A stretch of 64,000 bases of DNA from the NCBI GenBank assembly GCA_965205505.1, contig CBDBHB010000009.1, positions 2,208,001 through 2,272,000 on the forward strand, read 5' to 3'. Under the pieces are notes generated by a model that searched no databases, had not been told where the DNA came from, and was given only the letters and a program-made list of their open reading frames with translations. This document shows positions 1 to 64,000 of the stretch, piece by piece (positions within the stretch are counted from its first letter, which is position 1; the number at the start of each line of letters is the position of its first letter). A program made the translations under genes and the position numbers. Origin of the DNA: Acidobacteriota bacterium (GTDB taxonomy: Bacteria > Acidobacteriota > UBA890 > WLXD01).

Positions 1-27
1 CTTGGATTTGAGTTCGCCGGTGATCAT
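1..27 (-). CDS. 5' start of a probable type I R-M methyltransferase subunit (HsdM), running off the window edge
   Basis: ATG at 27 reads MITGELKSK with an upstream GAGAGGGAG RBS, resembling the N-terminus of a common HsdM family. Only 9 codons are visible. Confidence 0.5.
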
Positions 28-83
28 CGCTCCCTCTCACGGTCTGGAGTCGCGTCGTTGCGTTCGACGGCCTCCCCCCGACA

Positions 84-137
84 CAATAGCCCGAAGATGT
101 ACTCCTTGAACTCGGAGGCATCTATCTCGCCGCGGAG
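84..137 (-). pseudogene. HsdM N-terminal domain fragment
   Basis: Translates to LRGEIDASEFKEYIFGLL, the HsdM_N LRGxxDAxxxKxYI motif, with no intact ORF around it. Confidence 0.55.
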
Positions 138-560
138 GGTGGCCCGCAGCGGGCCCACCAGGCTCAGCGCTATGCTGCCGCGCAGCGTGTCGGCCATGCG
201 CCCCAGGTCCGCTTCGTACCCGATCGTGGCAGCCTGATCGGCCGGCTTCGCATCCTGATCGGATTGCCGTTTCTTGGGTCTTCCTCACGCCATGCCTGCA
301 TGCGTCCGCCGTGGCGGATGGCCTGGATCGCGCCGTCGATCATCCGTTCCAGACGTCCCTCCTGCCACCGTGGCGGCCGGAGAACGGCGACTATTGCGCC
401 AGGTATCGCGCCATTTAAGACATGGCGCAAAGAACGCGGCCACCGTGCCGCGGCGGGTGATCCTCGCCTTGTCGCATTGGCCAGCGCCGGCTGATCGATA
501 GATTGGCATCTCCTTGATGCCCGAGCGCCGAGCGGGGGCAATCTCGACGTTCGCGACCGT

Positions 561-580
561 TTTGTTAACTATTTGTTAAC
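561..580. repeat. Tandem TTTGTTAAC direct repeats, putative integrase arm-type sites
   Basis: TTTGTTAAC at 561 and 572 (11-bp period), about 90 bp from a tRNA-derived att remnant. The same TGTTAAC pair occurs at 6422/6433. Confidence 0.5.
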
Positions 581-669
581 TTTCGCCGTCGAAACGGCGA
601 AAGGGGACCGAGACTAAATGCCCTGGTCCCTCGATATCTTCTTGTTTTATAAGAGGTTAAACCGAAGTT

Positions 670-722
670 CCCAAGGAGAAACTTGAACCCCCACGGGCTT
701 GTGCCCACTAGTCCTGAACCTA
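670..722 (-). other. Degenerate tRNA-Leu(CAG) 3' fragment, att-site remnant
   Basis: Minus strand TAGGTTCAGGACTAGTGGGCACAAGCCCGTGGGGGTTCAAGTTTCTCCTTGGG gives a CAG anticodon loop, long variable arm and T arm. No D arm or 5' half. A hairpin follows at 603-631. Confidence 0.7.
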
Positions 723-990
723 AGGCCGACTTCTCGTCGCGGACTTCGAGCAGATGCATGGACGCGGCCACCGGTCTCGGCGGCGCACAGTTCCAGGGTA
801 ACTTCGGAACCGCCATCGGCGTCGAGGAAGTGAAAGGAAAGATCGAGCGGCGTCGTGCCGCCGTCGTGAAAGACAAACGCCATCGGACCCTGAGCGCCGC
901 CGAAGGGGCTAAGGTCCATCATCCGGCAGTGGGCCTCCCCCGATTTCCCGGACACCTTTGGAAGCCCGATAATGGGCTCGGAGGTGAAGC

Positions 991-1284
991 ATGGGGTCAC
1001 GACGGCGGTACAGTCGCGAGTTCAAGATTGAGGCAGTGAGGATGGTGACGCAGCTGGGCCATCCGGTGTCTGAGGTGGCCCGGGATCTGGGTGTTGGCCG
1101 CGGCATGTTGACCAAGTGGCGCAAACAGCTCCAGGAGCAGGGGGTCACGGCGTTTCCGGGCGCGGGGAAGATGCCCGACCAGGACCTGGACGGGCAACAG
1201 CTACGGCGGGACGTGCGGCGAGTACGGCAGGTGCGCGACATTCTAAAAAAAGCGTTGGCGATCTTCTCGGAACGCCCGCGATGA
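991..1284 (+). CDS. IS3 transposase OrfA (HTH)
   Basis: RRYSREFKIEAVRMV...VARDLGV and ILKKA motifs. Confidence 0.85.
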   Translation: MGSRRRYSREFKIEAVRMVTQLGHPVSEVARDLGVGRGMLTKWRKQLQEQGVTAFPGAGKMPDQDLDGQQLRRDVRRVRQVRDILKKALAIFSERPR

Positions 1285-2276
1285 AGTACCCGATCATCAA
1301 GCAACTGTCCGGCAAGTTCCCGGTGCGGCGGTTGTGCAAGATGCTCGAGGTGTCTCACGGCGGTTACTACGAGTGGCGAGGAAGGGGGCCGAGCCCGAGA
1401 GCGCGAGAAGATCGCCGTCTACGTGTGCAGATCAGAGCTGCATTCCGAGAGAGCCGCGACCGTTACGGAAGTCCGCGCATCCACAAGCAACTTCGGCAAC
1501 GAGGGATCCGCTGCTCTCGCAAGCGGGTAGCTCGGCTGATGCGCCAGGAAGGACTTCGAGCTCGCCAACCCCGTCGGTTCCGGGTGACAACACGGCCCAC
1601 ACCTGGCCGGTCAGCGGCGCCCAACGTGCTGGCACGGCGCTTCACGGTGGATGCCGTGGACAGCGTCTGGGTGGGCGACCTGACATACCTGTGGACGCAG
1701 GAAGGATGGCTATACCTGGCCGTGGTGATGGATCTGTGCTCGCGACGGATCATCGGCTGGGCGGTGAGCGAGACGATGACGGACGATTTGACGCTGGCGG
1801 TCCTGGATCAGGCCTTGGAGCAACGCCGTCCCGGTTCCGGAGTGCTCCATCACAGCGACCGCGGCAGCCAGTACAGCAGCGACGATTACCTAGACAAGCT
1901 GCGTGACCGTGGCTTCACCATCAGCATGAGCAGGAAAGGAGACTGCTGGGATAACGCGCCGATGGAGAGTTTCTTCTCTACCCTGAAGTTCCAACTCGGT
2001 GGCTGCTTCAGTTCCCGGGCGGCGGCCCGAGCCGAGTTGTTCCATTACATCGAAGTGTTCTACAACCGGGCTCGCATGCACACCTCGATCGGAGACCAGA
2101 GTCCGGCTCAGTTCGAGGCGGCAATGCGGCGGCCATGCCAGAGCGGCCAATCAGCTGTGGAAGCTGACGCGCCCGTGGAAATCGACTCCCGATTTCCACC
2201 GTCGCTTGGACAACGCTCCGCGTTGCCAACAGCTCCCACAGCCGCTAATACGACTACGACAATGGATCTTAACTAA
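1281..2276 (+). CDS. IS3 transposase OrfB (DDE/rve integrase core)
   Basis: YGSPRI, WVGDLTY, HHSDRGSQY and DNAPMESFF motifs. ATG at 1281 overlaps the orfA stop. Confidence 0.9.
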   Translation: MKYPIIKQLSGKFPVRRLCKMLEVSHGGYYEWRGRGPSPRAREDRRLRVQIRAAFRESRDRYGSPRIHKQLRQRGIRCSRKRVARLMRQEGLRARQPRRFRVTTRPTPGRSAAPNVLARRFTVDAVDSVWVGDLTYLWTQEGWLYLAVVMDLCSRRIIGWAVSETMTDDLTLAVLDQALEQRRPGSGVLHHSDRGSQYSSDDYLDKLRDRGFTISMSRKGDCWDNAPMESFFSTLKFQLGGCFSSRAAARAELFHYIEVFYNRARMHTSIGDQSPAQFEAAMRRPCQSGQSAVEADAPVEIDSRFPPSLGQRSALPTAPTAANTTTTMDLN

Positions 2277-2302
2277 GTGTCCGGGAAAGCGGGGCAAGGT
2301 CA

Positions 2303-2775
2303 CCAACCACGGTGTCCCCTGGGTCGTGCTTACGAACGGGCTTCGGTGGGAGATCCACCGTGTGCTATTCGAGCGCCCAATCGACCATGAGCTTGTGTGT
2401 GAAATCGACTTCCTTGAGCTGCGCCCTAGGAACGCTGAAGACCAACAGAAGCTGTTCCTGCTCTGCCGCGAGGGTCTGGCTAAGGCGGCGATCGAGAAAT
2501 TTCACAAGCACGTGCAGGTAATCAACCGCTTCATGGTGGCGGCGATCGTCCGATCCGAGCCGTCGTTGAAGCTTATCCGCCGAGAGCTCCGCCGCGTGGC
2601 ACCGGACACCAAGACGACAATCACCGAGCTCGCCGACCTGTTGCCGGAGGTCCTCAAGCGCGACGTGCTAGACGGCGACGAGGCCAAGGCGGCCGCCCGC
2701 AAGCTCAAGCGCGCCGCATCGCGCACACTGAGGAAGGCGACTCAATCTACTACAGTTAGTGAGACTGGCGACTAA
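2303..2775 (+). pseudogene. 3' part of an HsdR-N-like restriction endonuclease protein, 5'-truncated by IS3
   Basis: WVVLTNGLRWEIHRV motif typical of HSDR_N-type proteins. The fragment begins exactly at the IS end. Confidence 0.6.
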
Positions 2776-2823
2776 GCGGCGTTGGCCCAGCATCACTGCA
2801 CCTCCCCGCCCTCCACTAGCCGG

Positions 2824-3501
2824 CTACGCGTCTCTCGACAGTCCCGACGCGATCAGACCGGTAGGAACGGCGACAACGCCAATCCCGAGCAGGACGACGA
2901 TTCCCGTGAGCACCCGTCCTGCCGGTGTTACTGGGGTCACGTCTCCGTATCCGACCGTCGTCAAAGTGATAACGGACCACCACAGCGCGGCCGGGATGGG
3001 GCTGAAGGTGTCTGGTTGCACGTCGCGTTCGGCGTAGTACAGAGCGACAGCTGAGACGTAGAGCAGCATGCCAGTACCGACCGCGGCGGCAGCGAGTTCG
3101 TGGCGCACTGCGAAGACACCTCGTTTCAATCGGTTGAGCGCTGTTGCCCTCGACGTGAGCTTCAGCAGGCGCAGCAGCTTCAGCACCCCTGCGTCGAGCA
3201 CCACGGCAAGAAGATCTGCCACGCCAGCTACGCTCACTACGTAGCGCCACTTCCTACTGCTCATCACGATGCGCAGCGCGTACTCGATCACGAACCAAAC
3301 CCGCAACACAGCAGCCGTCATGCGTAATAGCGGTGCCGATTCTCCGACTGGCATCGTGCTCACCGTGAACTCGATCACAGATGCGGAGACGGCGAAAATC
3401 ACAACTCGTTCGAACCAGATAATCCAACCACTCACCGCTCCACCCTCTCGTCCTCCGTGGCCGGGTCCTCGTGCACGCAGGTCGCGGTCGTCGCCCGTCA
3501 T
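2824..3501 (-). CDS. Potassium channel / ion transport protein
   Basis: Pore signature WWSVITLTTVGYGD, S4-like LKLLRLLKL and multiple TM segments. The start could alternatively be GTG at 3435. Confidence 0.85.
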   Translation of the reverse strand: MTGDDRDLRARGPGHGGREGGAVSGWIIWFERVVIFAVSASVIEFTVSTMPVGESAPLLRMTAAVLRVWFVIEYALRIVMSSRKWRYVVSVAGVADLLAVVLDAGVLKLLRLLKLTSRATALNRLKRGVFAVRHELAAAAVGTGMLLYVSAVALYYAERDVQPDTFSPIPAALWWSVITLTTVGYGDVTPVTPAGRVLTGIVVLLGIGVVAVPTGLIASGLSRDA

Positions 3502-3505
3502 GGCG

Positions 3506-4759
3506 TCAAGAATCTTGGAAGCCGATCTCTTCTCGCATTGTCGTGCGAGAGGCAGCCGCCCTGCCCACTCGTTGAATCGCCAATGCAAAAGCAGCCGTTC
3601 GCAGGTCGACATTCTTTTTCTGTGCAAGACTCCTGACCGCCCGGTAGGCTCGCCGCATGACCTTCTCAAGTTCCTTAACCACTCGGTCGTATTCCCAGCT
3701 GAATCGCTGGACGTTCTGAGCCCATTCGAAGTAACTGACGGTAACGCCACCGCCGTTGGCGAGGATGTCCGGCACTACCGTGACGCCACGTTCCAAAAGA
3801 ATCTCGTGGGCCTGGGGAGTAGTGGGGCCATTGGCTCCCTCGATCACGATCCTGGCCTGAACGTCCTTGGCGTTGTCCGCTGTGATCATGTTCTCGAGAG
3901 CCGCAGGGATCAGGATCTCCGCCGGCCAGGTGATGATCTCGGTGCCGTCGAAGGCATCGCCACGCGGAAAGCCGTGAACGGTCCCATGCTCCTTGACCCA
4001 ATCCGCCAGAGCCGACACGTCGAGCCCATCGACATTGTGGACGGCTCCAGCATGGTCGGCTACTGCCACGATCCTCCCCCCTTTTTCGGCAATGAGCCGG
4101 GCTGCGTTACTGCCCACGTTTCCAAATCCCTGTAGCGCGATGGTTCGACCTGCTAGTGGCAGGTCGTGATCGCCGAGTGCCTCCTCCAGGACGTACAACA
4201 CGCCACGTCCGGTAGCTTCCTCCCGGCCTGCCGATCCGAACAGATGAACCGGCTTCCCCGTGACCACCCCAGGTGAGAAACCCTCGTATTTCGAATACTC
4301 GTCCATGATCCACGCCATCACTTCAGCATTTGTGTTGACGTCAGGCGCGGGGACATCCAAGTTCGGGCCAATTACCTCCTTGATCTGACCCACGAAGGCA
4401 CGAGTGACGCGATCAAGTTCGGACTTCGAAAGCTGCGCCGGGTCGCAGTCGATACCCCCCTTAGCACCCCCGAATGGCACATTGGCGATGGCGGTCTTCC
4501 AGGTCATCAGATTGGCCAGAGCCGCCGCATGGTTCTCGTCCAGCGCGGGGTGGTACCGCAAGCCCCCCTTATAGGGCCCGCGAGTGTTGCTGTGTTGCAC
4601 CCGAAACCCGAGGAAGTGGAGTAGTTGGCCGCCGTCACTTTCGATTACGATCTCTACCTTGACCACCCGGCGTGGAGTAATCAGGATCTTGCGGACCCTT
4701 TCGGAGAGGCCGAGCAAATCGGCCGCCTTGTTGAAGTAGTGGTGACTCTCTTCAAGCAT
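3506..4759 (-). CDS. gdhA: Glu/Leu/Phe/Val dehydrogenase (glutamate dehydrogenase type)
   Basis: GPYKGGLRYHP, GGAKGG, DVPAPDVNT, QGFGNVG, EGANGP and PDILANGGGV motifs. Confidence 0.92.
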   Translation of the reverse strand: MLEESHHYFNKAADLLGLSERVRKILITPRRVVKVEIVIESDGGQLLHFLGFRVQHSNTRGPYKGGLRYHPALDENHAAALANLMTWKTAIANVPFGGAKGGIDCDPAQLSKSELDRVTRAFVGQIKEVIGPNLDVPAPDVNTNAEVMAWIMDEYSKYEGFSPGVVTGKPVHLFGSAGREEATGRGVLYVLEEALGDHDLPLAGRTIALQGFGNVGSNAARLIAEKGGRIVAVADHAGAVHNVDGLDVSALADWVKEHGTVHGFPRGDAFDGTEIITWPAEILIPAALENMITADNAKDVQARIVIEGANGPTTPQAHEILLERGVTVVPDILANGGGVTVSYFEWAQNVQRFSWEYDRVVKELEKVMRRAYRAVRSLAQKKNVDLRTAAFALAIQRVGRAAASRTTMREEIGFQDS

Positions 4760-4774
4760 GGGCTCTCCTGAAGT

Positions 4775-5713
4775 TCACGGACCTGTGTCGTCGTCGCGAA
4801 AGAGCCATCCATCATAACCCCCGAGCTCAAGCCCACCGGCCCCTAAGGCGCTGTTGTTGAACCCGGCTCCGCTACGCTCCGCCGGCTTCAACAACAGCGC
4901 CTCCGGGGCCGGTGGTCGGTAGCCCAACGAGCTGTGCGGTCGCATGCGGTTGTACTGCTGCCTCCATCTCTCGATCAGAACCTTTGCCTCCTTGAGCGTG
5001 TAGAAGATCTCGCCGTTGAGCAGCTCGTCTCGGAGCTTGCCGTTGAAGCTCTCCACGTAGCCGTTCTCCCACGGCGAGCCCGGCTCGATGAACAGCGTGC
5101 CCACACCGAGCCTACCGAGCCAGTCGCGAACCGCCTCGGCGGTGAACTCCGGTCCGTTATCGGACCGGATGTGCTCAGGTATGCCCCGGTGCACGAACAA
5201 CCACCCGAGCCGCTCGAGCACGTCCTCACAGTTGAGCTTCCGTGCCACGTCGATCGCCAGGCTTTCTCGTGTGTACTCATCGACGATCGTCAGCAGCCTC
5301 ATAGCCCGACCCTCGTGCGTCCGGTGATGAACGAAGTCATACGCCCAGACGTGATCTTTGCGCTGTGGTCGCAGCCGGATGCACGAGCCATCGCTGAGCC
5401 ACAGCCGGGCTCGTTTGGGCTGCTTTGTCGGTACTTTCAGCCCCTCACGCCTCCAGATACGCTGCACTCGTTTGTGGTTCACCCACCAGCCCTCCATACG
5501 CAACAACGCCGTCACTCGCCGATACCCGTAGCGCCCGTATTGTCGGGCTAGATCCACGATCCGCTCCGTCAACATCTGCTCATCGCCCGGTTCTCTTGGC
5601 ATGTACCTGTGTGTCGTGCGTGGTTGTTTCAGTACCCGGCACGCCCGCCTCTCGGAGACGCCCAGCCGCCCCTGTACATGCGCCACCGCCTCGCGCCGTC
5701 GAGCTGGGCTCAG
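4775..5713 (-). CDS. IS3 transposase OrfB
   Basis: [35 protein letters not shown] and RPHSSLGY motifs. Expressed by frameshift from orfA. Confidence 0.85.
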
Positions 5714-6054
5714 AAGTTTCCCTCCGCGACTTCCTTCAGGATCGACAGGTCGAGCTCTTTCTCCGCCACCAGTTTCTTGAGCCGGGCGTTTTCTTTCTCC
5801 AGCTGCTTGAGCCTTCTGGCCTGGTTGACCTTCAGCCCCCCGTACTCCCGCCGCCACCGATAGTAGGTGTGCTCGGTGATCGCTAGCTTGCGGCAGGCAT
5901 CCTTGACCGTCCCGCCTTGCGCCTGCTCCACTTCAGCCTCCCGGAGCTTGCGTACGATCTGCTCGGCGCTGTGCCTCTTCGTCGGCATTCTGACCTCCCC
6001 TTTTCGACCCAGATCGTGAGATTACCTCTGGATCCGTTTTGGGGGGTCAGGTCA
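4840..6054 (-). mobile_element. IS3-family element, right end eroded
   Basis: IRL TGACCTGACCCCCC ends at 6054. orfA and orfB are joined by a GGGAAAC -1 frameshift site. No clear IRR, so the left boundary is approximate. Confidence 0.85.
5710..5988 (-). CDS. IS3 transposase OrfA
   Basis: [14 protein letters not shown]...[11 protein letters not shown]...[13 protein letters not shown]. Confidence 0.88.
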
Positions 6055-6104
6055 GGCACCGTGTTACTGAGATAAGACGTGGTACTAACCGCGGGGTCAG
6101 GTCA
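6055..6104 (+). mobile_element. Isolated IS3 right-end fragment
   Basis: Reverse complement of the IS end near 21031-21075. Terminates in GGGGTCAGGTCA. Confidence 0.75.
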
Positions 6105-6179
6105 GCCTCTCTCGCGGCGGCGCCGCTCTTGTTACCTCAGTGTTACCTAACGAGCCATTTGGCCTCCGAACAAACGGGC

Positions 6180-6212
6180 AGGGGGATTCGGCTTCGTTCG
6201 CCGAATCCCCCT
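6180..6212. terminator. Strong hairpin downstream of the att remnant
   Basis: AGGGGGATTCGGC-ttcgttc-GCCGAATCCCCCT, a 13-bp stem. Confidence 0.55.
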
Positions 6213-6236
6213 TCATATCAACGGCTTGCACCAAAA

Positions 6237-6288
6237 TGCCCAAGGAGGGACTTGCCCCCCACGAGCTTGCACCCACTAGGTCCTGAAA
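6237..6288 (-). other. tRNA-Leu(CAG) 3' fragment, att site next to the integrase
   Basis: Minus strand TTCAGGACCTAGTGGGTGCAAGCTCGTGGGGGGCAAGTCCCTCCTTGGGCA. Similarity starts at the anticodon loop, about 150 bp from the integrase stop. Confidence 0.75.
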
Positions 6289-6434
6289 ACAATCCAGCAG
6301 TTTACCGCCCTGTGGCGTCCCTTACCGCTCCTTAGCCCAACATACGTGTTGTCAACCACTTATTATGTGACCGTCGTTCATGCTCTTGGTGTCGCTCATT
6401 GACGCTCGTTGACGGTACGTTTGTTAACCGGCTG

Positions 6435-7619
6435 TTAACTCGCACCGCCCTCAACAACGGTGAAGCGTCGGCGCTTGGCGGCGCGGATCGTCTCGTCAAG
6501 ACGGCTCATCGCCCGTTCGCGCTGAGAGATCATCACGTGGCCGTAGAGGTCGCCGGTGATCTGCACGCTGCTGTGGCCGAGTTGCTCGCTCGTGTACTTG
6601 AGGCCTTCGCCCTGGCGTAGCAGCAGGCTGGCGAAGGTGTGACGCAGGCTGTGCAGTGTGATGCCCTCACGCAGGCCAGCGCGCTCGCGCAGAGGCCTGA
6701 AGACGCGTCGGTACCAGGAGTTGGGATCGTGCGGTTTACCGGTGGAAGTGCGAAAGACGAAGTCGCTGTGCATCGGCGGGTTCGCCTTCCGGTGTCGTCT
6801 CAGCGCGTCGATTACTGAGGCGGGAGCGTCGACGGTTCGTTCCGAGCTCGAGGTCTTCGTCTCCGTGACCCTTCCGTTGTAGACCGAGCGTCGTACGTGG
6901 ACCCGAGCACCGTGGTCCTGATGAGCCTCAACGTCATGCCACTTCAAGCCGAACGCCTCGCCTCGACGAAGCCCGAGAAACAACATGACATGGATGAGGG
7001 CGTTCGCTTCGCAATCCTCTGAGGTGGCCGCGAGCAACACCGCCATGTCGTCTTCTTCGAGGAACTCGGCTTCCCTCTTTCGCACTTTGAGCCTCTGTTG
7101 TCCGACAAGGGGATCGCCGGCAAGGTAGGCGCGGGCAGGGTGCCGAGCCCACTTGAAGATCTGCCGCGCGAGCGTTAAGACGTTGTTGAAGCTCTTCCGC
7201 GCCATATCGCCCGCATCGACCTTCTCGGCAAGACCAGCTCGCCACTCCGCCATGACCGTCGGCGTAAGTCGATCGCTTCGGTACCGGCCCAGGCCTCCGG
7301 CGTACTCAACGTCGTCAACCTCTGGGGCGAGGTGGACCCTGACAAGGCAGGTTGCCGTCGCCGCCGTGCTGGCTCGGACTTCACCCAGCTTGACGCGCGT
7401 ATCGAGGTCCTCGACCCACGCAGCGAAGACATCCTTCATGAGCTCTGGCTGCACTTTTTGAAAGGTCCCGTCCTTGACCTTCTTCTGAGCCTCCACGAGG
7501 AATGCGTCGGCGTCCTTTCGGCGTTTGAAGCACTTGCCGTGCTGTTTGCCAGCCTGGTCTCGCCAGTACGCATACCAGCGCGGTCCGGAAATCGTCAGTC
7601 GCTTGTGGATGCTCGCCAT
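6435..7619 (-). CDS. Phage-type tyrosine integrase
   Basis: N-terminal arm-binding region plus GLRRGE, TKT, HSLRHTFAS, QLGHS and TGDLYGH catalytic motifs. Confidence 0.93.
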   Translation of the reverse strand: MASIHKRLTISGPRWYAYWRDQAGKQHGKCFKRRKDADAFLVEAQKKVKDGTFQKVQPELMKDVFAAWVEDLDTRVKLGEVRASTAATATCLVRVHLAPEVDDVEYAGGLGRYRSDRLTPTVMAEWRAGLAEKVDAGDMARKSFNNVLTLARQIFKWARHPARAYLAGDPLVGQQRLKVRKREAEFLEEDDMAVLLAATSEDCEANALIHVMLFLGLRRGEAFGLKWHDVEAHQDHGARVHVRRSVYNGRVTETKTSSSERTVDAPASVIDALRRHRKANPPMHSDFVFRTSTGKPHDPNSWYRRVFRPLRERAGLREGITLHSLRHTFASLLLRQGEGLKYTSEQLGHSSVQITGDLYGHVMISQRERAMSRLDETIRAAKRRRFTVVEGGAS

Positions 7620-7660
7620 CTACCTTTCCCCTCCCTCTGTCGGGTCCTTCGGCGGTGCGA

Positions 7661-8062
7661 TCACTTCTCTTGGGTTTCCTCGATCCCGGCCTTCCTTAGC
7701 CAGCGACGTATGGTTTCGACATCCGAGCCGATATCGGCAGCGATGGCCTTCACGGACTCTCCGGCTGCCGCCCGGCGTCTCGCCTTCTCCTGCCGATCCC
7801 GGTATGCCTTCATGCGACATGTCGTGGAGCAATGCTTGGCCTCGGGCCGTTTTGCCCGCGGCGACCGCTCGAACCACCGGTGGCAAACCACGCACCGCGC
7901 ATAGTCCTTGTTACCGTCCACGGCTTGTCCGAACTGAAGCCACATCGCGCCGAGAAGGTTGTCAGGGATCAGACATAGCTCTAGAGCGCCCCTGGGAGGG
8001 GCGTACAGGAGCCGTGGCGACGCGTGTTCGTCGAGTCGTTTGTTGATGGCGTCGTGTGCCAA
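7661..8062 (-). CDS. CGNR-type zinc-finger plus HTH protein, possibly 5'-truncated
   Basis: CVVCHRWF...HCSTTCRMKAYRDR and a C-terminal HTH (VKAIAADIGSDVETIRRW). Its 5' end overlaps the divergent xis. Confidence 0.6.
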   Translation of the reverse strand: MAHDAINKRLDEHASPRLLYAPPRGALELCLIPDNLLGAMWLQFGQAVDGNKDYARCVVCHRWFERSPRAKRPEAKHCSTTCRMKAYRDRQEKARRRAAAGESVKAIAADIGSDVETIRRWLRKAGIEETQEK

Positions 8063-8262
8063 TGATCAGCCTTCCGGAGCCACTGTTTGACGTTGCGGCT
8101 GTGGCCGAGATCTTCGGGGTGAGGCCGCGATGGGTGTACGAGCACTTGGACGAGCTGCCGCATGTGCGTGTCGGGCGCTATGTCCGCTTCGAGACGGCTG
8201 CCATCCGCGAGTACCTCGACCGGCAGCCCCGGGAACCGGAAAGTAACCCCTTTGGCCAATGA
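8056..8262 (+). CDS. Excisionase / HTH_17 DNA-binding protein
   Basis: FDVAAVAEIFGVRPRWVYEH...LPHVRVGRYVRF. Confidence 0.8.
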   Translation: MPMISLPEPLFDVAAVAEIFGVRPRWVYEHLDELPHVRVGRYVRFETAAIREYLDRQPREPESNPFGQ

Positions 8263-8536
8263 TGCCCCACTCGTTGCCGACAAGAGCGGCATTGCCGACT
8301 CCATTGTGCAGTTCGTTACCGGGCGTCTGCTGCCGCCGGGTAGCAAGCCGCCGAGGCACGCGTGGACGGAGGAGCTGGATGGGGTCAGGCGTGGGGGCCC
8401 GGGGCTAGTGCCCAAGCAGGACGCTATCGACTGGCCCGAGGACGAGGTGGATCACCTCGACCGGTACCTCTACAGCAAGCGAATCCGGGCAGCAGGGATG
8501 GCCCGCGCTCAAACGCCGTCCCGGGAACGACTTTGA
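8252..8536 (+). CDS. Hypothetical protein
   Basis: Open frame between xis and the primase gene. The TTG start is inferred. Confidence 0.4.
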   Translation: MANDAPLVADKSGIADSIVQFVTGRLLPPGSKPPRHAWTEELDGVRRGGPGLVPKQDAIDWPEDEVDHLDRYLYSKRIRAAGMARAQTPSRERL

Positions 8537-8551
8537 CCTGAGCTAGGCAAC

Positions 8552-10954
8552 ATGGGAAATCCTGGCACCGCCGCAGCGATCGACAACCCCGCGGCGGGTT
8601 TGTCTCCGCGCTGGCCATCGCGGCTGCCGACGCGCTACCGGCGCCTACGCAACCTAGAGCACCAGCACCCGAAGCTCACCGGCGGCCTGTGCGACGTGCT
8701 GCCGCGGGCGGTGCTGGCGCGGCTGCCGAGCTTTCCGCACCCGTGGCCGGAGGATCTCGCCGCGGAGCTGACGCCAGAGCTGGTAGCCGAAGCGCTACTC
8801 CAGCTGGTGCCGCACGTCGGCGACGACACCTCCTCGGGCTCGAGGTTCTTTCAGACGATCCGCGACAGCCGCGGCCAATGGAACAAGGAAGTGTCCTGGC
8901 ACCGTGGGCTGGTGATCCTGCCGCCGCTCGGCGCGGCTCACTGGTTGAACCAGCTGGTGCTCGGCTCCCCGTTGCAAGATGCGCGTGGGCGTGTTCGTCA
9001 CCTGGTGATCGACTACGACGGGCCACAGCACCTCTGCGACCCTGAGACACGACACGAAGCGCTGCGCGAGATCCGCGCCGCTGGCGTGCCCGTCTGGTTC
9101 GCCACGCGGCCGAGTTGCAACCGCGAGCACTCGATGCACGTGTACGTGCTGCTGAATCGGCCGATGCCGGCGAAGGAGGCGGCCGAGCATGTGCGTCGTC
9201 TGTTGCGCACCAAGCCGGGCGCGCCGCCAGGGCAGTGGTGCGAGATCCTGGTGCGTGCTTGTCGTCTGCCGGCCGGCCTCGACGCCGCCCGGCTCCACCC
9301 CGCCACGGGTGCCGAGCTTAAGGAATCGCCGGGTGAGCAGCTGCGCGCGATTCTGCAGCTGCGCGGCACCTGTGACCGGTTCCGGGTGTGCGGGCCTCGA
9401 ATTCGTATCTCGGGGATCGGGCAGAACACTCGTGTAGGCCTCGCCGCAGGTCCGGGTTCGGATACGTGCCCCAATCGGTCAACGTTGCCGCTCGAGGCGA
9501 TCGCAGCCGCAGCCGAGGCACGAACCGAGCGCTACGAGTCCGCGGAAGCCGCGGGCGGTGAGCGGCCGCGCTTCGGATCCGTCGGGCCACTACCGTGGGA
9601 CGAGCCGTGCGAGATCGCACAGCTGTTGCGCTCCGGATCGGTGTACCCTGGCTACCGCAATGGAACCGCCCGCGCCATCGGGCACTTCGCGCACGCTGCG
9701 GGCCTCGACCTGGATGCGACGCTCACCGCCTTCGACGCGATCACGTTCCAGGGCGCCACGTGCACCGAGCTGCGCGGCTGGCGAGCCGACTGTACGAGAT
9801 CCTACGCACGCGGTGCCGAGCTGCTGCGCAACCCCGCCGCGACCGAGGCCTCGATGCCGATGCCTGACAAGCTCCGGGAGATCGCCGCAGCCGAGCTCGA
9901 GCAGCTGCCCGACGACGTGCGCTCCCGCCTCGAGGCCGACGTGGCCGAGATCCCACACCGGGCATTGCGGCGCGCGTTCCTGCGCCTCGTCGGTTATACG
10001 CTTGCCCGGTGCCGGCAAGGGCGGCCCGATGTGCCGGCCTCGACGTTGCGCACTTTGGTCGGTACGCTGCGCTGGTGCAAACCAGCGATCGAACGCGCCG
10101 TGCTCCTCGGCTGGCTCCGGATCGAACGCGAGGCCGATCGCCTCAAGCACCGCTGCCGGCGCTTTGCACCAGGTCCTCAAGCTAACGCTCCGGCTCCCGA
10201 TCCCGTGCCCGGGTGCATCATCGAGTTCCCCATGCAGCACAGGAGGTTTTTGGGTACACCTAAAGACCCGAAGGGGCACGGACTGAGGATTACTACCCCA
10301 GAGGATGTGACCCTGGCGAGAATGCGACCCTGGCAAGGGGACGAGGGGATCGGGGGCCGCTGGGCGCCGCCCGAGCGGCGAGGGCGACGACGACGGGTAT
10401 TACGAGAACCGCTGCCGCCACCGCCTACAGTCGCTGGCGAGTCCACTGTTGCCGAGCTCGGGAAGCTCGCCGCTGGCCCATGTCACCGGCCGCGAGCGAC
10501 TGCCTGCGCCCGTAGGAGAGCTCGGATGAGCATGCGGGTGCGAATGCGCCGCGCCGTGTCTCGCGCTTCACTTCGGGTGGCCGTTCGATCCAGACACACC
10601 AGCGGCGCCAGCGGCCGCAATGGCGGTTCCGGTTCGGCCTGCGCCGCCCGCTGGCTCGCGCGGCGACACCTCAAGGTCCCGGTGGAATCTGAGCACACGG
10701 TGCGCGCGGAGACGACCCCGGCGACTACTTCGTCTACCCGTTCGGTTGTGCCGAGAGCGTCATCATCGTGCGCAACCCGGCAGGTGAGATCAAAGCGTGC
10801 CCACAGCGTCTGCCGCCACCGCGGCTTGCGCCCTTGTCGTCACGATGCCGACGCGATCCCCGACGATCAGCGCCGCGCATCTGTACCGATCCGTCACCCC
10901 GTCGAACTCCAAGATCGGCTAGCACGCGCCGACGGCGCGGGAAACCGACACTGA
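8552..10954 (+). CDS. AEP-superfamily primase/replicase with PriCT-like and winged-helix regions; C-terminal ~200 aa probably read-through
   Basis: hhhDxD (LVIDYD), SxH (SMHVYVLL), RLP and GYRNGTA (PriCT-like) motifs. The tail runs into an unrelated Rieske fragment. Confidence 0.6.
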   Translation: MGNPGTAAAIDNPAAGLSPRWPSRLPTRYRRLRNLEHQHPKLTGGLCDVLPRAVLARLPSFPHPWPEDLAAELTPELVAEALLQLVPHVGDDTSSGSRFFQTIRDSRGQWNKEVSWHRGLVILPPLGAAHWLNQLVLGSPLQDARGRVRHLVIDYDGPQHLCDPETRHEALREIRAAGVPVWFATRPSCNREHSMHVYVLLNRPMPAKEAAEHVRRLLRTKPGAPPGQWCEILVRACRLPAGLDAARLHPATGAELKESPGEQLRAILQLRGTCDRFRVCGPRIRISGIGQNTRVGLAAGPGSDTCPNRSTLPLEAIAAAAEARTERYESAEAAGGERPRFGSVGPLPWDEPCEIAQLLRSGSVYPGYRNGTARAIGHFAHAAGLDLDATLTAFDAITFQGATCTELRGWRADCTRSYARGAELLRNPAATEASMPMPDKLREIAAAELEQLPDDVRSRLEADVAEIPHRALRRAFLRLVGYTLARCRQGRPDVPASTLRTLVGTLRWCKPAIERAVLLGWLRIEREADRLKHRCRRFAPGPQANAPAPDPVPGCIIEFPMQHRRFLGTPKDPKGHGLRITTPEDVTLARMRPWQGDEGIGGRWAPPERRGRRRRVLREPLPPPPTVAGESTVAELGKLAAGPCHRPRATACARRRARMSMRVRMRRAVSRASLRVAVRSRHTSGASGRNGGSGSACAARWLARRHLKVPVESEHTVRAETTPATTSSTRSVVPRASSSCATRQVRSKRAHSVCRHRGLRPCRHDADAIPDDQRRASVPIRHPVELQDRLARADGAGNRH
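10717..10845 (+). pseudogene. Frameshifted Rieske [2Fe-2S] oxygenase N-terminal fragment
   Basis: PGDYFRLPV / AESVIIVRNPAGEIKA / HSVCRHRG, read across frames. Confidence 0.55.
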
Positions 10955-10955
10955 C

Positions 10956-11543
10956 ATGTCGATCATGCCAACCTTCGCCGCACCCCGTACTCGAGAAGGG
11001 ACACCTTGTTGCCGGTGTGTGGCTGCAGGGGCGCTGTGCTACCAGCATCGCCACCGGCAAAAGACGCAAAAGACGCAGCTTAAAAAGAGCCAGAAGCGCC
11101 GGGCGAGAGCTGCCAGGAAGACGACGAAGTTCACCGCGCGCCGGAGAGCTCGTTACCTGGAACTGCTGGCGAGCGGTGCGCTGCGCGGTGCAGCCGCGAA
11201 GGCCGTTGGCGTTGGCCGCAGCACCCCGCTGCGGGCAATGCGCGACGAGCCCGACTTTGCTGCCGCGGTCGAAGAAGCCGAGATGCAGGCAGACTCGGAG
11301 GTTCAGCGAGCACTGTTCCTAGCGGCCACGGAAGACCGGAATGTCACCGCGATGCAGGTGTGGCTGTACAACCGCGTACCGGGCGCGTGGGTGAATTCGC
11401 AGCGACGCGAAGTACACCACAAGATCTCGGACTCTGAACGTGTGCGTTTTGCGCAGGCGGCGGCCACGGCGGGGCTCAATGAGTCTCAGATCGAGACGCT
11501 TGCGCGGGCTCTTGAAGGTGCCGACGAGGACACGGAGCAGTGA
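10956..11543 (+). CDS. Terminase small subunit-like protein (HTH)
   Basis: AAAKAVGVGRST HTH, DEPDFAAAVEEA and NVTAMQVWLYNRVP. Coupled to TerL by GTGA. Start uncertain. Confidence 0.7.
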   Translation: MSIMPTFAAPRTREGTPCCRCVAAGALCYQHRHRQKTQKTQLKKSQKRRARAARKTTKFTARRRARYLELLASGALRGAAAKAVGVGRSTPLRAMRDEPDFAAAVEEAEMQADSEVQRALFLAATEDRNVTAMQVWLYNRVPGAWVNSQRREVHHKISDSERVRFAQAAATAGLNESQIETLARALEGADEDTEQ

Positions 11544-12982
11544 CGATGACCACGGCTCCCGCGCACACGGCACGGCTGCTGCGCGAGATCGGGGCCGCGC
11601 GCGGCGACGGCACGCTGGGCCAGTTCGTGCGCCGCGCCTGGCGCATCGTGGAACCGCACACGGACTACGTTCATAGCTGGCACATCGAGGCGTTGTGCGA
11701 GGTGCTGGAATCCGTGAGCGCTGGCGACATCCCGCGCCTGATCGTCAACGTGCCGCCGGGCACCATGAAATTGCTGCTGGTGTCAGTGTTCTGGCCGGCG
11801 TGAGAGTGGGCCGAGAGGCCGGGCCTGCGCTACCTCGCCGCGTCCTACGGCTCGGACCTGTCGCGGCGTGACAACTTGCGGCTGCGCGGGGTGATCGCGT
11901 CGCCGTGGTATCGGGACTACTGCGGCCTCCGGCTCGTCGAGGATCAGAACACGAAGACGCGCATGAACACCACAGCCGGCGGCTGGCGCATCGCCACGTC
12001 GGTAGGCGGTGTGGGAACCGGCGAGCACCCTGACCGGATCATCATCGACGACCCGATCACAGCCGCTAACGCGCGATCCTTAACCGAGCGGCAGGCGGTA
12101 CTGGACTGGTTCACGCAAACAGTGAGTACGCGCGGCGTCGCACGCGACAGCCGCACCGTGGTCGTAATGCAACGGTTCCACGAGCAGGATTTGGCCGGGC
12201 ACCTGCTGAATATGGGGAGCTGGCGGCATGTGTGCTTTCCCATGCGGTTCGAGCCTGAACGTTCCGATCCTTACGACGTGCGCACCGAGGCCGGCGAGCT
12301 GTTGTGGCCGGCGCTGTTTCCCGAGGCGGCCGTGCGTCAACTCGAACGCGATCTCGGGCCGTATGGAACCGCCGGGCAGTTGCAACAGCGGCCAGCGCCG
12401 CAAGGTGGCGGGCTGTTCAAGCGCGATTGGTTCGAGATCGTTGACGCGGCGCCGATTGATGCGCGGCGCTGTCGTGCATGGGACACCGCGAGCACCGAGG
12501 CCGGCGGTGACTACACCGCCGAAGTTCGCATGGCGAAGACGGCCACCGGGCTGTACTTCATCGAGCACGTCTACCGTGCCCAGAAGTCAGCGCATGGCGT
12601 GGACGTGGCGATTCGCTCGCTCGCCAGCAGTGACGGCACCGCGTGCCTGATCCGCGAAGAGCAAGAGCCCGGCTCCAGCGGCAAGGCTGTGATCGAGGCG
12701 CGACGGCGGGTTCTCGCGGGACACGATTACGGCGGCGATCGGGCGACGGGTGACAAGGTTGTGAGGGCGGGTCCGCTGCGCTCGCAAGCCGAAGGCGGCA
12801 ACGTGAAGCTCGTGCGCGGCGACTGGAACGAAGAGCTTCTGCAAGAGCTGGAGAGCTTTCCGTATGGCGCCCACGATGACCAGGTGGACGCGGCCGCGCT
12901 CGCCTTCAACACGCTGGCCGAGCCGCCGAAGAAGGTGAAGCGAGGCGGGACGTTTGGCCGGGCTTATCGGCGGGACTGGTGA
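11540..12982 (+). pseudogene. Terminase large subunit interrupted by an in-frame TGA (11801-11803)
   Basis: RLIVNVPPGTMK, FWPA*EW, IIIDDP, VMQRFHEQDL, AWDTA and HDDQVDA. Both ORFs are in one frame. Confidence 0.85.
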
Positions 12983-13197
12983 GTACGAAAGGCAGGGACA
13001 TGTAGGGACCCCGGAAGATCGACCCGGACGATACGTACCTCACCGTCACGGAGGCGGCGACGAAGTACCGCCTTCACCCGAAGACGATCCGCAAGTGGAT
13101 CCGGTGCCATGTCGTGTACGTCGGGCCACTCCGCACCATCCGGATCCGGGATTCGGACATGATCGACATCCAGACACCGACTCGAGGCGAAGAGTGA
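12979..13197 (+). pseudogene. Second HTH_17/excisionase-like gene with premature TAG (13003-13005); absent from the ORF track
   Basis: MSTKGRDM*GPRKIDPDDTYLTVTEAATKYRLHPKTIRKWIR. GTG overlaps the TerL stop. Confidence 0.65.
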
Positions 13198-13493
13198 CGC
13201 TCCGTGAACTCCACCGGCTGGTCGGCACCGAATGGCTGGGCAGCCGCGAGTACGGCGGCCAGCTGCATCTGCACGAGGCCGGGAGCGTGTCGGTGGTGGT
13301 CGTTTGCCGGCCGGTGTAATAGTCCGCACGGCAATCCCGTCGCACGACTACTGGAGGCGCACATGGCCGACCGGCGTCGTCTTGGGGGTACTGCGAAGAC
13401 TGCTGGTAGGCATTTTAGGGTGCCGGTTGCCTGCTGTCAGCACCGGATGCCGGTGATCGTCGGGGGGCGGGTGGACCTGCTGGACGTGGGGTG

Positions 13494-13522
13494 TTGACAT
13501 ACGATAAATTACTTATGATAAT
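13494..13522 (+). promoter_or_regulatory. sigma70-type promoter for the Cre-like recombinase
   Basis: TTGACA(13494)-17 bp-GATAAT(13517). The -10 lies inside the palindrome. Confidence 0.65.
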
Positions 13523-13541
13523 TAATCTTATCATAAGTAAT
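13508..13541. promoter_or_regulatory. loxP-like 34-bp recombination site (13-8-13)
   Basis: ATTACTTATGATA-ATTAATCT-TATCATAAGTAAT has perfect inverted arms and an asymmetric spacer, directly 5' of a Cre-like gene. Confidence 0.8.
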
Positions 13542-14544
13542 GACCCTCGAGATGAGCCCCATGACAACCCCCTCCAACAGTCGGGTTCCGAGCCTCCGGC
13601 CGGCCCCGGAGTCGGGCTCCGTTCCGGCCCGTGCCGCCCGCGATGCCGCCGCAACCCTGGCGGCCGCCTCGATGTCCGACAACACGCGCCGCGCCTACAC
13701 CGGCGCGCTGCGCCGCCTCGAGGCCTGGCTCGATGGCACCCCGCTCACCGACAATTCCCTCGCCGTCTATCTGGGCTCGCTGTTCGAGGCCGGCCGCTCG
13801 CCGGCGACGGCCTCAATGATCGTTGCGGCCGTACGGGCGCAGTACCGCCTCAGTGGAGAGCCCTCGCCCGTAGGCGAGGCCACGGCACGGGTTCTGGCCG
13901 GGTTCCGCCGCACTGGAGCTGAACGCTCGCGCGGACCGGCCACCGGCGTGCAATGGGGCCAGGCCGACGCTGCGGCCGCCGTTGCCGCCAACGGCTCCAA
14001 GAGCAACCACGGCTTGCGCGACGGGGCCATCGTCGCGGTCGGCTCGGCGGCGATGCTCCGGGTCTCGGAGCTGTCCGCGCTGCGCTGGAGCGACATCGAG
14101 GCCGACGGCGATCACACGATCACACTGCGCCGCTCCAAGACGGATCAAGAGGGGGCCGGAGTGACGCTCTACATCGGCGAGCCAACGGTGGCACGCCTGG
14201 AGGCCTGGCATGAGGCGCTGGGGGGGATCGGTGGTGACACCGGGCCCGACGCACCGGTGTTCGTGCGGTTGCACAAGGGCGGGCAGCGTGCGGGCTCCGA
14301 GCCGATCTCGGCCACGGCGCTGCGCGCCATTATCGCCCGGCGCTGCGCCAACGCGGGCGTGGAAGGCCGGGTGTCGGGCCACTCGCTGCGCATCGGTGCC
14401 GCACAGGACCTCGCCGCCGCGGGCGCTTCCCTGGTTGAGATGCAGCAGGCAGGCCGCTGGCTCTCGCCCACCATGCCGGCACGCTACGCTCGCGGACAGC
14501 TCGCCACCCGGGGTGCTGTGGCGCGGCTGCGCTTCGGCCAGTAG
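13540..14544 (+). CDS. Cre-like tyrosine recombinase
   Basis: SDNTRRAY, LRVSEL, RSKTDQ, SGHSLRIGAAQDL, AGRW and PARYAR give the R-K-H-R-W-Y catalytic set with the Cre-type Trp. The real start is probably ATG 13552 or 13561. Confidence 0.9.
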   Translation: MTLEMSPMTTPSNSRVPSLRPAPESGSVPARAARDAAATLAAASMSDNTRRAYTGALRRLEAWLDGTPLTDNSLAVYLGSLFEAGRSPATASMIVAAVRAQYRLSGEPSPVGEATARVLAGFRRTGAERSRGPATGVQWGQADAAAAVAANGSKSNHGLRDGAIVAVGSAAMLRVSELSALRWSDIEADGDHTITLRRSKTDQEGAGVTLYIGEPTVARLEAWHEALGGIGGDTGPDAPVFVRLHKGGQRAGSEPISATALRAIIARRCANAGVEGRVSGHSLRIGAAQDLAAAGASLVEMQQAGRWLSPTMPARYARGQLATRGAVARLRFGQ

Positions 14545-14579
14545 CGTGGCCGCCCACAATCCGCTCTCTCTGGCACCCA

Positions 14580-15215
14580 GTGCTCATCCGGGCAGCACGT
14601 GGTTGCGATTTGCGCGGGGGCGCAAGTACCTTCCGGGCTACGAGCGAAATCTCCCACCACCAGCCATCGCAAAGCTTGCGTGACCGCATGGCCCGTCTCG
14701 AGGGTAAAGTCGAAACGCTGATCGCGGCGTTCACGAAACCCGGTACAAGAGCCGCAGCTGCGGTGGTGTTTCTGGCGGCCGGCAGCCTGGCCGTCGCTGC
14801 GCAGGAACGAGGTCCGGACCGCGAGCCGCAGATCGCTGCGCAGTACCGCGAGGAGCTGCAGCCGGACGTTATGCTCGTTGACAAGCTCGGCCGGCAGCGG
14901 CCAGGCAATCGCTGCGGTACGCCGCCGTATACGGGGCCGCTGGACCCGGTTGCTTATCTATCGGACGACCGCGCCGCACCCACCGAGGTGCCAGTGTGGT
15001 TTCACGTGCTGTACCACAGAAAGAAGGGCGCGGACGTTGGCCGCGTTTCGGAGGCGGCAATCGAGGAGCAGATGGACGTGCTGAACGCATCCCTCAAGCG
15101 GCACGGGCTCACCTTCATGCTCGCCGGCATCACGTACACGAACAAGAAGTTCTGGTCGCGGCGGTGCTCCAAGCACGGGGCGGAGCTCCACGATTCGCTT
15201 CCACTGCCATTCTAG
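14580..15215 (+). pseudogene. Chimeric ORF with a truncated M43 (pappalysin-like) metalloprotease N-terminus
   Basis: RCGT, VPVWFHVL and IEEQMDVLN motifs, ending before any HExxH. Confidence 0.55.
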
Positions 15216-15229
15216 GGAGGCACACACAC

Positions 15230-15261
15230 GTTTCTATCCGCGCCCCCGTGCGGGGGGCGAC
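15230..15261 (-). CRISPR. Solitary type I-C-like CRISPR repeat (no array, no cas genes)
   Basis: GTCGCCCCCCGCACGGGGGCGCGGATAGAAAC: 32 nt, GTCGC start, internal hairpin, GAAAC end. One full copy only. Confidence 0.7.
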
Positions 15262-16252
15262 ACTTAGCCATAGCGCCTCCAGCCCAGCCAGTCGCGAACG
15301 GCCGCGGCAGTGAACTCAGGTCCGTTATCCGACCTGATGTGATCGGGTATTGCCCGGTGCACGAACAGCCACCCGAGCCGCTCGAGCACTTGCTCGGAGT
15401 TGAGCTTGCGCGCCACGTCGATCGCCAGGCTCTCGCGGGTGTACTCGTCCACGATCGTCAACATCCTCATGGACCGGCCATCGTGCGTCCGGTCATGGAT
15501 GAAGTCATACGCCCACACGTGGTTCTTGCGCTCCGGTCGCAGCCGGATACACGAGCCATCGTTGAACCAGAGCCGGGCTCGTTTGGGCTGCCTCTTCGGC
15601 ACTTTCAGGCCTTCGCTACGCCAGATCCGCTGCACTCGTTTGTGGTTCACGAGCCAGCCCTCCATGCGCATCAACGCCGTCACCCTCCGGTACCCATAAC
15701 GTCCATACTCCCGAGCTAACTCCACGATCCTGTCCCTCACCAGTTGCTCGTCGTCCGCCGGCCTCGGCACGTATCGCGGTGTCGTCCTGGGCTGCCTGAG
15801 CACCCGGCAGGATCGTCTTTCGGTTACGCCCAGCTGCCGTCGTACGTGAGCTACCGCCTCGCGCCGACGTGCTGGGCTCAGAAGTTTCCCTCCGCGACCT
15901 CCTTGAGGATCGCCAGGTCGAGCTCCTTGTCCGCCACCAGCTTCTTGAGCCGGGAGTTGTCCTTCTCGAGCTGTTTGAGCTTCCGCGCCTGGTTCAGCTT
16001 CAGCCCGCCGTACTCGCGCCGCCACCGGTAGTAGGTGTGCTCGGTTATCGCTAGCTTGCGACAGGCATCCTTGACCGTCGCGCCTCGCGCCAGCTCCACT
16101 TAACCCTCCCGGAGCTTGCGCACGATCTGCTCGGCGCTGTGCCTCTTGACCGGCATTCTGACCTCCCTTTCTGGTTGACCCAAACCCCGAAAACGGTGCC
16201 AGGTTGATGTTTAGGAAATCGGTGTACCGTCGTCCTCCAAGCAGGAGGACAG

Positions 16253-16519
16253 ATGAAGCGGAAGAGGTACACGGACGAGCAGATCGCCTACGCGCTGCGG
16301 CAGGCTGAGGCGGGCACGCCGATCAAGGAGGTGTGTCGCAAGCTGGGCGTCAGCGAGCAGACGTTCTACACGTGGCGCCGCAAGTTCGCCGGGATGGGCG
16401 TGGCCGAACTTCGGGAGCTACGACAACTCCGCCATGAGAACCGGAAGTTGAAGCAGCTGGTGGCAGATCTGAGCTTGGACAAGCACATGCTCCAGGAGGT
16501 GCTGTCAAAAAAGGTGTGA
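16253..16519 (+). CDS. IS3 transposase OrfA
   Basis: [18 protein letters not shown]...[14 protein letters not shown], with RBS GGAGG. Confidence 0.9.
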
Positions 16520-17370
16520 AGCCGGCGCGCAAGCGCGAGGTGGTGCGGTACCTGCAGGACGGGTTCCGTGTCAGTGAGCGTCGAGCGTGTCGGCTGATCG
16601 AGTTGTCGCGCACCAGCCATCGGTATCAGAGCACAAGGACGGACGACCCCGTGCTGCGGCGTCGTCTTGGCGAGCTCGCCGCGGCGCGTCCGCGGTTCGG
16701 GTATCGGAGGTTGTGCGTGTTGCTACGCCGCGAGGGATGGGTAGTGAACCAGAAGCGCGTGTATCGGATCTATCGAGAGGAGGGGCTGGAGGTACGGACC
16801 AAAAAGCGACGGCGCAAGCGGGCGAGTCACATACGGCTTGTGCTGCCGCCCGCAGAGCGGCCCAACGAGCGCTGGAGCATGGACTTCGTGACCGATCGGC
16901 TCGAGAGTGGCCGGCCGTTTCGGGTGCTGACGGTGGTCGATCAGTTTAGCCGTGAATGTCCGTTACTTGAGCCGGGCGTGTCGATGACCGGCAAGGCGGT
17001 GGCTGGAGCACTCGAGCGGCTGTCGTTTGCCGGGCCGTTGCCACGGGTCATCACCGTCGACAATGGCTCAGAATTCTACTCCCAGGCGATGGACTCCTGG
17101 GCGTACCGGAGAGGCGTGCAGTTGGAGTTCATTCGGCCGGGAAAGCCCGTGGAGAATGCGTTCATCGAGAGTTTCAACGGACGGCTTCGCGACGAATGCC
17201 TCAACGCCAACCTGTTCTTCTCGATCGATGACGCGCGCCGAAAACTGGAGGCTTGGAGGCTTGATTACAATACCCACAGACCACACAGCTCACTGAACGA
17301 TCGAACTCCTACGGAGTTCGCCAGGGGCTGGCAACCGGAGGCTTCGGAACACCGAATCCTAAACCTCTGA
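16516..17370 (+). CDS. IS3 transposase OrfB
   Basis: [28 protein letters not shown] and RPHSSL motifs. Confidence 0.9.
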
Positions 17371-17544
17371 CTGGTACTGATTTCGGGGTGGGGTCATGGT
17401 CCCAGATCGTGTGATTACATCTGGACCCGTTTTCGGGGGTCAGGTCAAGATCGCTCGGCAGCTGTCGGTACCGCGATCCACCGAGTCCCAAACTGGGCGT
17501 CGCTACGGAGCCCCTATGCAGGGACAACGACGCGCCGGTTGGGA

Positions 17545-17651
17545 TGAACTGCCCCAGGTAAGTGGGCCATTTCGTAACTCATAGAATCGGAGCTGGCGAC
17601 GTCGTTTCGGGTGCGGGTGCTCGATAGCCCAGCGAGCTATGGGGCCGCACC
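17545..17651 (-). mobile_element. IS3 right-end fragment
   Basis: [15 protein letters not shown]...APIL* followed by an IRR ending GGGGCAGTTCA. Confidence 0.75.
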
Positions 17652-20267
17652 TCCACCGATCTTCCAATTCCAGTTGTAGCTGAAGCGGACGTAGAAGAAC
17701 GCACCGTTGTAATTGAACGGCGTATATCGGCTGTACCGATTGCCGATGGCAGTGGCGTTGGGGTTTTCATCCGGGTGGGTGTTGAGTATGTTGCGGCCGC
17801 CGATGGTGAGCCTGACGGGCTCGCTGATAGAAAAGGCGACCTCAAGGTCAATGAGATGTTTACCGCCGTAGACTCGAACGTCTCTGGAGTCGTACCAGTC
17901 ATCGTAGTAGCTCAGGCGACCGAGGAGACGCCAGGGGCCGAAGCTGTGATCGGTCGTGAAGTTCCAGCGCGTTTTGGGAATCGCTTCTTGCAATTGGCGG
18001 ATCCGACCGGCATCTAGAATCTGAGGATTATATTGTTTGACTCGAGTATCAGTGTGGTTGAAGGCGACTCTGACCGTTGTGTTGCCGCCGAGCGCCGATG
18101 GTGTATAAGCGGCAACCAGGTCGATGCCTTGTGTTCGCGTTTCGAAATCGTTGGTGAAGAAACGGAAGTTCGATAGGTTACGAGCGCTAGTGATGCCCTC
18201 AGCGATGAGGCTGTCGACTTCTTCGGGATCTAGGGTGAACAACTGTGTCAACGCGAGTCGATCAGACAGGTCGATGCGAAAGTAGTCAGTGGTAAATTTG
18301 AACGGTCCCGTATCGATCACCATGCCTAAGCCGTAGTTGATTGACCTTTCAGGTTCGAGCGGTGTACCACCTCGAAGTTGAGCGACCCTCGAGGTCGAGG
18401 GAATGGTGCCGTTATTGACCAAGTCCATGAGCTGGAGATCGTACTCGGTTGACACGTTGAAGGCATTCTGCTGGCCGGGTGTGGGCGCGCGGAAACCGGT
18501 GCTCACGCTGCCGCGCACGGCGAGGTCTTCGGTGAACTCATAGCGTCCCGCGAGCTTGCCGTTCAGCGTGGGGCCGAAATCTTGGAAGTCCTCGATTCGG
18601 ACCGCCGTGCCGATTATCCATTTGTCTTCGCTGCCCCGCAGTTCGACATCGCCGTAGAGTGCATAGTTGCTACGGCTCCATTGTCCGGCGGCGATCGGGC
18701 TGAAACCAGGAAAGCCATTCGAAGCGGCGCTGAAACCCTGGGGGCCGAAGGGGCCAATCACCCACGACTCCTCTTGGCCGAGGCCAATCTCGAAGCTCTC
18801 CCTGCGCCATTCGGCGCCACCAGCTACGTTGATGTGTTGGTTGAGGGCGTAGTTGAGGTCGAGATTAGCGCCGAGATCCTGTTGCTTGTAGAAACCGGGA
18901 TCGAACTCGGTGGGTGTCACCGGCCCGAGTGAAGCGTTGACCGTGTCGAAGATGAAGAAATCCACCATGTTGGAGCCAAGGCTGAGACTGGCATCCCAAA
19001 CGACGCCGCCGGATATCTGACCGCGCAGACCGGCCACCACCGCAGCGTCGGTTGCTTCGCCACCGAACTGCGGCGTGAAGCCGCCGGGAAAAAGTTCCTG
19101 GAAGGAAAAGCAGTTCGGATTGGCGAAAACACTGGAAAGGGCATCCGGATCGGGCACTCCGTTGGTGATGCTGACCTCGGGGCAGTTAGCCGAGCCATCG
19201 AGAACGCCATCCTGTGCGTCGAGCTCATCGCCGATGAGGAGAGTCTGGCCTCCATCAGCACTGTAAACTGCTGCCCGGGTGTTGGGATTACGGAAGAAAA
19301 AACCGCCGGTCACTTTCTTGCGCGCGTAATTCGTGTGGCCGTACAACTGGATGTTCTTGAACACGTGGCCGAAATTGCCCAAGAACTTGAAATCGTCATC
19401 AATGTCCGGAGAGCCTGAGATCTGCGCCGGATCGGCAACGTGCGTATTGCCGCCCGCAATCAGAAAAGCAGCGTCACTGCGCTGCACACTGCGGCTTGTA
19501 GGGTCGGTATTGCTGTACTCGATACTGAGGTTGGCGAAGCCCTTGTCGCCGAACGGCAGACCGACGTTACCGGAAACGGTGTTCGTGTAACCGTCACCGG
19601 CACTGAAGCCACCGGTGCGGACCTCCAGACTTCCGCCGGAAGAGTCATCCTTGAGCTGTAGGTTCAATACGCCGGCGATGGCATCCGAGCCGTACTGCGC
19701 CGAGGCACCGTCACGCAACACTTCCACCTGCCGCAACGCGATTGCCGGAATCGTCGAAATATCTGGCCCCTGTGCGCCATCGGCAACACCGTTACCCAAC
19801 CAGGTTATGACCGCCGACCGGTGGCGGCGCTTCCCGTTGACCAAGACCAGCGTATGATCGGGCGCCAGGCCGCGGAGATTCGCCGGACGAATGATCCGGG
19901 CCGCATCGCCGACCGGCTGTGCGTTGACGTTGTAAGACGGCAGAACGGTTCTCAGCTGATCGGCGATGTCGGTATCGCCCTGACTCACTAGGTCAGCGAA
20001 CGAGATGACGTCAATGGGTACGGCCGACTTGGTCACTGTCCGTGGCTGCGCCCGGGTGCCGACAACGACGATTACCTCATCTACCTGCGGAGTTGGGTCT
20101 TCGGCCTCCTCCTGTTCGACTCGTTCCTCTTGCTGCTGCTGTGTCTGCGGAGGTTGTCCCGCCTCTGTGTCTTGCTCCTGGGCTGCCGCCCGGACGAATG
20201 AGCAAAAGGTCAGGATCGAGACCAAACACCACGTCAACGATGCACGTCCAACTGGATTGTCGTTCAT
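17637..20267 (-). CDS. TonB-dependent receptor
   Basis: Signal peptide, plug motifs (LRGLAPDHTLVLVNGKRRH, VEVLRDGASAQYGSDAIAGV) and a terminal beta strand FFYVRFSYNW. The stop codon lies in the IS fragment. Confidence 0.92.
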   Translation of the reverse strand: MNDNPVGRASLTWCLVSILTFCSFVRAAAQEQDTEAGQPPQTQQQQEERVEQEEAEDPTPQVDEVIVVVGTRAQPRTVTKSAVPIDVISFADLVSQGDTDIADQLRTVLPSYNVNAQPVGDAARIIRPANLRGLAPDHTLVLVNGKRRHRSAVITWLGNGVADGAQGPDISTIPAIALRQVEVLRDGASAQYGSDAIAGVLNLQLKDDSSGGSLEVRTGGFSAGDGYTNTVSGNVGLPFGDKGFANLSIEYSNTDPTSRSVQRSDAAFLIAGGNTHVADPAQISGSPDIDDDFKFLGNFGHVFKNIQLYGHTNYARKKVTGGFFFRNPNTRAAVYSADGGQTLLIGDELDAQDGVLDGSANCPEVSITNGVPDPDALSSVFANPNCFSFQELFPGGFTPQFGGEATDAAVVAGLRGQISGGVVWDASLSLGSNMVDFFIFDTVNASLGPVTPTEFDPGFYKQQDLGANLDLNYALNQHINVAGGAEWRRESFEIGLGQEESWVIGPFGPQGFSAASNGFPGFSPIAAGQWSRSNYALYGDVELRGSEDKWIIGTAVRIEDFQDFGPTLNGKLAGRYEFTEDLAVRGSVSTGFRAPTPGQQNAFNVSTEYDLQLMDLVNNGTIPSTSRVAQLRGGTPLEPERSINYGLGMVIDTGPFKFTTDYFRIDLSDRLALTQLFTLDPEEVDSLIAEGITSARNLSNFRFFTNDFETRTQGIDLVAAYTPSALGGNTTVRVAFNHTDTRVKQYNPQILDAGRIRQLQEAIPKTRWNFTTDHSFGPWRLLGRLSYYDDWYDSRDVRVYGGKHLIDLEVAFSISEPVRLTIGGRNILNTHPDENPNATAIGNRYSRYTPFNYNGAFFYVRFSYNWNWKIGGGAAP

Positions 20268-20297
20268 CTATGGCCACGTCCCCTAGGGGTTAGGGCA

Positions 20298-20453
20298 ACC
20301 AGGTGCAGCCCATAGCTCGCTGGGCTATCGGCCATCCACACCCGAAGCGATGTTGTTGGAGCCGCCTACGCTTCGCTTCGCCGGCTCCAGCAATCTCTTG
20401 CCAGCTCCAATTCCCTGAGTCAAGAATTGGCTCAAATTACCTGGGGCAGGTCA
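20298..20453 (+). mobile_element. IS3 right-end fragment
   Basis: CATAGCTCGCTGGGCTATCGG (HSSLGYR) and IRR CTGGGGCAGGTCA. Confidence 0.75.
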
Positions 20454-20869
20454 CAACCCGCGGAGCGCCGCCGTGGCTCACTCCGACTAGGAACCACCGG
20501 CGGCACCCACGACCACCTTCAGCCTGAAGGTCGCGTTAGGAACCCCGGTGGCGTTGGTTCCCACATAGGTCTGCGTCGCCATGCCGCGCGCCTTGCGCAA
20601 TCGCCCTCCGGTGCCGCCGGTAATCGCGCGGCTGAACGGTATGTCAACGGCTGAGGGCCTTTTCTCTTGCGCCTCTTGGCCTTGCCCGCATCTACGAGCT
20701 TCTCCAGCCCGTACACGATCTTCTGGTGGGCGGAACTCCTGACCCTGTTTGAGTTGCGAGGGCTGCGCGATTGCTCGCTGTTGGCGGAGGGCCACCACTC
20801 GACAGGTATCATAGGCTGGCTGGCCCGTTAGCTAGCCAACCGCTGAAAGGGTGTTAGGAGGGCGGCGCC

Positions 20870-20990
20870 TCCGTCCATTCAACGCGCGACCTCAATCTCT
20901 GCTGCCAACGCAGATAGACGCCGCCCCCAGCGACGAGCAGAATCGCCAGGAGGAGCTGGGCGAGCGGCGGAGCGAGCGGCATCGGGACCG
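20870..20990 (-). pseudogene. Orphan C-terminal sorting-signal fragment (IPTL/PEP-CTERM-like)
   Basis: PVPMPLAPPLAQLLLAILLVAGGGVYLRWQQRLRSR: motif, TM helix and basic tail. Confidence 0.45.
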
Positions 20991-21024
20991 GGGGGATAGA
21001 AACCGGAAGCGATGATGAACCTGT

Positions 21025-21310
21025 CGCCCCGACCCCGCGGTTAGTACCACGTCTTATCTCAGTAACACGGTGCCGACAAGGGGTTGTTGAAGCCGGCGGA
21101 GCGTAGCGGAGCCGGGTTCAACAACAGCGCCTTAGGGGCCGGTGGTCGATAGCCCAGCGAGCTGTGCGGTCGAACTCGGTTGTACTGCTGCCGCCACCTC
21201 TCGATCAGAACCCGTGCCTGCTTGAGCGTGTAGAAGATCTCCCGGTCCAGCAGCTCGTCGCGGAGCTTGCCGTTGAAGCTCTCCACGTAACCATTGTCCC
21301 ACGGCGAGCC
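21025..21310 (-). mobile_element. IS3 3' remnant cut by the adjacent IS
   Basis: [13 protein letters not shown]...RPHSSLGY, a hairpin and an eroded IRR. Confidence 0.8.
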
Positions 21311-22581
21311 TGACCTGCCCCCCAATAATCGGGCCAGTTTGAGAGTTAGGAATTGAGGCTCTCAGGAAGGCTCGGGAAGGGGGAGAAATGGCCCGGAAGC
21401 GATACACGGTAGAGCAGATCATCGCCAAGCTCAGGGAGGCAGAGATCGAGCTGGCGCAAGGAGCCAAGACGCCGGAAGCGTGCCGGAAGCTGGGCATCAG
21501 CGAGAACACGTAGTACCGGTGGCGTAAGGAGTACGGCGGGCTGAGGGTGGATCAGGCACGGCGACTCAAGGAGCTGGAGCGCGAGAACGGGCGGCTCAAG
21601 AAGCTGCTGGCGGAAACGATGCTCGACAACGCCATCCTCAAAGAGGTGTCGTCGGGAAACTTCTGAGCCCGGCGCGCCGGAGCCGGGCAGTGCGACACGC
21701 ACAGCAGTCGCAGGGGGTGTCGGAGAGGCGAGCCTGCCGAGTGCTGGGCCAGGTGCGCTCGACGCAGCAATATCGGCCCAAGGCGCCTGGAGACGAAACA
21801 CCGCTGGTGAAGCGAATGACCGAACTGGCGACGCAGTACGGACGCTACGGGTACCGTCGGATCACGGCTCTGATGGAACGCGAAGGGTGGCGGGTGAACC
21901 ACAAGAGGATCGAACGGTTATGGCGTCGTGAAGGACTGAAGGTACCGAAAAAGCAGCCCAAGCGCGGACGCTTGTGGCTCAACGATGGATCGTGCGTGCG
22001 GCTGAGGCCGGAAAGGAAAGATCACGTGTGGGCCTATGACTTCGTGCACGAACGAACTCACGACGGGCGAGCGGTTCGTCTGCTGACGATCGTGGATGAG
22101 TACACCAGGGAGTGCTTGGCCATCGATGTGGCGCGCAGGCTCAACTCCGAGAACGTGTTGGATCGACTCGCTGAGCTGTTCGTGAACCGTGGTGTTTCCG
22201 ACCACATCCGCTCCGACAACGGACCGGAGTTCACTTCTCGGGTAGTGCGTGGCTGGCTCGAGCGGGTCGGTGTGAAGACGTTGTTCATCGAGCCCGGCTC
22301 GCCGTGGGAAAACGGCTATGTGGAGAGCTTCAACGGCAAGCTACGCGACGAGCTGCTGAACGGGGAGATCTTCTACACGCTCAAGGAGGCGCAGAGCTTG
22401 GTGCAAGCCTGGCGCCGCAAATACAACCAGGTGCGGCCACACAGCTCGTTGGGCTATCGGCCGCCTGCACCGAAAGCGACGTTGTTAAAGCCGGCTACGC
22501 TCCGCTCCGCCGGCTGCAACAACCTCTTGCCAGCACCGATTCTATGAGTTACGAAGTGGCCTCAACACTTGGGGCAGGTCA
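21311..22581 (+). mobile_element. Full-length IS3 element with inactivated orfA
   Basis: IRs TGACCTGCCCC / GGGGCAGGTCA. orfA (21388-21666) has an in-frame TAG at 21511. GGGAAAC shift site. Confidence 0.9.
21690..22547 (+). CDS. IS3 transposase OrfB
   Basis: Same DDE motifs as the paralogous copies. Confidence 0.85.
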   Translation: MRHAQQSQGVSERRACRVLGQVRSTQQYRPKAPGDETPLVKRMTELATQYGRYGYRRITALMEREGWRVNHKRIERLWRREGLKVPKKQPKRGRLWLNDGSCVRLRPERKDHVWAYDFVHERTHDGRAVRLLTIVDEYTRECLAIDVARRLNSENVLDRLAELFVNRGVSDHIRSDNGPEFTSRVVRGWLERVGVKTLFIEPGSPWENGYVESFNGKLRDELLNGEIFYTLKEAQSLVQAWRRKYNQVRPHSSLGYRPPAPKATLLKPATLRSAGCNNLLPAPIL

Positions 22582-22807
22582 ACTCCGCCAGCTGAGGGAG
22601 TGCTGGACCGAGGTTGGCGATCTCGCACTGGTAAACGGGCGCGCGGAGCGTCTTCTGGCGGTGCATCCGCTACGTGCTGCGGACGCGCTGCAGTTGGCAG
22701 CGGCGCTGGTGGTATGCGAGGAACGTCCGGTGGGACAGAGATTTGTCTGTCTGGACGCCAACCTTGCCAGTGCCGCGAGAAGAGAGGGGTTCACCACGCC
22801 GTTCTGA
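22582..22807 (+). pseudogene. VapC/PIN toxin C-terminal fragment, truncated by IS
   Basis: HPLRAADALQLAAAL...FVCLDANLASAARREGF. Confidence 0.75.
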
Positions 22808-22963
22808 GGTGATCTCGCGTCCGCTGATCCGACGATGACTCCGATTCAGCTGCAATGCTCGCCGCCCATGCACGGACAGCGTAGGCGTGGTTCTCAAGTT
22901 TGCATATTATCTGTGTGATGGAGCGACGATCGGTGGTCGTGACCATCGTGCTTGGGGGAGCAC

Positions 22964-25141
22964 ATGCCGGAGATCGGGGAGCTTATCGGCGCCTATCGAA
23001 TAGAGCGCAAGCTCGGCGAAGGCCGCATGGGCGAGGTCTACCGCGCGCTCGATACGCGGTTGGAGCGGTCGGTGGCGCTGAAGTTCTTGGCAGAGCGCAT
23101 TGCCGGCTCGGCCGAAGACGTCGATCGGGTCGGCCGTGAGGCGCGCGCGCTGGCGGCGATCAACCATCCGAACATCGTCACTATTTACGCGGTTGAGCAG
23201 GCGGGCGAGGTGCACTTCCTGGCCATGGAGCTGGTGGAAGGCGACAGCCTCGATCATCTGATCTCCGATCGTGGCATGCCCGTGCAGGAGTTCCTGCAGA
23301 TTGCCATCCCGCTAGCGGACGGCCTTGCGGCGGCGCATGCGGCCGGGCTCGTACATCGCGACCTGAAGTCGGCACACGTGATGGTCAGTCGCGCCGGACG
23401 CGTGAAGCTGCTCGACCTCGGGTTGGCTGTGCACCATGGCGCGACGCCGCTCGTGTGGGACGACCGGAGCGTCGAGTCAACCGTCGATACGACGGCGCTC
23501 GCCGAGCTCACCACAAACGACGGAGCGGTCGCCGGCACCCCCGCGTATATGTCGCCGGAGCAGGTACGTGGCGAGACGGTTGACCATCGCTCCGACATAT
23601 TCTCTCTCGGCGTGGTGTTTTACGAGATGCTCACTGGAGCAAGGCCGTTTCAGGGTGCGACGCTGCGCGAGCTTGCGGCCTCGATCACGGCGCAGCAGCC
23701 GCAGGCGGTGTCGGTGCGCAAACCGCTGGTACCGCGAGTGCTTTCCGACCTAGTGGCCCGCTGTCTCGACAAAGACCCGACCGCTCGGCCCCAGCAGGTT
23801 GCCGAGGTTGCCGCTACGCTGGCGCGTTTGCGGCGCGGCGAGCGCTCCGGCCGGTCGGTGGCCGTGTTGCCTTTCGTCGATTTGAGCCCTGACGGCGACC
23901 AGAGACATTTCTCCGAGGGCATCGCCGAAGGGATTCTCGACGGTCTGTCGGAAGTGGCCGATTTGCGGGTGGCGTCGCGCACCTCCACGTTCCGCTATCG
24001 CGGCGCCAATCGCGACGTTGGCGACATCGGCCGCCGTCTGGACGTGGAGACCGTGCTCGAGGGCTCGGTGCGCCGGGCGAAGGACCGGTTGCGAATTGCC
24101 ACGCGTCTGATCGACGTGGCCGACGACCGAGATCTGTGGTCGCAGCGGTTCGAAGGCGACGTCGAGGACGTCTTCGCCTTGGAGGACGAGATCACCACCA
24201 GCGTCATCGACGCGCTGCAAGGAGTCTTGGGAACCCGCCCGCGGCCGAGCCAGCCGACGGCTTTCGAAGCCTACGACTACTACCTGCGGGGGCGTAGCCT
24301 GCTTTACCGCGACACCCCGCGCGAGATCGCGCTGGCGCGCGATATGTTCACCCGTGCCGTTGCGCACGACCCGGACTATGCTCTGGCCCACAGCGGGCTT
24401 GCTGATGCCGCCTCGTATCTCTACATGCACGCGGGCGGCGACCCCAGCGCCCTGGACGAAGCGATCTCGGCGGCGGAGCACGCGGTGCAGGCCGGGCCGA
24501 AGCTTGCCGAGGGACACGCCGCGCTCGGCCTGGCACTGTCCCTGTCGAACCGGCACGAGGAGGCCGATCGAGCGTTTGCTGCGGCCATCGAGCTCGCCCC
24601 GGATTCCTTCGAGGCGCGCTATTCCCGCGGCCGCAGCGCCTTCGCTCAAGGTCAGATGGAGCTCGCAGCGCGTGAGTTTGAGGTGGCGAGCATCGTGCGC
24701 TCAGAGGACTATCAAGCTCCTGCGCTGCTCAGCCAAGTTTATCGTGATCTTCAGGACCCGACCCGAGAGGTCGCCAGCGCGCGCCGCGCCGTGCGTCGCG
24801 TAGAACGACACCTGGCGCTGCAGCCGGGCGACGGCCGGGCGTACTCGATCGGGGCTCGTTGTCTGTTCCAGCTGGGCGAACGTCAGGCGGCGTTGGAGTG
24901 GGCCGACCGTGCGTTGGAGCTGGGGGCGGGAGACGCCACGACCCACTACACGGTTGCCTGCCTGCTCGCCCAGGCCGGCCAGCTCGGTGCGGCGCTGTCG
25001 CGTTTGGAGCAAGCGGTCGACTTGGGGTATGCACATCGGGCCTGGATCGAGCACGACGGTGATCTGGCCCCGATTCGTGACGACCCACGGTTCGGGGTGA
25101 TCTTGGAGTCGATCGAGCGCCACGCGCCGGTGCGCAGTTGA
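22964..25141 (+). CDS. Ser/Thr protein kinase with TolB-like and TPR domains
   Basis: VALKFL, HRDLK, GTPAYMSPEQ, SDIFSLG, SVAVLPF and TPR repeats. Confidence 0.9.
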   Translation: MPEIGELIGAYRIERKLGEGRMGEVYRALDTRLERSVALKFLAERIAGSAEDVDRVGREARALAAINHPNIVTIYAVEQAGEVHFLAMELVEGDSLDHLISDRGMPVQEFLQIAIPLADGLAAAHAAGLVHRDLKSAHVMVSRAGRVKLLDLGLAVHHGATPLVWDDRSVESTVDTTALAELTTNDGAVAGTPAYMSPEQVRGETVDHRSDIFSLGVVFYEMLTGARPFQGATLRELAASITAQQPQAVSVRKPLVPRVLSDLVARCLDKDPTARPQQVAEVAATLARLRRGERSGRSVAVLPFVDLSPDGDQRHFSEGIAEGILDGLSEVADLRVASRTSTFRYRGANRDVGDIGRRLDVETVLEGSVRRAKDRLRIATRLIDVADDRDLWSQRFEGDVEDVFALEDEITTSVIDALQGVLGTRPRPSQPTAFEAYDYYLRGRSLLYRDTPREIALARDMFTRAVAHDPDYALAHSGLADAASYLYMHAGGDPSALDEAISAAEHAVQAGPKLAEGHAALGLALSLSNRHEEADRAFAAAIELAPDSFEARYSRGRSAFAQGQMELAAREFEVASIVRSEDYQAPALLSQVYRDLQDPTREVASARRAVRRVERHLALQPGDGRAYSIGARCLFQLGERQAALEWADRALELGAGDATTHYTVACLLAQAGQLGAALSRLEQAVDLGYAHRAWIEHDGDLAPIRDDPRFGVILESIERHAPVRS

Positions 25142-25264
25142 GTCAGGCTGGCATGGCGCCCTCGCTAGCACCGCGAAAGTGCCGGTGCGATAATTCCGAG
25201 CACCCACCCTCGCAACTGGCCCCGACTCGCCGCAACCAGGCCCACACTCTAGTCCTCGGGATAC

Positions 25265-27694
25265 GTGCGCAGAACTCCGCTTGCCATCTGTCTGGTCGCC
25301 GGCTCGACACTCGCGCTCGAGTTGCTGCTGACGCGCATCTTCGATGTGATCCTGTACCCGAACCTGGCGTACATGATCATCACCGGCGCGGTGTTCTCGT
25401 TCGGTCTGGCGGGGATCTACACCACGCTGCGACCGCTGCCGGCAGGCGCTGACCCGTCTGCTCAGCTGGCCCGCCTGACGGCGCTGATGGCCGCCTCGTT
25501 GTTGCTGATCCGCCCGCTGCTCAACATCATCCCGTTTCGCTTCGAGGCGATCGCTTCGGATCCGCTGGGACAAGGCATCTGGTTCCTGGCGATGTACGCC
25601 GTCATCACTATTCCGTTCGTGCTCTGTGGCCTGGTGCTCGCGCGCGTGTTCTCTGCTTGGGCCGAGGCCATTCAGCGGCTGTATTTCTGGGATCTGGCTG
25701 GTGCCGCCGTCGGCTGCGTGGCGATCATCCCGCTGATTCCGATCCTCGGGCCGGCCGGGCTGCTCCTGGTGGTTTCCGGAGTTCTGGCATTGGCCGCCGC
25801 GGTGTTTGCCGGTACGAGTCGAGCGCTGGCCATCGCCGCAGTGTATGCGGTGGTGATGTTGGCAATTCCGCTGCTGTCGCCTGGCTACCTGTCGTTCGAG
25901 GAGCACAAGGTCGACCGCGGGCTGGCCGACGCGCGAGCCATGGGCAACAACGAATACGTGCGTTGGGATCCGGTGTCGAAGGTCGAGGTAATTCACTTTC
26001 GCGGCGTGAAGAACATCATCTACGACGGCGGCAGCCAGAGTAGCTTCTTGTACCCGTTCGACGGCAACTGGGAGCTCTTCCGGCGCCGCCTCGATCGCGG
26101 CGTTCAGGCAAACGCCGAGGGCTTCTTCAAGACCCACTTCTGGACCCGATCGGTGCTGCTGGCGCACTACATGAAGCGCGACACCGACCAGCAGGTTCTG
26201 GTGATCGGCAGCGCCGCCGGGCAAGAGGTCAAGGGCGCGCTGGCGTACGGCGCGGGGCACGTCGATGCCATCGAGATGGTCGGTGCGGTGGTCGAGCTAG
26301 GCAAGCACGACTATGCCGGCTTCAACGGTGGAATCTTCAATGATCCGCGCGTCAACAGCGTGCGCGGCGAGGGGCGTGGCTTCATCCGTTCGCGCGACCG
26401 TGTCTACGACATCATCCAGATCTTCAGCAACCATTCGTCGTCATCGGTTGCCGCCGGGGCCGGCGCGCTCGACCCGACGTACTTGCTCACCGCCGACGCG
26501 TTCGTCGACTACTTCCAGCACCTGTCCGAAGACGGCATGTTGCAGATCAACCACCATACCTACCCGCGCATCATCTCGACCGCTGCGCTGGCCTGGAAGT
26601 GGATGGGACGCGACGATTTCAGGAGCCACGTGCTGGTGACGTCGCGCACCATGCAGGACGACGATACATTGCCGATGGTGCTCATCAAGATGAGCCCCTT
26701 CACGCGCGACGACCTGGTGGAGGCGCGTCGCTTCCTCGGCCTGCGTGAGGGCGTGGAGGTACAGATCTTCAAGCTCGAAGAGAACCCGCTACGGCCGCGC
26801 ACCGGCTTTCTGTCGCCGGAGTTCTTCAGCGGCGAGCTGCCCGACGAGATCATCGAGCGGGTGCCGTATCGGGTAACGCCGACCACCGACAACAGGCCTT
26901 ATTTCAAGTTTCTGCGCCGCGGATGGGAGGAGCTGCAACCGGACCCCGAGCGTTTCGTACCCGTTGCTGTGGCCTGGTTCCTCAACGTTGCCCGCGAGCA
27001 GGGCGGCGGCGTGCCCCTCGACATCATCCACCTGTGGGTCACCGGCTTCGTGTCGTTGGTGTTTGCTGGCGTGTTCGTCGTTACGCCGTTGGCGCTGTCG
27101 CCGGTGGCGCGGCGACGGTGGCCCGGCTGGGGTGCTTCGCTGATCTATTTCGCCAGTCTCGGCGCCGGCTTCATCCTGGTGGAATTGGTGTTGATCCAGC
27201 TGCTGATGCACTTCGTTGGATACCCGCTATATACCTACTCGGTAGTGCTGTTCACGGTGCTGCTCGGAGCCGGGCTCGGCAGCCTGGCGTCGGATCGGTT
27301 GAGGATCACGCCGGCGGCGGCGAATTGGTGGTGGCCGTATGCCGGAGTGCTGCTCGCAGGCACGATGTTCCTGCTCGTCCATGGCCCTGTTACTGGTGCG
27401 CTGCTGGCGCTGCCGCTCGGCGCTCGCCTGGTGGCGGCGGTTATCCTGGTGTTTCCGATCGCATTCTTCATGGGTATGCCGTTCCCGCTCGGCGTGCTGG
27501 CCGTACAGGATCTCTCGCGAGCAGCCGTCGCCTGGGGATGGGGGATGAACGGGCTGTTCACGGTGATCGGCGGCCTCGGCAGCGTCGTGGTTTCGGTGAA
27601 CTACGGGTTCCGCGCGGCGCTCATCGTCGGGTTGATGATCTACGCGATCGCCTGGCTGTCGTTTGCGCGCATGCGGCGTCAGAGGTCGGTCTGA
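25265..27694 (+). CDS. Polytopic membrane protein with a spermidine-synthase-like SAM-dependent domain
   Basis: N- and C-terminal TM bundles (LYFWDLAGAAVG, FMGMPFPLG, WGWGMNG) around VLVIGSAAG, EGRGFI and YDIIQI. Confidence 0.75.
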   Translation: MRRTPLAICLVAGSTLALELLLTRIFDVILYPNLAYMIITGAVFSFGLAGIYTTLRPLPAGADPSAQLARLTALMAASLLLIRPLLNIIPFRFEAIASDPLGQGIWFLAMYAVITIPFVLCGLVLARVFSAWAEAIQRLYFWDLAGAAVGCVAIIPLIPILGPAGLLLVVSGVLALAAAVFAGTSRALAIAAVYAVVMLAIPLLSPGYLSFEEHKVDRGLADARAMGNNEYVRWDPVSKVEVIHFRGVKNIIYDGGSQSSFLYPFDGNWELFRRRLDRGVQANAEGFFKTHFWTRSVLLAHYMKRDTDQQVLVIGSAAGQEVKGALAYGAGHVDAIEMVGAVVELGKHDYAGFNGGIFNDPRVNSVRGEGRGFIRSRDRVYDIIQIFSNHSSSSVAAGAGALDPTYLLTADAFVDYFQHLSEDGMLQINHHTYPRIISTAALAWKWMGRDDFRSHVLVTSRTMQDDDTLPMVLIKMSPFTRDDLVEARRFLGLREGVEVQIFKLEENPLRPRTGFLSPEFFSGELPDEIIERVPYRVTPTTDNRPYFKFLRRGWEELQPDPERFVPVAVAWFLNVAREQGGGVPLDIIHLWVTGFVSLVFAGVFVVTPLALSPVARRRWPGWGASLIYFASLGAGFILVELVLIQLLMHFVGYPLYTYSVVLFTVLLGAGLGSLASDRLRITPAAANWWWPYAGVLLAGTMFLLVHGPVTGALLALPLGARLVAAVILVFPIAFFMGMPFPLGVLAVQDLSRAAVAWGWGMNGLFTVIGGLGSVVVSVNYGFRAALIVGLMIYAIAWLSFARMRRQRSV

Positions 27695-27929
27695 GCATCG
27701 ATTGTCCGGTCACGCGACTTGTGTCGCTCGGCGAAACTTACATCGCACCGATCGCCCCGAAGCGTGCCGTGTTCCCTGATCTCGCCAGCAAGAGCCACGC
27801 GTCAGACGCGCCAGAGTTTTCAAGCACCCTGCTAATCACTAGACCCCCCGTGTCCGGTAGTCGATCATGTATGGGTACGCTCCCGCGAACATGTGCCTGT
27901 GCTCCCGAAACGACAGAGGAAGCTCGCTC

Positions 27930-30800
27930 GTGAAACCGACTCGCTCGAATCTCTGGCTATCTGCCGCGGCCCTCCTGGTCGTGTCGATTCCGCTTCCTGC
28001 GCTGGCGCAGGGCCCGATCCCGCTTACGCCGCCGCCGGTGATCGCCGACCCCGAAGACGGCGCCACTGCGCCGCTCGAGGCGCCGATGCCTCTCGACCCG
28101 TTGATTACCGTCGGCGAGCTCGAGAACGGACTGCGGTACTGGATCCGCGAAAACAGCTACCCGGAAAAGCGCGCCGAACTGCGACTGGTGGTGCGCGTGG
28201 GCTCGATGCAAGAGGACGACGACCAGCTCGGCTTGGCCCATTTCGTCGAGCACATGGCATTCAACGGCACGAAGAACTTCCCGAAGATGGAGCTGGTGAA
28301 GGCCCTCGAGTCGTTCGGCATGCGTTTCGGTGCCCATGTGAACGCTTCGACATCGTTCGACGAGACGATCTATTTCTTGCGGATCCCCACCGATCGCCAG
28401 GACATCATCGATACTGCGTTCCAGATTCTCGAGGATTGGTCGCACAGCCTTGCCTTCGACGACGAGGAGATCGACAAAGAACGCGGTGTCGTAATCGAGG
28501 AATGGCGCCTGGGGCTAGGGGCCGGCTCGCGAGTCCGCGACCGCCAGCTGCCGGTGCTGTTTGCCGACTCTCGCTACACGGAGCGTCTGCCGATTGGCAA
28601 GGTCGAGGTGCTCGAGAGCTTTCCGTACGACGCGGCGCGGCGCTTCTACCGCGACTGGTACCGCCCCGACCTCATGGGAGTGATCGTCGTCGGTGACATC
28701 GATACCGAGACCGTCAAGGCGAAGATCGAGCAGCACTTCAGCGGCATCCCCCGAGTCGAGGCCGGCCGCGAGCGCGCCTATACGACGCTGTCCGACCACG
28801 ATGGAACGCAGTTTTCTATCGTCACCGATAAGGAGGCGACGAACTCGATCGTCGAGTTCTTCCAGCTGCAACCGCTCCGTCGCCAGGCGTACCATGGCTC
28901 TTATCGCCGCAGCATGGTGGAAGGGCTGTTCAGCCGCATGTTCAATCGCCGACTCACCGAACAGGCGCAGCAACCCAACCCGCCGTACCTGGGCGCCCGC
29001 GCCAGCCAGGACATCTTCATCCCCACCGCCGAAGCTTTCGTCATAAGCGCTGCCACGCCCGATGGTGGTGTGGCCGAGGGGCTGGGGGCGGCGTTCCGGG
29101 AGCTCGAGCGCGTCGCTCGCTACGGATTCGCGGAATCGGAGCTGGATCGCGAAAAGGCGCAGTTGCTGCGCATGTTCGAGCGCATCTACACCGAGCGCGA
29201 GGATCAGGAGTCCACACAGTTTGCCGAGGAGTTCACGCGCGCCTTCCTGGAAGGTGAGTCGACACCTGGAATCGACTACGAGTGGGCGTTGTACCAGCGC
29301 TTCATGCCCGGCATCACACTCGAGGACGTGAACGCCGTCGGTGAGCGCTGGATGCGCGAGAACAACCGCGTCGTGCTGGTGACGACACCCGAGAAGGAAG
29401 GTCTCGAGCTACCCACAGAAGAGGATTTGCTTGCGGCGATCGATCGAGCCGACCGCGGCCGCATCCGACGCTACGTCGACACCACCACCGACCGCCCGTT
29501 GCTCGCCGATATTCCAGACGCGGGCGAGATCGTCGAGGAGTCGACGGTGCCGGAGCTCGACCTGACCGTTTGGGAGCTTTCCAACGGTGCTCGTGTGGTG
29601 CTCAAGCCTACTGACTTCCGGCAGGATCAGATCCTGTTCCGCGGTTTCAGTCCTGGGGGAACCTCGCTCGCCGACGATGACGATTGGGTGGCCGCCTCGA
29701 GCGCCGTCCAGGTTGTGGCGGCCAGCGGCTTCGGTGGGCTGAGCGCACGCCAAATCACCAACATGATGTCCGACAAAGTGGTCAACGTGCGGCCGTTCGT
29801 TGGCCCGCTCGAAGAGGGCGTTGGAGGGTCGGCGTCGCCTCGCGACATCGAGTCGCTGCTACAGCTCGCCTACCTGACCTTTACGGAGCCACGCGCCGAC
29901 GACGGCATCTTCGACTTGATCCAGCAGCAGATGCGCGCCTCGCTGGCCAACCGCGACGTCAGCCCCGAGGTTGCTTTTCAGGAGACCTTGCAACGCACGC
30001 TCAGTCGCGACCACCCGCGCCGCCGGCCGATCTCTGTCGAGTTGCTGAACGAGATGGACCTTGGCAAGTCCTTCGACTTCTATATGGACCGGTTTGCCGA
30101 TGCCAGCGACTTCACGTTCGTGTTTGTTGGCAACATCGACATCGAGGCGCTGCGCCCGCTGGTGGCCACGTACCTGGCGAGCCTGCCGGACATCGACCGT
30201 GACGAGACCTGGCGAGACGAAGGTGTCGTCCCACCCGAGGGCGTGATTCGCAAGGAAGTGCGTCGCGGTGTCGAGCCCAAGAGCCTGACCTCGGTGGTGT
30301 TCTCCGGCGGCCTGGAATACGAAAGCCCCGAGGAGAACGCGCTCGGCGCCATGGCCGAGGTGCTGCAGACACGCCTGCGCGAGGTGATGCGCGAGGAGCT
30401 CGGCGGTACCTACGGCGTACGCGTCGAGGCTTCGGCGGACAATCGTCCGACCGAGCAGTACTCGATCTCGATCACCTTCGGATCGGACCCGGATCGTGCC
30501 GCGGAGCTCACCGGCGTCCTCTTCGAGCAGATCGAACGCCTGCGTACTACCGCGCCCGAGGAGCAGGAGCTCCGCAACGTGCTCGAGGGCTTCCGTCGCC
30601 AGTATGAGCTGTCGCTCAAAGAGAACGGGTTCTGGCTCGGGCAGCTGGTGAACTCCTATCGACACGCCAAGGACCCGCTGGAGATCCTCGAGTACGAGGA
30701 GACCCTCGAGAAGATCACGCCGGAGACCGTTCGGAACTCGGCGGCGCTCTACTTCGATCTCGACAACTATGTGCAGGTGTCGCTCCTCCCGGTAGAGTAA
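27930..30800 (+). CDS. M16 family zinc protease (PqqL/insulinase-like)
   Basis: GLAHFVEHMAFNG inverted zinc motif, signal peptide and LREELGGTY. Confidence 0.92.
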   Translation: MKPTRSNLWLSAAALLVVSIPLPALAQGPIPLTPPPVIADPEDGATAPLEAPMPLDPLITVGELENGLRYWIRENSYPEKRAELRLVVRVGSMQEDDDQLGLAHFVEHMAFNGTKNFPKMELVKALESFGMRFGAHVNASTSFDETIYFLRIPTDRQDIIDTAFQILEDWSHSLAFDDEEIDKERGVVIEEWRLGLGAGSRVRDRQLPVLFADSRYTERLPIGKVEVLESFPYDAARRFYRDWYRPDLMGVIVVGDIDTETVKAKIEQHFSGIPRVEAGRERAYTTLSDHDGTQFSIVTDKEATNSIVEFFQLQPLRRQAYHGSYRRSMVEGLFSRMFNRRLTEQAQQPNPPYLGARASQDIFIPTAEAFVISAATPDGGVAEGLGAAFRELERVARYGFAESELDREKAQLLRMFERIYTEREDQESTQFAEEFTRAFLEGESTPGIDYEWALYQRFMPGITLEDVNAVGERWMRENNRVVLVTTPEKEGLELPTEEDLLAAIDRADRGRIRRYVDTTTDRPLLADIPDAGEIVEESTVPELDLTVWELSNGARVVLKPTDFRQDQILFRGFSPGGTSLADDDDWVAASSAVQVVAASGFGGLSARQITNMMSDKVVNVRPFVGPLEEGVGGSASPRDIESLLQLAYLTFTEPRADDGIFDLIQQQMRASLANRDVSPEVAFQETLQRTLSRDHPRRRPISVELLNEMDLGKSFDFYMDRFADASDFTFVFVGNIDIEALRPLVATYLASLPDIDRDETWRDEGVVPPEGVIRKEVRRGVEPKSLTSVVFSGGLEYESPEENALGAMAEVLQTRLREVMREELGGTYGVRVEASADNRPTEQYSISITFGSDPDRAAELTGVLFEQIERLRTTAPEEQELRNVLEGFRRQYELSLKENGFWLGQLVNSYRHAKDPLEILEYEETLEKITPETVRNSAALYFDLDNYVQVSLLPVE

Positions 30801-30952
30801 TCTTCGGCTCGCGGTCGTCGCACTGGGGTGAGAGTTACCCTGGACGCCCCCGCCCCAGGAGCGTCTTTGGCTGCTGATCGATCGCAGTGGCGTGCGGCGT
30901 TTTCGGCAGGCCGTTCGGCGGACGCTGCGCTTGCTTGTTCGGTGTCGAGTGC

Positions 30953-31062
30953 ACTTTTTTGAATACTAAAAGTCACTAATTATTATCAGTACTGGTTAAT
31001 AAATGCATAAACAGTTTATTTATTATCCAGACATCTTGGAAATCTCTTATAATCCTCATTAA
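30953..31062. promoter_or_regulatory. AT-rich regulatory region
   Basis: About 110 bp of strongly AT-rich DNA in a GC-rich background, with the palindrome ATAAACAGTTTAT and TATAAT near 31048. Confidence 0.5.
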
Positions 31063-31084
31063 GCTTCCCGGAACCCTACTTCCC

Positions 31085-32182
31085 ATGAAAGCCTTTCAGG
31101 AGGCTGCTCGAATGCCGAGCGCGACTTGTCGTGTTCCAGCCGTCTTCCTTGGCCTACTGCTCGTGGTGATCGCAGTAGCGCCCGCCGGCGCGGCGCGCCC
31201 CGGCCCACCGCCCACAGTGGTGACCCGCGTTGTCGAGCTGGGCCCCCTGAAGATCGATGGCATCTATCACTCGATGGAGGGAGTGTTCCAGCGCGCCATC
31301 CTCGACACCGCCGATATCGGCTGGATCACTGCCTTTCGTACCGAGGTCGTCGACGCGGCGACCGGTGTTCTGCTCGGCGATAAGTATTTCTGTCATTCAC
31401 AGATCCAGCTCGCCACCGGGGCACGACTGATGGTCGCGGCGTCGGGGATTCCGGCGCTGCAGCTACCGAGCGGATTCGGCATCCCATTGCAGCAGATCCT
31501 CGGTGACCTCGAAGAGCCGTGGCGTGGCGTCTCGCTGCTGGGGATGGTGCTCAACAACCACAATCGCGACCTCGACGTCGACGTGAACGTCCGCTTCCTG
31601 GTGGACTACGTTGCCGCCAGCGAACCGAATGCTGCCGAGAACATCCAAAAGCTGTACCGGGCCAGCGTCACCGTGCTCCCTGATCGAGGGGTGACGGTGC
31701 TTGCCGGCGATCCGCTCGCGCCGAGTGAGATTCCCGCCAACGCTCACGGCAAGACCGGGCACTGGATGGTGCCGCCGGGTGAGCAGGTCATTCGCCAGCA
31801 GCACACCAAGCTGGTACCAGGGCCGACGCGTGTGCACTACGGTGTGGCGCACATGCACAACTACGGCAGCTCGTTGAAGCTCACCGACGTTACAGAGGGG
31901 CGCGTGCTCTGGGAGACGCGAGTGGCGTACGACCCCGATGCCGAGTACGCGCGTATCGCCCGGATCCCGGTGTATTCCAGCGACGCAGGGTTCGTGATGT
32001 ACCCGGATCACACTTATGAGATCGAGTCGGTATACGACAACCGCACTGATGCGCCGGTCGACGCTATGGCGGTGATGTACCTATACCACCATCCAGTCAG
32101 CGGTCAGAACATGACCTATCCGCCGGCCCCAGGCGCAACGCCGCCGACCGGGACGGGTCCGCCGAATGGGCATCACCACTGA
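31085..32182 (+). CDS. Secreted hypothetical protein with a possible copper monooxygenase (PHM/DBH-like) C-terminal domain
   Basis: Signal peptide, HWMVPPG, AHMHNYG (HxH) and YDN...DAMAVMYLY. Confidence 0.6.
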   Translation: MKAFQEAARMPSATCRVPAVFLGLLLVVIAVAPAGAARPGPPPTVVTRVVELGPLKIDGIYHSMEGVFQRAILDTADIGWITAFRTEVVDAATGVLLGDKYFCHSQIQLATGARLMVAASGIPALQLPSGFGIPLQQILGDLEEPWRGVSLLGMVLNNHNRDLDVDVNVRFLVDYVAASEPNAAENIQKLYRASVTVLPDRGVTVLAGDPLAPSEIPANAHGKTGHWMVPPGEQVIRQQHTKLVPGPTRVHYGVAHMHNYGSSLKLTDVTEGRVLWETRVAYDPDAEYARIARIPVYSSDAGFVMYPDHTYEIESVYDNRTDAPVDAMAVMYLYHHPVSGQNMTYPPAPGATPPTGTGPPNGHHH

Positions 32183-32388
32183 CCGCCCGCCGATCGTTAC
32201 CGTCGGGACGCACAGGGTTTGTGTGGTGTTGCCGGCCTTCAACGCCGCGAGCACGCTGAAAGCGCAACGATCAATGGCCCGACATCCACATCAGCGACGG
32301 GCCCTGATCTCCCGAGAAGCGCACCGGTAGCCGATATTCCGGAATGTGGGATGGGTCAGCGATGATCCGAGCCGCCGGAGACGCGGTC

Positions 32389-33558
32389 TTATTCGCGTCG
32401 CCGGGAAAACCGCAGCACGTCGCCGCTGGCCCGTTCCTTGCGGAACCCGAGCAAGTGAAACATCTCGACGACGAGCCATCGGGCGACGCGCCGATCGACG
32501 ATCAGTGTCTCGATCTGGTCTGGGTCGCGATGTACACCCGGCAACAAGGAGGCGAGTCGGTCGAGCCGCAGGGTGCGCATCCACGCCGACAGCTCGAGCC
32601 AGAAAGGTCGCACCTTGCGCATCAGGAAGAAGCCATCGTCGCCCAGTCCTTGATACAGAGGCAGGAGCAAGCGAGCTTTTTCGGCGATGCGGATCTCGCC
32701 CTTGTCGTCGCTCGCCACCAGCTCGCCGGCGCTGACGGTGGCGAAGTTCGCGTAGCCCGGACCCATGCAAAAGCCATCGTGAGCCATGATCGCGTGGCGA
32801 TGGCGCACCTCCAGCACCGACGGCAGGTTGCCGGCGGCCTCGTGCAGCGCATCGAAGTGAGGTTGAAAGCCGCTGGCTGCCGACTGTGACAGGCAACCCG
32901 CATTGACGAGGGCCAGGGTCAGGAACGCCTCGTGATAAACGATCGACTGCTGCCGGTCGTGCTGACCTGCCTCTACACCGACGGTGATGTGGCCGAGGTT
33001 GTTCATGTATTCCAGCAGCGCGCCGTCCACCTGTTCTTCGAGGCCGAGGATCACCGGCACCGGGAACCTCTGCGCGAAACGTCGGTTCCGGATGGTGTCG
33101 CCAATGCAGACGAACGGCTCGCCCGGTGCGGAGCTGGTGTGTAGGTCGAGAAAGACGACGGGGCCGGCAGCGCGTGCCAACTCCCGTTCGAGCGCCTCGA
33201 GAAGCTCGGCCTGCTGCGATTCTTCGACGGTTCGGGCGCTGAAGTCCGGTGCTCTCACCCTGGCCACACGCTCGAGAGACCAGATGCGGTTGAAGTCCTC
33301 TTCAACGAAGCGCTGGCCGAGCTCGTAGGCGGCGAGGTTGCCGGACAGCCCGACGAAACGGCCATGCAGCTTGGCGCCGTTGTCTTCCAGGCGCGCCAGC
33401 ACGTTGCGGAACGCCACCACGCCGGCGGGCTCGTTGCCGTGAATCACCGCGGCGACCACGATGGTGGGACCCGCGATGCCTCGATCGTACGCTCCCAGAA
33501 CACGCTCGAGCTTGGTTGCAACGGCGTTCTCGGGCACGGTGCTCGACGGAGTCCTCAT
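32389..33558 (-). CDS. Succinylglutamate desuccinylase / aspartoacylase family protein
   Basis: IHGNEPAG, DFNR, FLDLHT and VEAGQH motifs. Confidence 0.85.
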   Translation of the reverse strand: MRTPSSTVPENAVATKLERVLGAYDRGIAGPTIVVAAVIHGNEPAGVVAFRNVLARLEDNGAKLHGRFVGLSGNLAAYELGQRFVEEDFNRIWSLERVARVRAPDFSARTVEESQQAELLEALERELARAAGPVVFLDLHTSSAPGEPFVCIGDTIRNRRFAQRFPVPVILGLEEQVDGALLEYMNNLGHITVGVEAGQHDRQQSIVYHEAFLTLALVNAGCLSQSAASGFQPHFDALHEAAGNLPSVLEVRHRHAIMAHDGFCMGPGYANFATVSAGELVASDDKGEIRIAEKARLLLPLYQGLGDDGFFLMRKVRPFWLELSAWMRTLRLDRLASLLPGVHRDPDQIETLIVDRRVARWLVVEMFHLLGFRKERASGDVLRFSRRRE

Positions 33559-33662
33559 CGCATGGGAGGGTTGCGAGGTGTCAGCGCGTTCGGCAGTGGC
33601 GGTGGCGCTCAGACAGACCCTCGCTGCATCGGGAGGCATTCGGCGAACCGCCGCGTCGGAGT

Positions 33663-35219
33663 CTACACGGGTGAGCCGGGTGCAGTGATTGGCGGTGTCC
33701 GCACCCAGTCCGTTGTGCCCTCGAACTCGATGCCGGCGAGCAACACGTTGCCGTCGTCGCCGGCGCGACCGGCGATCTGCAGACCGATCGGCAACCCCCG
33801 GTCGAAGCCGCACGGAAGCGAGACTGCCGGAAGTCCGGTGAGGTTGAATACGCGGGTGAATCGGGTGAGCGCGGCTCGTACATCGACGACCCCATCGGGC
33901 AGCTCGACCGCCTCCGCTTCGAGCGGCGGCGCGATCATGGGCAGGGTAGGGCAGAGGAGCAGATCGACCTCTCCAAGCATGCGCTCGAGTTGGTGGCTGA
34001 GTAGCCGCCGCACGCCCAACGCCTGTGCGTAGCGGGCCGCCGGCAAGGCATCGGCCAAACTCAGGAAGCGGCGCGTCTGCTCCTCGTACTGCGTCGGAGC
34101 GGCGCGCAGCGCGGCGCCATGGACGACTCCCCCCTCTGCCAAGAAGATCGCGGTAGCGGCGGCATGCACGAAGCGCCACGCCTCCGGCAACGGCACGACG
34201 CATCGGCGGGCGCCCAAGCGCTCGAGTGTTACTGCGGCTTCGCGCACGGCTGCGGCGACGGCTGGCTGCGATTGGTCGCAGAGCTCGTCGAAGATCGCGA
34301 AGCGGCTCTCGGACAGTGGGCGGGCCGGCGCGGTAGCCGCAGGCGAGTCGAGCATCACGGCAAGCAGTACCGCGAGGTCTTCGCTACGGCGCGCCAAAGC
34401 GCCTACGTGATCGAGCGTCCAGGAAAACGGAAGCACGCCGCGGCGGCTGACCCGGTCGTAGCTCGGTTTGATGCCGGCAAGGCCGCAGCATGCCGCTGGG
34501 ATGCGAATCGAACCTCCGGTGTCGGTGCCGGTGGCGGCCGCCACCATGCCGGCAGCAACGGCGACGGCAGAGCCGCAGCTACTTCCTCCAGCAATGCGGC
34601 TCGTGTCCCAGGGGTTCAGCGTTGCACCCGCCGCCGAGACGGTACCGGTGACGCCGGTGGCGTACTCATGAGTGTTGGCCTTGCCGAGCAGCAAGGTGCC
34701 GGCCTCCGAGAGTCGACGAACGACCGTCGCGTCGGCGTCGGGGATCCAGCCGGCGAGCCGGCGCGACCCCGCCGACGTGGCGATGCCGGCCGTCATCAGG
34801 ATGTCCTTGTGCGCGATCGGCACTCCGGCAAGAACGGGCAGCTCGCCGTCGACCGACGACTCCAGGTGCGCCGCATCGGCGCGAGCCCGTTCCTCGGTGA
34901 TCGTGACGAAGGCATTCAGCTGTGGCTCGAGCCGGGCGATCCGCTCGAGGCAACGGTCGACGATCGTACTGGGGGCGATGTGCCCGGCGGCCACGCGACG
35001 GGCGATCGCGGCGATGCTCTCGTCGAACGACTTCGGCGCGTTCTCGATGTTCGCCGCGGGCGGCAGCGGAGCGCTACCGAAAGTCGCTTTTGGCGGCGTC
35101 GGAAATAGATCTAGCTCGGTATGCTCGACCTCGTCGAGGATCGACAGTGACTGCAGCGGTGAGGCGGCCGAGTTGGATGCTGTGCTCGCCTTGCCGCAGT
35201 ATCGTCGATTATGAGCCAC
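33663..35219 (-). CDS. Amidase-signature family amidase
   Basis: HKD, GKANTHE, GGSSCGS and GTDTGGSIRIPA. Start uncertain. Confidence 0.88.
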   Translation of the reverse strand: MAHNRRYCGKASTASNSAASPLQSLSILDEVEHTELDLFPTPPKATFGSAPLPPAANIENAPKSFDESIAAIARRVAAGHIAPSTIVDRCLERIARLEPQLNAFVTITEERARADAAHLESSVDGELPVLAGVPIAHKDILMTAGIATSAGSRRLAGWIPDADATVVRRLSEAGTLLLGKANTHEYATGVTGTVSAAGATLNPWDTSRIAGGSSCGSAVAVAAGMVAAATGTDTGGSIRIPAACCGLAGIKPSYDRVSRRGVLPFSWTLDHVGALARRSEDLAVLLAVMLDSPAATAPARPLSESRFAIFDELCDQSQPAVAAAVREAAVTLERLGARRCVVPLPEAWRFVHAAATAIFLAEGGVVHGAALRAAPTQYEEQTRRFLSLADALPAARYAQALGVRRLLSHQLERMLGEVDLLLCPTLPMIAPPLEAEAVELPDGVVDVRAALTRFTRVFNLTGLPAVSLPCGFDRGLPIGLQIAGRAGDDGNVLLAGIEFEGTTDWVRTPPITAPGSPV

Positions 35220-35301
35220 GCCGCGTCGGTCCTTCCGGGGTCATGTTGCAACCCCTTCCGCTACAATCAGTCGTCTGCTGCTGCCCGCGCGCCATGATGC
35301 C

Positions 35302-36486
35302 ATGACCGACGACCTCTACATTCGCGACGCTAGCTCGCTAGCGCAATTCGCGGAGCGGCTTCGGGGTGTAAGCTCGCTGGCGGTCGACACCGAGTTCATC
35401 CGCGAGCGCACCTACTATCCGAGGCTGTGTCTCATTCAGCTCGCGGCTCCCGGCCTGCTGGCGGTCGTGGATCCGCTGGCTGTCGATGATCTCGGGCCGC
35501 TGTGGCGCGTGCTCACCGCAGGACCGGAGCTCGTGCTGCATGCGGCCGGACAGGATCTGGAAATCATGCAACGGCTTGCCGGGCGGTTACCCGCGAGTCA
35601 CTTCGACACCCAGGTTGCGGCCGCGTTCCTCGGGTACGGCGACAGCATCAGCCATGCCAAGCTCATCGAACGAGTCGTCCGGGTCACCCTGAAACGCTCC
35701 GAAGCTTACACGGACTGGGCGCGGCGGCCGCTTTCGGATGAGCAGACCGAATATGCCCTCGACGATGTGCGCTACTTGCTCGAGTGCGCCGAGACGTTGC
35801 GTACGCAACTGGCGGAACGCAACCGGCGAACTTGGGTGGAGGAGGAGCTCGAGAGGGTGATGCGTGGCGTCAACGCCAGCCCGGATCCAGATCAGATGTG
35901 GCGTCGCGTGTCGGGTGCGAGATCGCTGACGGGCCGCGGACTTGCGATTCTCGCCCGTGCCGCCGCGTGGCGAGAACGCGAGGCGGTGCGCCGCGACATT
36001 CCGCGGCAGCGGGTGGTGGCTGACCGGGTGCTGATCGAGATCGCCCGTCGCGCCCCGAAACGGCAGGCCCAGGTCGAACGCCTGCGTGGGCTGCACCCGC
36101 GCGAGGCGCAACGGTCCGCGGCGACGATCGTCGCATTGGTTCGCGAGGCCCTGGAGTCGGACCCCACCACCTGGCCGGAGGCTCGTAAGCCGCGGCCCCG
36201 CGGCGGAGAGCAAACAGTCGAGATTCTGGCCTCGCTTCTGGATGCCGTGGTCCGCACCCGTGCCGCCGAGCTGGAGTTGGCTCCGCGATTGCTGGCCAAG
36301 CGAGCCGACTTGGAGCGGCTCGTGCGCCAGGAAATCGACGCCGACGCCAAGCAAGACGGCATCCCGGTTCTCGCGGGTTGGCGGCGCGAGAACGTCGGTG
36401 AACAGTTGCTGGCGTTGCTGCGCGGCGAGGCTCAGGTCAGTGTGGAACCAACCCAAGAAGGGTTGCGTCTGCGCCTCGAGAGCTAG
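35302..36486 (+). CDS. rnd: Ribonuclease D
   Basis: AVDTEFIRERTYYPRLCLIQ, FDTQVAA, TDWARRPLS, YALDDV and an HRDC region. Confidence 0.92.
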   Translation: MTDDLYIRDASSLAQFAERLRGVSSLAVDTEFIRERTYYPRLCLIQLAAPGLLAVVDPLAVDDLGPLWRVLTAGPELVLHAAGQDLEIMQRLAGRLPASHFDTQVAAAFLGYGDSISHAKLIERVVRVTLKRSEAYTDWARRPLSDEQTEYALDDVRYLLECAETLRTQLAERNRRTWVEEELERVMRGVNASPDPDQMWRRVSGARSLTGRGLAILARAAAWREREAVRRDIPRQRVVADRVLIEIARRAPKRQAQVERLRGLHPREAQRSAATIVALVREALESDPTTWPEARKPRPRGGEQTVEILASLLDAVVRTRAAELELAPRLLAKRADLERLVRQEIDADAKQDGIPVLAGWRRENVGEQLLALLRGEAQVSVEPTQEGLRLRLES

Positions 36487-36807
36487 TGTCCTGAGTCAGA
36501 AATCCGTTGCATATTGTGGCGCGCGCCACCGAGTCGAATCCAAGGAGGCCCGACGACGGCGATGCCATGCGTATCGCAGAGGAGGGCCGACGCCGGAGGC
36601 GGCCGGCGTCGCGGCCACCCGGAGGGCTGGGTCGATATGGGGGCAATCTCAGCGTTGCGATTCGTCGACGATGGCCACCGCATCGCCATCCTCATCGCGC
36701 CTTGAGCTTGCCCCCATCTCGACCCAGCAATATGTAACGAACCTCTGTTACAGGACACAGCAGGCCGTGGTGGAACTGTGGCGGGCCTGGTTACGGCTCG
36801 TGACGCC

Positions 36808-38061
36808 CTACTGGCCTCGCGGCTTGGCCGTGCGAGTCCCACCGGACCGGCCGCTGCTGCGCCCGCCAGGACTGACGGAACCTTTCGATCCGCCGGAACG
36901 ACCACCGGAGCCCATCGAGCCTCCTGACCGTCTACCGCGCCCGCCGAAGATATTGCGGAAACCGCCGGGGGCGTTGTTGCTCAGTCCGACCCGAGCGTAG
37001 CCGCGGCCGGCGATGACGCGCCCGCCGTGGCGACCAATGTTTCGTCCGGGATAGAACTGCGAGCCGCCCGGGTAGTACCCGTACCCATAGCCGGTCCCAT
37101 ACCCGGTCCCATACCCATACCCATACCCATACCCGTAGCCGTAGTAGGAGCCGAAGCCGAACGGTGCGAACGCCGGACTCCAGTACCCGTAGCCGTACAC
37201 CGGGTAGTAGCCCGAGCGCCGCCGCCGACCTTCTTCCGTGTTCTCCTCACCATCAACGAGGAAGTAGTCGGGAAACGACAACGCCACCATGACATCGATC
37301 ACCGGTGCCGGGACGTCGGTTTCTGCCAGCCGCATCAGCAGCGAGGAATCCATGTCGAAGCCGGCGTTGGTTTCGATCAACGCTGCTTCGACCGCCGCGG
37401 CGTCGATAATGGCAACCGCCTCGATCACGTCGTCCACGTCGAACGGTGACGCCGCGGTCGATTGGCTGCCGGCGGTGGCCATGGCGTAGGAATCGAGGCC
37501 GAAGCGCGTCACGCTCCTGCCGGTCTCGTCGGCCACTCGCCGGTAGCGACGCACGAGGACCTCACGCTCGCCTTCGGCGTCGATCACCTGCACGTCAACC
37601 CAGCGGTTCGGCGTCGCCAGCAGCGATATCCCCGAGGCCTGGCGTGCCATCCCGTCCTCGCACTGCAGCGAGGCGAGGTTGAACAGCCGCTGGCGGTCGG
37701 CGGAGAACAGGGTGCGCTCGCTGCCGGTGCAACTGCCGTCGTCGACCGGACGGGCGGTGCCGTCGCCGTACACGGTGCGCGTATCGGCCAGCTCGCCGTC
37801 GATCAGGGTGGTGACTACGGCCGTTCGCGGCTCGGGGCCCGACTCCAGGCACACCATGCGCTCGCCGTCAGCGGAGCCGACGCCCCGGTCGTCCAGGCCG
37901 TTGATCAACTTCCAGCAACCGCTCCAAGCGGCCCACCCGTCGATCGGTGCGCTCGTCGCTTCCTGCGCCATTGCCGCAGCAGGTGCAAGCGCAATCAGGA
38001 CGGCGCCGGCAACGCACATCAAGCCTCGTAGCATCCGCTGCGATCGTTTCTTTTCCCGCAT
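36808..38061 (-). CDS. Secreted hypothetical protein with Gly/Tyr- and Gly/Arg/Ser-rich tail
   Basis: RBS, signal peptide, WAAWSGCW and a low-complexity C-terminus. Confidence 0.75.
   Translation of the reverse strand: MREKKRSQRMLRGLMCVAGAVLIALAPAAAMAQEATSAPIDGWAAWSGCWKLINGLDDRGVGSADGERMVCLESGPEPRTAVVTTLIDGELADTRTVYGDGTARPVDDGSCTGSERTLFSADRQRLFNLASLQCEDGMARQASGISLLATPNRWVDVQVIDAEGEREVLVRRYRRVADETGRSVTRFGLDSYAMATAGSQSTAASPFDVDDVIEAVAIIDAAAVEAALIETNAGFDMDSSLLMRLAETDVPAPVIDVMVALSFPDYFLVDGEENTEEGRRRRSGYYPVYGYGYWSPAFAPFGFGSYYGYGYGYGYGYGTGYGTGYGYGYYPGGSQFYPGRNIGRHGGRVIAGRGYARVGLSNNAPGGFRNIFGGRGRRSGGSMGSGGRSGGSKGSVSPGGRSSGRSGGTRTAKPRGQ
37075..37146. repeat. Hexamer tandem repeat (CCCATA/CCCGTA)n encoding (GY)n
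   Basis: cccata cccata cccata cccata cccgta is directly visible. Confidence 0.7.
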
Positions 38062-38071
38062 GACCCCTCCC

Positions 38072-38884
38072 TTAGAACTTGAACGCCACACCCGCGGTGG
38101 CGTGCAAGCCGTTCAAATCGATCGGCGCGAAGCCGACGAAGCTGTCTTTGAGATCAGCACTCGCCCAGTGGTACCGAGCATCGATGACCAAACCGATGGA
38201 CGGCGTGAGCTTGATATCCACGCCGGCAAAGGCGTGGGCCGCCGCGGTAAAGCCGTCTGAGTTGAACGTATCTTCAAAGATAGCGAAGTCGCGAAAGTCG
38301 ATGAACTCACCCGCCTGTTCCAGCTCATACCAGGTAAAGCCACCGCCGGCCCCGATGTAGGGGACAACAGTGTTCGGTACCCAAGCGTACTGGCCAACCC
38401 GCTGCCCGCGCGACCCCAGGTACCATTTCAGGCTCAATGTAAGCGGTACCTGCGTAAGCGCGGTCTCTTGCACGATCGGAATATCGTCCTGGTCGACGAA
38501 ATCCCGATAATCGGAGATCTTGCTCTTGCGGCTGTACTCCACGCCGAATACCAGATCGACCTGATCCGACAGCCGCATGCCGAAGTCGAACGCGATGATC
38601 CCGGCGTCGAAGTCGGAAGGCTCGAGCGTCAGATCACCGGTCAGGAAGTCGAAGATCTCGCCCTCGGCGCGATTGAAGGCGTAACCGCCGCGAATCCCCA
38701 AGGTGCTGTTCGGAGAACTGAACCTGAAATCAGGCCCCTGCGTACGGCCGCTGGGCTCGTCGTCGGGAGTGGCCGACGCGATGGCCGGAACCAGCAGAAT
38801 GAGCGAACAGAGCGTCGCCGCCCGCCAGCTGGTGGCGAGATGTCGGCGACCCCGGTTGAGCCTTTCAAACCAATCGTTGCGCAT
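38072..38884 (-). CDS. Outer-membrane beta-barrel protein
   Basis: Signal peptide, VPYIGAGGG and C-terminal GVAFKF. Confidence 0.8.
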   Translation of the reverse strand: MRNDWFERLNRGRRHLATSWRAATLCSLILLVPAIASATPDDEPSGRTQGPDFRFSSPNSTLGIRGGYAFNRAEGEIFDFLTGDLTLEPSDFDAGIIAFDFGMRLSDQVDLVFGVEYSRKSKISDYRDFVDQDDIPIVQETALTQVPLTLSLKWYLGSRGQRVGQYAWVPNTVVPYIGAGGGFTWYELEQAGEFIDFRDFAIFEDTFNSDGFTAAAHAFAGVDIKLTPSIGLVIDARYHWASADLKDSFVGFAPIDLNGLHATAGVAFKF

Positions 38885-39198
38885 TGCCAACCTTCCTCCG
38901 ATCGGGGACACCTCTCGAGCCCTGGTGTTCGGCATCGAGTAATCCCATCAACCTCGATCCGATCGCTATGCTTTGCAAGCACCGTGCCGTCCGTGGGTTT
39001 CCCCCGCCGGTGCGTACGGGCCCCTGATGGCGGCGCGAGCGCGGCACCACCTGGCGCGCCTGTATCCGCGATGACCGCATATCGACGCCATTTTGGACAG
39101 TTGTCGTTATGTGAACGATTCTCAAGTCGCCCGCCGACCGCGGCCAGCTAAGGCCGCGCTGCTTTGAGTTTGGCGTTCCGTGACTCTAGTCTGCTCCG

Positions 39199-41427
39199 AT
39201 GTTGTCGACCGACCGACGTAAGTCCAACTCTAGTCTGCCACGCACGGCCTTCCGTGGTTGCCTGGCTGCGGCAATGCTGTTGTCGGCATTACCCGGACGA
39301 GGCGAGGTACCAGGGGCGAACGGCCCACGCGGTTTCCAGGCCCCATGGGGTGCCGCCATCGAGCGCGAGCTGCGCCTCGCGGCCATTCCCGACACCGACC
39401 GCTTGCGCACCATGGCGCATCGACTTGGCAGTGAGGCAAGGGTAGCGGGCACGCCAGCTGCAGCCCGCGCCGCCGGCGAGATCGCCGACCTCATGGCCGG
39501 CTGGGGCCTCGAGGTCTCGGTGCATGAGTACGACGTATTGTTGCCGCACGCGCTGTCGGCGCGAGTGGATCGCCTCTCGCCGCTGCCGCTGACGCTGGGG
39601 CTCGAGGAGGAACCGCTCCCCGAGGACACGGCCAGCGGTGTGAGCCAATATCCAGCAGTGGCGGCGTACTCGGCCGCTGGTGATGTCGAGGCAGGCGTGG
39701 TCTACGCCAACTATGGGAGAGAGGCTGACTTCGCCGCGCTGCGGGCGCTACGTGTCGACACTGTCGGCAAGATCATCGTGATGCGATACGGCCAGGTGTT
39801 TCGCGGCGCCAAGGTTCACAATGCCGAGGCGGCCGGCGCGGCAGCCGTATTGCTGTACTCAGATCCGTTGGACGACGGCTACTTCCGCGGCGACGTGTAT
39901 CCGATCGGTCCGTTCCGGCCGTGGACAGGTGTGCAGCGCGGCTCCGTGCGCACTGGACCACCGGGTGATCCGAACACGCCGGGCCGGCCCGCGACCGCTG
40001 GCGCCGCAGTAGCCGGCCAGCCGACACCTGCCACGCCCCTTACGTCGATCCCGGTCGTCGCTCTGGGCTACGGGTCGGCGGCGGAGCTGCTGCGACATCT
40101 GGTCGGCACCGAGGTCCCGGCGGGCTGGCAGGGGGCGCTGCCCTTCCGCTATCACGTCGGCGGCGCCGGTGTTCGGGCGCGCGTGCTCGTCGAGCTCGAT
40201 GAAACCTCGGTGCGGAGAATCCGCAACGTCGTGGGGACGCTTCGCGGACGCGAGCGGCCACAGGAGTGGGTAATCCTCGGCGCGCATTACGACTCCTGGA
40301 CGGTTGGCGCGGTGGACAATCTTTCGGGCACGGTGGCGATGCTGGAGGCTGCACGGGCGCTCGCAAAGCTGAGCGCCGCCGGCTGGCCGCCGCGTCGCAG
40401 CATCTTGTTCGCCGCGTGGGACGCCGAGGAGTGGGGCTTGATCGGTTCCACCGAATGGACCGAGGCGCATGCGGACCAGCTTCGCAGCTCCGCGGTCGCG
40501 TACATCAACCTCGACGGAGTCGTTGGTGGTCCCTACTTCTCCGCCACCGCATCGCCTTCTTTGCGCACGCTCATCCGCTCTGCGACGCGAGTAGTCGCGG
40601 ACCCGACGTTACCGACCACCAGCATCTACGACTCTTGGCGCCGGCGTGCGTCTATGTTGCCCAGCGGTGAGCCTCGGGTGCCACTACCGGCGGGTGGCTC
40701 CGACGACGCGACGTTCGCGGCTGTGCTCGGCGTGCCAACCGTCGGGATCGGATTCTCGGGAAGCTCGGGGATATACCACTCTGCCTACGACACTCACGCG
40801 TTCGTGGACCGATTCGGCGATCCTGGCTATCGTCAGCACCGCGCCGTAGCCGCCCTTGCCGCGGTCCTCTGTGGGCGGCTGGCCAGCGCAGACGTGCTGC
40901 CGTTCGACTACCGTGACCAGGCGGCAGAGCTGGCGACGGCGATGGGCAGCGTCGATGCTGCTATCGCCGGGCCCGGGGGAAATGCCCGTAGCGCCGGTAC
41001 CGAGCTCGTTTGGCGGGCTCTCGGCAGCTTGGCGGCGGCCGCCGGCGAGCTAGAGGCCAATACACGCCAGGTGCTGCAGCGAGCATCGGCCGGCGCGGGG
41101 CCGGTAGGATTGCAGCGGGTTAACGATCACTTGCTACGGGTCGAGAGGGCGTTTACCCGGCCTGGCGGACTCTCGGCACGCCCTTGGTTCAAAAACATAT
41201 TCTATGCTCCCTCTGGCGGCGATCTGTATGCTGCCGAGCTGTTACCTGGGGTTCAGCGCGCGCTCCGCCGTGACGATGATGGAGCGCTCGCCAGGGAGCT
41301 CGACGATTTGGCGTCATCGATTCGTGCCGCCGCAGTCGAGCTCGTGGCGTCGGCGGTGAGCCTGCGAGCTGCTGCTGATGCGCGCGTTGCCGCGAACTTG
41401 ATCCCCGGGCAGGCCTCCACTCAGTAG
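39199..41427 (+). CDS. M28 peptidase, glutamate carboxypeptidase II-like
   Basis: YANYG PA domain, GAHYDSW, GAVDN, WDAEEWG, YHSAYD and a TfR-dimer-like tail. Confidence 0.9.
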   Translation: MLSTDRRKSNSSLPRTAFRGCLAAAMLLSALPGRGEVPGANGPRGFQAPWGAAIERELRLAAIPDTDRLRTMAHRLGSEARVAGTPAAARAAGEIADLMAGWGLEVSVHEYDVLLPHALSARVDRLSPLPLTLGLEEEPLPEDTASGVSQYPAVAAYSAAGDVEAGVVYANYGREADFAALRALRVDTVGKIIVMRYGQVFRGAKVHNAEAAGAAAVLLYSDPLDDGYFRGDVYPIGPFRPWTGVQRGSVRTGPPGDPNTPGRPATAGAAVAGQPTPATPLTSIPVVALGYGSAAELLRHLVGTEVPAGWQGALPFRYHVGGAGVRARVLVELDETSVRRIRNVVGTLRGRERPQEWVILGAHYDSWTVGAVDNLSGTVAMLEAARALAKLSAAGWPPRRSILFAAWDAEEWGLIGSTEWTEAHADQLRSSAVAYINLDGVVGGPYFSATASPSLRTLIRSATRVVADPTLPTTSIYDSWRRRASMLPSGEPRVPLPAGGSDDATFAAVLGVPTVGIGFSGSSGIYHSAYDTHAFVDRFGDPGYRQHRAVAALAAVLCGRLASADVLPFDYRDQAAELATAMGSVDAAIAGPGGNARSAGTELVWRALGSLAAAAGELEANTRQVLQRASAGAGPVGLQRVNDHLLRVERAFTRPGGLSARPWFKNIFYAPSGGDLYAAELLPGVQRALRRDDDGALARELDDLASSIRAAAVELVASAVSLRAAADARVAANLIPGQASTQ

Positions 41428-41435
41428 TGGTCAAC

Positions 41436-41729
41436 GAAAGACGGAACGGGCGATCCCCACGAACAGCCTCCACGCAGTACGGCCGTTGGCACCGGCCAAT
41501 CGGGCTCGGAACGAGGTCTGCCCCTTTCGCCAAGTTCACACCGGCCCGCGCGTGGCTTCGGAAACCCGACCAGTAAGCCTCCCGTCCGATGTGCAGTCGG
41601 GGCTGCGCCGCACATCGGTGTTACCGGCGCCCTGACGGACGAGCCATGTTGCGAAGCGGTATCGCCTGATTGTCGTAGCCGGACACCGCAGGCGCGCGCC
41701 GCGCGGCCATGAGGATCGCCCGAACCGCC
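41436..41729 (-). ncRNA. Candidate ~290-nt structured non-coding RNA of unrecognised family
   Basis: Own promoter, a long 5'/3' closing stem and at least four internal helices. No credible ORF. Confidence 0.65.
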
Positions 41730-41733
41730 CCTG

Positions 41734-41761
41734 ATTATGGCCGCGTGGCCGCGCTTGTCAA
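41734..41761 (-). promoter_or_regulatory. sigma70 promoter for the candidate ncRNA
   Basis: TTGACA(41761-41756)-16 bp-CATAAT(41739-41734). Confidence 0.7.
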
Positions 41762-41842
41762 CCGGATGCTGCGCGGCGTTGTTCCGGGCCGCCGGATCCC
41801 GAAAGCGCCTTTGGTAAGGGGCTCTGTGGGCCGGTCGCCGCC

Positions 41843-41871
41843 TTGAGCTTTGCCTCATTTCCGGATATGAT
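41843..41871 (+). promoter_or_regulatory. Probable carD promoter
   Basis: TTGAGC-17 bp-TATGAT. Confidence 0.45.
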
Positions 41872-41924
41872 GTCAACTGCCGCCCAGTCCGCAGCAACCT
41901 ACCTAACAACACCGGGAGAGCCCT

Positions 41925-42458
41925 TTGCGCTTTGAAGTCGGCGACCATGTCGTCTATCCGAACCATGGCGTGGGGATTATCGAGGACGTCAAGCGGACCC
42001 AAATCGCGGGGCTCGATCAAGACTTCTACCATCTCCGGCTCTTCGCCAACGAAACCACGGTGATGGTGCCGGTTGGCAACTCCAAGGCGGTCGGGCTACG
42101 AAAGATCTTCGGTAAGACGCAGATCAGAAGGCTATTCAAGCATCTGCGCGACCCCGACTTCGAGACACATAGCAACTGGAAGGGCCGGTACAAGGAGAAC
42201 GCCGAGAAAATGCGCTCGGGTCATCTCTTTGAGATGGCGGACGTTCTCAAGAACCTACAGCACCTGACGCAGCGCAAGGCGCTCTCCTATCGCGAGAAGC
42301 GCATGTACGATCAGGCCAAGCATCTGATCATCTCCGAGATCGCCATGGTGCAGGGGCGTTCAGAGGAGATCGTGCAACCGGACGTCGAGGCGGCCCTCGA
42401 TGATTGTATCGAGGCGCGCAAGCAGTCCGGCGACCACGATCGCGCCAAGGCTTCCTGA
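41925..42458 (+). CDS. carD: CarD family transcriptional regulator
   Basis: FEVGDHVVYPNHGVG, VGLR and NWKGRYKEN. Confidence 0.92.
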   Translation: MRFEVGDHVVYPNHGVGIIEDVKRTQIAGLDQDFYHLRLFANETTVMVPVGNSKAVGLRKIFGKTQIRRLFKHLRDPDFETHSNWKGRYKENAEKMRSGHLFEMADVLKNLQHLTQRKALSYREKRMYDQAKHLIISEIAMVQGRSEEIVQPDVEAALDDCIEARKQSGDHDRAKAS

Positions 42459-42482
42459 GTCAGGCTGGCACGCGCACGTCTC

Positions 42483-42518
42483 GCTCCGGGCGACCGCCGG
42501 TCTCCCGGAGCTTTTTTT
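42483..42518 (+). terminator. Rho-independent terminator
   Basis: GCTCCGGG...CCCGGAGC stem followed by T7. Confidence 0.85.
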
Positions 42519-42583
42519 GTGCCGACAAGCAGCATCTCGTTACCTGCTAGGCTTGCGCACCCATTGACGCACCGGACAGGCAA

Positions 42584-43860
42584 ATGAGACGGCTCTCGCT
42601 GCCTACACAGATCGCTATCGGCATTCTCGTCGGCATTCTCGTCGGCGCGTTGTTCGCCGAGGCCGCCACGATGCTCAGGCCGATCGGCGATCTTTTCCTG
42701 CGCTTGATACGGCTAGTCGTCGTGCCGTTGGTGTTTTCCTCGCTGCTGGTTGGTACCGCTACCGTCGGTGATCCGAAGAAGCTCGGACGAATCGGCGGCA
42801 AGACCATGGCGTACTACCTGGCCACGACGGCCATCGCGATCACTATCGGGCTCCTGATTGCCAACATCGTTCAGCCAGGAGCTGGGATCGACGTCCAGGC
42901 CCAGGAGGAGCTGCTAGCCAACTTCGCGAGCCAGGCGGAGGGCTCGGCGGAGAATCTGCGGCAGCGCCCGAGTGTGATCGACACGTTGCTCCGGATCGTG
43001 CCGACCAACCGATCGAGTCGCTCGCCGCCGGCAACATGCTGCAGATCATCTTCTTCGCCATTCTCTTCGGCGTGGCCCTGACGCTCGTTCCCAAGAGGTC
43101 GCACCGGGAGTCGGTGCTCGTGTTCTTCGACGGTATCAGCGAGGCGATGATCCAGATCGTGCACATCATCATGCGCCTGGCGCCCATCGGGGTTCTGGCG
43201 TTGATCGCCGCAGCGGTGGGGCAGTTCGGGCTCGATATCCTGCGCATTCTGGCGCTGTACACACTCTGTGTCGTGGTCGGGCTGGGGCTGCACGTGGGGC
43301 TGATCTACTGCAGCGCCGTCAAATGGCTCGGCAAGATTCCGATCAAGCGCTTCTTCGCCGGCATCCGGCCGGCGCAGCTGGTGGCGTTCTCAACGTCGTC
43401 CAGCAGCGCCGCGCTGCCGGTGACGATGGACTGCACGGTTACCAAGTTGGGGGTGTCGGAGCAGGTCGCCGCCTTCGTGCTGCCCCTCGGTGCCACGGTC
43501 AACATGGACGGCACGGCACTCTATCAGGGGGTGGCGACGGTGTTCATCGCCCAGGTCTACGGCATTGAGCTCAGCATCGGAGGGCAGCTGACCATCGTGC
43601 TGATGGCCACGATCGCCTCCATCGGCGCTGCCGGCGTGCCGGGCGTGGGCATGATCACCCTGGCGATGGTGCTGGAGCAGCTCGGGCTGCCGCTCGAGGG
43701 CATCGCGCTGATTCTCGGCGTGGACCGCATCGTCGACATGCTGCGGACCGCGACCAACGTCACTGGCGACGCGTCAGCCGCAGTCGTGGTGGCTGCCTCC
43801 GAGGGGCAGATCTGGTACGACGAGGAGAACGACGAAGCGGCGGGCGCTGGCTTCGATTAG
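42584..43860 (+). pseudogene. Dicarboxylate/amino acid:cation symporter (GltP-like) with a 1-nt frameshift near 43010
   Basis: IVPTN|xIESLAAGNMLQIIFF junction, with AFSTSSSSAALP and GATVNMDG motifs. Could be a sequencing error. Confidence 0.85.
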
Positions 43861-43919
43861 GCCGGTGCCGACGGGCAACCCGGGCGCTCGGCACCCATGC
43901 TGCGCCCTGCCGCAGGCTA

Positions 43920-44444
43920 CTAGTCGATCGCCGGACGCAACACGGGCCGCAGCATCCACGTGCCGTTGGCCGTTCGCGACAGGCTCTGACCTACGTCCAT
44001 TGCGATAGTTACGTGGGTGGAGCCGTCGGTCTGCACGTTGAACGGGATCGCTACGGTGACCGACTCAGGATCGATCTTCAGCTTCTGACTCCGACCACCG
44101 GCGTTGATGACCGTGCTGTTGGCCTCGGAGAAACGCACGCGGATCTGTTGGTAGGTGCCCTTGTCGAGCCGGTTGGCTAGCGCCAGGAGCTGCTCGTTTC
44201 CGTCGAGGCCGAGAATCTCGTAGAGCTGGCTCCCGGCTGACAGCGTGATGAAGTTGCCCGAGTCGCTGTCGAGCACGTCAACGCCAATAATCTCCACTGT
44301 TACCTGTTGCGCGGTGGTCGTGAAGGTGGTTCCGGTGGTTGAGCCCGTCAGGAACACACCAAGCTGTCCTTGGTGTTCGACGCACCCAAGCCCGGAAAGG
44401 GCGAGCAGGCCGATCATGCAGATCGTCGGCGCATTCTTGCGCAT
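43920..44444 (-). CDS. Lipoprotein, DUF4382-like
   Basis: Lipobox-like SGLGC, GTYQQIRV and C-terminal LRPVLR. Confidence 0.65.
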   Translation of the reverse strand: MRKNAPTICMIGLLALSGLGCVEHQGQLGVFLTGSTTGTTFTTTAQQVTVEIIGVDVLDSDSGNFITLSAGSQLYEILGLDGNEQLLALANRLDKGTYQQIRVRFSEANSTVINAGGRSQKLKIDPESVTVAIPFNVQTDGSTHVTIAMDVGQSLSRTANGTWMLRPVLRPAID

Positions 44445-44667
44445 CTCGGAACTCCCAGGTTGTCGAGCCAAGTACCCTTGCTGCGACTCGAAGTGCTGCG
44501 GCGGGGTGCAGCTTTGGCCGGTATCGGAGTGTGACTTCGGTGAGTTTGGCAGGCGGGCGAAAGCGTGAGCAAACCCAAAAAGCGGCCCGCTGGACAGGCC
44601 CGGCCGGAGCCCCTCAGCCGCGGTCCGTGCGTGCGCCGCTGCTGCGCTCGTCTGTCCCGAATGCGCT

Positions 44668-44696
44668 TTGACATGGCGCAGTACGGGACCTACCAT
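44668..44696 (+). promoter_or_regulatory. sigma70 promoter upstream of tRNA-Met/tilS
   Basis: TTGACA-17 bp-TACCAT. Confidence 0.65.
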
Positions 44697-44774
44697 CCAA
44701 CGCCGGAAGGGCCCGCCGCGGCAGGTCCCTGGCGGCCGGCGTCCGGTCAGTCCCGCACACTGCGCGCCAAGCCT

Positions 44775-44847
44775 GGCGGTGTAGCTCAGTCGGCAGAGCA
44801 GGCGGCTCATATCCGCCGAGTCGGGGGTTCAAGTCCCTCCACCGCCA
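44775..44847 (+). tRNA. tRNA-Met(CAT), elongator type; CCA not encoded
   Basis: Full cloverleaf with GGCGGTG/CACCGCC acceptor stem, CAT anticodon and GGTTCAAGTCC T arm. Confidence 0.92.
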
Positions 44848-44941
44848 CTTTTTAGAGTGCCCAGCGCCTGCGGCTGGCGCTCTCTGAACGTTGCGGCACG
44901 AGTCGCCAGGCGTCTCGCCGAGGCCCGGAACGAGTCGAATC

Positions 44942-45973
44942 ATGTCGGAGCCTGAGACAGCCGTGCTCGATGCGGTCACCGATGCGCTCGAGCGCCGTGG
45001 TCTGCTTCGGGGAATTCGCCACCTGGTGGTGGCGTGTAGTGGTGGTGGCGACTCCGTGGCGCTCGCCGACCTGATGGTCGAGCTGGCGCCTCGATTCGAC
45101 CTCACGGTTGCCCTGGCTCACCTGAACCACGGCTTGCGAGGCGCCGCCTCCGAGGCGGACGAACTCCACGTACGGGACCTCGCCCAGCGCTACGACGTGG
45201 CCTTCGAGACGGGTCGTCTCGATGAACCGGATGCCGCTGGCGGCGGACTAGAGGAACGGCTGCGTGATGCTCGGCATCGCTTTCTGACCGAGGTAGTCGG
45301 GCGAATCGGCGCCGATGCTGTGGCCTTGGGCCACACGCTCGATGATCGCGTCGAGACAGTCCTCATGAATCTGGCGCGCGGGTCCGGACGCCGCGGGTTG
45401 GCGGGTATGCGTTGGCGCAACAGCGTCGGCCGGCTGTTGCTTCTCAGGCCTATGCTCGGGGTGCGCCGAGAGGCGCTGCGCCGGTATGTACAGGGGCGCA
45501 GGGTGACCTGGCGCGAGGACCCGTCGAACAGCGACAGTCGCTTCACCCGGAACCGCGTCCGCGGCCTCGTGCTACCGGCGTTCGAGCAGGCCTTGCCCGG
45601 CGCCGTGGAGCGCATCGCACGAGCGGCAGAGCTACTCGATCAGGACAACGAGTGGCTCGAGGGCCTGGTGGATGACGCGCTGTCTCGAGCCCGCCGTAAC
45701 GACGCCTACCCTGGAGCCACGGCGCTCGATGTGGAAGTTCTGCGTAGCCTGCCGCCTGCGTTGGCCACGCGGGTTTTGCGGCGCGCGCTTTCGGAAGTGC
45801 GGGGAGGGCTGCGCGACCTGCATCGGGCGCATGTGGAGGCAATCGTCGAACGGCTGCTCACCGGCGTCGAATCGGCCCGTGATCTGCCCGGTGTGCGGGC
45901 CCGCGTCGAAGCAGGGCGACTACGTCTGATGCCGCTGCAGAACCGCCGTTTGGCCGCCCCGAACGGGTCCTGA
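44942..45973 (+). CDS. tilS: tRNA(Ile)-lysidine synthetase
   Basis: SGGGDS, HLNHGLRG, GHTLDDRVET, EDPSN and RNRVR. Confidence 0.92.
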   Translation: MSEPETAVLDAVTDALERRGLLRGIRHLVVACSGGGDSVALADLMVELAPRFDLTVALAHLNHGLRGAASEADELHVRDLAQRYDVAFETGRLDEPDAAGGGLEERLRDARHRFLTEVVGRIGADAVALGHTLDDRVETVLMNLARGSGRRGLAGMRWRNSVGRLLLLRPMLGVRREALRRYVQGRRVTWREDPSNSDSRFTRNRVRGLVLPAFEQALPGAVERIARAAELLDQDNEWLEGLVDDALSRARRNDAYPGATALDVEVLRSLPPALATRVLRRALSEVRGGLRDLHRAHVEAIVERLLTGVESARDLPGVRARVEAGRLRLMPLQNRRLAAPNGS

Positions 45974-46029
45974 GAGGTATGCAAACTAGCTAGCTCGGCC
46001 CGTTCGTGGTAGTGTACTCTGAAGGTATC

Positions 46030-47955
46030 ATGAACGCCGGAGCCGGTATTAAGCAGGTAGCGCTGTGGCTGGTGGTAATCGCCATCGCCATCGTGGTCTA
46101 CAACGTATTCAACGAGTCGGCCCTGCCCGACACCGAGATTCCGTTCTCGGACTTCCTCGACCGCGTCGAGGGCGGCGAGGTGGCGCGGGTGACGATCACC
46201 GGCGCGACGATCGACGGTGAGTTCGCGGAGAGCGGGCGCCCGTTCACCAGCGTGAGGCCGGAAGGCTGGGACGGTCTGGTCGACCTGCTTCGCGAGCACG
46301 GCGTCGGCATGGACGTGGAGGCTTCCGGCCAGAGCCCCTACATTGCCGCGCTGATCTCGTGGGCTCCGATGCTCATTCTCATCGGCGTCTGGATCTTCTT
46401 CATGCGGCAGATGCAGAGCGGCGGCAATCGCGCACTGGCCTTCGGCAAGAGCCGCGCGCGCTTGTCATCGAACCAACAGAAGAAGGTCACGTTCAAAGAC
46501 GTCGCCGGGGCCGACGAGGCCAAGGATGAACTGTCAGAGATTATCGATTTCCTGCGTGAGCCGCAGAAGTTCCAGCGCCTCGGCGGACGCATTCCGAAGG
46601 GTGTGCTGCTGATCGGTGCGCCGGGCACCGGCAAGACGCTGCTAGGCCGTGCCGTAGCCGGCGAGGCGAGCGTTCCGTTCTTTTCCATCTCCGGGTCCGA
46701 CTTCGTCGAGATGTTCGTTGGCGTCGGCGCCTCGCGGGTGCGTGACCTGTTCGAGCAGGGGAAGAAGAACGCGCCCTGCATTATCTTCATCGACGAGATC
46801 GATGCCGTTGGCCGTCACCGCGGCGCGGGTCTGGGCGGTGGTCACGACGAGCGCGAGCAGACGTTGAACCAGCTGCTGGTGGAGATGGACGGCTTTGTCA
46901 GCAATGAGGGCGTCATTCTGATGGCGGCGACCAATCGGCCCGATGTGCTCGATCCGGCGCTGCTGCGTCCCGGACGCTTCGATCGACGCGTCATGATCGA
47001 TCGACCTGATATTCGCGGGCGCGAGGGAATCCTCAAGATCCACAGCCGGCACGTGCCGCTACATGCCGATGTCGACCTGTCGGTGGTAGCGCGCAGCACG
47101 CCGGGATTCAGCGGCGCCGACCTGGAGAACCTCGTGAATGAGGCGGCGCTGGTGGCGGCTCGTTACGACCGCGACAAGGTCATGATGGAAGATTTCGAGT
47201 ACGCCAAGGACAAAGTGCTCATGGGAGCCGAGCGCCGCAGCATGATCATTTCCGACAGAGAAAAACGCATCACCGCCTACCACGAAGCTGGCCACGCGCT
47301 GGCAGCGCTGTTGCAGCCGAACGCCGACCCGTTGCACAAGGTGACGATCATCCCGCGCGGGCAGGCGCTCGGCGTCACCCAGCAAGTGCCCTTGGATGAC
47401 CGCCACAACTACAGCCTCAGCTACCTTGAGACACAGGTGAACGTGCTGCTCGGTGGACGCATCGCCGAAGAGATCGTCCTCAAGGAGAAGACCACCGGAG
47501 CGGGCAACGATCTCGACCGAGTGACCGATCTGGCCCGCCGCATGGTCACCGAGTGGGGCATGAGCGAACGTGTTGGCCTTCTGACGTTCCGCAGCGGTAC
47601 CGGCGAGGTGTTTCTCGGTCGGGACTTCGCGCAGCAGAACGAGCACTCGGAGGACACGGCGCGCGTCATCGATGAGGAGATCAAACGCATCATCGACGAA
47701 GGCTACGCTGCGACCACCAAGATGCTCACCGACAACCTGGAGCATCTGCATTCCATCGCCAAGGCATTGCTGGTTCGCGAGGTGCTGGATGCCGACGACA
47801 TCACGGCGCTCATCGAAGGCCGGCCGCTTCCGGATCTCGATTCCGACGATGGCCCGAAGGTACCGGTACGCACCGAGCCCGAGTCGGACAACGCGACCGA
47901 CGAGGATGCGACGATTGGAATCCCCGCGCAGCCGGCAGAAGGGCTCACCGGGTGA
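46030..47955 (+). CDS. ftsH: ATP-dependent zinc metalloprotease FtsH
   Basis: Two TM helices, [21 protein letters not shown] and HEAGH. Confidence 0.97.
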
Positions 47956-49190
47956 TCCCCTCGGCCGGGGCGGCATCTGCCCGGCCGCCGCGCGCTGGCA
48001 GCCAGTCGTCGCCACACAACGCCGTCGTACTGAAAGGCTTTGACCCGTTTCCCGAGCTGCCGGCCGGCAGCCCGGAGTCCGACCGGCTCGGCCTGGAGTT
48101 GGGCAGCTACATCATCCGGCTCGAAGGTGTAGAAGACGCGCTGTTCGAGTCGTTTCAACGCGCCGTGGGTCTGGTCGGCGGACGCTGCCAGCCAGCAGAT
48201 CGCGCCCCGGGCGTCGTCCACATTGCCCTAGGGATGCAACAGGTCGAGGCGCTCCGTAGTCAGCTGCTCGCGGCCCCGTCGGCCTTGCTGCGCGTCGCCG
48301 AGGAGATCGCCGGGGTGCTGCGCGCCTATCACCGCTGCGAGTTCACTCTGCGTTGCGGAGCCCGGAAGCTCCAGTGTGGTCCGAAGCCGCTCCTGATGGG
48401 GATCGTCAACTGCACCCCGGACTCATTTTTCGCGGGCAGCCGGCGACAGGGGGCGAGCGCCGTCGACCAGGGGATGCATATGGTTGACGAGGGCGCCGAC
48501 GTCATCGACGTGGGCGGTGAATCGACACGCCCCGGAAGCGAGCCGGTCGACGCCACCGAAGAGATCGAGCGCGTCGTGCCCGTGGTCGAGGCACTGGCTC
48601 GCAAGGTGGAGGTTCCGATCTCGGTCGACACTCGCCGTGGCGTGGTGGCTCGCGCTGCGCTGCAGGCCGGCGCGAGCCTGGTGAACGATGTCAGCGGTCT
48701 GTCTCACGACCCGGAGCTCGGCGCCGTAGTCGCGGAGGCTGATGTACCTGTGGTGCTCATGCACACGCGCGGCGAGCCGGGCAACATGGTTGAGCATGCC
48801 GACTATCAGGACGTGGTCGCGGAGGTGGCGCGCGAGTTGCGCGAGGCGCTGGCGCGCGCTCACAGCGCCGGAGTATCGGATGACGCGATCGTCCTGGATC
48901 CGGGCATCGGGTTCGCCAAGCGTGCCGCGCATAGCCTGACGATTCTGCGCCACACAGCCGCTCTGCGCTCCCTTGGGCGCCCGTTGCTGGTTGGCCCGTC
49001 GCGAAAATCCTTCGTAGGCGCCGTGTTAGATTTGCCTACGGAAGAGCGTCTGGAAGGCACCGCTGCGGCGGTAGCGGCGGCTGTGCTTTACGGAGCCCAC
49101 ATCCTCAGAGTTCACGACGTCGGCGCGATGCGTCGAGTCGTCGCAGTCGCAGCGGCTATCCGGTCCGAGGGCGCGGGATGGATTTCCTGA
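47952..49190 (+). CDS. folP: Dihydropteroate synthase with N-terminal extension
   Basis: [30 protein letters not shown] and RVHDV. Confidence 0.93.
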
Positions 49191-50023
49191 GCCAGTTCGA
49201 GTTACGCCACGTCGTCGACGTGCTGTTGGTGGCGTACGTGCTCTACCGGATCTTGATCCTGATCCAGGGCACGAGAGCCGTCCGCGTGGTGGTGGGATTG
49301 GTGTTGGTGTTCGTTGCCTACACGCTGGCCAACCTGCTGCAGTTGAGCACCGTCGTGTGGTTGCTGTCGAACGTATTCACGTACATCGTGCTCGCCGTGA
49401 TCGTGCTCTTTCAGTCGGAACTGCGCCGCGGACTGGCGCATCTCGGAGGCACTGCGGCGCTGCGTGGGCTAACCGCGGCGATTCCGACAGAGCCGTTCGA
49501 CGACATCGTCAGTGCCGCCACCGCGATGGCAGCTGAGCGCCGCGGCGCGATCATCGTTTTCGAGCGTGCTGTCGGGTTACAGAACTACATCGACCAGGGC
49601 ATTACGTTAGATGCCAAGATCTCGTTCGACCTCTTGTTCTCGATTTTCCACCCGGCGACGTCGTTGCACGACGGTGCAGTAATCGTGCGCGGCGACCGAG
49701 CCGCCGCTGCATCGTGCTTCCTCCCGCTGACCTCGAATCCGCGATTGTCGCGCGGCTTGGGCTCGCGTCATCGCGCCGCAATCGGCATCTCCGAGGAGAC
49801 CGATGCGGTCGCGTTGGTCGTTTCAGAGGAGTCAGGCAGCCTCTCGCTCACAGTCAGCGGCAAGATAACTCGGCGCCTCGACGCGGCGTCGTTGAGCCGC
49901 CGACTGCGCGAGCTGCTGGTGGTGGAGGAGGCCACCGGGGCCGAGCTCGAGGTCGAGGAACCGGCCGCATCGACCGAGCATCAGGCGGGACACGATGGGA
50001 CGCCGCAGGCGGTACACGAATGA
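49178..50023 (+). CDS. cdaA: Diadenylate cyclase CdaA
   Basis: Three TM helices, LHDGA, GSRHRAA and VSEE. Confidence 0.92.
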   Translation: MDFLSQFELRHVVDVLLVAYVLYRILILIQGTRAVRVVVGLVLVFVAYTLANLLQLSTVVWLLSNVFTYIVLAVIVLFQSELRRGLAHLGGTAALRGLTAAIPTEPFDDIVSAATAMAAERRGAIIVFERAVGLQNYIDQGITLDAKISFDLLFSIFHPATSLHDGAVIVRGDRAAAASCFLPLTSNPRLSRGLGSRHRAAIGISEETDAVALVVSEESGSLSLTVSGKITRRLDAASLSRRLRELLVVEEATGAELEVEEPAASTEHQAGHDGTPQAVHE

Positions 50024-50994
50024 ACCCCATCGGTGCCGTCTGGGCAAACCTTCGACCGTTCGACAACCTTCCACTGAAGCTGATCTCGCTGGCGATGGCC
50101 CTGGGCTTGTGGAGCGTTGTACCCGATGCGGACGTACCGCATACCGTCAGCGGCGTGCCGATTCAGCTGCAGAACATGCCTTCCGACCTGGCGCGGCTCG
50201 ATTCCGCGTCGCTCACCGTCGATGTGACGGTGCGCGGCATGCCGGCGCGCACCCGTGATCTCACCCCAGGACAGCTGTCGCCGCGCATCGACATGTTCGG
50301 CGCCGTTGTCGGTGAGAATGTGATCACCCTGTCCGCCGGTGATATCGCCCGTCCGTTCGGTGTGTCGGTTGATCGCATCGAACCGGCGCGGCTCAGAATT
50401 CTGCTAGATGAGAAGGTGCGCGTCGAGCTGCCGGTAAACGCCGTGGTGGAGGGCAGTCCGGCCGCAGGCTTTGAGATCAGTGACAAGATCGTCGAGCCGA
50501 CGATGGTTTCGGTGGCCGGGCCGGGCTCGCGGGTTGCCGAGCTCACCAGCGTGTCCACCGAGATCGTCAACGTTGCCGGCCGCCGCGAGCCAATCACCGG
50601 AGAGGTGGCGGTGCTGACCGATGACCCGTTGGTCACCGTCGATGAGAGCGACAGCGTGACCATGACGATCGTCATCAGTGAGTCGGCCGTGCCTCGGCGG
50701 CTGGATGGCATCGCGGTAGAGATCGTCACCCAGGAGTACCGTGTCGTGGTGAACCCTGGGGAGATCGGGATCGTGCTGCGTGGCCCCCCGTCGTTACTGG
50801 ATAATCTTGGTGCCGACGACATCATTGCCCGTCTGGACGCCAGCGATCTTGCGCCGAGGCCGGAGGACTATCAGGTGGCACCACGCATCGAGTTCGTCGA
50901 CCCCTCGCTGTCGGACCGTATCGAGATCATGGCGATTACGCCTCAGAGCCGTATCGATGTCCACGTCTACGATCAACCGGCGGGATCGCAATGA
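50020..50994 (+). CDS. cdaR: CdaR/YbbR-domain protein
   Basis: NLPLKLISLAMALGLW anchor and YbbR-like repeats, located between cdaA and glmM. Confidence 0.85.
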   Translation: MNPIGAVWANLRPFDNLPLKLISLAMALGLWSVVPDADVPHTVSGVPIQLQNMPSDLARLDSASLTVDVTVRGMPARTRDLTPGQLSPRIDMFGAVVGENVITLSAGDIARPFGVSVDRIEPARLRILLDEKVRVELPVNAVVEGSPAAGFEISDKIVEPTMVSVAGPGSRVAELTSVSTEIVNVAGRREPITGEVAVLTDDPLVTVDESDSVTMTIVISESAVPRRLDGIAVEIVTQEYRVVVNPGEIGIVLRGPPSLLDNLGADDIIARLDASDLAPRPEDYQVAPRIEFVDPSLSDRIEIMAITPQSRIDVHVYDQPAGSQ

Positions 50995-52364
50995 CGGAAT
51001 TCGGCAAACGGACCATGGGCACACGGCTGTTCGGTACCGACGGCGTACGCGGCGTGGCGAACATCGAGCCGATGACCGTGGAGACAGCCGTGCGACTGGG
51101 TCGCTCCGCGGCACATGTGTTTCGCGGTGGCACGCACCGTCACCGTATCCTCATTGGCAAGGACACACGGCTGTCGGGCTACATGCTCGAGAGTGCGCTG
51201 GTGGCCGGCATCTGCTCGATGGGTGTGGACGCCATTCTCGTGGGACCGCTACCGACGCCCGGGATCGCCTTCGCCACCCGTGCGCTGCGCGCCGATGCTG
51301 GCATCGTGATCTCGGCGTCGCACAACCCGTACATGGACAACGGCATCAAGTTCTTCAATCGAGACGGGTTCAAGCTGCCCGACAAGCTCGAGGAGGAGAT
51401 CGAGGACCTCACCTTTACCGGCCGCATAGAGGACGTTCGCCCCACGGCGGACGCGGTCGGCAAGGCGTTCCGCGTCGACGACGTGGCGGGACGTTATCTG
51501 GAGTTCCTTAAGGGGACGTTGCCGCGCGGTTTCACACTGGACGGCATGCGCGTCGTCGTGGATGCAGCGCATGGAGCTGCCTATCGCGTCGGCCCAGACG
51601 TGATGGCGGAGCTTGGCGCGGACGTGATTGCTCTCGGCGCCGCACCGAGCGGCACGAACATCAACGACGGGGTGGGCTCGATGCACGTCGAGGCGGCCGT
51701 CGCACGGGTGCGCGAGGGTGTGGCCGATGTCGGCGTTTGTCTTGACGGCGACGCCGATCGGTGTGTGCTGGTCGACAGCGACGGCAACTTGGTCGACGGA
51801 GATCACGTACTGACGATCTGCGCGCGCGCTTGGAAGGAAAAGGGCGAGCTTCGCCACGATACGGTGGTGGCCACAGTCATGAGCAACCTCGGCCTCGATC
51901 TGGCGCTGCGCGAGATCGACGTGAAGGTAATGCGGACGGACGTTGGCGATCGCCACGTCGTTGCACAGATGCGCGACGGCGATTATTGCATCGGAGGTGA
52001 GCAGTCGGGGCACACCGTGTTTCTCGATTTCAATAGCACTGGCGACGGGCTGATCACGGCGCTGCAGGTGTTGCGCGTCATGCGCGAGACGGGGCGGCCG
52101 TTGGGTGAGCTCGCCGCATCCATGCAGCCGCTTCCGCAGGTGCTGAGGAACGTCGACGTGGCCGAGCGCCGCCCGATCGACGAGCTACCCGATGTGCAGG
52201 CGGCAATCCGCGATGCCGAGTCGAGCCTCGGCGACCGCGGAAGGGTCTTGGTTCGCTATTCGGGCACGCAGCCGATGGCTCGTGTGATGGTCGAGGGCGA
52301 GGATGCCGGCCAGATCGCCAGCCTGGCCAGTGATATCGTGAGCGCACTCGAAGCGTCGGCCTGA
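50991..52364 (+). CDS. glmM: Phosphoglucosamine mutase
   Basis: FGTDGVRG, ISASHNP, DGDADR and GGEQSGH. Confidence 0.96.
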   Translation: MTEFGKRTMGTRLFGTDGVRGVANIEPMTVETAVRLGRSAAHVFRGGTHRHRILIGKDTRLSGYMLESALVAGICSMGVDAILVGPLPTPGIAFATRALRADAGIVISASHNPYMDNGIKFFNRDGFKLPDKLEEEIEDLTFTGRIEDVRPTADAVGKAFRVDDVAGRYLEFLKGTLPRGFTLDGMRVVVDAAHGAAYRVGPDVMAELGADVIALGAAPSGTNINDGVGSMHVEAAVARVREGVADVGVCLDGDADRCVLVDSDGNLVDGDHVLTICARAWKEKGELRHDTVVATVMSNLGLDLALREIDVKVMRTDVGDRHVVAQMRDGDYCIGGEQSGHTVFLDFNSTGDGLITALQVLRVMRETGRPLGELAASMQPLPQVLRNVDVAERRPIDELPDVQAAIRDAESSLGDRGRVLVRYSGTQPMARVMVEGEDAGQIASLASDIVSALEASA

Positions 52365-52415
52365 GCCCGCCCGGCCGCCGCAGCGCCCCACCCGCTTCGA
52401 TGAGGTAGGCCTTCC

Positions 52416-53150
52416 ATGGCAGAACCGATGTTTCTGGGCGTCAACATCGACCACATTGCCACCGTCCGACAGGCGCGCCGTGCCCCGGAGCCTGATCCCG
52501 TACAGGCGGCGGTGCTGGCCGAGTTTGGCGGCGCCGACGGCATCACAGTGCATCTTCGTACCGACCGACGTCACATCAGCGACCGCGATGTCGAGTTGCT
52601 CGCCGCGACCGTCAAGACTCACCTGAACGTCGAGATGGCGTCTACCGACGAGATGCTCGAACTCGCTCTACGGTATCGACCTCACAACGTGTCGCTGGTG
52701 CCGGAGCGAGACGACGAGATCACCACCGAGGGCGGCCTCGACGTTGCCACCGATCCGGCGCGGCTACGCGACACGATACGGACGCTGCAAGAAGCGGACA
52801 TCGACGTGGCCATCTTCATCGACCCGGACCATCGTCAGGTCGACGCCGCCGGCGAGCTCGGTGTGCAGCAGATCGAGATCAACACGGCCGCCTATGCCGA
52901 CGCCAGCGAAGGGCGCGACCAGGCTGTCACATTGCGCGCGCTCGAGAAGGCGGCGGCGACTGCGAGGCATGCGTCGGATGGCGGCCTGCGGGTTGCCGCC
53001 GGGCATGGGCTCACCTACCGGAACGTCGGCGCTGTCGTGCAGGTAGCGCAGATCGCCGAGCTCAACATCGGGCACAACATCGTGGCGCGCGCGACCTTCG
53101 TCGGTCTCGCCCGAGCGGTGCGCGAGATGAAGGTGCTGCTGCGCCGCTGA
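52416..53150 (+). CDS. pdxJ: Pyridoxine 5'-phosphate synthase
   Basis: LGVNIDHIATVRQAR, TTEGGLD, AGHGL and ELNIGH. Confidence 0.95.
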   Translation: MAEPMFLGVNIDHIATVRQARRAPEPDPVQAAVLAEFGGADGITVHLRTDRRHISDRDVELLAATVKTHLNVEMASTDEMLELALRYRPHNVSLVPERDDEITTEGGLDVATDPARLRDTIRTLQEADIDVAIFIDPDHRQVDAAGELGVQQIEINTAAYADASEGRDQAVTLRALEKAAATARHASDGGLRVAAGHGLTYRNVGAVVQVAQIAELNIGHNIVARATFVGLARAVREMKVLLRR

Positions 53151-53229
53151 GGCATGTTTCTGGTGCACCCGAATCGGGGTGACGGCAGGGCGTTGGCATT
53201 CTCCGCTTATGCTAGAATCCGACCCGTGT

Positions 53230-53305
53230 GGGCGGTTAGCTCAGCTGGGAGAGCACCTGCCTTACAAGCAGGGGGCCACTGGTTCGAGTCCGGTACCGCC
53301 CACCA
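53230..53305 (+). tRNA. tRNA-Val(TAC)
   Basis: Full cloverleaf, TAC anticodon, CCA end. Confidence 0.95.
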
Positions 53306-53347
53306 TTTTTTCGCCGCCGGCGGCGGCGCGGTAGACGGCTTTTGGGC

Positions 53348-53425
53348 GGGGCCGTGGTGTAGCTTGGTTAACACGCCGGCCTGTCAAGCCGGAGATCGCG
53401 GGTTCAAATCCCGTCGGCCCCGCCA
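53348..53425 (+). tRNA. tRNA-Asp(GTC)
   Basis: Full cloverleaf, GTC anticodon, GCCA end. Confidence 0.95.
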
Positions 53426-53708
53426 GTCTTCCCGCTGAAATCCCAAGCAGTACCGGGTGATTTCGCGATTCCTCTGCCGCACGTGCTACGATCAATCTGG
53501 CGAAGCCCTACGTCGGGCTCGACAAGCCGCGCCGCCTTATCTACCAGGGCGCCGGCATCGAGGGCGCCGACGCTCATCACGCTCGGCAACAAGGGCTACA
53601 CGACGGCTACACAGAGTTTTCGGAAATCAATTAAGCCGTTTACTATTAATGACTTAGATGTCTACAGCTGCCGGCCTCGCACGCCGGAGACCGAGTGCGA
53701 TCATCCCT

Positions 53709-53817
53709 CTAGAAGACTAAAGCGGCGGTACGCGTTGGCCCGCCACTCACTCCGCCGCCCAACTTGAGCGGGAACCCCACGAACACGACGTCGTCTTCTC
53801 CAACGAGGTCCTCCAGA
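53709..53817 (-). pseudogene. Cyclase/kynurenine formamidase-like C-terminal fragment
   Basis: FVGFPLKLGGGVSGGPTRTAALVF, fused behind an IS orfA remnant. Confidence 0.5.
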
Positions 53818-54108
53818 GGCATCGTCTCCGGCAGCAGCTTCTTGAGCCGGCCGTTCTCGCGCTCCAGCTCCTTGAGCGGCCGCGCCTGATCCACTCGCAC
53901 CCCGCCGTACTCCTTACGCCACCGGTAGTAGGTGTTCTCGCTGATGCCCAGCTTCCGGCACGCCTCCGGGGTCTTGGCTCCTTGCGCCAGCTCGATCTCT
54001 GCCTCCCTGAGCTTGGTGATGATCTGCTCTGACTGGTACCGAAACCGGGGTGGGGTCAGAAGGCCTATGCTCGTCAACCGACGTGGTACTAACCGTGGGG
54101 TCAGGTCA
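53818..54108. mobile_element. IS3 debris: orfA fragment plus two stacked right ends
   Basis: EQIITKLREAEIE...ENGRLKKLL on the minus strand. IS ends terminate at 54058 (like 17396) and 54108 (like 6104). Confidence 0.8.
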
Positions 54109-54280
54109 ACTCGACGAGTACACGAAAGTGTTCAGTCACGGCGCTTCCGCGAGCGAGCTGTGGCCGGAGTTGTCGGTTCTTCTCGTGAGCGCTTTGGTCT
54201 TGTTCGGAATCGCCCGTCTCCTAGCCTGTCGCTGGAAAAGCTGCTGCTATAGTCGGTCGCATTCATTCGAGGATGCTGAC

Positions 54281-56821
54281 ATGACGCGAAACTCACGGTT
54301 CCGGCTAACGGTCGGGGCTCTTCTACTTCTCATCCTTCCTGTAAGCGTGCTGGCCCAGGGTCGCTATCCGGCGTCGAGACACGGCGGGAACTACATGCAC
54401 AACTTCTATTTCCCGCCGGCTCCCAGCGCGACCCCATGGGCTCCCGACTGGTCTCCCGACGGCACGTGGATCGCGGTGGCCATGAACGGGTCGATCTGGA
54501 GCGTCGATCCCGAGACCGGTCAGGCGCGCGAGCTCACCTACAACGAGAAGTATCACTCACTTCCGGATATCTCGCCCGACGGCAAGTGGCTGGTCTATAC
54601 GGCGGACGACGGCGGTCGAACGATCCAGCTGGAGATGCTGAACCTCGAGACCGGGGAGAGCTACGCCCTCACGAACGACGATCAGATATATGTCGACCCG
54701 GTGTTCTCTCCCGACGGCACGCGCCTCGCGTATGTATCCACGAAGCCCTCGGGCTACTTCAACGTCTATGTCCGCGGCGTGCGCGACGGCCAATGGGATG
54801 GCGAGGAGATCGCGATCACCGAAGACAACAACTACGGCAACGACCGTCTCTACTTCGGCGCATGGGATATGGCGATTACCCCGACGTGGCTCCCCGATGG
54901 GCGGGAACTCCTGTTCGTGTCGAACCGCAACATGCCCCTCGGCTCGGGAAACGTGCTGCGGGCGGCGGTGGCTCCTTCGAGCGTCGAGGAATCCCAAACC
55001 GTGCTTTCCGAGCAAACCCTGTACCGGACCCGTCCCGACGTGTCTCTCGACGGCAAGCGATTCATCTACGCGTCGACGGGTGGCTCCGCTGATCAGTTCA
55101 CCAACCTCTACGTCCAGCCCACGGTGGGCGGTGAGCCGTACAAGATGACGTTCTTCAGTCACGACGCTTTTCATCCGCGGTTTTCACCGGATGGAGAGTG
55201 GATCGCCTACATCGGGAACAAGGAGGGTCTACCCCAGCTCGAGCTCCTTGAGACCTACGGGGGGGCCCAGAGGACGATCCACATCACCGATCGTCGCTGG
55301 CGCCGTCCGATGGGCGTGCTATCGGTACGGACCGTCGTGGCCGGATCGTCAACGCCCGTAGGCTCGCGGGTTCACCTGCGCGCGTCGGATGGAAAGTTCT
55401 ACGCGCCGACCACGGCCTATGCGCGCGGCTCCGGTGTTGGCGACGATATCTTCCATCACGAAGGCACGTTCCGCGTCGAGGTGCCGCCCGGGCCCGTGGA
55501 GCTCACCATCGTGAAAGGGTTCGAGTACTGGCCGCAGACGCTCGAGGCCGACATCGAGGCGGGCGAGGTGAGCCAGCTCACCGTCTCACTCGAGCCGATG
55601 ACGGACATGGCCGCGAAGGGCTGGTACAGCGGCTCGACGCATGTCCACATGAACTACGCCGGCAACCTGCACAACACGCTCGAGAATCTGATGATGATGT
55701 CGGAGGCGGAGGACCAGGACATCGTCAACGAGCAGGTGGCGAACAAGGACAACCGTATCCTCGACTATCAATTCTTCGTTCCCGGCGGCGGGCCGCACCC
55801 GCTGTCGACGCCCGACCGAATCCTCGTGGTGGGCCAGGAGTACCGGCCGCCGTTCTATGGCCACGTGTTCATGTTCGGCCTCGAGGACCATCTCATCTCG
55901 CCTTATACGACCGGCTATGAGGGTACCGCCATCGAGAGCCTCTATCCGAGCAACACGGACATGTTCCGCAAAGCGAGAGCGCAGGGAGCGACCGTCGGCT
56001 ACGTGCACGCGTTTTCCGGCGAGAACGATCCGCTCGAAGGCAATCTAGGCGGAGCCAAGGGGTACATGGTCGACGCCGCGCTCGGGACCACGGACGCGGT
56101 CGAGTGGTCGCAGGCGGGCCGTTCCGGCTTCTATCCGTGGTACGCGACGCTCAACAACGGCGTCCACGTCACCGCGACCGGAGGTGAAGACTCGATCAGC
56201 AACCTGCACTTGAGCAAGCTGGTCGGATCGGTGTGCACCTATGTCTACACCGGTGAGCGCGGGCTCGACATGGAAGCGTGGTTCGAGGGCTTGCGTGAAG
56301 GACGTGCGTTCGTCTCCACGGGACCGCTCGTCGAGCTGACCGTCGACGGGCAGATGCCTGGGGATCGGGTGGCGCTCGCTCCGGGGGGCGGAAGCGTCGA
56401 GGTCGAGGCGAGGGTGCGCAGCATCACGCCGCTGAAAACGATCCTCCTCGTTTACAACGGAGAGGTCATCGAGGAGTTCGCGCCGTCCGGGGAGCGCACC
56501 AGCTTCGACTTGAAGAAGTCCTATACCGTGAGCGAGAGTGGCTGGTTCCATCTTCGTGCCGAGGGTGACCCGGAGCAGCGCTTTCCGCTCGATGCCGTTT
56601 ATGCGCAAGGCTTAACCAATCCGATCTGGGTCGACGTCGGGGATCAGCCGGTGCGCGATCGTGCCTCGGCCCAGTACTCGGTCCGATGGATCGACAAGTT
56701 ACGGGAGATGGCCGAGGCGTGGCCCGGCTGGCGTTCGGACCGGGAGCGGGCGCACGTTTTCGCCCAGTTCGACGAGGCGCGGGCGATTTACCAACGGCTT
56801 CTGTCCGAAGCGCCTCGCTAG
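54281..56821 (+). CDS. CehA/McbA-family metallohydrolase with TolB-like (PD40) repeats
   Basis: Signal peptide, repeated P.wSPDG, WYSGSTHVHMNY, GQEYR, GGEDS and TNPIWV. Confidence 0.85.
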   Translation: MTRNSRFRLTVGALLLLILPVSVLAQGRYPASRHGGNYMHNFYFPPAPSATPWAPDWSPDGTWIAVAMNGSIWSVDPETGQARELTYNEKYHSLPDISPDGKWLVYTADDGGRTIQLEMLNLETGESYALTNDDQIYVDPVFSPDGTRLAYVSTKPSGYFNVYVRGVRDGQWDGEEIAITEDNNYGNDRLYFGAWDMAITPTWLPDGRELLFVSNRNMPLGSGNVLRAAVAPSSVEESQTVLSEQTLYRTRPDVSLDGKRFIYASTGGSADQFTNLYVQPTVGGEPYKMTFFSHDAFHPRFSPDGEWIAYIGNKEGLPQLELLETYGGAQRTIHITDRRWRRPMGVLSVRTVVAGSSTPVGSRVHLRASDGKFYAPTTAYARGSGVGDDIFHHEGTFRVEVPPGPVELTIVKGFEYWPQTLEADIEAGEVSQLTVSLEPMTDMAAKGWYSGSTHVHMNYAGNLHNTLENLMMMSEAEDQDIVNEQVANKDNRILDYQFFVPGGGPHPLSTPDRILVVGQEYRPPFYGHVFMFGLEDHLISPYTTGYEGTAIESLYPSNTDMFRKARAQGATVGYVHAFSGENDPLEGNLGGAKGYMVDAALGTTDAVEWSQAGRSGFYPWYATLNNGVHVTATGGEDSISNLHLSKLVGSVCTYVYTGERGLDMEAWFEGLREGRAFVSTGPLVELTVDGQMPGDRVALAPGGGSVEVEARVRSITPLKTILLVYNGEVIEEFAPSGERTSFDLKKSYTVSESGWFHLRAEGDPEQRFPLDAVYAQGLTNPIWVDVGDQPVRDRASAQYSVRWIDKLREMAEAWPGWRSDRERAHVFAQFDEARAIYQRLLSEAPR

Positions 56822-57076
56822 AGCGCGCAGGCCTAATCGGGTGCCGGGTTCCATGGCGCTACCGCAGAGGGGTGGGTGAGCGCCGCATGCGTCCCGTCAG
56901 AGCCGGCGAGATCCAACGGGAGGGCAGGGAATGCCCAGGCTGGAAGGTTCAAGAAGGAGGGTAGTAGCCCCAACGGTCACGATTTCGAACACCACGCGGA
57001 GTACGTGGCGCGGCTGGCGAGGGCTAGGTAGCGGAGCTACGGATCCGTCACCACCCACCGATTCGTCGAGGCGCTT

Positions 57077-59221
57077 CTACGGATGTCGCCCACCGGTACT
57101 GCCTTGCTCGGCTACGTAGCGAATGTAGTGGCGCATCGCCAACAGCTCGTCGTCGGTGAGCTCGGGATAGGCTGGCATTCCGCGTGCCACGCGGCTGCCG
57201 TCGCGGACGACGGTCGCGAACGCGATGTCGGAAAGCACCACGCGAGAGGCTCTGAGATCCGGTGTTACACCGGCGGCAATCGCGCCTCTTCCGTGGCAGA
57301 GTTCGCACAGCCCAGAATATTCTGTGCCGCCCCGCAGCAGCAGGGTGGGGTCGACGTCGAAGTCGGCAGCTGCAATCGGTACCGGCACCACCGGCGGCGG
57401 CGATGTCGGTAGGCTGACCGCTCCGTCGAGGGAAAACGCCACAAGACGGCGTGGGTGTGCGCCGTACGCCCACCCATGCGAAGCTCCTTCGGCCCCCCCA
57501 CCGCCGCCATCACACCGCCCCAGCCGACCAGCAGAGCGACGTACTGGCGCCCGTTGATCGCATAGGTGATCGGCGGGGCGGAGATCCCTGAACCCACGTC
57601 GAAGGTCCACAACGTGGAGCCGCTCGCGGCGTCATGCGCCGCGAGCGTCCCGTCGACTCGTCCCTGGAACACCAGGTTGCCGGCGTCATCGTTCCGGGAT
57701 TCCAGAGGCCGCCTAGCGGAACCTCCCAGGCCAGTTCCTGGCGCACCGGATCCCACGCTTGCAGGGATCCGAGCACGCCGTCCGGCCTACTGGACCCTGC
57801 CAGGTTGTACCTGACCCCCACTCCGAGCCTTCCCACCGGTGAGTCCCAGGCTTCGAGGTCGATACCCTCGTCGCTGAACATCGTCGCCGTGTGGATTGTC
57901 GGCATGTAGGCCAACCCGGTGGACGGGTTGTAGGACATGGCAGGCCAGTTGTGGGCGCCGATCGGCCCCGGCGCGATCCGGGCCGGTCGATCATCGTACC
58001 GCGCGCCCGACACCTCGACGGGTCGGCCGGTCTCCAGATCGATCTCCGTCGCCCAGGTGACCTCGGCGAACGGTTCGGCCGAGATCAGCTTCCCGGTCTC
58101 GCGGTCGATCACGTAGAAGAAACCGTTCTTTGGGGCGTGCAGGATTGCTTTCACGTCGCGGCCGTCGATCTCGAGGTCGGCCAGGACGATGTCCATGTTG
58201 GAGTTGTAGTCCCACGTCTCGCCGGGCGTCGTCTGGTAGTGCCACAGGTACTCACCGGTATCCGGGTCGAGGGCGACAATGGAACACAGGAACAGGTTGT
58301 CGCCGCCCCCGGGGCTGCGGATCTTCCGGTTCCACGGTGAGCCGTTGCCGGTGCCGATGTACAGCACGTCTAGCTCGGCGTCGTAGGTGAAACCGTGCCA
58401 GGCGTTACCGCCGCCGCCGAACTTCCACCACTCGCCGGTCCAGGTCTCGGCGGCCATCGCCATGGCGTCGTTCTCGAACCCGTCGGCGGGGTTGCCGGGT
58501 ACGATCCAGAAGCGCCAGGCCTGCTCGCCGGTCTCGGCATCGTAAGCGGTGACGTAGCCGCGGGCGGCGCCGTTCTCGGTGCCGCCGTTACCGATCAGCA
58601 CCTTGCCCTTGAAGATCTTGGGGGCGCCGGTGATGTAGTAGTGGACGGCCGGGTCGACCGTCATGACGCTCCACAGCTCCTCTCCGGTGGTGGCGTCGAC
58701 AGCGTTGAGACGCCCGTCCCAGGTGGCGACGTAGACCTTGCCTTTCCAGAACCCGATGCCCCGGCTGTGGTCCCAGCCGGCCCGCATGCGATGGGCCGCG
58801 TGCCCGACGATGTCCGGGTCATACTCCCACAGCATCTCGCCGCTGGTTCCGTCGACGGCGCGCACGACGTTCATGCTGCCGATGAAGTACAGGATGCCGT
58901 CGACAACGAGCGGGTGGAAGTCAGGCCCCGATCGTTCGGCAGGTCGAGATACCAATCGACCGACAGGTCACCGACGTTAAACGTATTGACCTGGGTCAGG
59001 GGGCTGAAGCGCTGCTCGCTGTAGGTTCTCCCGAACGCCAGCCAGTTGTCGCCCCGCGACTCGTCGACCATGGCGCTGTCGTTGACCACGGTGGGCGACT
59101 GTGGCCTGCCGGATGATTGGGCGGCGCCGGGAGCTTGAGCGGAGCAGACCGCTCACACCATTGACGGCAGCAGCATCCACCGGCCACGGGTTTTCAGCGA
59201 TACAGACTCAGTGCGGTACAT
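57077..59221 (-). pseudogene. Quinohemoprotein (PQQ plus cytochrome c) alcohol dehydrogenase, inactivated
   Basis: GRTYSEQRFSPL, GTGNGSPW, WHYQTTPGETWDY and CELCHG. In-frame TGA at 59153-59155 and frameshifts near 58912 and 57683. Confidence 0.88.
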
Positions 59222-59510
59222 GGGTAGCTGATCTCCGTTTCCGGGTGGTCTGCGCGCTAGTTCTCGTCAGGCAGTTGGGGTCGGCACTGACTCTATCCAC
59301 GAAACCGAGGCTCAACAACAGAGGCGGCGCGACGAGTGACTCAATCGGCGTGACTGTAAACTGGGTCCGTTGGCTTTGCCGCGCGCGTGGAACCAGCGGC
59401 GCTCGCCTGGCGAACCGCCGATCATCTCGTGACGAACTGGGAGACGATCGCCTGAGGGAGGCTGCTGCGGGTCGATGATCGTACGTGCACACAGGCAAAG
59501 GAAAGCAAAG

Positions 59511-60587
59511 ATGAACGGCAAGCTCTCGGTATCGTTCTCTCCAAGGCACTATCCGATCGTCGTGGCGGCGCTTGCATCGGTTGCGGCGGTGTCATCCTAC
59601 CCTTCTGTCCAGCAGGGCCAGGTCTCCGAGGCTGCACCGTGGGAGGTGCCCAGAACGTCGCACGGTCATCCGGACCTCCAAGGGAACTGGACCAATGCGA
59701 CGCTGACCCCCTTCCAGCGCCTCGCAGGCCAGGGACCTGTTCTCACGTGGGAGGAGGTCGCCGAGATCGAAGCCAGGCAGATCGAAATGGTCGCCCGAGG
59801 CGCTGCTCCGAGCGATCCGAACCGCCCGCCGCTTCCGGCCGGGGGTACGATTCCAGAGTGCATCCATTCGGCGACAGATTGCTACAACGAAGTCTACCGA
59901 GAGCCCGGTGAGCGGGTAGCGATCGTGAACGGTGAGCCACGGAGCTCGCTTGTCACAAATCCGCCGGACGGACGCGCGCCGGAGCTGACGCACGAGGGGC
60001 GTCGCCGGGTCGACAAGTATCGGGAGCTCAGGAGCCAGTTCGGTCCGTATGACCATCCGGAACTCCGCCCACCTGGCGAACGATGCCTTGTATCGTTCCA
60101 ATCAAGCGCCGGACCGCCGATGCTGCCCAACTACTGGTACAACAACAACTACACCATCGTACAAAATGCCGATCACGTGGTGATCATGGCAGAGATGGTG
60201 CACGACGCGCGGATCATTCGGCTCGGCGAGCCGACGGCGCTGCCGAAGGACGTCCGTCCGTGGTTCGGTGACTCATGGGGGCGCTGGGAGGAGGACACGT
60301 TGGTGGTCGAAACCACCAACGTGAATCCCGAGCACGCGTTCCGTGGTGTGAAGCCGTCCGCAAAACGGAAGGTGACGGAACGCTTCACCCGGGTGGACGA
60401 GGACACGATTCACTACGAGTTCACCATCGACGACCCGACGATGTACACGAGTGCCTGGGGTGGCGAGGTTCCTTTCGAGCGGTTCGACCAACCGCTGTAC
60501 GAGTACGCCTGCCACGAGGGCAACTACTCGCTCGCCAACGTGCTGCGCGGGGCCCGGTATCAGGAGATGGTGGAAGCGCAGAGATAA
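59511..60587 (+). CDS. Secreted conserved hypothetical protein
   Basis: Signal peptide, RTSHGHPDLQGNW, GDSWGRWEEDTLVVET and YEYACHEGNY. Confidence 0.8.
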   Translation: MNGKLSVSFSPRHYPIVVAALASVAAVSSYPSVQQGQVSEAAPWEVPRTSHGHPDLQGNWTNATLTPFQRLAGQGPVLTWEEVAEIEARQIEMVARGAAPSDPNRPPLPAGGTIPECIHSATDCYNEVYREPGERVAIVNGEPRSSLVTNPPDGRAPELTHEGRRRVDKYRELRSQFGPYDHPELRPPGERCLVSFQSSAGPPMLPNYWYNNNYTIVQNADHVVIMAEMVHDARIIRLGEPTALPKDVRPWFGDSWGRWEEDTLVVETTNVNPEHAFRGVKPSAKRKVTERFTRVDEDTIHYEFTIDDPTMYTSAWGGEVPFERFDQPLYEYACHEGNYSLANVLRGARYQEMVEAQR

Positions 60588-60600
60588 TCTCTCGCGTGCG

Positions 60601-60729
60601 TCAGCGCTCCACCGTCTCGGCCTGTCGTCGGATGTAGTGGCGCAGCGCCAGGAGCTCCTTGTCGGTGAGCTCAGGGTACACGGGTATTCCGCGAGCCAGG
60701 CGGGAGCCGTCGCGTACCACGGACGACAA
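60601..60729 (-). pseudogene. Orphan paralogous C-terminus of the PQQ dehydrogenase cytochrome c domain
   Basis: VVRDGSRLARGIPVYPELTDKELLALRHYIR versus VVRDGSRVARGMPAYPELTDDELLAMRHYIR at ~57120-57210. Confidence 0.75.
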
Positions 60730-60800
60730 CGGGCTCCATCGATCCGGCGGGCGATCTCCAGGGCCTCATCTACTTTGATGCGACCGGTAGCTTCAAAATG

Positions 60801-62738
60801 TCACGGCTCTGGCAGGATGAGCATCTGAAGCTTCGAAGGTCGCATCCGATCGTGATAGACGCTGTTGCGCGCCGGTGCCATGTGCGTGTGATGACCGGGG
60901 CGCTCGCCGGTGTTCGGGTTGACATCGAAGAAGGGATAGTTGCTGCTCGACACGTCGAGTCGAATCCGGTGCCCCTTCTTGAACCGGGCGGCAATGCCGA
61001 GAAGATCGATCTCGATCTCGTAGATTTCACCAGGGACCAGGGGCTTTGCTGATGCCAAGCTGTCTCGGTAGCGGGCCCGAACGATGCTGTCCGCCAGCAG
61101 CATCGAATAACCGGCGGGTGCGTGAGGACCCGGGGGATGCACATCGACAAGCTTGGCGGTGAAGTCGGTGTCGACCGCTGACGAGGCTATCCAAAGGCTC
61201 ACCGTAACCGGACCGACGACGACGTCCTCCTGCAAAGGTGCCGTCTGAAAGACGAGCACGTCGCGGCGCGCTGCCAGCGGTAGATTGTCCTTGCAGGGGA
61301 AGAACCTCGTTGTATCGCACCGTTGGTCGTACGGGCCGGCCGGGCTCACGTTGTTGCCGGAGCTGACCTTCCCACCGATCGTCGGCACCGGATCGGTTGG
61401 ATCGAAGGTGAAGACAGATGGCTCGGCGACGGAACGCGGCGCTTGCAGATCGAGCCGGCCGTTCGGTTGCAGATAGTAGGCTCGAGACTCGGCAGCCGCG
61501 GGCGGCCAACCCCCGAGCGACCGCCAGCCGCCATCGTGTCGATGGCGGTCTTCCGTGTTACGAGAGCCATCTCCGCCCCCCATGACGAACACACGGACGG
61601 GCGGTTCGTCGGTGAAGCCGGTGTCCTTGCCACGCAACACGTGGTCGAACCAGCGTAGCTGCTCCGCCTCCAGATCGATTGCGGCGTCGACTCCGAAGTC
61701 GACCTCACCGCTGGTTCGCGGCCCGACACCATGGGTCCATGGACCGACCAGCAGGCGCTTCTCGCTCGATTGGATCGCCGAGAGCATCGAATAGCCCTTC
61801 AACGTGCCGCGCAGGAAGATGTCGTACCAACCGCCAACAAAGTAGACAGGGATGTCCGGGAAGTCGTCATAGTAAGGCTCGAAGGCATAGCCGTTCTGGG
61901 TCCAGTAGTCGTCGAGGGCGGAGTGATCGACCCAATCCTGGAACCAGCGCTGATAACTCGGCACCAGCTCCAGCGGCGACCCATGCGGCCGGTATGGGTA
62001 GGCCTGAAGCCAAGCCGCGAGGTTGTCATGCTGCAGAGCGGCCTGCAGGGCTGTCTTCAGAGCCGGTTGGCGATCGGCTTCCTGGCCGGTGCTAGCCAGG
62101 TAGAGCGCATAGGCGAGGTTGTGCCGGAGCGCGAAGGCGCCACCACTACCGGCACCGTCTAGCCAGTAATGAGAGCTACCGACACGCTGGAACATCGCTT
62201 TGAGGTGCGGTGGACGCTCCGCGGCCAGCGCATTCTGCGTGGCGGCGTAGTACGACGCTCCGAAGGTGCCGACGTCACCGTTCGAGAAGGGCTGCGCGGC
62301 TGCCCATTCCACGGTGTCGTAGCCGTCGGGCCCCTCGTTGACGTAGGCATAAAACTCGCCCTCCGAGTCGAATCGACCGCGGACATCCTGAGTCAACACC
62401 ACATAGCCGTGTCGCGCCATGGAACGCGCAGGCTCCTCGGAACAGCCATAGCCGACTGCGTCCGGGTTCCGGAACGACTTCCCGTAGGGCGTACGGCAGA
62501 GCAAAGTCGGGAACCGTCCATCGACCGCCCTGCCTCCACGAGCCGGCCGATAGATGTCCGTGGCCAGTCGGATGCCGTCCCGCATCGGCACCATGACATC
62601 GTGTGCGACGATCACATCGTCGTAACGTTCGGTCTGCTGCGGGGAGTAGGCATGCTCGGACCCGAAAACGGCGCTCGCCGCCCCGATGACAACGAGCCAA
62701 CCTGGCAACAGCTGCTTCCACGAGGTCCTCTGTCGCAT
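60801..62738 (-). CDS. CocE/NonD family hydrolase
   Basis: MRDGIRLATD, RTPYGK, DVRGRFDSEG, GASY nucleophile, GGWYD and GPWTH. Confidence 0.92.
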   Translation of the reverse strand: MRQRTSWKQLLPGWLVVIGAASAVFGSEHAYSPQQTERYDDVIVAHDVMVPMRDGIRLATDIYRPARGGRAVDGRFPTLLCRTPYGKSFRNPDAVGYGCSEEPARSMARHGYVVLTQDVRGRFDSEGEFYAYVNEGPDGYDTVEWAAAQPFSNGDVGTFGASYYAATQNALAAERPPHLKAMFQRVGSSHYWLDGAGSGGAFALRHNLAYALYLASTGQEADRQPALKTALQAALQHDNLAAWLQAYPYRPHGSPLELVPSYQRWFQDWVDHSALDDYWTQNGYAFEPYYDDFPDIPVYFVGGWYDIFLRGTLKGYSMLSAIQSSEKRLLVGPWTHGVGPRTSGEVDFGVDAAIDLEAEQLRWFDHVLRGKDTGFTDEPPVRVFVMGGGDGSRNTEDRHRHDGGWRSLGGWPPAAAESRAYYLQPNGRLDLQAPRSVAEPSVFTFDPTDPVPTIGGKVSSGNNVSPAGPYDQRCDTTRFFPCKDNLPLAARRDVLVFQTAPLQEDVVVGPVTVSLWIASSAVDTDFTAKLVDVHPPGPHAPAGYSMLLADSIVRARYRDSLASAKPLVPGEIYEIEIDLLGIAARFKKGHRIRLDVSSSNYPFFDVNPNTGERPGHHTHMAPARNSVYHDRMRPSKLQMLILPEP

Positions 62739-62926
62739 CTGATCTAGATCCCTCCGGCTGTAGGGAGTCGGGAATAGGCGCGTTGCGCCTACCAGCTAAT
62801 AGGAAGATGGTCCCTTTTCGCGCGCGATTATCCAGGTTGAGAGTGACTAGAAGCGATGAGGGGTTAAGTTGAAACACCCTGGGAAGCCCTGCCCGGCAGA
62901 AGTCGCGTACGAAGCCGAAGCAGCCG

Positions 62927-64000
62927 CTATGGTCTCATCTCCGCGCCACCGTCCAAGCTTCCCCTGATGGTCTCGCCTTCCATGATGACCGCTTCGGGTC
63001 GAATCTCGCGGATCTCGTAGCGATCCACCTCGAACAGGCTCCGATCGAGCACGACCAGATCGGCGAGCTTGCCTACCTCAATCGAGCCGAGCTGGTCCTC
63101 CATGCGAAGCTGATAGGCGCCACTCAAGGTATATCCCTTGATTAGATCCTCCAGGTCCAAGCGTTCGGTCATCGGCAGTCGTATCGGCGCAGCCTCGCCC
63201 TGTCGAGCGTACTGGCGGTTATGGCCGATCTGTATCCCTAGATAGGGGTTGGCGTTCTCCATTTGATTCAACCCCACAACGTCGCTGGAGAAGGTCACGA
63301 CCGCGCCATCTTCCAGGAGCGGTTGGACCAGCAACATCCTTTCGAAGCGAGGACCAAGCGCAGCAGCGGTCGGCGGTAGTTGGTTTCCAAGGCCGTGCCA
63401 TGTGGGCGTGTAGTTCGCAATAACGCCCAGCTGCTTGAAACGCGGATAGTCGGCTGTATCAATGATGTCCAGGTGGCAGACCGTGACCCGCGTGTAGAGA
63501 TCGCCGCTCAGCAATTCCCGGGCCGCCTCCACTGCATCGAGCGCAATTCGGACGGCCCGATCACCGACGGTATGCAAATGCAGATCGATCTCGGCCTCGT
63601 GTAACCGAAGAAGGAAATCGCGCAACTCTTCGGTGCTCAACAGCGTATTGCCCCGGTTGTCCGGGTCATCGCTGAACGGATCGAGCACGGCGCCGGTACG
63701 AATCTCATTGGTGCCGTCGAAGTGAATCTTGACGGTGTTGAAGCGCAGCCGGTCGCCGCCGTAGGTGTCGCGCAGGCGCAGTAGCTCTTCGACCGCTGCG
63801 TCCTCCTGACCGGGAAGGAAAATGTGATAGGTGCCTTCATAGCGGACCGGTAACTTCCCTGCCCTGTCGAGCTCGGCGAGGAACGAATAGACCATGTCGT
63901 TGTAGTAGCCATTGCCCCCATCGTAGAGCGTGGTGACGCCGTGGCTCGCAAGGTAATCCAGGAAGGTGACCATGCCTTCTTGGTAGACCTCCTTGTCTAC
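62927..64000 (-). CDS. Amidohydrolase 3 (YtcJ-like), 5' end outside the window
   Basis: KIHFDG, HTVGDRA, FSSD and GSIEVGKLADLVVL. Confidence 0.88.
   Translation of the reverse strand, partial: VDKEVYQEGMVTFLDYLASHGVTTLYDGGNGYYNDMVYSFLAELDRAGKLPVRYEGTYHIFLPGQEDAAVEELLRLRDTYGGDRLRFNTVKIHFDGTNEIRTGAVLDPFSDDPDNRGNTLLSTEELRDFLLRLHEAEIDLHLHTVGDRAVRIALDAVEAARELLSGDLYTRVTVCHLDIIDTADYPRFKQLGVIANYTPTWHGLGNQLPPTAAALGPRFERMLLVQPLLEDGAVVTFSSDVVGLNQMENANPYLGIQIGHNRQYARQGEAAPIRLPMTERLDLEDLIKGYTLSGAYQLRMEDQLGSIEVGKLADLVVLDRSLFEVDRYEIREIRPEAVIMEGETIRGSLDGGAEMRP

Follow-up and report, generated by a model that had tools for sequence, protein, structure and literature searches.

The 34-bp palindrome at positions 13508-13541 of the window, by which we mean the whole stretch of 64,000 nucleotides that was analysed, is most likely the cognate lox-type target of the Cre-type recombinase encoded directly beside it. 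We infer both binding and recombination, and put the probability of this reading at roughly 0.7. By analogy with Cre/loxP, a recombinase monomer would occupy each 13-bp arm and two bound sites would synapse as a tetramer; Y316 would then cleave, and strands would be exchanged inside the asymmetric 8-bp spacer, which would give the reaction its direction. A phage- or plasmid-like element was probably the original user of the module, for circularisation or for multimer resolution; the module would now be stranded, as a single site with its gene, in a truncated prophage remnant. Since related palindromes accompany relatives of the recombinase in bacteria, plasmids and phages, the pair can probably be counted as a new, if ordinary, member of the Cre/lox family.

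Features of the region, in window positions:

6435-7619, minus strand: separate phage-type tyrosine integrase, 394 aa, whole-looking, at the left of the higher-GC island
10956-11543, plus strand: small terminase subunit of the prophage remnant (phrog_309, 4.1e-13)
11540-12982, plus strand: large terminase subunit (profile match), interrupted by a single in-frame stop at 11801-11803
13494-13522, plus strand: sigma-70-like promoter TTGACA-17-GATAAT (promoter scan)
13508-13520, plus strand: left 13-bp arm of the lox-type site, ATTACTTATGATA, complementary to the right arm at 13/13 positions
13521-13528, plus strand: asymmetric 8-bp spacer, ATTAATCT, the presumed crossover region (read from the sequence)
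13529-13541, plus strand: right 13-bp arm, TATCATAAGTAAT, a perfect complement of the left arm
13540-14544, plus strand: Cre-type tyrosine recombinase, 334 aa, or 327 aa from the ATG at 13561 (ORF, Pfam, HMMER, tree and fold)
14580-15215, plus strand: ORF of unassigned family, whose similarity stops where an IS3-type element starts
15264-17370, no strand assigned: two IS3-type elements (domains rve and HTH_21), the right border of the region

Geometry, composition and uniqueness of the palindrome

The preliminary description had proposed a 34-bp site with perfect inverted arms around an asymmetric spacer, and the same coordinates, 13508-13541, were recovered here. The site has the geometry of a lox-type target, with 13-bp inverted arms, an 8-bp spacer that differs from its own reverse complement and a distance of less than 1 kb from the gene, and the arm ATTACTTATGATA carries GATA at its spacer side and T at position 7. 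It also forms the AT-rich spike in GC-rich DNA that had been described, with 5 G/C among its 34 bases against a GC fraction of 0.668 in the surrounding kilobase.

Among repeats with an 8-bp spacer in the 64-kb window, 13508-13541 is the sole 13/13 case, the runners-up being two 11/13 repeats that are both GC-rich and unrelated. The site occurs once in the window when 3 mismatches are allowed, and none of 100 dinucleotide shuffles contained any match. It is likewise present as a single copy in its own genome (5.98 Mb), where it is still the sole site at up to 7 mismatches over both arms and where a scan for a second site or for pseudo-sites returned none; the 13-mer arm with one mismatch gives 2 matches in this genome, which is about chance level by estimate. 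Because the genome holds only one site, no intramolecular reaction is possible now. A single copy does not exclude membership of the lox type, since P1 also has one lox per genome.

The recombinase

On the evidence of its sequence and modelled fold, ORF 13540-14544 encodes an intact tyrosine recombinase of the Cre type. The reading frame, which had been described as intact, is indeed open over 334 aa, within the 300-400 aa range of Cre-type recombinases, and keeps all six catalytic residues: R174, K200, H281, R284, W307 and Y316 correspond in the HMMER alignment to R173, K201, H289, R292, W315 and Y324 of Cre, and the six are invariant across 40 family members. The ATG at 13540 overlaps the right arm of the palindrome by two bases; two further ATGs in frame, at 13552 and 13561, could serve equally well as starts, and that at 13561 (MTTPS...) gives the best line-up with the closest fetched homolog (MTDPG...).

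The Pfam Phage_integrase domain was detected at 3e-14 (53.6 bits, cut-off 27.1), and a PDB sequence search with the recombinase gave Cre or Tre in 17 of 17 matches at E<=0.01 (best 9.7e-16). When the AlphaFold model (pLDDT 85.1) was compared by Foldseek, Cre/Tre chains made up all matches listed through rank 31 (TM 0.61-0.71, 294-335 columns), with XerA next at TM 0.46. In a tree of 23 rows the family forms a clade (14 rows, 97/97) that is sister to Cre, Dre and three plasmid recombinases (91/88), and both clades together (95/91) are split from three Xer-like/integrase outgroups (99/98); the placement of the family as sister to Cre/Dre, not nested inside, depends on a midpoint root. The Cre-type assignment made in the preliminary description is thus backed by sequence, catalytic residues, predicted fold and tree, and the phylogeny against Cre-type recombinases that it had suggested groups the family with Cre/Dre and not with Xer proteins or integrases.

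Related sites beside homologous genes

If the palindrome belongs to the recombinase, homologs might be expected to carry a related one upstream. This expectation was borne out in several lineages, in plasmids and in a phage (6/9, 5/7 and 3/4 loci), but not at L030 and L035, in genus g132 or at most Poribacteria loci, and in genus g79 the sites lie downstream. Related sites were detected by reading upstream sequences, followed by core-motif and matrix scans. A strict palindrome scan (arms of 10 or more with no more than 1 mismatch, spacers of 2-12) gave almost nothing in the homologs, and a scan of viral_contigs returned no relative.

The closer comparison set comprised nine distinct full-length homolog loci at 50-65% identity; further homologs, at 89-91% and at 61-68% identity, exist outside this set. 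A homologous site lies at most about 120 bp upstream in six of the nine, with scores of 11/13 (L010), 10/13 (L011 and L013), 9/13 (L037 and L033) and 7/13 (L031). A nearby site is missing from the remaining three: none was seen at L030 and L035, and the sole candidate at L012, of 7/13, is 1.4 kb distant. At L010 the unit is by itself in the interval from leuS to mutL, with dif-like motifs on both sides, and in relatives this leuS-mutL spot holds a different recombinase with its own palindrome.

In genus g79, near-perfect sites (9-13 of 13) were found in 5 of 7 loci, 0.47-1.1 kb downstream of the recombinase, together with a degenerate site at the promoter. Genome-wide in this genus the recombinase gene adjoins 5 of 6 such sites, and the strong sites stand directly upstream of a conserved secreted-protein gene; the site at L065 is without a recombinase inside 1.5 kb. 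Two candidates from g79 were rejected. A 60-aa ORF between recombinase and site, considered as the binder, is absent from the window, from the window's own genome and from the other loci, and a break in paralog similarity inside the g79 spacer, considered as a mark of crossover, did not hold because the similarity begins 10-25 bp outside the site.

Among the plasmid and phage homologs (32-37% identity), 3 of 4 have a site within about 0.55 kb upstream. That of the Pantoea plasmid homolog (32.4% identity), CTAACTTCGTATA-ATAGTTCT-TATACGAAGTCAT, is placed about 150 bp upstream, and the Microcystis phage homolog has a similar 13-8-13 palindrome about 520 bp upstream; both are apparently outside a promoter position. 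No convincing site was found in genus g132 (7 loci, 41-44% identity) or in 4 of 5 Poribacteria loci. Where several copies were seen inside one genome, they had the same arms and different spacers, and such differing spacers would block mutual recombination.

The related sites, from other phyla, plasmids and phage, have in common arms that co-vary, a core of GATA and an 8-bp spacer of the form AT...T, and AT at spacer positions 1-2 with T at position 8 recurs in 12-13 of the 14 sites compared. Arm identity is 10.86/13 within a site and 7.48 between sites, a value reached in 0 of 20000 permutations, although this statistic is inflated because the sites were partly picked for symmetry. Such co-variation would fit a symmetric binder evolving together with its site. 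Arm symmetry of 9/13 alone, or of 8-9/13 in most homologs taken singly, is no better than background, control tiles reaching 9/13 in 5-10 of 15-31 cases. Across the lineages, the recombinase is the only gene that was found beside related sites.

Comparison with known systems

As had been claimed, 9 of 13 bases of the window arm agree with the loxP arm, whose sequence was taken from the P1 record; the left arm of rox also agrees at 9/13, at the same positions, AT.ACTT...ATA. Further likenesses to Cre/loxP are the two-domain fold, the six catalytic residues and an upstream target of 34 bp, likewise 13-8-13 with an asymmetric spacer. The window order of terminase genes, site and recombinase also resembles pacA-pacB-(immunity)-lox-cre of P1. 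This P1/D6-like terminase synteny is weak evidence and may be a coincidence, since no homolog locus has the terminases of the window; none of the window neighbours found a match at any homolog locus. The systems differ in that Cre has about 24% identity with the window recombinase (structural alignment), that loxP is situated about 420 bp upstream of cre, behind the promoter P4cre and not over a -10 hexamer, and that the arms mismatch at positions 3 and 8-10 and enclose unrelated spacers. Residues T258, R259, E262 and E266 set specificity in Cre; in the window recombinase they are replaced by A, T, R and A.

The best named phage match is Dre (33.7% over residues 159-330). The annotation of D6 places rox about 150 bp upstream of dre and some 1.3 kb beyond the end of pacB, and in a 13-8-13 frame rox reads ATAACTTTAAATA-ATTGGCAT-TATTTAAAGTTAG, with the core ATA/ATT...T/TAT (slashes at the borders of the spacer) as in the window site. 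It differs in having AATA where the window site has GATA, and the window site, unlike rox, overlaps a promoter.

In a survey of genome-mined Cre-type pairs, about 500 pairs were predicted in silico and 8 of 17 tested were active (PMC10250229). The survey gives as mining criteria a length of 300-400 aa, the catalytic residues and, no further than 1 kb off, a 13-15 bp palindrome around an 8-bp spacer; in active sites it notes G/T-A-T/G-A adjoining the spacer, with T at arm position 7 (PMC10250229). Set beside the YR series, Vika, Panto and Nigri, the window pair agrees with the survey in each of these criteria, as given there, and has both active-site features (PMC10250229). It differs from the mined set in that its protein belongs to a separate clade of uncultured bacteria, sister to the Cre/Dre/plasmid clade. 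The claim of a new Cre/lox pair has to be tempered: 'new' is relative, the pair being one more member of a family with about 500 predicted pairs, and it was compared with the published criteria of the survey (PMC10250229). As about 500 similar pairs are predicted and about half of those tested worked, no new question is opened.

The TnpI/IRS systems of Tn5401 and Tn4430 are alike in having their recombination site immediately before the recombinase gene, with the promoter inside the site (PMC7157771). The window recombinase differs in coming from another branch of the tyrosine recombinases, and scans of the window neighbours, in which terminases, the ORF and IS3-type elements were seen, revealed neither a Tn3-type transposase nor accessory direct repeats. 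ResD/rfsF of F-type plasmids is a further gene-adjacent system (PMC9412624).

If active, the window pair would be a Cre-type pair from a clade that lies apart from the enzymes in use to date, with about 24-34% identity to Cre and Dre, an arm that differs from that of loxP at 4 of 13 positions and an unrelated spacer; its orthogonality to loxP, as proposed in the preliminary description, is a conjecture. There is demand for Cre-type pairs in multiplexed genome engineering and as material from which directed evolution can start. The alignment of the family, together with the natural sites that belong to it (some dozen arm variants whose halves co-vary), is, in addition, a small natural data set on how the specificities of protein and site shift in concert.

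Promoter overlap and possible autorepression

The TTGACA-17-GATAAT promoter that had been reported to overlap the palindrome was recovered by the promoter scan at 11/12, the scan giving 2 sites in 1.9 kb against a shuffle mean of 0.1. The -35 hexamer TTGACA occupies 13494-13499 and the -10 hexamer GATAAT 13517-13522, where it straddles the junction of left arm and spacer, and the palindrome covers both the -10 and the predicted transcript start. A divergent promoter-like site was seen at 13440-13412. The homolog loci L010, L011 and L031 likewise have a matching -35, at 17-18 bp; GATAAT recurs, however, in related sites outside a promoter position, so that the -10 may simply follow from the consensus of the sites.

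ResD has a dual role as repressor and resolvase. As the -10 hexamer falls within the left arm and spacer, occupancy by the window recombinase should lower its own transcription. Autorepression of the gene through the palindrome is plausible, given this promoter overlap and the precedent of Tn5401, where TnpI bound at its own site modulates expression of tnpI and tnpA (PMC7157771).

The same overlap could be read differently, with the palindrome serving as an operator only: with the recombinase or else some host factor bound to it, it would regulate the promoter and not, or no longer, be a recombination substrate, the true target, if there was one, having been lost with another part of the element. 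We consider this unlikely. It would account for a palindrome spanning the -10 and the predicted transcript start, for its one copy in the genome and for the g79 arrangement of a degenerate site at the promoter with a near-perfect one elsewhere, and another site could have been lost because the prophage was truncated by IS elements. However, the 13-8-13 layout, the asymmetric spacer, the GATA and the 9/13 identity to loxP and rox are marks of a crossover site and not of a typical operator. The annotated lox and rox are found upstream of cre and dre, and the Pantoea and Microcystis palindromes are seemingly outside a promoter position, which also counts against an operator.

Genomic context and other explanations

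The neighbours of the recombinase gene had been described as decayed. This holds for the large terminase gene with its in-frame stop and for ORF 14580-15215, which is cut by an IS3-type element, but not for the integrase at 6435-7619, which looks whole. The segment 14406-15190, comprising the 3' end of the recombinase gene and that ORF, is repeated elsewhere in the same genome at 93%, and decayed extra copies of the recombinase gene exist. The module itself is kept intact inside this decaying, IS-riddled region. The recombinase gene was detected in none of 4 genomes from the same genus and in only 12 of the 401 from the phylum, that of the window included. Cumulative GC skew on the contig peaks at about 2.86 Mb, and the palindrome, at 2.22 Mb, is mid-replichore.

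It is conceivable, but improbable, that promoter, site and recombinase together make up a self-contained mobile module of about 1.1-1.3 kb, a 'lox-cre cassette', which would be spreading among uncultured IS-rich bacteria of many phyla and inserting into unrelated surroundings. Its movement would perhaps be due to Xer acting at dif-like sites or to the enzyme it encodes, and it would then not be a remnant of phage resolution.

The palindrome could also be the operator of an unrelated regulator, such as a phage repressor, its closeness to the recombinase gene being incidental. In both P1 and D6 an immunity repressor gene and its operators are located between the terminase genes and lox/rox, and the divergent promoter-like site at 13440-13412 would suit a regulatory region of this kind. 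Yet no conserved regulator gene accompanies the sites, the small ORF of g79 being restricted to that genus, and the site type tracks the recombinase family over phyla, plasmids and phage, making such an operator distinctly unlikely.

A host-domesticated module for chromosome dimer resolution, in which a single recombinase is encoded beside a dif-like site, is very unlikely. One site per chromosome with an adjoining gene is what such a module would have, and the lone L010 unit near dif-like motifs would be in keeping with it. The mid-replichore position, the 8-bp spacer as against the 11-6-11 geometry of dif and the decayed extra copies speak against it, and the patchy distribution in congeners (0/4) and in the phylum (12/401) does so strongly; no dif-like CATAA-N6-TTATG motif was found in the window. 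That the palindrome arose by chance, or is just a hairpin to which no protein corresponds, can practically be dismissed: short repeats may arise in AT-rich promoter regions and the strand is predicted to fold at -9.7 kcal/mol, a trivial outcome of the repeat, but 0 of 100 shuffles match, the site is the sole 13/13 case in 64 kb and in 5.98 Mb, and homologous sites adjoin homologous genes.

Contigs of four public runs, which are a poor detector of strand exchange, held no joint from exchange at 13508-13541, and among the listed public runs that hold the sequence none is recorded as RNA. A joint between 13297 and 14516, on opposite strands and of unexplained origin, was observed in two public runs.

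The lox-like site and its adjacent gene

Our preferred reading of this region, held at a probability of about 0.7, is that it encodes a Cre-type recombinase with its own predicted lox-type target, left as a remnant of a phage or plasmid-like element.

Positions in the window of the site, its promoter and the recombinase gene

13494–13522: promoter, TTGACA-17-GATAAT
13508–13541: lox-like site, ATTACTTATGATA-ATTAATCT-TATCATAAGTAAT (left arm-spacer-right arm), read directly from the sequence
13540–14544, plus strand: recombinase gene, open for 334 codons

The perfect inverted arms and asymmetric spacer claimed in the preliminary description are confirmed by direct reading and by a repeat search, in which this is the sole perfect 13-8-13 repeat in 64 kb among all those with at least 11 paired positions. 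The site is indeed an AT-rich spike (5 G/C in 34 bases, against a GC fraction of 0.668 in the surrounding kilobase) and is overlapped by the promoter as described; a consensus promoter scan called the latter at 11/12 matches, its −10 hexamer straddling the arm–spacer junction, with four bases in the left arm and two in the spacer. A genome scan for a second copy found none in the 5.98-Mb assembly, where the site remains single with up to 7 mismatches allowed over both arms.

The recombinase and its family

Assignment of the protein to the Cre type, proposed from the sequence at the outset, is upheld by PDB matches, catalytic residues, predicted fold and phylogeny. The protein carries a Phage_integrase domain (Pfam, 3e-14), and in a search of all PDB sequences the 17 matches at E ≤ 0.01 are all Cre or the Cre-derived recombinase Tre (best 9.7e-16), with no Xer, lambda Int or integron integrase among them. 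Cre R173, K201, H289, R292, W315 and Y324 correspond in the PDB search alignment to R174, K200, H281, R284, W307 and Y316, and none of these six catalytic residues varies across 40 aligned family members. The AlphaFold model derived from that family alignment has a mean pLDDT of 85.1, and in a PDB fold search Cre and Tre chains fill all rows listed through rank 31 (TM 0.61–0.71 over about 300–330 columns), with XerA, IntI and lambda Int scoring below them. Alternative in-frame starts are the ATGs at 13552 and 13561, the latter giving a protein (MTTPS...) whose N-terminus lines up with that of the nearest homolog among those fetched (MTDPG...).

With two Xer-like proteins from its own genome and the window's phage-type integrase as outgroups, a 23-row maximum-likelihood tree places the protein within a 14-sequence environmental clade (support 97/97), whose sister clade contains Cre of P1, Dre of D6 and three recombinases from plasmids (91/88). 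This is the phylogeny against Cre-type recombinases that had been proposed as a check; the two clades are joined at 95/91 and set apart from the outgroups at 99/98. Identity to Dre is 33.7% in the C-terminal half, the top phage match, from a Microcystis phage, is 33.9% identical and the top plasmid match 37%, all 851 matching plasmid records being below 60%.

Scoring of 8000 candidates put 661 proteins in the family at E ≤ 0.001; the nearest of these shows 89% identity and the next 68%. Its distribution is patchy (0/4 same-genus genomes, 3/41 relatives and 12/401 phylum genomes, counts that take in the window's own genome each time), and the loci fetched came from metagenome contigs and from MAGs labelled Latescibacterota, Binatia, Trueperaceae, Gammaproteobacteria, Poribacteria and others.

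Related sites beside homologs

Sites found at homolog loci

L010, upstream of recombinase start: GTTACTTGGTATA-ATATCCCT-TATAGAAAGTAAC
L011, upstream of recombinase start: ATTACATCCGATA-ATTGCCCT-TATCAGACATAAT
L013, upstream of recombinase start: ATTCCTTCCGATA-ATTCTCGT-TATCAGAAATAAT
L037, L033, L031, upstream of recombinase start: weaker forms of the site
Genus g79, 0.47–1.1 kb downstream of recombinase gene, opposite orientation: CTTCCGATA-N8-TATCGGAAG, arm symmetry 9–13/13
Pantoea plasmid homolog, upstream: CTAACTTCGTATA-ATAGTTCT-TATACGAAGTCAT

The expectation that homologs carry a related palindrome held in part. It stood for six of the nine close homologs (distinct full-length loci, 50–65% identity), where a site aligning with that of the window precedes the start by no more than about 120 bp; for five of seven g79 loci, where the top matches to a matrix built from eight sites and run on loci outside that set reach 28.5–36.9 bits; and for three of four distant plasmid or phage homologs, which have a 13-8-13 site of like build upstream. 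It did not stand for the close loci L030 and L035, with no related site at the locus, nor for the seven loci of genus g132 (41–44% identity) and four of five Poribacteria loci, where upstream palindrome and matrix scans gave no convincing site; the remaining close locus, L012, has a poor candidate only, 1.4 kb off. Since 9/13 arm symmetry is frequent in control tiles of background sequence when sites are judged singly, we place weight on the shared core and position. The common core is GATA, an 8-bp spacer starting with AT and ending with T, and TATC; GATA-N8-TATC occurs just 29 times in the 5.98-Mb genome. Arm agreement over 14 sites is 10.86/13 within a site vs 7.48 between sites, a level reached by 0 of 20000 permutations and inflated because several of the 14 were picked for symmetry. 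The co-variation is visible in the window, where AT replaces CC or CT at positions 8–9 of both arms.

Poribacteria paralogs (35–39% identity) have another conserved hairpin, CTTGTTAGG-N3-CCTAACAAG, about 100–130 bp upstream in place of the 13-8-13 site (L015 2867–2891; L019 2880–2906; L020 2943–2964).

Comparison with loxP and rox

With loxP taken from the P1 record and rox from the D6 record, the 9/13 arm match to loxP claimed earlier is reproduced; the rox left arm also shares 9/13 bases with the window arm and the right arm 8/13, and the positions held in common with loxP and rox are identical in both (AT.ACTT...ATA). Four arm positions and the entire spacer differ from loxP, and the protein differs from Cre at T258, R259, E262 and E266, which have a role in specificity. 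Orthogonality to loxP, as first suggested, would be plausible; cross-reactions between quite dissimilar sites are reported in one survey of Cre-type pairs (PMC10250229). The survey gives about 500 predicted pairs, and of 17 tested 8 recombined (PMC10250229). By sequence, the window pair shows every computational feature used to nominate Cre-type pairs, plus comparative support, and is one further candidate among hundreds, no mechanistic difference being expected.

Function of the site

Because the −10 of the recombinase gene's promoter lies within it, the site may double as an operator. In Tn5401, TnpI binding to a promoter-bearing site modulates expression (PMC7157771), a precedent that makes autorepression through the site reasonable; we give it an even chance, since GATAAT also occurs in sites outside the promoter position. 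The promoter overlap would also suit a site that is an operator only, which is unlikely; active Cre-type targets are reported to have a G(T)-A-T(G)-A motif beside the spacer and T at position 7 (PMC10250229), and the window site shows both.

Neighbours of the window gene recur in no homolog locus, and the sole further conserved ORF near g79 sites is limited to that genus; the recombinase is therefore the one constant companion of the sites, which supports it as their probable binder. This is complicated by the g79 loci, where strong, near-perfect sites (L061, 2919–2952; L053, L054, L060, L062 and L065) stand in front of a conserved secreted-protein gene at a distance of about 90 bp, and by L065, where site and secreted-protein gene have no recombinase within 1.5 kb. 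Four g79 genomes hold six such sites, five adjoining a recombinase gene and one not. In L011, two further 13-8-13 palindromes (2582–2615 and 4097–4130) flank the site-recombinase unit; their arms are of a different type, CAG.TGCGCGATA, and their spacers differ. That genome has five such palindromes, and both of those checked away from the unit (L072, L074) are without a recombinase within 1.5 kb, a further complication. That the window site belongs to an unrelated regulator is improbable, given the constant companionship of the recombinase. A Xer/dif-like function is more doubtful still, GC skew placing the site at mid-replichore and no dif-like motif being found in the window. Chance is hardly credible as the source of the palindrome, found once in the window with up to 3 mismatches and matched in 0 of 100 shuffles.

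Between g79 site copies the arms are identical and the spacers differ; the secreted-protein genes behind them are paralogous (59% identical), and a conserved 60-aa ORF lies between recombinase and site.

Genomic context

Site and recombinase lie in a higher-GC island, at about 8–15 kb in the window.

Contents of the island, in order

6435–7619, minus strand: separate phage-type integrase
800-codon ORF of no known family
Small and large terminase genes
Site and recombinase
ORF truncated by IS3-type elements

The large terminase gene is intact but for a single in-frame stop (11801–11803) after codon 87. The distance from site to recombinase gene is about 420 bp in P1 and about 150 bp in D6, with lox and rox upstream of cre and dre, respectively, and terminase genes just past the site in each phage. 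Same-genus genomes are IS-rich, the elements at 930–2302, 4853–6056 and 15282–17400 having dozens of near-identical copies (for 4853–6056, well over 40 in one such genome among the matches listed). The window's own genome holds a broken second recombinase gene copy and several 3′ fragments, none with a site. Isolated 3′ fragments (residues about 285–334, 70–90% identity) occur in many genomes (own genome C9:2965944–2966779, C9:2999337–3000128 and others; L022–L025, L039–L049), and one in the own genome is co-repeated with the downstream ORF 14580–15215.

Contigs of three further studies span the site region, one of them covering 13218–13595 with a single substitution and a single gap; among the contig matches listed, no change falls inside the site and no joint at it. 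Two runs, each from a different study, have contigs in which 13297 is joined to 14516 on opposite strands (shorter side 44 letters); this would fit either inversion of the segment that carries the site and recombinase or a mosaic formed with a paralog. A 3.6-kb contig matches only from 13488 on, so that there the unit stands in a different upstream context.

This changing context, with the arrangement in L010, raises the possibility, a slim one, that promoter, site and gene together make up a small mobile module in their own right. In L010, from a Latescibacterota MAG, leuS and mutL are separated by the site-recombinase unit alone (2836–4053, about 1.3 kb), with dif-like CATAA-N6-TTATG motifs on either side of it, and three relatives have about 1.3 kb of different DNA at that spot. 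In one of the three, L083, the counterpart (2838–4115) encodes a Xer-like 317-aa recombinase between dif-like motifs, with its own 13-8-13 palindrome, CTAACCAACGATA-ATGACTGT-TATCGTTGGTTAA; judged by their layout, the two inserts look like exchangeable dif-flanked modules.

Follow-up and report, generated by a model that had tools for sequence, protein, structure and literature searches.

The DNA between an M28-type peptidase gene and carD in this member of the Acidobacteriota very probably encodes an independently transcribed, abundant, and stable noncoding RNA of ~294 nt on the minus strand. With the same confidence, we regard this RNA as an enlarged member, specific to the family designated f1, of a previously undescribed group of RNAs that occurs in a single bacterial class. 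The class, represented in our collection by 26 genomes in families f1 and f2, comprises bacteria of soil and sea that have not been cultivated and for which assembled genomes are the sole source. Unless a genome and contig are named, coordinates refer to the window, i.e., the whole 64,000-nt stretch of DNA that was analysed; the genome it comes from is designated G000. The original prediction of an RNA gene at this position was largely right, and the gene is real; the link to CarD that it drew is not supported.

Promoter, extent, and transcription of the RNA gene

The predicted promoter, TTGACA-16-CATAAT, was recovered by a promoter scan on the minus strand (41761..41734), where it matches the consensus at 11 of 12 positions. 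Two promoter-like sites were found in the 901-base region scanned (41200-42100), compared with 0.1 expected from shuffles. The -35 hexamer is invariant also in the RNA genes inspected in the sister family, f2, while the -10 site of relatives reads ATAATC, AATGAT, ATTAAT, or AATAAT at the same place and is A/T-rich throughout. At the other end of the gene, the U-run that follows the closing stem is conserved, with five to seven U in other genera and five to eight in the short relatives described below. No local hairpin with a U-run was found by a terminator scan of the locus, because the closing stem is long-range. The ends of the RNA were placed by promoter spacing (5') and by the U-rich run (3'), with a precision of ~10 nt, and R1, a covariance model of the RNA, matches 41435-41731 over its full length (290.8 bits).

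Transcript evidence, which the original prediction had proposed to seek, came from Logan contigs of four metatranscriptome runs belonging to two studies. These covered 41446-41720, 41457-41720, 41456-41713, and 41470-41719, all at 100% identity; such contigs are strandless and their ends inexact (three of the ends carried loose letters), and RNA libraries can hold DNA. Depth over the RNA gene was 95-105 and that of the flanks 0-5: the remainder of 41000-42600, which served as a silent control, had no cover except for one contig of depth 4.7 at 41000-41103. This contrast between gene and flanks fits a discrete, abundant transcript. The region does not appear to be coding. Relatives differ by indels of 1, 2, and 4 nt in the alignment of the RNA gene, and thus a reading frame is not kept; a 203-codon minus-strand ORF over the RNA region had no Pfam match. 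The claim of a stable, standalone noncoding RNA is therefore well supported by the conserved promoter, the U-rich end, the frame-breaking indels, the RNA-library contigs confined to the locus, and the covariation presented below. The features of the locus are collected in Table 1.

Table 1. Positions of the RNA gene, its promoter, its predicted structural elements, and the flanking genes in the window
Feature	Position	Strand	Evidence or remark
M28/PA/TFR-dimer peptidase gene	39199-41427	+	convergent with the RNA gene
U-rich tail UUUCGUUG	41432..41439	minus	directly after the closing stem; likely transcript end
RNA gene (~294 nt)	41436..41729	minus	R1 match and RNA-library contigs
Closing stem H1, 3' strand GGGGAUCGCCCG	41447..41458	minus	strand conserved in 183-nt and 108-nt relatives
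Bulge UUCGU (5 nt) between H1 and H3	41459..41463	minus	conserved; tentative pseudoknot with 41585-41581
H3, 3' strand GGCUG	41464..41468	minus	preceded by conserved GGAGG motif
Helix 4, 3' strand	41497..41505	minus	pairs with 41672-41664
Hairpin 10, GGGG-CAGA-CCUC	41513..41524	minus	followed by conserved CGUUC
Helix 7, CCGGUAA (41627-41621) with UUACUGG (41576-41570)	41570..41627	minus	encloses hairpin 8 and invariant CGGGAGGCUUAC
Hairpin 8	41586..41618	minus	most conserved stretch; second internal helix of the original prediction
Hairpin 6	41628..41641	minus	covariation
Helix 4, 5' strand (long-range)	41664..41672	minus	pairs with 41505-41497
H3, 5' strand UGGCC	41705..41709	minus	model structure, 13 sequences
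Closing stem H1, 5' strand CGGGCGAUCCUC	41711..41722	minus	12 pairs, 13/13 sequences; part of handle
-10 hexamer CATAAT (16-nt spacer)	41734..41739	minus	promoter scan
-35 hexamer TTGACA	41756..41761	minus	promoter scan; invariant in 9/9 aligned relatives
carD	41925-42458	+	CarD_TRCF_RID and CarD_C domains; divergent from the RNA gene

Secondary structure

When folded as a 296-nt minus-strand sequence, the RNA reached -151.2 kcal/mol, a value that only three of 200 dinucleotide shuffles equalled (z = -2.2), whereas the plus strand folded no better than its shuffles (z = -0.2). RNAalifold, applied to an independent MAFFT alignment of nine sequences, returned 75 pairs, 24 of which were compensatory. 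Additional sequences were sought with a pattern scan of metagenomes, which yielded seven stretches; four matched R1 in full, three of these being new sequences, and two of the seven did not match the model. In the resulting alignment of 13 sequences, 90.3% of the cells were paired, and 27 of the 78 modelled pairs had changed on both sides compared with 15.1 +/- 2.2 after shuffling (none of 500 shuffles reached the observed count); this count used the model structure plus one bulge pairing, on an alignment that was fitted to the model and is therefore biased in its favour. Slid controls on the same alignment gave 36-48% paired cells and 4-12 pairs changed on both sides.

The pairing of the two ends that had been predicted was present in both the minimum-free-energy and the centroid folds, and its 12-bp core, H1 (41722-41711 with 41458-41447), carries compensatory changes at two positions (alignment columns 11/297 and 20/288). 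Outer pairs supplement this core before the U-rich tail begins. The proposed continuation of the stem, GCGCGG/CUGCGU, is absent from the consensus; the 5-bp helix UGGCC/GGCUG (H3) stands there instead, with 98.5% of its cells paired, no both-side changes, and a counterpart that is invariant in the 183-nt relatives. Four internal helices had also been predicted. One, 41610-18/41586-94, is kept in relatives (89.7% of cells paired). The other three (41682-89/41656-63, 41563-69/41500-06, and 41493-97/41481-85) are only 58-67% paired and look genus-specific, and 41563-69/41500-06 shares its 3' strand with the covarying helix 41672-41664/41505-41497.

The latter, helix 4, shows both-side changes in seven of its nine pairs, with 77.8% of cells paired. 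Among the remaining elements, helix 7 is paired in all cells, and four of its seven pairs have changed on both sides; hairpin 8, with 12 pairs (92.9% of cells paired, three both-side changes), is the segment best kept in BLAST comparisons across genera. One column pair of hairpin 6 (99/106) is CG in six sequences, UA in five, and UG in two. Hairpin 10 is 80.8% paired, and its sole type of change is from G-U to G-C. The well-supported elements of the predicted structure are H1, helix 4, helix 5, hairpin 6, helix 7, and hairpin 8.

The bulge between H1 and H3 could pair with the interior of the RNA (41463-41459 with 41585-41581; alignment columns 282-286 with 153-157), with 96.9% of cells paired and two pairs changed on both sides. 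Another partner, at columns 94-100, fits about as well, and we therefore call this pseudoknot tentative. The interior of the 294-nt RNA may accordingly be modelled as a branched, possibly pseudoknotted core. Two further pairings were considered and rejected. On visual inspection, compensatory changes seemed to indicate a further helix that closes off the stretch from H3 to helix 4, but this helix failed a duplex control, with -16.6 kcal/mol for cognate and -15.5 +/- 3.9 kcal/mol for non-cognate duplexes. The pairing of the two GGAGGCU motifs that RNAalifold proposed for the 13 sequences partly clashes with the well-covarying helix 7, so that only the 5-bp bulge pairing was retained.

Comparison with known RNA families

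No described family accounts for the RNA. A search of the window against the 4227 families of Rfam 15 at gathering score, also among the proposed tests, found only three tRNAs, located elsewhere in the window, and relaxing the threshold to E up to 10 for 41300-41950 added only two chance microRNA matches. Chance matches of this sort (MIR918, mir-1905, XIST repeat, CC3513, etc.) were all that appeared in the window, and likewise in the short relatives and at the zapA-rny loci discussed later, and they were set aside. ARAGORN agreed with the original prediction that the RNA is neither a tRNA nor a tmRNA. Likewise, RNase P and SRP RNA had been dismissed correctly: the genome's own genes for RNase P RNA, SRP RNA, and tmRNA lie elsewhere, and hence the 294-nt RNA is none of these. 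The RNAs 6S-flavo, Acido-1, and Acido-Lenti-1 are listed as submitted to Rfam (PMC2864571), and none was matched. Searches of the literature on Acidobacteria 6S, structured noncoding RNA, and 6S synteny, supplementary files aside, turned up no description of the RNA. We classify it as a new family within the familiar category of structured bacterial RNAs that are abundant, stand alone, and probably exert their effect via a protein.

A family of RNAs with a common handle

BLAST against 61 related genomes found the RNA stretch in eight of the 10 other f1 genomes. With R1, which was built from nine copies, the RNA was detected in 10 of 11 f1 genomes, G000 included; the single miss, G008, is a genome only 71% complete. 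R1 also matched, end to end, RNAs of ~183 nt in the sister family f2. A second model, R2, recovered short relatives in all 15 f2 genomes, usually two 183-nt types (a and b) together with a third form of 108 nt. The genes of these f2 RNAs have an A-rich stretch, TTGACA, a 17-nt spacer, a TAnnnT-like -10 site, and the same 5' and 3' ends as the long RNA. Types a and b are rods (53 and 56 pairs, of which 17 and 20 are compensatory) with small internal loops, predicted to be 3x3 and 6-7x3 nt, that are flanked by covarying helices. Both sizes occur in the f1 genome G005, where the long RNA adjoins carD and a 183-nt copy lies at another site.

A model-based alignment of the 294-nt and the short RNAs indicated that they share their ends only (5', ~33 nt; 3', ~45 nt). 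These ends form what we call the handle: the closing stem, a conserved bulge with UCG on the 3' side, the 5-bp helix, and an unpaired GGGAGG. Members of the family thus have in common a strong sigma-70-type promoter, the handle, and a U-rich tail directly after the closing stem. Their interiors differ, comprising ~50 nt in the 108-nt form, a rod in both 183-nt types, and ~215 nt in the 294-nt RNA.

Searches of G000 with R1, with a fixed pattern, and with a script combining promoter, end pairing, and U-run revealed no other member of the family; the only other match of the script is a tRNA gene, and the fixed pattern also misses the 294-nt RNA itself, which has TGGAGG at the motif. The short forms (183 and 108 nt) have no Rfam match, and Rfam excluded the idea that the 108-nt relatives are SRP RNA. 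Outside the class, the 115 other genomes of the phylum sample yielded two weak matches. Two partial matches, L044 and L066, lie in apparent coding sequence and were taken as chance. Public sequences labelled Acidobacteriota or Acidobacteria bacterium carry short RNAs as well. A degenerate pattern scan of public contigs returned at least 117 stretches, and R2 found 18 matches in 17 of the 80 loci listed. Among the loci listed, 12 matches scored 144-173 bits, one was a truncated copy, and five were weak; of the weak ones, the first is a long-type RNA's 3' handle, another mirrors a strong match on the opposite strand, and the remaining three stand in other groups.

Two small f2 genomes, L072 (G015:C11, 1501-1699) and L064 (G025:C59, 1324-1483), carry an altered 183-nt type-a gene. 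Unrelated sequence takes the place of its promoter and 5' half, with the 3' half, U-tail, and downstream flank retained, and these copies are therefore probably disrupted.

Genomic context

As had been predicted, the RNA gene is divergent from carD. It lies between the M28 peptidase gene and carD in all nine f1 loci aligned, and this adjacency had been read as a hint of a role at RNA polymerase. Beyond f1 that hint fails. In the f2 genome G011, the type a, b, and c RNA genes adjoin genes for an SNF-family symporter, an HtrA-like protease with citrate synthase, and homoserine dehydrogenase, and carD is at least 1.9 Mb from all three short RNA genes in this one genome where both could be placed. 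Conversely, R1 found nothing related adjoining carD at four f2 loci or at the second carD copy of G005. The adjacency is local synteny of family f1 and, being confined to f1, lends no support to a link with RNA polymerase.

Some additional features of these loci were recorded. G005 has two carD-like genes (G005:C2:59829-60329 and G005:C5:1587187-1587687) whose products are 72% and 49% identical to the CarD encoded in the window, and the RNA adjoins the closer one. Downstream of carD in the window, a sodium:dicarboxylate symporter (Pfam SDF) gene at 42584-43860 (+) is broken into a pair of ORFs that overlap, one at 42584-43081 (profile positions 2-125) and the other at 43036-43860 (profile positions 135-386), which points to a frameshift, a pseudogene, or an assembly error. 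In the same-genus genome G004, the M28 peptidase homologue (L002, G004:C15, 1877-3403) aligns as residues 177-548 plus 621-743 and may be interrupted.

6S RNA in the class and the phylum

The Rfam model of 6S RNA (RF00013) matched none of the 26 genomes of the class and 79 of the 111 other genomes of the phylum sample. This model detects 6S in only five of 14 control genomes, and its silence is therefore weak evidence of 6S loss. Gene order provided a second approach, since canonical 6S was found between zapA and rny in all four phylum loci scanned (of 12 6S loci). In G000, zapA and rny are neighbours separated by a 197-nt gap (L216, G000:C9:2139300-2141700, 1544-1740; outside the window). Rfam matched nothing in this gap, which also lacks a promoter and a fold signal (z = -0.24) and is conserved within the genus only. 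The empty site, together with the silence of RF00013, suggests that the usual 6S is gone or changed beyond recognition. In many other bacteria, 6S is followed by a 5-formyltetrahydrofolate cyclo-ligase gene, a link mentioned in PMC9130861; the whole G000 genome had no Pfam match for this enzyme (PF01812).

The RNA described here is not itself a 6S RNA of the usual form. RF00013 matched neither the 294-nt RNA nor its 183-nt relatives, whether at the gathering threshold or with the E-value limit relaxed to 10. Canonical 6S is a rod of ~160-200 nt with a large central bubble, whereas the 294-nt RNA is longer and branched and the loops of the 183-nt rods are 7 nt or smaller; as the helices around these small loops covary, the large central bubble is not seen. 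Nor does the 294-nt RNA lie between zapA and rny. Conservation in the handle family falls on the closing stem rather than on the center. 6S associates with the sigma-70 holoenzyme and serves as the template for short product RNAs, and some genomes have two copies, 6S-1 and 6S-2. The resemblance of the handle family to 6S (SsrS) lies in an abundant stand-alone RNA with paired 5' and 3' ends and in the 183-nt rods of f2, of which there are sometimes two per genome. A 6S/Ms1-like role, as originally suggested, is still a viable hypothesis, now because the whole class lacks a recognisable 6S; those defining features of 6S that could be examined are absent.

Possible functions of the RNA

As our leading reading, although one less likely than not, we tentatively postulate that the RNA is an RNA polymerase-binding functional replacement for the canonical 6S, which the class seems to have lost. 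It would act in trans as a protein-binding RNA, with RNA polymerase as the leading candidate partner, and would replace 6S as Ms1 and CoRP do in actinobacterial lineages without 6S. Abundant, unrelated RNA polymerase-binding RNAs occur in lineages without 6S (PMC9130861; PMC11077062), and the handle family is the visible candidate for such an RNA here. This reading is favoured by (i) the distribution of 6S and the empty zapA-rny site of G000, presented above; (ii) the sizes of the family members, 183 nt and ~294 nt, which match 6S and Ms1, respectively; and (iii) the absence from G000 of Pfam matches to CsrA, Ro/TROVE, and Hfq, which removes three other common partners of RNA. The complementary distribution of the RNA and 6S concerns a single lineage, however, and so counts as one event. 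Further points stand against the reading. The same handle is found on a 108-nt member, and a length of <150 nt is regarded as insufficient for an RNA to work like 6S or Ms1 (PMC9130861). What is conserved is the closing handle and what varies is the interior, the reverse of 6S; the 294-nt RNA has a branched interior, no rod, and no RF00013 match; and two small f2 genomes have a 183-nt copy whose 5' half is replaced.

Ms1 is among the closest known systems. It binds the RNA polymerase core. According to PMC9130861, it is an abundant RNA of ~300 nt that occurs in Actinobacteria without 6S and shows conserved synteny with a HAD hydrolase gene. Our RNA, at ~294 nt, is similarly long, abundant in RNA libraries (depth 95-105 compared with 0-4.7 in the flanks), and found in a class without a 6S match. 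The two were compared by description only, and they differ in host (Acidobacteriota) and in neighbours (the M28 peptidase gene and carD, with no HAD hydrolase). The Corynebacterium RNA CoRP, likewise compared by description only, differs in its size (516 nt), its cleavage into two fragments, and its location between tRNA genes. CoRP nevertheless is a lineage-specific, structured RNA polymerase-binding RNA in a group without 6S or Ms1 (PMC11077062) and thus a precedent for replacement by an unrelated RNA. A more specific version of the proposal, which we consider rather unlikely as a whole, is that the class replaced the near-universal 6S by an unrelated, modular family of polymerase-binding RNAs in which the handle docks on the polymerase, interchangeable interiors of 50-215 nt modulate the outcome, and the 294-nt RNA has acquired a newly evolved pseudoknotted domain.

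RNA polymerase and some other handle-binding partner are about equally likely. The handle could bind a different protein, with the variable interior as payload, so that the RNA would serve as a ribonucleoprotein scaffold or decoy; this is possible, if somewhat unlikely. Y RNAs, which combine a conserved Ro-binding stem with variable loops, follow this logic, and the handle family resembles them in having a conserved terminal stem with a bulge as its common module. Consistent with such a role, the handle is the only part common to the 108-, 183-, and 294-nt forms, it contains invariant unpaired or bulged bases (GGGAGG and UCG), and the gene neighbourhoods of the members differ, as expected for RNAs that act in trans. 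On the other hand, transcript stability and termination could be reason enough for retaining the handle, the family shows no consistent linkage to any protein gene, and a partner candidate is lacking. A Pfam search of G000 (96% complete) found no match to Ro/TROVE (PF05731), CsrA (PF02599), or Hfq, which speaks against these three common RNA partners; this sets the RNA apart from the Y RNAs, to which Rfam also gave no match in the window, and from sponges of the CsrB/RsmZ type.

A role in base pairing, either as a small regulatory RNA or as a Shine-Dalgarno mimic whose unpaired GGAGG would meet the CCUCC of the 16S rRNA 3' end or of mRNAs, is improbable. The motif GGGAGG/GGAGG is indeed invariant, occurs twice in the 294-nt RNA (41583-41578 and 41471-41466), and recurs about four times along the 3' strand in type a (183 nt). 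Yet the predicted structure ties up part of the copy at 41583-41578, typical base-pairing small RNAs are far shorter and less structured than this RNA, and G000 has, as noted, no Hfq match. More improbable again is a biochemistry of the RNA's own, i.e., catalysis, ligand binding, or self-assembly. Its core is branched, with several helices that covary, single-stranded bases that are invariant, and possibly a pseudoknot, and so has the kind of order usual in ribozymes, riboswitches, and large noncoding RNA classes of unknown function; against this, the core is found in one bacterial family only (13 known sequences), the relatives manage without it, and the gene context includes nothing related to a ligand or a mobile element. 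Finally, a cis-acting carD element (a leader, an antisense RNA, or a by-product of a divergent promoter) is very unlikely in spite of the conserved adjacency in f1, as the RNA lies on the strand opposite to that of a carD leader or riboswitch, is separated from the carD start by ~195 nt with no overlap, has a promoter, an end, and a minus-strand-specific fold signal of its own, and has f2 relatives located elsewhere while the f2 carD loci lack a related RNA.

Significance

Few large, well-ordered bacterial RNAs are without an assigned family, and time and again new biology has emerged once one of them was explained. The smaller relatives isolate the module that all members have in common and thereby offer a natural dissection of handle and interior. 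If the more specific version of the proposal, a modular family of polymerase-binding RNAs in place of 6S, is true, the handle family would join Ms1 and CoRP as the third solution to have arisen independently, with no earlier case beyond the Actinobacteria. A lineage without a recognisable 6S raises the testable question of what stands in for it, and for a class known only from assembled genomes, the RNA is useful as a marker for both annotation and expression.
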